Below are positions 1 to 18,166 of a DNA stretch of 18,166 nucleotides, in pieces; positions within the stretch are counted from its first letter, which is position 1; each line of letters starts with the position of its first letter. The stretch lies in assembly GCA_048939245.1 (NCBI GenBank), contig JBHLPR010000045.1, positions 1-18,166 of the forward strand, read 5' to 3'. The position numbers and the translations under genes were made by a program. The stretch comes from Promethearchaeota archaeon. GTDB taxonomy: Archaea > Asgardarchaeota > Hermodarchaeia > Hermodarchaeales > Hermodarchaeaceae. The notes under the pieces were generated by a model. The model searched no databases. It worked only from the letters and a program-made list of their open reading frames with translations, and had not been told where the DNA came from.

Positions 1-212
1 AAACCAACAAGAGAAAGAAAAAGAATAATCCCAGCATAGGCTGTTGGGTCCGTTACTTGGAGGCTGGCTAGAAGTCCAAAAAAGGCATGGGTATCAATAA
101 ACCGATTAATCCCCACCAATACAAACAATATCATAATGATGATGTCAATGCCAGCAATAATTCGAACGATTAACGGGGCGCGTTTTGTTTTTGGTTTCAT
201 CGGGGCTTCCAT
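1..212 (-). CDS. Hypothetical membrane protein, N-terminal part (runs off the window's left edge)
   Basis: Manual translation from ATG at 212: MEAPMKPKTKRAPLIVRIIAGIDIIIMILFVLVGINRFIDTHAFFGLLASLQVTDPTAYAGIILFLSLVG. Open to the edge; basic N-terminus followed by hydrophobic TM-like segments. Not in the ORF track. Confidence 0.7.
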   Translation of the reverse strand, partial: MEAPMKPKTKRAPLIVRIIAGIDIIIMILFVLVGINRFIDTHAFFGLLASLQVTDPTAYAGIILFLSLVG

Positions 213-450
213 TTTTCTCAGCTCTTCCCAATTCCAGTTATTTTAATCGAATATTAATCTGAATTCATCCATATGCCTACAGCGTTTAAGGCGCATTTTA
301 AGATTGTTGGTAAATTTTGGCTTGTGTAGCATAAAAAATGCATAAAATGCTTTTGGATTACCATACTCTCTTGCTAGAATTAACCCCGTTAAGAAATCCA
401 CAGCATTTTTAGAGGAATTCACTATATTCGCCCGAAGGAGGTTAGATTCA

Positions 451-1101
451 TTGGAAACTCCCGGAATGCCATTAATTGGAGATAAAGCACCAACATTCGA
501 AGTCCAAACAACCATGGGCAAAATTAAATTTCCTGATGACTACAAAGGAAAATGGGTTGTACTATTTTCGCATCCCGCTGATTTTACACCTGTCTGCACC
601 ACAGAATTCTATGCCTTTACCAAACGGTTTAAGGAATTCGAGAAGCTGAACACACAACTGGTTGGTCTCAGCGTTGACAGTGTCTATTCACACATTAAAT
701 GGGTTGAATGGATCCAAGAAAATCTTGGCGAAGAAGTACGCTTCCCAGTCATCGCAGATGAAACCGGTAAAATCGGTCGCCTCATGGGCATGATTCATCC
801 TAATAAGAGTCAGGCGACGGTCCGCGCGGTCTTCTTCATTGATCCGAACAGCATCATTCGTGCCATCATCTATTATCCCCCTGAATTGGGTCGGAACTTC
901 GATGAGATTCTACGAGTGATCAAAGCCTTCCAAGTCGCAGATGAGAAGAAGGTTGCCATGCCAGCGAACTGGCCTGAAAACGAACTCGTTAAGGACCGGG
1001 TCATCGTTCCTCCTGCTTCGGATGTAAATGCTGCAAAACTCCGACTAAAGGATAAAGAGATCGAGTGTTACGACTGGTGGTTCTGCCACAAAGACGCTTG
1101 A
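451..1101 (+). CDS. Peroxiredoxin (Prx6 / archaeal thioredoxin peroxidase type)
   Basis: Peroxidatic motif [27 protein letters not shown], and C-terminal CYDWWFC typical of archaeal Prx6. SD GGAGGT at 437-442 precedes the TTG start; alternative ATG at 466. Confidence 0.96.
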
Positions 1102-1126
1102 TACTTTGATTACTGTTAACTTCTCA

Positions 1127-1164
1127 CGCGGCAATTTGCCGCGCATCTCTTATTTATTTCTTCT
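1127..1164 (+). terminator. Putative terminator: GC hairpin plus T-rich tract after the peroxiredoxin gene
   Basis: CGCGGCA-ATT-TGCCGCG (1127-1143), a perfect 7-bp stem, followed by CATCTCTTATTTATTTCTTCT, between convergent genes. Confidence 0.6.
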
Positions 1165-1233
1165 AAGTCAGATTCTTACCAAGAATTAGTGAATTGAAGA
1201 TTCTCTTTCTGCTTATCTTTTCTATTCGGCAAG

Positions 1234-1605
1234 CTATTCTATTAGTTCTTCATCTTCGGGACGCCAGTACGGGTCGACAATACAGAGGAATACGATGTCT
1301 TGGTTGCCAGTATTTTCCAGGTATTGCGTAGCCTTGGGAGGTACATAGACAAGTGAACCCGCTTCGACTTCACTTGATTCTTCATCAATATGCATAATCC
1401 CCGTTCCTTCCAGGAAATAGTAGACTTCGGAGGATTTCGTTAAGCGATGAGGAAGTGAAGCGTTTCTAGGGGGAACTTGTGCATGAGCGATACTATACCG
1501 CAGTTTTAATTTTGGTCCATCACGGAGCGGATTCAGTACTTCCCGAAGAATTGTTCCATCTAGTGCCGTGATGACTTTGCAGTCTGTGAGTTTTCGTACA
1601 AACAT
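1234..1605 (-). CDS. Cupin domain protein (RmlC-like, mannose-6-phosphate isomerase-like)
   Basis: Cupin motifs PHRLTKSSEVYYFLEGTG and GSLVYVPPKATQYLENTG. The likely start is ATG at 1605 (MFVRKL); the upstream extension to 1845 looks non-coding. Confidence 0.88.
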   Translation of the reverse strand: MFVRKLTDCKVITALDGTILREVLNPLRDGPKLKLRYSIAHAQVPPRNASLPHRLTKSSEVYYFLEGTGIMHIDEESSEVEAGSLVYVPPKATQYLENTGNQDIVFLCIVDPYWRPEDEELIE

Positions 1606-1881
1606 ACTATTCACACTCTGGTGTATTGCTGGTCGAGAGTGAATATAGTTAATCCTTTTGTTTACTTCTATCAATACGTAAATAGACGGAATTTGGCTCT
1701 TCCTTTTTTCATCAGGTGAAGTACTATTTTTAGAAGTGAATTGAATCCGAGAAGAAAAGGACATTAACGGATACAATAGCAGTTGAAGCAATCTCAATAG
1801 TCGAACGAGTAGGGATGGAATCACAGAAAGATTAAAGTCATTCATGGAAAGGCGAGGTCTAGAAACACTGGGGTCTGTGAC

Positions 1882-2430
1882 TTGGATAAGGCTGAAGCTG
1901 AGGCCGTTCTTCGAGAAATCGAGGCGTCAAATAATCACTATATCATTGGTCCCCAACGTGGTCATATTCTCGTACGGATTGCCAGTGAATTCCATCCACA
2001 ACGCATTCTTGAAATTGGGACAAATGTTGGCTACTCTACCATTCTCATGGGTAAGGAACTTCCGAAGCGGGCACGTATCACAACTATCGAAGTTAACCCT
2101 AAGTTTGCAGAACAAGCTAAACAGAATATTAAACGAGCAAATCTTGAACCCACAATCGAGGTACTAATTGGCGATGCGTTAGAAATCATTCCCACATTGA
2201 AAGAAGAATACGACTTTGTCTTCATTGATGCACTCAAAAGCCAATATTATGATTATCTGATGGCTCTCGAACCCCTCCTATTTCGGGGGAGCATGATCAT
2301 AGCTGATAACGTTGGGAAAAGCCATGAAAAAATGCAGAATTATCTGAAACATGTTCGTGACTCAGGCTTATACACGAGTCGCTTCATCATGGTGGGAGAT
2401 GACGGAGTAGAGTTAAGTATCCGTCGTTAG
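1882..2430 (+). CDS. Class I SAM-dependent O-methyltransferase (Methyltransf_3 / YrrM-like)
   Basis: ILEIGTNVGYS motif I, ITTIE, GDALE, YDFVFIDA and IIADNV motifs. TTG start. Confidence 0.92.
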   Translation: MDKAEAEAVLREIEASNNHYIIGPQRGHILVRIASEFHPQRILEIGTNVGYSTILMGKELPKRARITTIEVNPKFAEQAKQNIKRANLEPTIEVLIGDALEIIPTLKEEYDFVFIDALKSQYYDYLMALEPLLFRGSMIIADNVGKSHEKMQNYLKHVRDSGLYTSRFIMVGDDGVELSIRR

Positions 2431-2526
2431 TACTTACTCTATTCTCGTCTTCGTTTTTTAAGCAAGACAAAAAAACAAATAGCACTCAACATCAACATCC
2501 ACTGTCTATACATTGAGCTGGTTATT

Positions 2527-3594
2527 ATGGAAGCCTTTCTAAAGAAAAAAGCGGGGCCCGGCGTTGAACGAGCTACCGTAGACAAACCTAGTATTGGTGA
2601 CACTGATGTGTTGGTTGAAGTCAAAGGTGCTGCAATCTGCGGAACGGATGTGCATGTCTACGAATGGAATGATTGGGCTGCAAACCGGATTAAACCCCCT
2701 CTAATTGTCGGCCATGAAATGTCTGGAAAAGTCATTGAAGTTGGAGAAAAAGTTCATCATATAGCTGTTGGAGATATGGTGTCTGCTGAAACACATATTG
2801 TCGACCAAACTTGCCTTCAGTGTTTAACCGGCCGTGAACATGTATGCCAAAATATGACAATTCTTGGGGTGGATCGTGACGGGGTCTTTGCTGAGTATGT
2901 GTCGATTCCTGCTCATAATGCTTGGAAAAATGATCCCGAATTGGATCCCATTGTTGGAGCCATCCAGGAACCTTTAGGAAATGCAGTCCACACTCTTTTG
3001 CCAATTAATAATGTGGAAGATATTGCAGGACGAAATGTTGTAGTCGTTGGAATGGGTCCTATTGGATTAATGGCCGTAGCGGTTGCTAAGGAACTAGGCG
3101 CAGACAAAGTTTTTGCTACCGCTGGAGGACGAAATATAACCCGCATGAAACTTGCCAAAACCATGGGCGCCGATGAGGTATTCAGTGCCCGTGAACAGGG
3201 TCGAGAAGCCATCGTGAAAGCCATCCATGATGCCACCGATGGGAACGGGGCCGATGTAGCTGTTGAAATGAGTGGCCACCCCGATGGGCTCGTTACCGCT
3301 TTTGAAACATTGACGCCCGGTGGCCGCGTCAGTCTACTTGGCGTTTTCCCCAACCCCTTCGAAGTTGACCTAAATCGACTTATGATCTTTAAAGCCGCCA
3401 CCATCTATGGTATCAGTGGCCGTCTCATGTACCGAACGTGGTTCCAAGTCCGTGGTCTTCTACGCCGACCTCAGCTCCGTAAAAAAATCAGCCAGGTCGT
3501 AACTCATCGGTTACCAATTAAAGATCTCGAACAAGGGTTTAATCTGATCCTCTCCAAAAAAGCAGCGAAGGTCGGTTTGACACCCCAATGGTAA
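2527..3594 (+). CDS. tdh: L-threonine 3-dehydrogenase (Zn-dependent MDR family)
   Basis: ICGTDVHVYEWNDWA, GHEMSG, SAETHIV, QEPLGNAVHT, GMGPIG and GISGRLMYRTW match Tdh signatures; a kbl homolog lies nearby. Confidence 0.9.
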   Translation: MEAFLKKKAGPGVERATVDKPSIGDTDVLVEVKGAAICGTDVHVYEWNDWAANRIKPPLIVGHEMSGKVIEVGEKVHHIAVGDMVSAETHIVDQTCLQCLTGREHVCQNMTILGVDRDGVFAEYVSIPAHNAWKNDPELDPIVGAIQEPLGNAVHTLLPINNVEDIAGRNVVVVGMGPIGLMAVAVAKELGADKVFATAGGRNITRMKLAKTMGADEVFSAREQGREAIVKAIHDATDGNGADVAVEMSGHPDGLVTAFETLTPGGRVSLLGVFPNPFEVDLNRLMIFKAATIYGISGRLMYRTWFQVRGLLRRPQLRKKISQVVTHRLPIKDLEQGFNLILSKKAAKVGLTPQW

Positions 3595-3776
3595 CTGGCA
3601 TTTATTCCTGCTTATCTGGAAAGTAGAATTCACACCAACGGCATCGGTCTTCATCCGTGCATTTCCCAAGCGGTTTCTGGCTTTTAGGAGAGCAAGCAGA
3701 AGAAATTGTTTGTGACACAATTCTCCCTATTATTTTTGGTCTTCTTTAGTTTTCAACTTGAATGCGTATCAGTTCA

Positions 3777-4595
3777 TCACTCAAACTTCACAAAATGAAG
3801 TTGAGCGGTAATTTCAATTCTCTCTAAATCGTCCAGATCCTTGAATTGTGTGGTCGCTGCCGCACGCACATCTTGCATAATCTGTCGATGGACCACGTCA
3901 GGAAGATTGCGCCACATTGACGAGAAAACTCGTCGATCCAAATAGGATAGGGTCACACCTAATGGAACCTCAACGAATGTCTCGAAGTTATGCGTCTCCA
4001 CGCTAGCTCCCAGTCTCTGTAATTCCGCAATGACCTCATCTGGATCTGCACCCAATGAGGATACCCCATAACCAAGCTCTTTCCGTCGTTGTCTGTACAA
4101 TTTATTCAGATATGATTGATGAGTGATGGCTCCAACATAGCCAGTTATGATCGTTCCCTCCGAGCCTAGGATGTGACGGACTTCCTTCAACGCCTTAGAC
4201 CAATCAGTCATTAAATGAAACAAATGAATAGCCAGAACTGCTTTGAATATGCCACTACTAAGAGGTAACCTAGCGGCATCCCCAAAGACAAGATTGGAAC
4301 GAAGGAATTTTGAAGAACCTTGGTTGATGCAGGCTTGTTCTAGCATGCCTTGTGAAATATCAAAACCAATCACCTGTATTTTCTGACTAGCTAAGGCACG
4401 GAGAAACCGACCAGCACCGCAACCCAGTTCCAGTACAAGGTTTGAGGATATTAACTCGCATGTGTGAATAATGTCCCTAACAATTTCTTTCATGAATTCA
4501 TCTGGGATTCCACGAGTGACTTCATAATCCTCGGCAACACGTCCGAAATCGACGCGTGATGAGGAAGTTCCCGCTGGTTCACGCATACTCGTCAA
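3777..4595 (-). CDS. Class I SAM-dependent methyltransferase (UbiE / Methyltransf_11-like)
   Basis: VLELGCGAGRF, GFDISQGML, GDAARLPL and HLFHLMTDW motifs. The start may be ATG at 4586. Confidence 0.9.
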   Translation of the reverse strand: MTSMREPAGTSSSRVDFGRVAEDYEVTRGIPDEFMKEIVRDIIHTCELISSNLVLELGCGAGRFLRALASQKIQVIGFDISQGMLEQACINQGSSKFLRSNLVFGDAARLPLSSGIFKAVLAIHLFHLMTDWSKALKEVRHILGSEGTIITGYVGAITHQSYLNKLYRQRRKELGYGVSSLGADPDEVIAELQRLGASVETHNFETFVEVPLGVTLSYLDRRVFSSMWRNLPDVVHRQIMQDVRAAATTQFKDLDDLERIEITAQLHFVKFE

Positions 4596-4807
4596 AGAAA
4601 GAATTGGTTGAAAGGTCTAAAGCGTTATGCTCCTAACCTATTGGAGTTGTGAAATCTTGTTTTTCTCTCCACAAAATCATCCATTAGTCTGCCTCCTTGT
4701 CATCGTACTAAATATTAATCAAGCATACAGCTCTTCACTGATGGATGGGAGATGTGTTTTGAATAGCAGCGTCGTCAAGACACAAGTTTTCCTCATTCCG
4801 GTAACCA

Positions 4808-4843
4808 TTTAAAAGTCTCTAAGTAGATTTGCACCCACGGTGA
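4808..4843 (+). promoter_or_regulatory. Putative archaeal TATA box (TTTAAAA) and SD (GGTGA) of kbl
   Basis: TTTAAAAG at ~4808-4815 and GGTGA at 4839-4843, upstream of ATG 4852. Confidence 0.45.
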
Positions 4844-4851
4844 CTTAAACA

Positions 4852-6048
4852 ATGACTCGTGACCCAACTGCCTTTCTTAAACAGGAATATGAAGAGCTGG
4901 TCAAACAAGCCCTGGACTGGAGGCTCCGTGAGCTCCAAGGTCCCAGCTCTCCCAGGGCAATGGTGGATAACAAAGAAGTCATCATGCTCTGTAGTAACAA
5001 TTACCTCGGATTAAGCAACCACCCCAAACTCAAACAAGCGGCAATCGACGCTATCAAAACCCATGGGGTGGGAAGCGGCAGCGTTCGTCCTATTGCTGGT
5101 AACATGGATCTCCACGAAGAACTCGAACGCCGCCTTGCCCAATTCAAAGGTGCCGAAGCAAGCCTTGTGTATCAAACAGGCTTTGCTGCTAACGCGGGTC
5201 TCATTCCCCAACTCGCAGGAAAAGGGGATATCATTATCAGTGATGAACTCAACCATGGTTCTATCATTGATGGAGTCCGATTAACCCGGGCTGAACGGGC
5301 AATCTTCAAACACTGTAATGTCCCGGACCTTGGTCGTGTTCTTGAAGAAACGAAAAAACACAAGCCCGCTTATCGACGGATTCTCGTTATCACAGATGGT
5401 GTCTTCAGTATGGACGGAGACATTGCACCTTTAGGCCAAATCGTGAAAACATGTAAACCTCACGGCGCAATGGTCTATGTGGATGACGCCCACGGGGAAG
5501 CCGTACTTGGCGAAGGCGGTCGGGGTATTGTCTCTCACTTCAATCTTACACACAAAGATGTTCATGTCGAAATGGGAACCTTCAGTAAAGCCTTCGGGGT
5601 CGTCGGAGGACATGTCTCAGGCAGTGAATACCTCCGAAAATTCGCCTACAATAAATCCCGCACATGGCTTCTCAGTGGCTCACATCCCCCACCAGTAGCC
5701 GCAGCATGTATTGCAGCTATCGATATCTTAGAAAAAGAATCCCAACACGTCAAGAACCTCTGGAAAAACACCAACTACTTCAAGAAAGCACTCAATGACC
5801 TAGGATTCAACACTGGAATGAGTGAAACTCCAATCACCCCAGTGATCATCGGTGAAAGTGACAAAGCCCAAAAATTCAGCACACGGCTCTACGAAGAAGG
5901 GGTCTTCGCACTACCCATTGTCTACCCAATGGTCTCACGCGACACAGCTCGAATCCGTACAATTATGAATGCAGCGCTTAAAATGGAAGATCTCAACGAC
6001 GCCATTACAGCTTTTGACAAAGTTGGAAAAGAACTTAATGTCATTTAA
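4852..6048 (+). CDS. kbl: 2-amino-3-ketobutyrate CoA ligase (glycine C-acetyltransferase), PLP-dependent alpha-oxoamine synthase family
   Basis: CSNNYLGL, SDELNHGSIIDG, TDGVFSMDGD, VDDAHG, GTFSKAFG (PLP Lys) and ARIR motifs. Proximity to tdh favours Kbl over BioF. Confidence 0.88.
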   Translation: MTRDPTAFLKQEYEELVKQALDWRLRELQGPSSPRAMVDNKEVIMLCSNNYLGLSNHPKLKQAAIDAIKTHGVGSGSVRPIAGNMDLHEELERRLAQFKGAEASLVYQTGFAANAGLIPQLAGKGDIIISDELNHGSIIDGVRLTRAERAIFKHCNVPDLGRVLEETKKHKPAYRRILVITDGVFSMDGDIAPLGQIVKTCKPHGAMVYVDDAHGEAVLGEGGRGIVSHFNLTHKDVHVEMGTFSKAFGVVGGHVSGSEYLRKFAYNKSRTWLLSGSHPPPVAAACIAAIDILEKESQHVKNLWKNTNYFKKALNDLGFNTGMSETPITPVIIGESDKAQKFSTRLYEEGVFALPIVYPMVSRDTARIRTIMNAALKMEDLNDAITAFDKVGKELNVI

Positions 6049-6204
6049 TCAAAAACTAGTCAAGATTCTTTCAATCCGATTACTACAACAAGCGCAGAAT
6101 TGAACATCCTTTTCAATTTGTGCCCCACAAACTAGGCAATTTCGTGAACCTAGTGAATGTTCCAGGCTAGGGGTTCTTTGACAAAAGTCATTGCTTCCAA
6201 GCGA

Positions 6205-7536
6205 CTACAGCTTCATCATTTTACGCCGTCGATGAACAAGTAATCCCACTAAAACGAGTACAAGTATTCCGATGATGATTCCACCCGTGACGAGAATTAG
6301 CTGAGAGACTGGATCTAAAGAAAACGTTGGGGTAGAAAGAATCAATGCTGACAATATGTCCGATTGATATCCTGGTTTCTTAGTTGTATCAACCGGATTC
6401 CCATCTGCATCACATATAGCATAGAAGCCTACATTCGATGGATCGTAATGGTGGCTTCTAATGAATTCCACACAACCAAGATGCATCTCCCAATATGACA
6501 GGTTTTTTGTCAAGTGATATAGATCGAAAAATGCTTTCGCGGTATAAGCTAGATAAGCTGAGTTCCGATTAAAATCCTCTGGTTCGAGTTGGCGAGTTAC
6601 CCTTGTCATAAATCCGAGGTTAGCGTCTGTCCAGTAGCCCAAAAGATGATTAGCAATTTCCTTTGCATGGTTCCAATAAGTCATATTCAAAGTGAAGCGA
6701 TAACCTATGAGAAAGGCTTGAATCATCAACGATTGTGCGTGCAGGGGCTTAGTGCTATCGTATATTGCTCCAGAAGGTGTATATACTTGACAATAGCCGC
6801 CATAAGGTGAATCCCAATATACTCTTTGAGCAAAATTAAGGGCGTAGTTCAACTCTTCTAAAAAGGTAGTATTTGAGGGATCGATGCTGAGCAGTGCACC
6901 ACACGCCAAAGCAACAATCGGTGGTAGATAACCAAAGGGATAATAGATTAGATTTGGGTTTCCAAAGCCATCCACTTCAATATGATAACCACCATGATCT
7001 AAATTGTGATGGAAATCATGGATGAAGTACATGAGCCAAGCTGCAGTATCATAATAGGTTGTATTTCCTGTGTGTTTAAAGAGCTCAACAAGAGCACAGA
7101 TGAGGTGTGAATTGTCTGCAGTTCGTGAATTCCAGACAATTGCACTCGACCAATCTTCAACCATTCGTGCATTATAGGTGTGACTTGGATTTCGCATTTT
7201 TGCTTCGATAGTGTTGAAAGTTTCAATCGCATGATTTAGAGCAGATAAATCTCCTGTTGTGTAAAAATATCTCAAGCAACCTAATATGACGGCTGCCTCG
7301 ATTCCAAGGAACTTATTTCTTTGTATTGGGTTGCCAAACTGGTCCAATTCTTGATAATGACCACCATAATTGTAATCATAGCAGATTGTACTGATGAAAT
7401 TATATGCTGATGCAATACCTGCGTCAATTGATTGGAAACTTCGATGAGCCCTAGCCACTACTACCACTGGGCTGACTAGCAAAAATGATAGTAGCACAGT
7501 TATTAAACAACCCTCTACACGATTTCGACTATCCAT
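6205..7536 (-). CDS. Secreted, C-terminally membrane-anchored (alpha/alpha)6-barrel protein (AGE epimerase / GH76-like)
   Basis: Signal-like N-terminus (LITVLLSFLLVSPVVVVARA); repeated D-x-x-Y/H-G-G-Y...D-x-x-G loop motifs typical of AGE-family barrels; C-terminal TM helix plus basic tail HRRRKMMKL. The likely start is ATG at 7536. Confidence 0.75.
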   Translation of the reverse strand: MDSRNRVEGCLITVLLSFLLVSPVVVVARAHRSFQSIDAGIASAYNFISTICYDYNYGGHYQELDQFGNPIQRNKFLGIEAAVILGCLRYFYTTGDLSALNHAIETFNTIEAKMRNPSHTYNARMVEDWSSAIVWNSRTADNSHLICALVELFKHTGNTTYYDTAAWLMYFIHDFHHNLDHGGYHIEVDGFGNPNLIYYPFGYLPPIVALACGALLSIDPSNTTFLEELNYALNFAQRVYWDSPYGGYCQVYTPSGAIYDSTKPLHAQSLMIQAFLIGYRFTLNMTYWNHAKEIANHLLGYWTDANLGFMTRVTRQLEPEDFNRNSAYLAYTAKAFFDLYHLTKNLSYWEMHLGCVEFIRSHHYDPSNVGFYAICDADGNPVDTTKKPGYQSDILSALILSTPTFSLDPVSQLILVTGGIIIGILVLVLVGLLVHRRRKMMKL

Positions 7537-7743
7537 TCCACACAGCTCAAGGCCTGATGAATAGGATTCATCATCACACATGTTCCGCAATCGAAGGTTA
7601 AATCCTTTATCTAATGGAACTATACCTAGGAACTCAACGAAATCCTATTTTGGACGGTTTCGAAAGAAGATTAAAAACGGATGTCTGAGGAACACTAGAA
7701 ATCAAAGACATTGTTCTCTCTTACAAATCTGGTGGAATGAAAA

Positions 7744-8349
7744 ATGGCTGATTTCCAAAAGTACCACATCCAGCGGGGTCATGTAATCAGAGTCCCCGAT
7801 GATATGGCCAATGATTTTGGTGATGGTGACTGCTACCTCATTGATACTGGTCCCATCATTTACTTATGGTGTGGCAGTACGGCTACAGTTGACGAACGCT
7901 TTATCGGGGCAGTGACCTCGGTTTGGCGCGATCAGGAACGAAAAGGAGTCGCAAAACTAGTCACGGTTGAAGCTCAAAAAGAGCCTCCCGACTTCCTCGA
8001 GTTATTTGAGGGTAAAATCAAAATTACTGACCAAGACACAGAGGGTATTCTCAAAAAGGTCATATTGGAAAAACACGAATTCAAACTGTTCCGACTTAAC
8101 ATCGTGGGTGGCGTTCATTTGTTTATTGAAGTTCCGCGGAAAAAAGACAGTTTGAAATCCGACGATGTATACATCTTAGATACCTTTGATAAGATCTATC
8201 TTTGGCGGGGTAGTTCTTCAACTGGGCGTGAAAAGTTTCATGCCATGCTGATTGCCCGACGATATGACTATGAAAGAGCAGGGGCCCAACAAATCGTTCT
8301 CGTTGAAGAAGGAGAAGAAACCAAGGCGTTTCTTAACGCTCTCGAATGA
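7744..8349 (+). CDS. Two-domain gelsolin/villin-family actin regulator (Asgard 2DGel-like)
   Basis: Two gelsolin repeats: FGDGDCYLIDTGPIIYLWCGSTATVDER...EAQKEPPDFLELF and LKSDDVYILDTFDKIYLWRGSSSTGREK...EEGEETKAFLNAL. Confidence 0.92.
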   Translation: MADFQKYHIQRGHVIRVPDDMANDFGDGDCYLIDTGPIIYLWCGSTATVDERFIGAVTSVWRDQERKGVAKLVTVEAQKEPPDFLELFEGKIKITDQDTEGILKKVILEKHEFKLFRLNIVGGVHLFIEVPRKKDSLKSDDVYILDTFDKIYLWRGSSSTGREKFHAMLIARRYDYERAGAQQIVLVEEGEETKAFLNALE

Positions 8350-8439
8350 GTCTGCGCTGAAAAAAGTAGTAAAATTTCACGGAAAGCTTTGGTCAATGCT
8401 ACATCATATAGGTCTAGATTTATGCATCTTACATCAAAT

Positions 8440-8760
8440 AAGATGCTATTATTGTTAATGTAGTATATTAACAGGACTTATAATTATATATTAAGGGAAA
8501 GCAATTGGAAAATCTTTCAGAAAAATTGCTATAAATAATTAACATTTGGCGTATCTATTATGTAATAGATATCACTTTATAATATTTTTTAATAATATTA
8601 TAATTAATATTAATTAATAACAAATAAATGCAATTAGATTAGTATAAAATAGTTTTATTTATTATTAGTAAATATTATGTTTTAAACAATTAGTCTTCTA
8701 ATAGTTATAGGTATTGCATAAGCATTTTTATGGCGCCATTTTCTATAATCTCTGCCTATT
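8440..8760. other. Extremely AT-rich intergenic island
   Basis: 8521-8700 has 24 G/C in 180 nt (~13%); 8576-8620 is 45 nt of pure A/T; 16-bp palindrome TAATTAATATTAATTA at 8601-8616. Confidence 0.85.
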
Positions 8761-8780
8761 AATTACTACTGGGGACTTTC

Positions 8781-9191
8781 ATGACCACACCCACAGACCA
8801 ACTTGAAGGATTCGTTGCTGACGTTCTCATCCCTCGTATTGATGAGGTAGTGAACGCAGCAGCCAATGGTGTGGAAAATGAACAATTACGTGATCTCTTT
8901 TCAAACAATATCTCTGATGGAATGAAATTCTTCTATGAACGATGGACGCCTGTCTATCTTTCAATTCATGGCCAAAAAAAGACAACCCATACAAGCCGAA
9001 CACTTGACAAACTTTTTCAGGATGTCATTAAAACTCCTTTGAAAAACCTCCGCGAATCAATGGTCAAAGCGATCTGGTATCTGCTATCCATCAGCCTTGA
9101 GGACATGGACAACGTTCCGGTCTTTTCAGATGAACTCACATTTACGGAGCTTCACTCTGCAATTAAGAATGCTACTCGACGAATCTCTTAA
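8781..9191 (+). CDS. Hypothetical alpha-helical protein (136 aa)
   Basis: Clean ATG ORF with SD-like GGGGA upstream; amphipathic helical pattern; no family recognised. Confidence 0.75.
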   Translation: MTTPTDQLEGFVADVLIPRIDEVVNAAANGVENEQLRDLFSNNISDGMKFFYERWTPVYLSIHGQKKTTHTSRTLDKLFQDVIKTPLKNLRESMVKAIWYLLSISLEDMDNVPVFSDELTFTELHSAIKNATRRIS

Positions 9192-9275
9192 GGATGAACT
9201 GAATTTTTACGGGCCTTTTCTATTTATAATAGCAATACACTTTTTATACTAACTCCACGTCATCAACGCGCTAAT

Positions 9276-10172
9276 ATGGAGTCGGTTCATTTGAGTTTCC
9301 TATGTACAAAAGAATGGGTAAAACCACAACTAGCTAGGATCCTTGTTCCTCTCCAAGGGTTCCCTGGTGAGGTTCATGGAATCCAATTTGCTTTTAATCT
9401 CGCTGAGCAATCAAAGGCCAACGTATCACTCTTACATTGCCATGAAAGACTTCGAAAATCAAAATTACAAATGGTTAAACGATTAACACAATATGCAAAA
9501 CGCCTATCAAAATCGTTGAAAGTACCAGTTGATAAAGAGTATGTCAAACGCGTACGGGCCTCAGATGCCATCCTCAAATCTAGTAAAGAAAACGACTGTG
9601 ATTTAGTAATAATGTGTGCGGCTAACAAACCGAAACATAAATTTCTGTTAGGTTCCACGGCTCGACGGGTTGCCCGAAAGAGCAACATTCCTGTTATCAT
9701 TGTCGCATCATGGCTTGAGGATTTTTCAAAGGATGAACAAACAACTCTCAAAAAGGTTCTCCTACCGATTCGAAGTACTAGCAAGGACCAAGTTGCCCTT
9801 CGCTTAGCTGCAGCACTGAAAGAAAGTTCTGCTGGTAAAGATGCTGAATTAATTGCGTTGAATCTAATGCCCTTCCCTTCAATTATGGAGTCTGCTCCTC
9901 TAGGTTCCCCTGAAATAAAGGTGAACCGTGAAGTATTCATGGATGACATTTCCATTTTCTCTGAGCAGACCGGGCTGCGCCTGATACCAATGCATTTAGC
10001 GAAACAAAATGTTGGGGAAGCAGCAATTGAATTTGCTGAAAAAGAAAATGTAGATCTCATTGTCCTGGGGGCTCATCACAAACCCGGACGATTTGGAGGC
10101 TTTCTCGGTTCGGTCTCTCAAGAGATTGCGTCAAACTCACCGAGTGCTGTTGTGATTACTTTCGTACCCTAA
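9276..10172 (+). CDS. Universal stress protein with tandem UspA domains
   Basis: Two repeats: RILVPL...DLVIM...LLGSTARRVARKSNIPVIIV and KVLLPI...DLIVLGAH...FLGSVSQEIASNSPSAVVI. Confidence 0.92.
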   Translation: MESVHLSFLCTKEWVKPQLARILVPLQGFPGEVHGIQFAFNLAEQSKANVSLLHCHERLRKSKLQMVKRLTQYAKRLSKSLKVPVDKEYVKRVRASDAILKSSKENDCDLVIMCAANKPKHKFLLGSTARRVARKSNIPVIIVASWLEDFSKDEQTTLKKVLLPIRSTSKDQVALRLAAALKESSAGKDAELIALNLMPFPSIMESAPLGSPEIKVNREVFMDDISIFSEQTGLRLIPMHLAKQNVGEAAIEFAEKENVDLIVLGAHHKPGRFGGFLGSVSQEIASNSPSAVVITFVP

Positions 10173-10196
10173 AAGACTTCAAAGAAGTTAACGAAG

Positions 10197-11114
10197 CTAC
10201 AGTTGGCTTTTTTGTGTTTGAAGAAAATCTTCAACCTGTGCGCTTGTAGGTAAACCTGCTCTTCCACCTGGTGCAGTGATTTGTAATGCGGCACAAGCGG
10301 CTGCTCGTCGTGCAGCTTCTTTAATCGGAAAGTGGTGGTGCATATAGTGAATGAAACCTGCTGCAAATGCATCACCTGCTCCTGTAGTGTCAACCGCTTC
10401 AACGACAAAAGCAGGAGTTTTGAACGCGGTTTCCTTCGTAGCTGTTATTGACCCCTGTTTGCCTAATGTAATGTTTAAGATTTCAAGATTTCCTCCAATT
10501 TCAGCTTGAACCTTTCGAAGGGTTGGTGGTTCGTTGAAAATTCGTTCAAAGACTACCTGATTCAAGAAGACGATGGAGAAACTGCAAATCATATCTCGTA
10601 CTTTGTCAAGTGATTGTTGGGTCAACTCTTCACCAATATCGATGGCAGATTGTGCTCCAACTTTCTTGCTGACTTTTGCCACTTGCTTAGCGATTGGGAT
10701 GGAAACACTTGCTGAATAAGTGATTCTGACATCCTTCAAAAGTTTGGTTGTGATGTCTTGAGGAGAGAGACGTGAATTTGCTCCTTGATACCGTAGCTTC
10801 ATTGTCTGTCCCTCTTCACCAACTAAGATAATGACCAGGCCTGTACGGAGCCCTGTATCAAGACGTACCCGGGAAATATCCACCTTCTCTTCCCGAAGGA
10901 TCCGTAATGCTGCTTGCCCCTCAGAATCATCACCCACATGACCAAAAAGCCCTACATTCGATCCCAATCGAGCAAGACTAGTAGCGAAGTTGGCTGCTGC
11001 TCCACCTGGGAAGATGGTGAGTGATTGGATGTTACTTTTTTCATCTGGAGTTGGTAGATGTGGGAGAGTACAAATCCAATCCATGTTAATATTTCCAATC
11101 GCGCAGATCATCAC
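10197..11114 (-). CDS. PfkB family carbohydrate/nucleoside kinase (ribokinase-like)
   Basis: GGAAANFATSLARLG, GHVGDDSEG and VDTTGAGDAFAAGF PfkB signatures. Confidence 0.95.
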   Translation of the reverse strand: MMICAIGNINMDWICTLPHLPTPDEKSNIQSLTIFPGGAAANFATSLARLGSNVGLFGHVGDDSEGQAALRILREEKVDISRVRLDTGLRTGLVIILVGEEGQTMKLRYQGANSRLSPQDITTKLLKDVRITYSASVSIPIAKQVAKVSKKVGAQSAIDIGEELTQQSLDKVRDMICSFSIVFLNQVVFERIFNEPPTLRKVQAEIGGNLEILNITLGKQGSITATKETAFKTPAFVVEAVDTTGAGDAFAAGFIHYMHHHFPIKEAARRAAACAALQITAPGGRAGLPTSAQVEDFLQTQKSQL

Positions 11115-11321
11115 TTTACCCTTGTCCGTATGCTTCTAACTGTTTACGGTAATATGTCTTTATATGCTGACTTGTTTCTCGACAGTCTTTAGTAGACTTC
11201 TGAAAATAGATGATTAGAGACAGTGGGTTATTTTGACATCAAAGATGAATGCCTTTGGTACCTTGACCAGGTACATGAATGGGAGGACAATGAAGAGGTC
11301 AATCTTGGTCAATCCCTCATA

Positions 11322-12293
11322 CTAATCGTTACGATGCGTTACCTGCAACTCTTCGATAGCTTTTCTTCGTTGACGTGGCTTCAAGGAATCAACATCACTA
11401 AAACGGCGCTCGATGACCGGGATAAGTCTCTCATCAATTTCATAGCCAATACTATTGCGGTGGGTCTTCCGTGCAGCTTTCATTGTCGTACCCGTTCCCA
11501 AAAAAGGATCGACCACCGTATCACCAATAACTGAAAACATTCGAATCAATCGATATGCGATTTCATCTGGAAACGCTGCACTTCGACGCGAGACCTGGCG
11601 GACCCTTTGCCGTGCTCCTGGCAGTTCCCATATCTGAGTAAACCAGGCATTCCGTTGGCTAATTGTATAATGACTGGCATATCGAATTAGGTCCTTAGGT
11701 GGGAACGGTCGAGGTTGCCCTTTTCGGAAGATAAGAATAAATTCGCAATCTTGAGTTACATATGCATTAGGTGGAATGAACCCAGACCCCAGAAAAGCAT
11801 TGGCTCGCTTTGTCGGTTTTTTCCACAAAATATATGGAAGCGTGGTAAATCCCACGGCTTCACATTGCTCGATCACCTTCACATGATTCGGATATAATTG
11901 AAAATTGTCATCAATTTTCCTTAGGGCATCACCGATATTGATACAGGCGATACCCCCTTCAACAAGGATACGGTAACACTCACTCCAAACCTGAGCAAGA
12001 TACACATGCATGGTATCAAAATCCGTGCATCCCATCCGTGAAAACAAGTCGTCCCATAACTCAATCATCGGGTACGGAGGAGACGTTACAATCAGATGCA
12101 CAGATTCGTTAGGTATCTCTTGCATCTGTCGACTGTCACCGATTATTAAGTGGTGATTGGTTCTCGGAATTTCCAGAGGACGCCCTTTGAGCATCTTTGC
12201 TAGTTGTCGTTCAGGATAAGATGTTGACTTTGCTTTCTTTTCCGGTTTTGTATCTTGTTTTTCTAATTCTGTACGCAAAGTCCGACCATCCAC
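11322..12293 (-). CDS. Site-specific DNA methyltransferase, beta class, N4-cytosine (M.MthZI / haloarchaeal Zim-like, probable CTAG specificity)
   Basis: Motif IV TSPPY precedes motif I DPFLGTGTT. Family-typical segments INIGDA, FQLYPNH, GSGFIPPNAYVT and AAFPDEIAYRLIRMFS. Start uncertain. Confidence 0.9.
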   Translation of the reverse strand: MDGRTLRTELEKQDTKPEKKAKSTSYPERQLAKMLKGRPLEIPRTNHHLIIGDSRQMQEIPNESVHLIVTSPPYPMIELWDDLFSRMGCTDFDTMHVYLAQVWSECYRILVEGGIACINIGDALRKIDDNFQLYPNHVKVIEQCEAVGFTTLPYILWKKPTKRANAFLGSGFIPPNAYVTQDCEFILIFRKGQPRPFPPKDLIRYASHYTISQRNAWFTQIWELPGARQRVRQVSRRSAAFPDEIAYRLIRMFSVIGDTVVDPFLGTGTTMKAARKTHRNSIGYEIDERLIPVIERRFSDVDSLKPRQRRKAIEELQVTHRND

Positions 12294-12351
12294 CTCTCAT
12301 TAACTGCTGTTCGGACTCTAAAGCCTTTGCTATAAAATTTGGTAAATACAA

Positions 12352-13086
12352 CTAGAGAGAAATGGCTATTCGTGCTGTATCTGAGCCAGTGAGCTCAACT
12401 ATTCCTTTGTTCTCCATCTCTTTGAGAACACGGGTGGTAATTGCAGGAGGCGATTTGGCCATGCGCTTTATCTCTGTTATGGGAACCTCTTTTTGATGAA
12501 TTAACAGCGCTAGAATGCCTAATTCAGGAGGCTCATGGGCTTCTGAAAGAAGGTAATCTGCGACAGGATTCTTCTTCTTTACTTCATTGACTTGTTTTTT
12601 CGCCACAGAGAGGGTCTCCTTTTGATTAGCCAGTTCCTGGTCCTTGCTAGCTTGGAGGCGACCGAGTTCTTTTTGTTTCTCCTCTAAGAGTGTGGTCTGT
12701 GACTCAAGGCGTGCTTTCCGTTGAGCTAAGTCGGCTTCAACGGTTTCCAATCTACCTGATTTTTCCATCAGGGTAGCTCTCAGAACTGCTATCTCCTTTT
12801 GAATCTCACCGAGTTCAGTATATAATCCAGCGATTTTCGCTTCCATAGCCGATCCGAATTCACGTAATTGGTTTAACTGTTCTTGGCTATGACTAATTGA
12901 CGCTTGTTGTTCATCCAATCGAGCATCAGATAATTGAAATTCACGCTCAATTCGGGATAGCGTTTGTAACGAACTCGTTACTTCCTTTACAATCATTGAC
13001 ATTTGATTTTGAAACACTTCGCCTAACTCTTTCATCCGCGCCTGATTGTGTTCAAGAACCTGTTGAAGTTGTTTAATCTCTGCCAT
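12352..13086 (-). CDS. Long coiled-coil protein with C-terminal winged helix-turn-helix (paralog B)
   Basis: ~175 aa heptad-rich, E/Q/K/L-rich region, then ILALLIHQKEVPITEIKRMAKSPPAITTRVLKEMENKGIVEL with a wHTH pattern. Strong SD GAGGTGA upstream. Confidence 0.85.
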   Translation of the reverse strand: MAEIKQLQQVLEHNQARMKELGEVFQNQMSMIVKEVTSSLQTLSRIEREFQLSDARLDEQQASISHSQEQLNQLREFGSAMEAKIAGLYTELGEIQKEIAVLRATLMEKSGRLETVEADLAQRKARLESQTTLLEEKQKELGRLQASKDQELANQKETLSVAKKQVNEVKKKNPVADYLLSEAHEPPELGILALLIHQKEVPITEIKRMAKSPPAITTRVLKEMENKGIVELTGSDTARIAISL

Positions 13087-13102
13087 CTCTTTTCACCTCT
13101 TA

Positions 13103-13858
13103 TCACAAATCAATTGGTTTGAGTACTTTCACTTGCCCCGTTCCTTTGTCCAAATTCACGATTTTGCGTTCTACCATCTGCTGAATAATCTCTCGCACTT
13201 TAAATCGCCCAATGAAGGTAGTCTTTTGTAAATGATCTAATGTTGTGGTTTCTTTGCCTTTGAGTTCTATAGCGACTTTAGCTTCAGGCATTGTGATAAC
13301 GCCCTGTTCTAACAGATATCGTAATGCTTTGTATTGAGCATCTTGAAGTTCTGCTTCATTACGAACTTCAGTAATTTGTTTATTTAGGGATTGTATCTTC
13401 TCGGCGATTCTTTCGTCAGAAGAACTGAGTTGCTCATCAGCCTTCTCCATATTCTTTGTCATCTCTCGAAGAGTCCGGTCAATATTGCGTATTTCATCTT
13501 CCATTGCCTCTAGCTTAGTTTCAGTAGCAGCCAACTCCTTCTGAAGTTTCTCCCGTTCCACTTTCGCTTCCCCTAAAACCTTCTGTTGTGCAACACTTGT
13601 TGATTCTAACTTACCTCGCTCCCGACTTTCAGCTGAAAGCTCACCTTCAAGGGCTGAGGATTCCCGAGTCATTTCTTCTTCTGTCACTTGTCGTTCTTCC
13701 CAGGTGTCTTGGAGATGCACCACCGTCTCTTGGAGTTGGGTAATTTGTGTAAGTATGGCGGATAATTCGCGTTGAGTGGAAACCGCTAATTCTTCTATGA
13801 CTGCACGATTTTTTTGTAATGATCCAATTAATGAAGAAATACCTGTCATCAGTTCCAT
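13103..13858 (-). CDS. Long coiled-coil protein with C-terminal winged helix-turn-helix (paralog A)
   Basis: ~185 aa proline-free heptad region, then TTLDHLQKTTFIGRFKVREIIQQMVERKIVNLDKGTGQVKV with a wHTH pattern. The start may be ATG at 13849. Confidence 0.85.
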   Translation of the reverse strand: MELMTGISSLIGSLQKNRAVIEELAVSTQRELSAILTQITQLQETVVHLQDTWEERQVTEEEMTRESSALEGELSAESRERGKLESTSVAQQKVLGEAKVEREKLQKELAATETKLEAMEDEIRNIDRTLREMTKNMEKADEQLSSSDERIAEKIQSLNKQITEVRNEAELQDAQYKALRYLLEQGVITMPEAKVAIELKGKETTTLDHLQKTTFIGRFKVREIIQQMVERKIVNLDKGTGQVKVLKPIDL

Positions 13859-13880
13859 CCATCCAGCATCGCGTATTGAC

Positions 13881-13887
13881 TATTTAA
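13881..13887 (-). promoter_or_regulatory. Putative TATA box (TTAAATA) of the coiled-coil operon
   Basis: Minus-strand TTAAATA about 23 nt upstream of ATG 13858, consistent with a leaderless or short-leader archaeal transcript. Confidence 0.5.
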
Positions 13888-14166
13888 GATATATCTGCAG
13901 CTAGTTCTAAAACCTTCATTTGTAGTGAATTCCCAAAAGGGTTTTGCCTATTGGTCTCAGTCCCAAGAGTCTACCTACTTTTCGCAATTCGTGATATCGA
14001 CAACCTGCCAGACCTAATGAATGGTTGCTTTCCAGTTCCATCGCCACGGTTATGACCAATGTTTCACTTTTTATTCGAGTTGACAACGTAGAGAATGAAA
14101 TCGATGCCTATCTTTCGAAGTCATCACCTTAAGCCTGCTCGCACACGACCTACTCTACATAATGCC

Positions 14167-14631
14167 CTAGTTTATGGGAACTGATTGTAAATATTCTAAA
14201 CGTCGTGAAAAGCTCCGTAACTCTTGTGTTAAATCTCTATGTAGTAACCGTGAGAGTGCATCAGAATCTCGTTGACGGGGAGGCTTCTGTTGTGAAAGTT
14301 TCTTGGCATCTAAAATCCGTTCTAAATATTTACACACAGCTAGTAGATGTCCCAGAATTTCTTTTGCAGCTAAGCACTCTTGAATCATCTCTGTGTTCTC
14401 AAAATTCGCCTTTCTGAGTTTTTTATTAAATTCTGATATGTGATCGTCAAAAATCTGATCAAATTGACCCTTTAATCGCAAGATTCCTTCTTCATTCATC
14501 GAATAGGACGTGGCTAGCACTTTTCGAAGCCAGGTGATCGCTTCTGGTAACTCCTCCGGCGTTTCTCTCTTGGCACTTCGCCGGATTGGTAATTTCTCCT
14601 TTTGTCGATTCTTTCGACTGGATTTACTCAT
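14167..14631 (-). CDS. Hypothetical basic, alpha-helical protein (~154 aa)
   Basis: ATG at 14631 preceded by GGGTG; K/R-rich N-terminal tail followed by amphipathic helices; no family recognised. Confidence 0.7.
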   Translation of the reverse strand: MSKSSRKNRQKEKLPIRRSAKRETPEELPEAITWLRKVLATSYSMNEEGILRLKGQFDQIFDDHISEFNKKLRKANFENTEMIQECLAAKEILGHLLAVCKYLERILDAKKLSQQKPPRQRDSDALSRLLHRDLTQELRSFSRRLEYLQSVPIN

Positions 14632-14751
14632 CGTGACACCCGCAATCTGAAGCCTAGTTCCTCTTCCACTATCGTGGAATAGTGCCTTCAAATAGTAGGC
14701 TTCGGTGGGCTATAATTATTCCGAAATTCATCAAAAATTAAATATCTCGAT

Positions 14752-16161
14752 TCAATGGCGTTCTTGGCCTAGGTGAATGATATTCGCTAGAGCTTTTGCT
14801 CCTCTGGCTGGTGAGGCAAATACTGGGATACCTCCTGCTTCAAGTAGAGATTTTTCAGGTGGAGGATGACTGATTGGGGAATTTAGAATTGCGATAATGG
14901 GTTTTTTGGACATTCTTGTCACCTCGAGTAATCCCTCGGTGGGGGTTCCTCCTCCAATATCTTCTTGGAAGTTTGGAGCAAATACAGTAAGGAATGCATC
15001 ATACTGGTCACTAAGCGCCGCGAGTTTCAAGGCTTCAGCAAAAATATCAGGGCGCGCCCAGCCTAGTGCTAATAGATCAATTGGATTATCAATTGGAATA
15101 TCCACGGGTAACCCCATAGCCTTCTGAATTTCTTGAATCGTTGTTGGGTTAGGTGGTGGCAGTTGGATCTTTTGTTCTTCTAAAATTTCTGCAGCAATTA
15201 TCGTTGGACCTAATGTGTGCGTTACTAGTGCAACTCGGTTCCCCTTTGGTAAATCGTTGAGAATCGCAAGGGCTTTGGCTGTGTCGATTAGTTCAGAAAT
15301 GCCTGCAACTTCTTTAATGCCAGCTTGTCGGAAGGCGGAACTATAGAGTTGACCTCGACCCGCAAGGCTTCCGGTATGGCTTTTTGTAGCACGCTGAGCT
15401 GCAGGTGTTTTTCCGACTTTGTATGCAAGTATTGGTTTCTTGAGTGAAACCTCTTTGGCTACTTCGATGAGCCTCCGTGCATCTTCAGTTCCCTCAACGA
15501 AGAGGCAAATTATTTCAGTGGCATCATCATCTTTGAAGTATTCAAGAAAATCTGCGAAGTCTAAATTGACTCGGTTGCCAATGCTAGCAAATTTCGCTAC
15601 TCCGAGTTGAGTATCGACGGCAGCATAATGCATTAATCCAGCTACTCCACCGCTCTGGCTTATCATTGACACTTTTCCTTCTGGGATTGGTGCGGGGTAG
15701 GGGAAGAAGGTGGCATTCAATTTCAAAGGAATATTACCTATACCTAGGCAGTTGGGACCGATTACACCAATTTCCGCCTTATTGGCGATTTGGGCAATCT
15801 GTGTTTCAAGGATTCGTCCCTGTTCACCTAACTCCTTGAATCCTGCTGAATACACAACTGCTCCATGAATATCCTTCTCACTGCAATCTTTTAACACTCC
15901 AAGAACCTTTGTGCTTTGAACTGCAATAAGTGCTAAATCAATTGGTTCGGAAATCTCTTGGACAGATGAATAGACTTTTTTGTCTCCAATCGTTGTGTGG
16001 GTGGGATGAACCAGAAAAATCTTACCGCCAAAACCTGAAGCCTTCAATGCTCGCAGTGTGAGGCTACCAAGTTTTCGAGGTTTATCAGATGCACCAACGA
16101 TTACTATGCTGGTTGGATTAAAGATAGCATTCAGTGCGTCCATCTTCCAAGAACTTGCCAT
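14752..16161 (-). CDS. acdA: Acetate/acyl-CoA ligase (ADP-forming), alpha subunit
   Basis: N-terminal CoA-binding domain (FNPTSIVIVGAS), SAGFKELG, IGPNCLG, SQSGG, SIGNRVNLD, the phospho-His motif SHTGSLAG, and NPIDL. Confidence 0.92.
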   Translation of the reverse strand: MASSWKMDALNAIFNPTSIVIVGASDKPRKLGSLTLRALKASGFGGKIFLVHPTHTTIGDKKVYSSVQEISEPIDLALIAVQSTKVLGVLKDCSEKDIHGAVVYSAGFKELGEQGRILETQIAQIANKAEIGVIGPNCLGIGNIPLKLNATFFPYPAPIPEGKVSMISQSGGVAGLMHYAAVDTQLGVAKFASIGNRVNLDFADFLEYFKDDDATEIICLFVEGTEDARRLIEVAKEVSLKKPILAYKVGKTPAAQRATKSHTGSLAGRGQLYSSAFRQAGIKEVAGISELIDTAKALAILNDLPKGNRVALVTHTLGPTIIAAEILEEQKIQLPPPNPTTIQEIQKAMGLPVDIPIDNPIDLLALGWARPDIFAEALKLAALSDQYDAFLTVFAPNFQEDIGGGTPTEGLLEVTRMSKKPIIAILNSPISHPPPEKSLLEAGGIPVFASPARGAKALANIIHLGQERH

Positions 16162-16237
16162 ATAAGATTCGCCTTACTGGCAAAAGGGGGCGGATTCCCA
16201 AAAAGTTGCTGGTAGCGAAAGAAATGGCATTAACTAG

Positions 16238-17230
16238 CTATTCAGATAAAACCTGGCTGACACCTTTCTTGGCAATAAAAATCTCAAATTCACCTTCCCG
16301 AACATTTGATTCTGGGCTTCGACCGATAATAAGTTGGCCATTGAAAAGTGCAACATTCCGTATCGGTGGACCACCTTGTTCTAAATACAAGTCGAAAAAG
16401 AAGGGTAGAAACGCAAGTTCACTGTATTCATCTAGCAAGTGAGCTACAGTTTGGTGTTCAAGTTGGAGGAAACTGGTGATGATACGTCGGGATGTGACTG
16501 GCCCCTCAATATTCTCAAATTGGTACGGCACTTTTCCAAGTTCGACGAATTCCTGTGCCTGGATTGCTCCTTCTGACGGTAGTATTATGCGTCCATCTTC
16601 GAGAGTGAAAAAGGATGCACGCACTTCTTTTGCATCTTTCTTTTTACGATCCTTAGTTGGCTGGCCTGGTGCTGGTTTGGTTCGAAATAGCACTTCCTTA
16701 ATGGCTGGTCGAAGTTCCATCGGTATCTTGATCTGGGCAAGCAGTTCAGTAGCCGTGAGGGTTTGTTTTCCTTTCACAGTCTGACGTTGTAATATTAGTG
16801 GCTTATCACGAGTTGAAATACGGATCACGATGGTTCCAAATCGTCGCCGGATGATATCATCGACCGCTGAAATGTAGGGTTGAATCGCCTTCATGAATAG
16901 AGTAAGATTATCCTTGGGGTCATCCTTTGGGGGAAGGTTAAGTTGGTCATGGGTAATTACCAGGTAGCTATCGAGGATTCTCAATTCTTTGACATAGTAT
17001 AGATGATTTCCATAGGAAAAAGGGCCTTCCCGCTGCAAGAGCTTTGGATGGACTTTCACAGGTTCTGTAAAATTCACCTGGGTACCTGATGTTGTTGCAA
17101 TCGTCATTGCACAGTCGCGGTGCTTTGCAGCAAACTCATAACTTTTTGAAAAGACGTAATTGATAGGGAAAATTGATCTTGAAAGGACTTCAAGACGGTC
17201 GGAAATCACTCGGTCAATCGTTTCAGCCAT
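16238..17230 (-). CDS. Hypothetical protein (330 aa, alpha/beta)
   Basis: Long ATG ORF with SD-like GGGGA upstream; no family recognised. Confidence 0.8.
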   Translation of the reverse strand: MAETIDRVISDRLEVLSRSIFPINYVFSKSYEFAAKHRDCAMTIATTSGTQVNFTEPVKVHPKLLQREGPFSYGNHLYYVKELRILDSYLVITHDQLNLPPKDDPKDNLTLFMKAIQPYISAVDDIIRRRFGTIVIRISTRDKPLILQRQTVKGKQTLTATELLAQIKIPMELRPAIKEVLFRTKPAPGQPTKDRKKKDAKEVRASFFTLEDGRIILPSEGAIQAQEFVELGKVPYQFENIEGPVTSRRIITSFLQLEHQTVAHLLDEYSELAFLPFFFDLYLEQGGPPIRNVALFNGQLIIGRSPESNVREGEFEIFIAKKGVSQVLSE

Positions 17231-17378
17231 GGCTATTCCCCTACTGGATGGTTACAAAAATCATTGGATTGCAGGATTATAAGTTTCGTGTCCCTAGTCT
17301 GGCATTCCTTTCAATGATGCGTCACTTAAAAAAGCGGTTCATCCGTAAGATGTGATATAGATAAGGAGTGTTTCTGTC

Positions 17379-18166
17379 GTGGTGTATTCCATTATGGCAG
17401 GCAAAGAAAAATCCTGGGTACTAGGTATGGGAAATGCTGCCATTGCTCGAGGAGCACTAGAAGCAAATGTTCAAGTAGCCACCTCCTATCCGGGAACACC
17501 CGCGTCTGAAATCCTTCAAAACCTAGCTGAAATTGCTTCCAATTGGAAAATCTATGTAGAATGGAGTACTAATGAAAAGGTCGCTTTTGAGGTAGCCCTT
17601 GCAGCCGCTTGGAGTGGTCTCCGGGCCCTCACTTCTATGAAACAAAACGGGCTCTTTGTGCTTCTTGACACTCTGGTCAATGTCGCCTATACTGGTCATG
17701 GGAAAGGAGGACTGCTTCTGGTGGTAGCAGATGATCCTCAAGCTCATAGTTCTACCACTGAATCTGATACCCGTGCCATCGGACACTATGCGAATATTCC
17801 TGTGCTCGAGCCCTCGACTCATCAAGAAGCAAAAGACATGGTCTTTTACGCGCTTGACCTCTCTGAACGATTTGGAATACCTTTCATGATTCGCATCACT
17901 ACACGCCTCGCGCATAGCCAGCAACTTTTCCGACTGGATCCAGTTCTTCGAGAATCCCGAAAGGCCTTTTTTGATCGTACGAATCCACTTCTTAATATTC
18001 CACATCCTCATAGAAATCATAAACGTCTTCTTGAACGTCTTGAACAGATTCAGGAGCGGTTTGAAGTTTCTCCTTGGAACCGTTATACTGGTCCCGAACA
18101 ACCTGAGCTTATCATCGTTACTACGGGTACCGGCTGGCTTTACGCTAATGAAACGCTTAATCTTCT
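17379..18166 (+). CDS. iorA: Indolepyruvate:ferredoxin oxidoreductase alpha subunit, N-terminal part (runs off the window's right edge)
   Basis: Manual translation: MGNAAIARGALEA...SYPGTPASEI...EWSTNEKVAFEVA...SMKQNGL...VVADDPQAHSS...RITTRLAH. SD AGGAG at 17364-17368 precedes GTG 17379; alternative ATG at 17394. Not in the ORF track. Confidence 0.93.
   Translation, partial: MVYSIMAGKEKSWVLGMGNAAIARGALEANVQVATSYPGTPASEILQNLAEIASNWKIYVEWSTNEKVAFEVALAAAWSGLRALTSMKQNGLFVLLDTLVNVAYTGHGKGGLLLVVADDPQAHSSTTESDTRAIGHYANIPVLEPSTHQEAKDMVFYALDLSERFGIPFMIRITTRLAHSQQLFRLDPVLRESRKAFFDRTNPLLNIPHPHRNHKRLLERLEQIQERFEVSPWNRYTGPEQPELIIVTTGTGWLYANETLNL

What the first reader, a model, noticed from the sequence alone, without database searches (positions are those of the whole stretch)
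12352..13858. Operon of two paralogous, exactly length-matched coiled-coil + winged-helix proteins: candidate heterodimeric rod complex
Seen: two co-oriented genes 16 nt apart, linked by a strong GAGGTGA SD, with their own TATA. Their N-termini align without gaps (MTGISSLIGSLQKNRAVIEEL vs MAEIKQLQQVLEHNQARMKEL). Both rods end in YLL-x(6-7)-PE followed by a ~60-aa wHTH-like head. The distance from the conserved N-terminal Asn to the YLL Tyr is 164 residues in both (17->181 and 14->178), despite low identity in between. Established: a buried Asn favours parallel, in-register dimers (as in GCN4), and 165 residues of coiled coil span about 24-25 nm. Inference: an obligate parallel heterodimer whose rod length is under selection and which presents two wH heads at one end. 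This architecture recalls eukaryotic paralog-pair rods (Hop2-Mnd1 with reversed polarity, Spc24/25, Ska1) and the C-terminal wH of CdvB. It could be an undescribed Asgard chromosome-tethering, cytoskeletal or division component.
Basis: partly seen in the sequence, partly recalled or inferred. Interest (0 to 1): 0.8.

Follow-up and report, generated by a model that had tools for sequence, protein, structure and literature searches.

The report
Asgard paired coiled-coil winged-helix rods
Two neighbouring genes in this Asgard archaeon are an ancient duplicated pair kept side by side across the phylum; each encodes a ~27-nm single-helix rod of almost invariant length that ends in a small DNA-regulator-type domain, and the two most likely zip into one two-headed rod whose cellular job is still unknown.

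Summary
Genes A (13103-13849/13858, minus strand) and B (12352-13086, minus strand) lie 16 nt apart with a GAGGTGA ribosome-binding site. AlphaFold2 models each as one continuous helix (residues ~3-181) followed by a C-terminal winged helix.

A followed by B is conserved in all 38 pairs I collected from 10 divergent Asgard clades (Hod, Loki, Odin, Thor, Heimdall and Hermod labels). A and B each form one side of a branch, so the duplication is old.

The exceptions are single-heptad deletions that the partner does not mirror, so length is fixed rather than co-varying.

Heptad e/g charge pairing favours a parallel, in-register cognate A:B dimer (+5.5). A:A scores -2.9, B:B +1.5, non-cognate A:B -0.1, and shifted or antiparallel arrangements score about 0.

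B's head is MarR/TrmB-type; A's head is divergent. No Hop2/Mnd1, Snf7/PspA or SMC-type (ATPase, hinge) Pfam family matched at E <= 1. I found no conserved neighbours, no fused forms and no published description.

Function remains inferred: a heterodimeric, probably DNA-binding, spacer or tether. This scan reached the same reading earlier on other Asgard genomes. I could not run a multimer prediction.

The parts
13103..13858 (-). Gene A: 248 aa from the conserved ATG at 13849 (251 aa from the upstream ATG at 13858); stop codon TGA at 13103-13105
   Evidence: gene callers and orthologues use the 248-aa form
13307..13843 (-). A rod: one continuous helix, residues 3-181 (248-aa numbering). Canonical two-stranded heptad pattern with register breaks near residues 27-29 and 145-151.
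   Evidence: AF2 pLDDT 86-97 over the rod; heptad analysis
13106..13288 (-). A head: divergent winged helix (H-S-H-H-S-S), residues 188-248
   Evidence: VIA-align Z 8-10 to many wHTH proteins. Only 2/18 family members reach MarR_2 at E<=0.01.
13093..13099 (-). GAGGTGA Shine-Dalgarno for B inside the 16-nt A-B spacer (13087-13102)
12352..13086 (-). Gene B: 244 aa, stop codon TAG at 12352-12354
12544..13083 (-). B rod: one helix, residues 2-181 (DSSP breaks it at residue 173), same heptad register and same two register breaks as A
12355..12531 (-). B head: MarR/TrmB-type winged helix, residues 186-244
   Evidence: Pfam MarR 26.9 bits, above the 24.6 cutoff. MarR in 14/19 family members. Foldseek hits to MarR, TrmBL2 and ArsR.
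13930..13946 (-). Conserved upstream element CAAAACCCTTTTGGGAA, about 83 nt before the ATG of A; candidate operator or promoter element (genus-specific)
13881..13887 (-). TTAAATA TATA-like box about 35 nt upstream of the 13849 ATG (not conserved in relatives)

Best explanation
A and B are the two subunits of one complex. Their ~180-residue helices zip into a parallel, in-register, two-stranded heterodimeric coiled coil. At ~0.148 nm per residue (established coiled-coil geometry) the rod is about 27 nm long.

This places two non-identical winged-helix heads side by side at the C-terminal end: a canonical MarR/TrmB-type head from B and a divergent one from A. The conserved N-terminal tips sit at the other end.

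I infer that the paired heads bind DNA as an asymmetric wHTH pair, as dimeric wHTH regulators do. I also infer that the rigid, length-invariant rod acts as a spacer or tether holding whatever binds the N-terminal tip at a fixed distance. That makes it an architectural nucleoid-associated or chromosome-tethering factor rather than a ligand-sensing repressor.

Shown: gene pairing, paralogy, fold, length invariance. Supported indirectly: heterodimer, parallel in-register pairing. Inferred only: DNA binding and the spacer or tether role.
For: - Pairing: A then B were adjacent in all 38 pairs taken from 10 clades, and each of the other three family genes found lay next to a contig end. The phylum scan shows strong full-length hits in many families.
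- Coupling: spacers of 0-30 nt or overlapping stop/start codons, and a strong Shine-Dalgarno before B.
- Age: A and B each form one side of a branch (SH-aLRT 93), so the duplication is ancient.
- Fold: AF2 gives one helix over residues 3-181 plus a wH in both proteins, pLDDT 87-88.
- Strandedness: a/d positions are 62-74% hydrophobic and e/g about 10% hydrophobic and 50-59% charged, the two-stranded pattern.
- Shared register: A and B have the same heptad register and the same two register breaks.
- Charge pairing: the g-e' score at clade level is +5.45 for cognate A:B, -2.9 for A:A, +1.5 for B:B and -0.1 (sd 2.9) for non-cognate A:B. Register shifts give -1.6 to +2.7. Delta is positive in 8/10 clades, Wilcoxon p = 0.006. 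Antiparallel arrangements score <= 1.9.
- Asymmetric core layers: at positions 53/57, A has K/R and E where B is hydrophobic. At position 173, A has Y/H/F where B has N/E/S.
- Length: 164 residues in 32/38 A and 30/38 B.
- Heads: B carries the MarR Pfam domain and the PP....R....L/M E.KGI recognition-helix motif.
Against: - No multimer model or experiment exists. The e/g score is crude and its register comes from the same alignments.
- A +7 register shift also scores mildly positive (+2.7).
- Two of ten clades have negative delta.
- One-heptad deletions are not mirrored in the partner, and a secondary pair has a much shorter B rod.
- The wH heads are not basic: mean net charge +0.8 for A and -1.1 for B. 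The whole proteins are acidic in nine of ten clade representatives (pI about 5-6), which is weak for DNA binding. wH domains can also mediate protein contacts, as in ESCRT-II and CdvB.
- B:B pairing is not disfavoured.
- No conserved neighbour or fusion points to DNA or any other partner.
Confidence: 0.5

Rival explanations
1. The rod is a heterodimer as above, but the winged-helix heads are protein-binding modules rather than DNA binders. The complex would then be a structural linker or ruler of the Asgard cell, for example cytoskeleton-, membrane- or division-associated.
For: The heads are near-neutral and the proteins mostly acidic. A's head has lost most regulator-family sequence signal. 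wH folds used for protein contacts (ESCRT-II 3cuq, cohesin Scc1 WHD, PCI) score as well as the DNA binders. Strict length conservation suits a ruler.
Against: B's head keeps a canonical MarR/TrmB recognition-helix motif and passes Pfam's cutoff. There is no genomic linkage to cytoskeletal, ESCRT or division genes beyond this contig's unrelated gelsolin gene. The rods show no tropomyosin-like long period.
Confidence: 0.22
2. A and B are two separate homodimeric coiled-coil wHTH transcription regulators that are merely co-transcribed. One or both may autoregulate through the conserved upstream element.
For: B:B e/g score is slightly favourable at +1.5. Singleton relatives with the same architecture exist and presumably self-associate. 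MarR-type heads normally act as homodimers. A genus-conserved, locus-unique 17-20-nt element lies upstream of A.
Against: A:A pairing is electrostatically unfavourable, and A has charged core layers that B fills with hydrophobics. Cognate A:B complementarity exceeds non-cognate. Strict adjacency and order have been kept since before Asgard diversification, and both rods keep the same invariant length. None of this is expected for independent regulators.
Confidence: 0.15
3. The pair is an Asgard counterpart (analogue or remote relative) of eukaryotic Hop2-Mnd1, a recombination cofactor acting on RadA filaments.
For: Both are paralogous pairs of similar size forming a rod with two juxtaposed winged helices at one end (Hop2-Mnd1 structure, PMC4402518). 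The Hop2 wH (2mh2) appears among the fold matches at Z 8.3.
Against: The domain order is reversed: the wH is C-terminal here and N-terminal in Hop2/Mnd1. The rod is one long helix (DSSP breaks B's at residue 173) rather than three zippers with kinks. No TBPIP or Mnd1 Pfam signal at E<=1 for A or B, and neither is in the family-wide lists. No Hop2 or Mnd1 appears among the 60 best PDB profile matches shown. The Hop2 wH match is tied with dozens of unrelated wH domains. No linkage to radA.
Confidence: 0.04
4. They are ESCRT-III/PspA-like or CdvB-like membrane remodellers with a C-terminal winged helix.
For: Size (~245 aa), an all-helical body and a C-terminal wH resemble CdvB. Asgards have rich ESCRT systems (PMC10936438).
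Against: No Snf7 or PspA_IM30 match at E<=1. AF2 gives a single helix with no alpha1-alpha2 hairpin at pLDDT >90. The heptad pattern is that of a two-stranded coiled coil. The pair is not in ESCRT loci, and I found no description of it in the passages on coiled coils and winged helices of the ESCRT survey.
Confidence: 0.02

Closest known systems
Hop2-Mnd1 (eukaryotic meiotic recombination cofactor; PMC4402518)
   Same: Two paralogous subunits of ~200-250 aa form a parallel rod with two juxtaposed winged-helix domains at one end and a distinct tip at the other.
   Different: The wH is N-terminal there and C-terminal here. That rod is three short zippers with kinks; this one is a continuous ~180-residue helix. 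No sequence or profile signal links them. The function here is unknown.
MarR/TrmB-family wHTH regulators (Pfam PF01047, PF12802, PF01978)
   Same: B's head matches MarR above Pfam's threshold. Both heads have the H-S-H-H-S-S winged-helix topology and superpose on MarR, ArsR and TrmBL2 structures.
   Different: Canonical MarR proteins are ~140-150-aa homodimers whose wHTH is flanked by short dimerisation helices and a ligand pocket. Here the wH is a C-terminal appendage on a 27-nm coiled coil. Two diverged paralogues are paired, and A's head has largely lost the family signal.
Sso10a / TrmBL2 (archaeal chromatin proteins that combine a winged helix with a coiled coil)
   Same: Archaeal DNA-architectural proteins built from a wH plus a coiled-coil dimerisation element. 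Sso10a-2 and TrmBL2 appear among the fold matches.
   Different: Both have an N-terminal wH. They are homo-oligomers, and Sso10a has a short antiparallel coiled coil that puts the heads at opposite ends (from my own knowledge of the published structures). Antiparallel pairing is not supported here.
E2F-DP heterodimer
   Same: Paralogous subunits heterodimerise through a coiled coil and jointly present two winged helices to DNA (my own knowledge of the family).
   Different: The wH is N-terminal and the coiled coil short. No sequence relation was detected.
Generic two-stranded rods (myosin II tail, tropomyosin, crescentin, SMC arms)
   Same: Best sequence-profile matches in the PDB. This reflects the same canonical heptad composition.
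   Different: The similarity is compositional only. There is no ATPase head or hinge and no ~39-residue actin-binding period. The JGI label 'chromosome segregation ATPase' is a coiled-coil artefact.

Membership tests
MarR family (Pfam PF01047), domain level | wHTH domain scoring above Pfam's gathering threshold | tested here: met
   B scores 26.9 bits against a 24.6 cutoff, residues 186-231, and 14/19 B-family members match. A is not met: best hits are TrmB at 12.7 bits and MarR_2 in 2/18 members.
MarR family, whole-protein architecture | A protein of ~140-150 aa with the wHTH flanked by N- and C-terminal dimerisation helices, forming a homodimer | tested here: not met
   The wH is C-terminal after a 180-residue single helix, with nothing after the wing. 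Two diverged paralogues are paired.
Hop2-Mnd1 | Sequence membership in TBPIP/Hop2 or Mnd1 families | tested here: not met
   No such Pfam hit at E<=1 for A or B, none in the family-wide lists, and no Hop2/Mnd1 chain among the 60 best PDB profile matches shown.
Hop2-Mnd1 | N-terminal WHD followed by three leucine zippers with kinked junctions | tested here: not met
   The order is reversed and the helix is continuous, compared with the description in PMC4402518.
Hop2-Mnd1 | Parallel heterodimer of paralogues with juxtaposed WHDs | tested here: inconclusive
   e/g charge and core-layer analysis favour a parallel in-register A:B dimer. No multimer model or experiment.
ESCRT-III / CdvB / PspA | Snf7 or PspA_IM30 profile match and an alpha1-alpha2 helical hairpin | tested here: not met
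   No profile hit at E<=1. AF2 gives a single helix with no hairpin, pLDDT >90.
SMC / Rad50 ('chromosome segregation ATPase' label from JGI) | ABC-type ATPase head (Walker A/B) and a hinge or hook interrupting an antiparallel coiled-coil arm | tested here: not met
   The proteins are 244-248 aa with only a helix and a wH. No SMC_N, AAA or hinge Pfam match. PADLOC JetC/LmuB hits are weak coiled-coil matches.
Tropomyosin-like filament-binding ruler | Long-range quasi-repeat (~39 residues) of surface or core features along a fixed-length coiled coil | tested here: not met
   Fourier analysis of charge, hydrophobic and small-residue profiles found nothing near 39 residues. Nine of ten profiles stayed below the 95% heptad-shuffle null, and the one just above it was B small residues at period 12.
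Asgard A/B rod pair (unnamed family defined here) | A then B adjacent; each ~245 aa; 164-residue spacing from the N-terminal core layer to the [YF]LL junction; C-terminal wH | tested here: met
   The window pair meets all criteria.

The most novel reading that the evidence does not exclude
The pair is an Asgard-specific obligate heterodimeric molecular ruler. Its twin winged-helix heads would hold chromosomal DNA, and its conserved N-terminal tip would dock on another cell structure (membrane, lokiactin cytoskeleton or division machinery) at a fixed ~27-nm distance. This would be a prokaryotic forerunner in principle of eukaryotic paralogue-pair rod tethers such as Ndc80/Nuf2, Spc24/25 and Hop2-Mnd1.
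Probability: 0.12. Interest if true: 0.9.

Novelty: new variant of a known kind. Interest (0 to 1): 0.62.

Why it matters
Asgard archaea are the closest known relatives of eukaryotes, and most of their conserved lineage-specific proteins are uncharacterised.

This pair has been kept as an adjacent unit across every major Asgard group sampled. Its rod length is held at 164 residues in most members (at most one heptad shorter, or one residue longer) while the sequence drifted to ~20% identity. That implies a precise structural role, a ruler, spacer or tether, rather than a dispensable regulator.

Paralogous coiled-coil heterodimers with small globular heads are a hallmark of eukaryotic chromosome machines. 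An independent or ancestral example in Asgards would bear on how such machines arose.

The pair is small and soluble-looking. Lokiarchaeota-labelled genomes carry it, so the hypothesis can be tested directly by co-expression, EM, EMSA and localisation.

Tried and rejected
- **Hop2/Mnd1, ESCRT-III/PspA and SMC membership:** no profile signal and the wrong topology.
- **Specific kinship of the heads:** Foldseek and VIA-align give only generic wHTH matches, all tied at Z 8-10 (SelB, MarR, CRP, ArsR, Z-alpha, ESCRT-II, Scc1, Sso10a, Hop2).
- **Fused or longer forms that might reveal a partner domain:** only generic giant coiled-coil proteins were found.
- **Conserved gene neighbours across clades:** none beyond the pair itself. 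The downstream N6_N4 methyltransferase and the upstream 174-aa ORF are linked only within this family or genus.
- **Defence-system membership (PADLOC):** only weak coiled-coil matches to JetC/LmuB.
- **Antiparallel pairing and register-shifted pairing:** not supported by charge scores.
- **Tropomyosin-like long periodicity:** none.
- **Co-variation of rod length between partners:** not found. Length is essentially invariant and the rare heptad indels are one-sided.
- **Conservation of the upstream 17-nt element outside the genus:** absent.
- **The search for related loci on genome contigs:** failed twice because no 7-10-column stretch is conserved enough.
- **Literature:** two full-text searches and the ESCRT survey gave no description of this family.
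- **Multimer prediction:** not possible with the tools, and I did not try to force a fusion.
Full report
**What is at the coordinates**

The window is a whole 18,166-bp contig (C37) of a 2.52-Mb, 88%-complete Asgard MAG. Source labels of close homologues read Hodarchaeota and Promethearchaeota.

On the minus strand lie gene A (13103-13858, 251 aa) and gene B (12352-13086, 244 aa). Orthologues and public gene calls start A at the second ATG (13849), giving 248 aa.

The spacer is 16 nt. It carries GAGGTGA six bases before the ATG of B. With the 248-aa numbering, A and B align from residue 1 with no offset. Asn14 and the Tyr178 of a [YF]LL junction fall at the same positions in both, 164 residues apart.

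**Fold**

AlphaFold2, run with alignments of 18-19 diverse orthologues, models each protein as one helix from residue 2-3 to 181 (unbroken in A; DSSP breaks B's at residue 173). Block pLDDT over the rod is 82-98 in B to residue 170 and 86-97 in A from residue 21. A canonical winged helix (H-S-H-H-S-S) follows, with pLDDT 65-76 in B and 78-85 in A.

B's head passes Pfam's MarR threshold (26.9 bits against 24.6). MarR, MarR_2 or TrmB is found in 11-14 of 19 B-family members. A's head is divergent: only 2 of 18 members reach MarR_2.

Structure searches match only the heads, and only generically. MarR, ArsR, CRP, SelB, Z-alpha, ESCRT-II, Scc1, Sso10a-2 and the Hop2 wH all tie at Z 8-10. Sequence profiles against PDB chains return only generic two-stranded rods such as myosin II, tropomyosin, crescentin and SMC arms.

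**Conservation of the pair**

- B-like genes occur in 13/14 same-genus genomes, and in more distant genomes of the phylum.
- In every locus where the contig allows, an A-type gene lies immediately upstream of a B-type gene on the same strand. The spacer is 0-30 nt or the stop and start codons overlap.
- I collected 38 such pairs falling into 10 clades (<40% identity between clades).
- Two same-genus genomes carry a tandem A'-B'-A-B array, and two closed genomes carry two pairs at separate loci.
- A phylum-wide profile scan matched 212/251 genomes at E <= 1e-4. Strong full-length hits, all in open frames of about 245-290 aa, occur in many families.
- Named members come from Odinarchaeum LCB_4, Thor-, Heimdall-, Hermod-, Hod- and Lokiarchaeota. 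All are annotated 'hypothetical', or mislabelled 'chromosome segregation ATPase'.
- A maximum-likelihood tree puts A, B and a third clade C each on one side of a branch (SH-aLRT 93, 93, 100). The A/B duplication therefore predates the sampled Asgard radiation.
- Clade C consists of singletons with shorter, variable rods (200-248 aa). One lies in this genome on contig C33, and in the three genomes of the large family f6 that I examined it was the only form found.
- No other gene is conserved next to the pair across clades, and no fused form was found.

**Rod length**

The spacing between the column of Asn14 and the [YF]LL tyrosine is 164 residues in 32/38 A proteins and 30/38 B proteins, and 165 in seven more B proteins. 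Identity between clades is about 20%.

The exceptions are mainly one heptad: -7 in A of three f4 genomes while B stays at 164, and -7 in B of G032 while A stays at 164. Three other A proteins are 1 or 5 residues short. Length is under strong stabilising selection and is changed in phase-preserving steps. It does not co-vary between partners. A secondary pair in one Loki-family genome has a B rod about 55 residues shorter plus a long acidic tail.

**Heterodimer test**

No multimer tool was available, so I used coiled-coil rules.

- Family hydrophobicity profiles give the same heptad register in A and B. Both show the same two register breaks, near residues 27-29 and 145-151.
- In the main segment, a/d positions are 62-74% hydrophobic. 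Positions e/g are about 10% hydrophobic and 50-59% charged. This is the two-stranded pattern.
- I scored g-to-e' charge pairs for a parallel in-register dimer and averaged over the 10 clades:

| Pairing | Score |
|---|---|
| Cognate A:B | +5.45 |
| A:A | -2.9 |
| B:B | +1.5 |
| Non-cognate A:B | -0.1 (sd 2.9) |
| Shifts of one to three heptads | -1.6 to +2.7 |

- The heterodimer advantage is positive in 8/10 clades (one-sided Wilcoxon p = 0.006).
- Antiparallel arrangements at all compatible offsets score 1.9 or less, and -1.0 at full overlap.
- Core layers are asymmetric in a conserved way. At positions 53 and 57, A carries K/R and E where B is hydrophobic. At position 173, A carries Y/H/F where B carries N/E/S.

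These results favour a parallel in-register A:B heterodimer. They are crude and indirect, because the register comes from the same alignments and the scoring is ±1.

**Function**

The heads are not basic (mean net charge +0.8 for A and -1.1 for B). The rods are acidic in most clades, so DNA binding is plausible from B's canonical recognition-helix motif but not assured. Conservation is slightly higher at the junction and heads than along the rod. Together with the invariant length, this fits a spacer whose ends carry the specific contacts.

PADLOC gives nothing real. The rods lack any tropomyosin-like long period. Searches of the literature, including the 2024 ESCRT survey, found no description of this family.

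My best reading is a heterodimeric two-headed rod that binds DNA through its paired heads and acts as an architectural spacer or tether. Confidence is about 0.5 for the whole statement and higher for the heterodimeric rod alone.

The main rivals are:
- the same rod with protein-binding heads;
- two independent homodimeric regulators;
- far behind, a Hop2-Mnd1-like (PMC4402518) or ESCRT-III-like role. Both fail tested defining features.

**Relation to earlier scan notes**

After forming this reading I found that the scan had flagged the same family in other genomes. Three follow-ups reached the same conclusion. I re-derived the pairing, distribution, fold and the ESCRT-III/Hop2 exclusions independently.

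So far as the short notes show, this report adds:
- the 38-pair length statistics;
- the one-sided heptad indels;
- the e/g and core-layer heterodimer tests with controls;
- the antiparallel test;
- the A/B/C tree;
- the genus-specific upstream element.

**Verdict**

This is a real, conserved, unnamed pan-Asgard two-gene module. It is built from known kinds of parts in an arrangement with no characterised equivalent. Its mechanism is inferred and its function unknown.

Noticed in passing
window 13927-13949 (-), core 13930-13946: A ~20-nt block (GCAAAACCCTTTTGGGAATTC) about 83 nt upstream of gene A. It is conserved in 11 same-genus loci although the rest of the intergenic region is not. The exact copy is unique in this genome, and the block is absent upstream of A in other clades. 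Candidate operator or promoter element.
   Followed up: partly
G000 contig C33, L032:1489-2091 (-): A 200-aa singleton with the same architecture (shorter coiled coil plus C-terminal wH). It belongs to a third clade of singletons with variable rod length that is also the only form found in the three genomes examined of the large Asgard family f6. The protein atlas points to a Bathyarchaeota look-alike cluster (score 0.91, a lead only).
   Followed up: partly
L045 (G185:C16) 1820-4036 (+): A variant secondary pair in a Loki-family genome. The A-like protein is normal at 249 aa. The B-like protein is 488 aa: its rod is about 55 residues shorter, and a long acidic Pro/Glu-rich tail and a small helical end follow the wH.
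   Followed up: partly
L014 (G007:C8) 1468-4591 and L015 (G011:C27) 4563-7688: Two same-genus genomes carry a tandem A'-B'-A-B array. The extra pair groups with the pairs of the sister genus. This genome lacks it at the same site (a ~300-nt intergenic gap at 13859-14166).
   Followed up: partly
window 11322-12293 (-): A DNA methyltransferase (Pfam N6_N4_Mtase, E = 5e-40; PADLOC Type II MTase, E = 2.5e-106) starts 58 nt downstream of B, with its own AT-rich TATA-like stretch. The adjacency is kept in two same-genus genomes and loosens to about 4 kb in the sister genus. No restriction enzyme was noticed nearby.
   Followed up: partly
window 14167-14691 (-): A 174-aa Lys/Arg-rich helical ORF upstream of the pair with no Pfam or PADLOC match. 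It is conserved next to the pair only within the genus.
   Followed up: partly
window 7744-8349 (+): A 201-aa protein with two gelsolin repeats (Pfam Gelsolin, E = 2.5e-27), a known Asgard eukaryotic-signature protein. It is unrelated to the finding.
   Followed up: no
window 16238-17230 (-) and 8781-9191 (+): ORFs of 330 aa and 136 aa with no Pfam family at E<=0.01.
   Followed up: no
P0276 (L047, G161) and P0316 (G032 contig): NCBI labels two members 'Nanopelagicaceae bacterium' and 'Methanobacteriota archaeon', although the genomes sit in the Asgard phylum in the genome collection used here. These are probably mislabelled MAGs, not evidence of spread outside Asgards.
   Followed up: no
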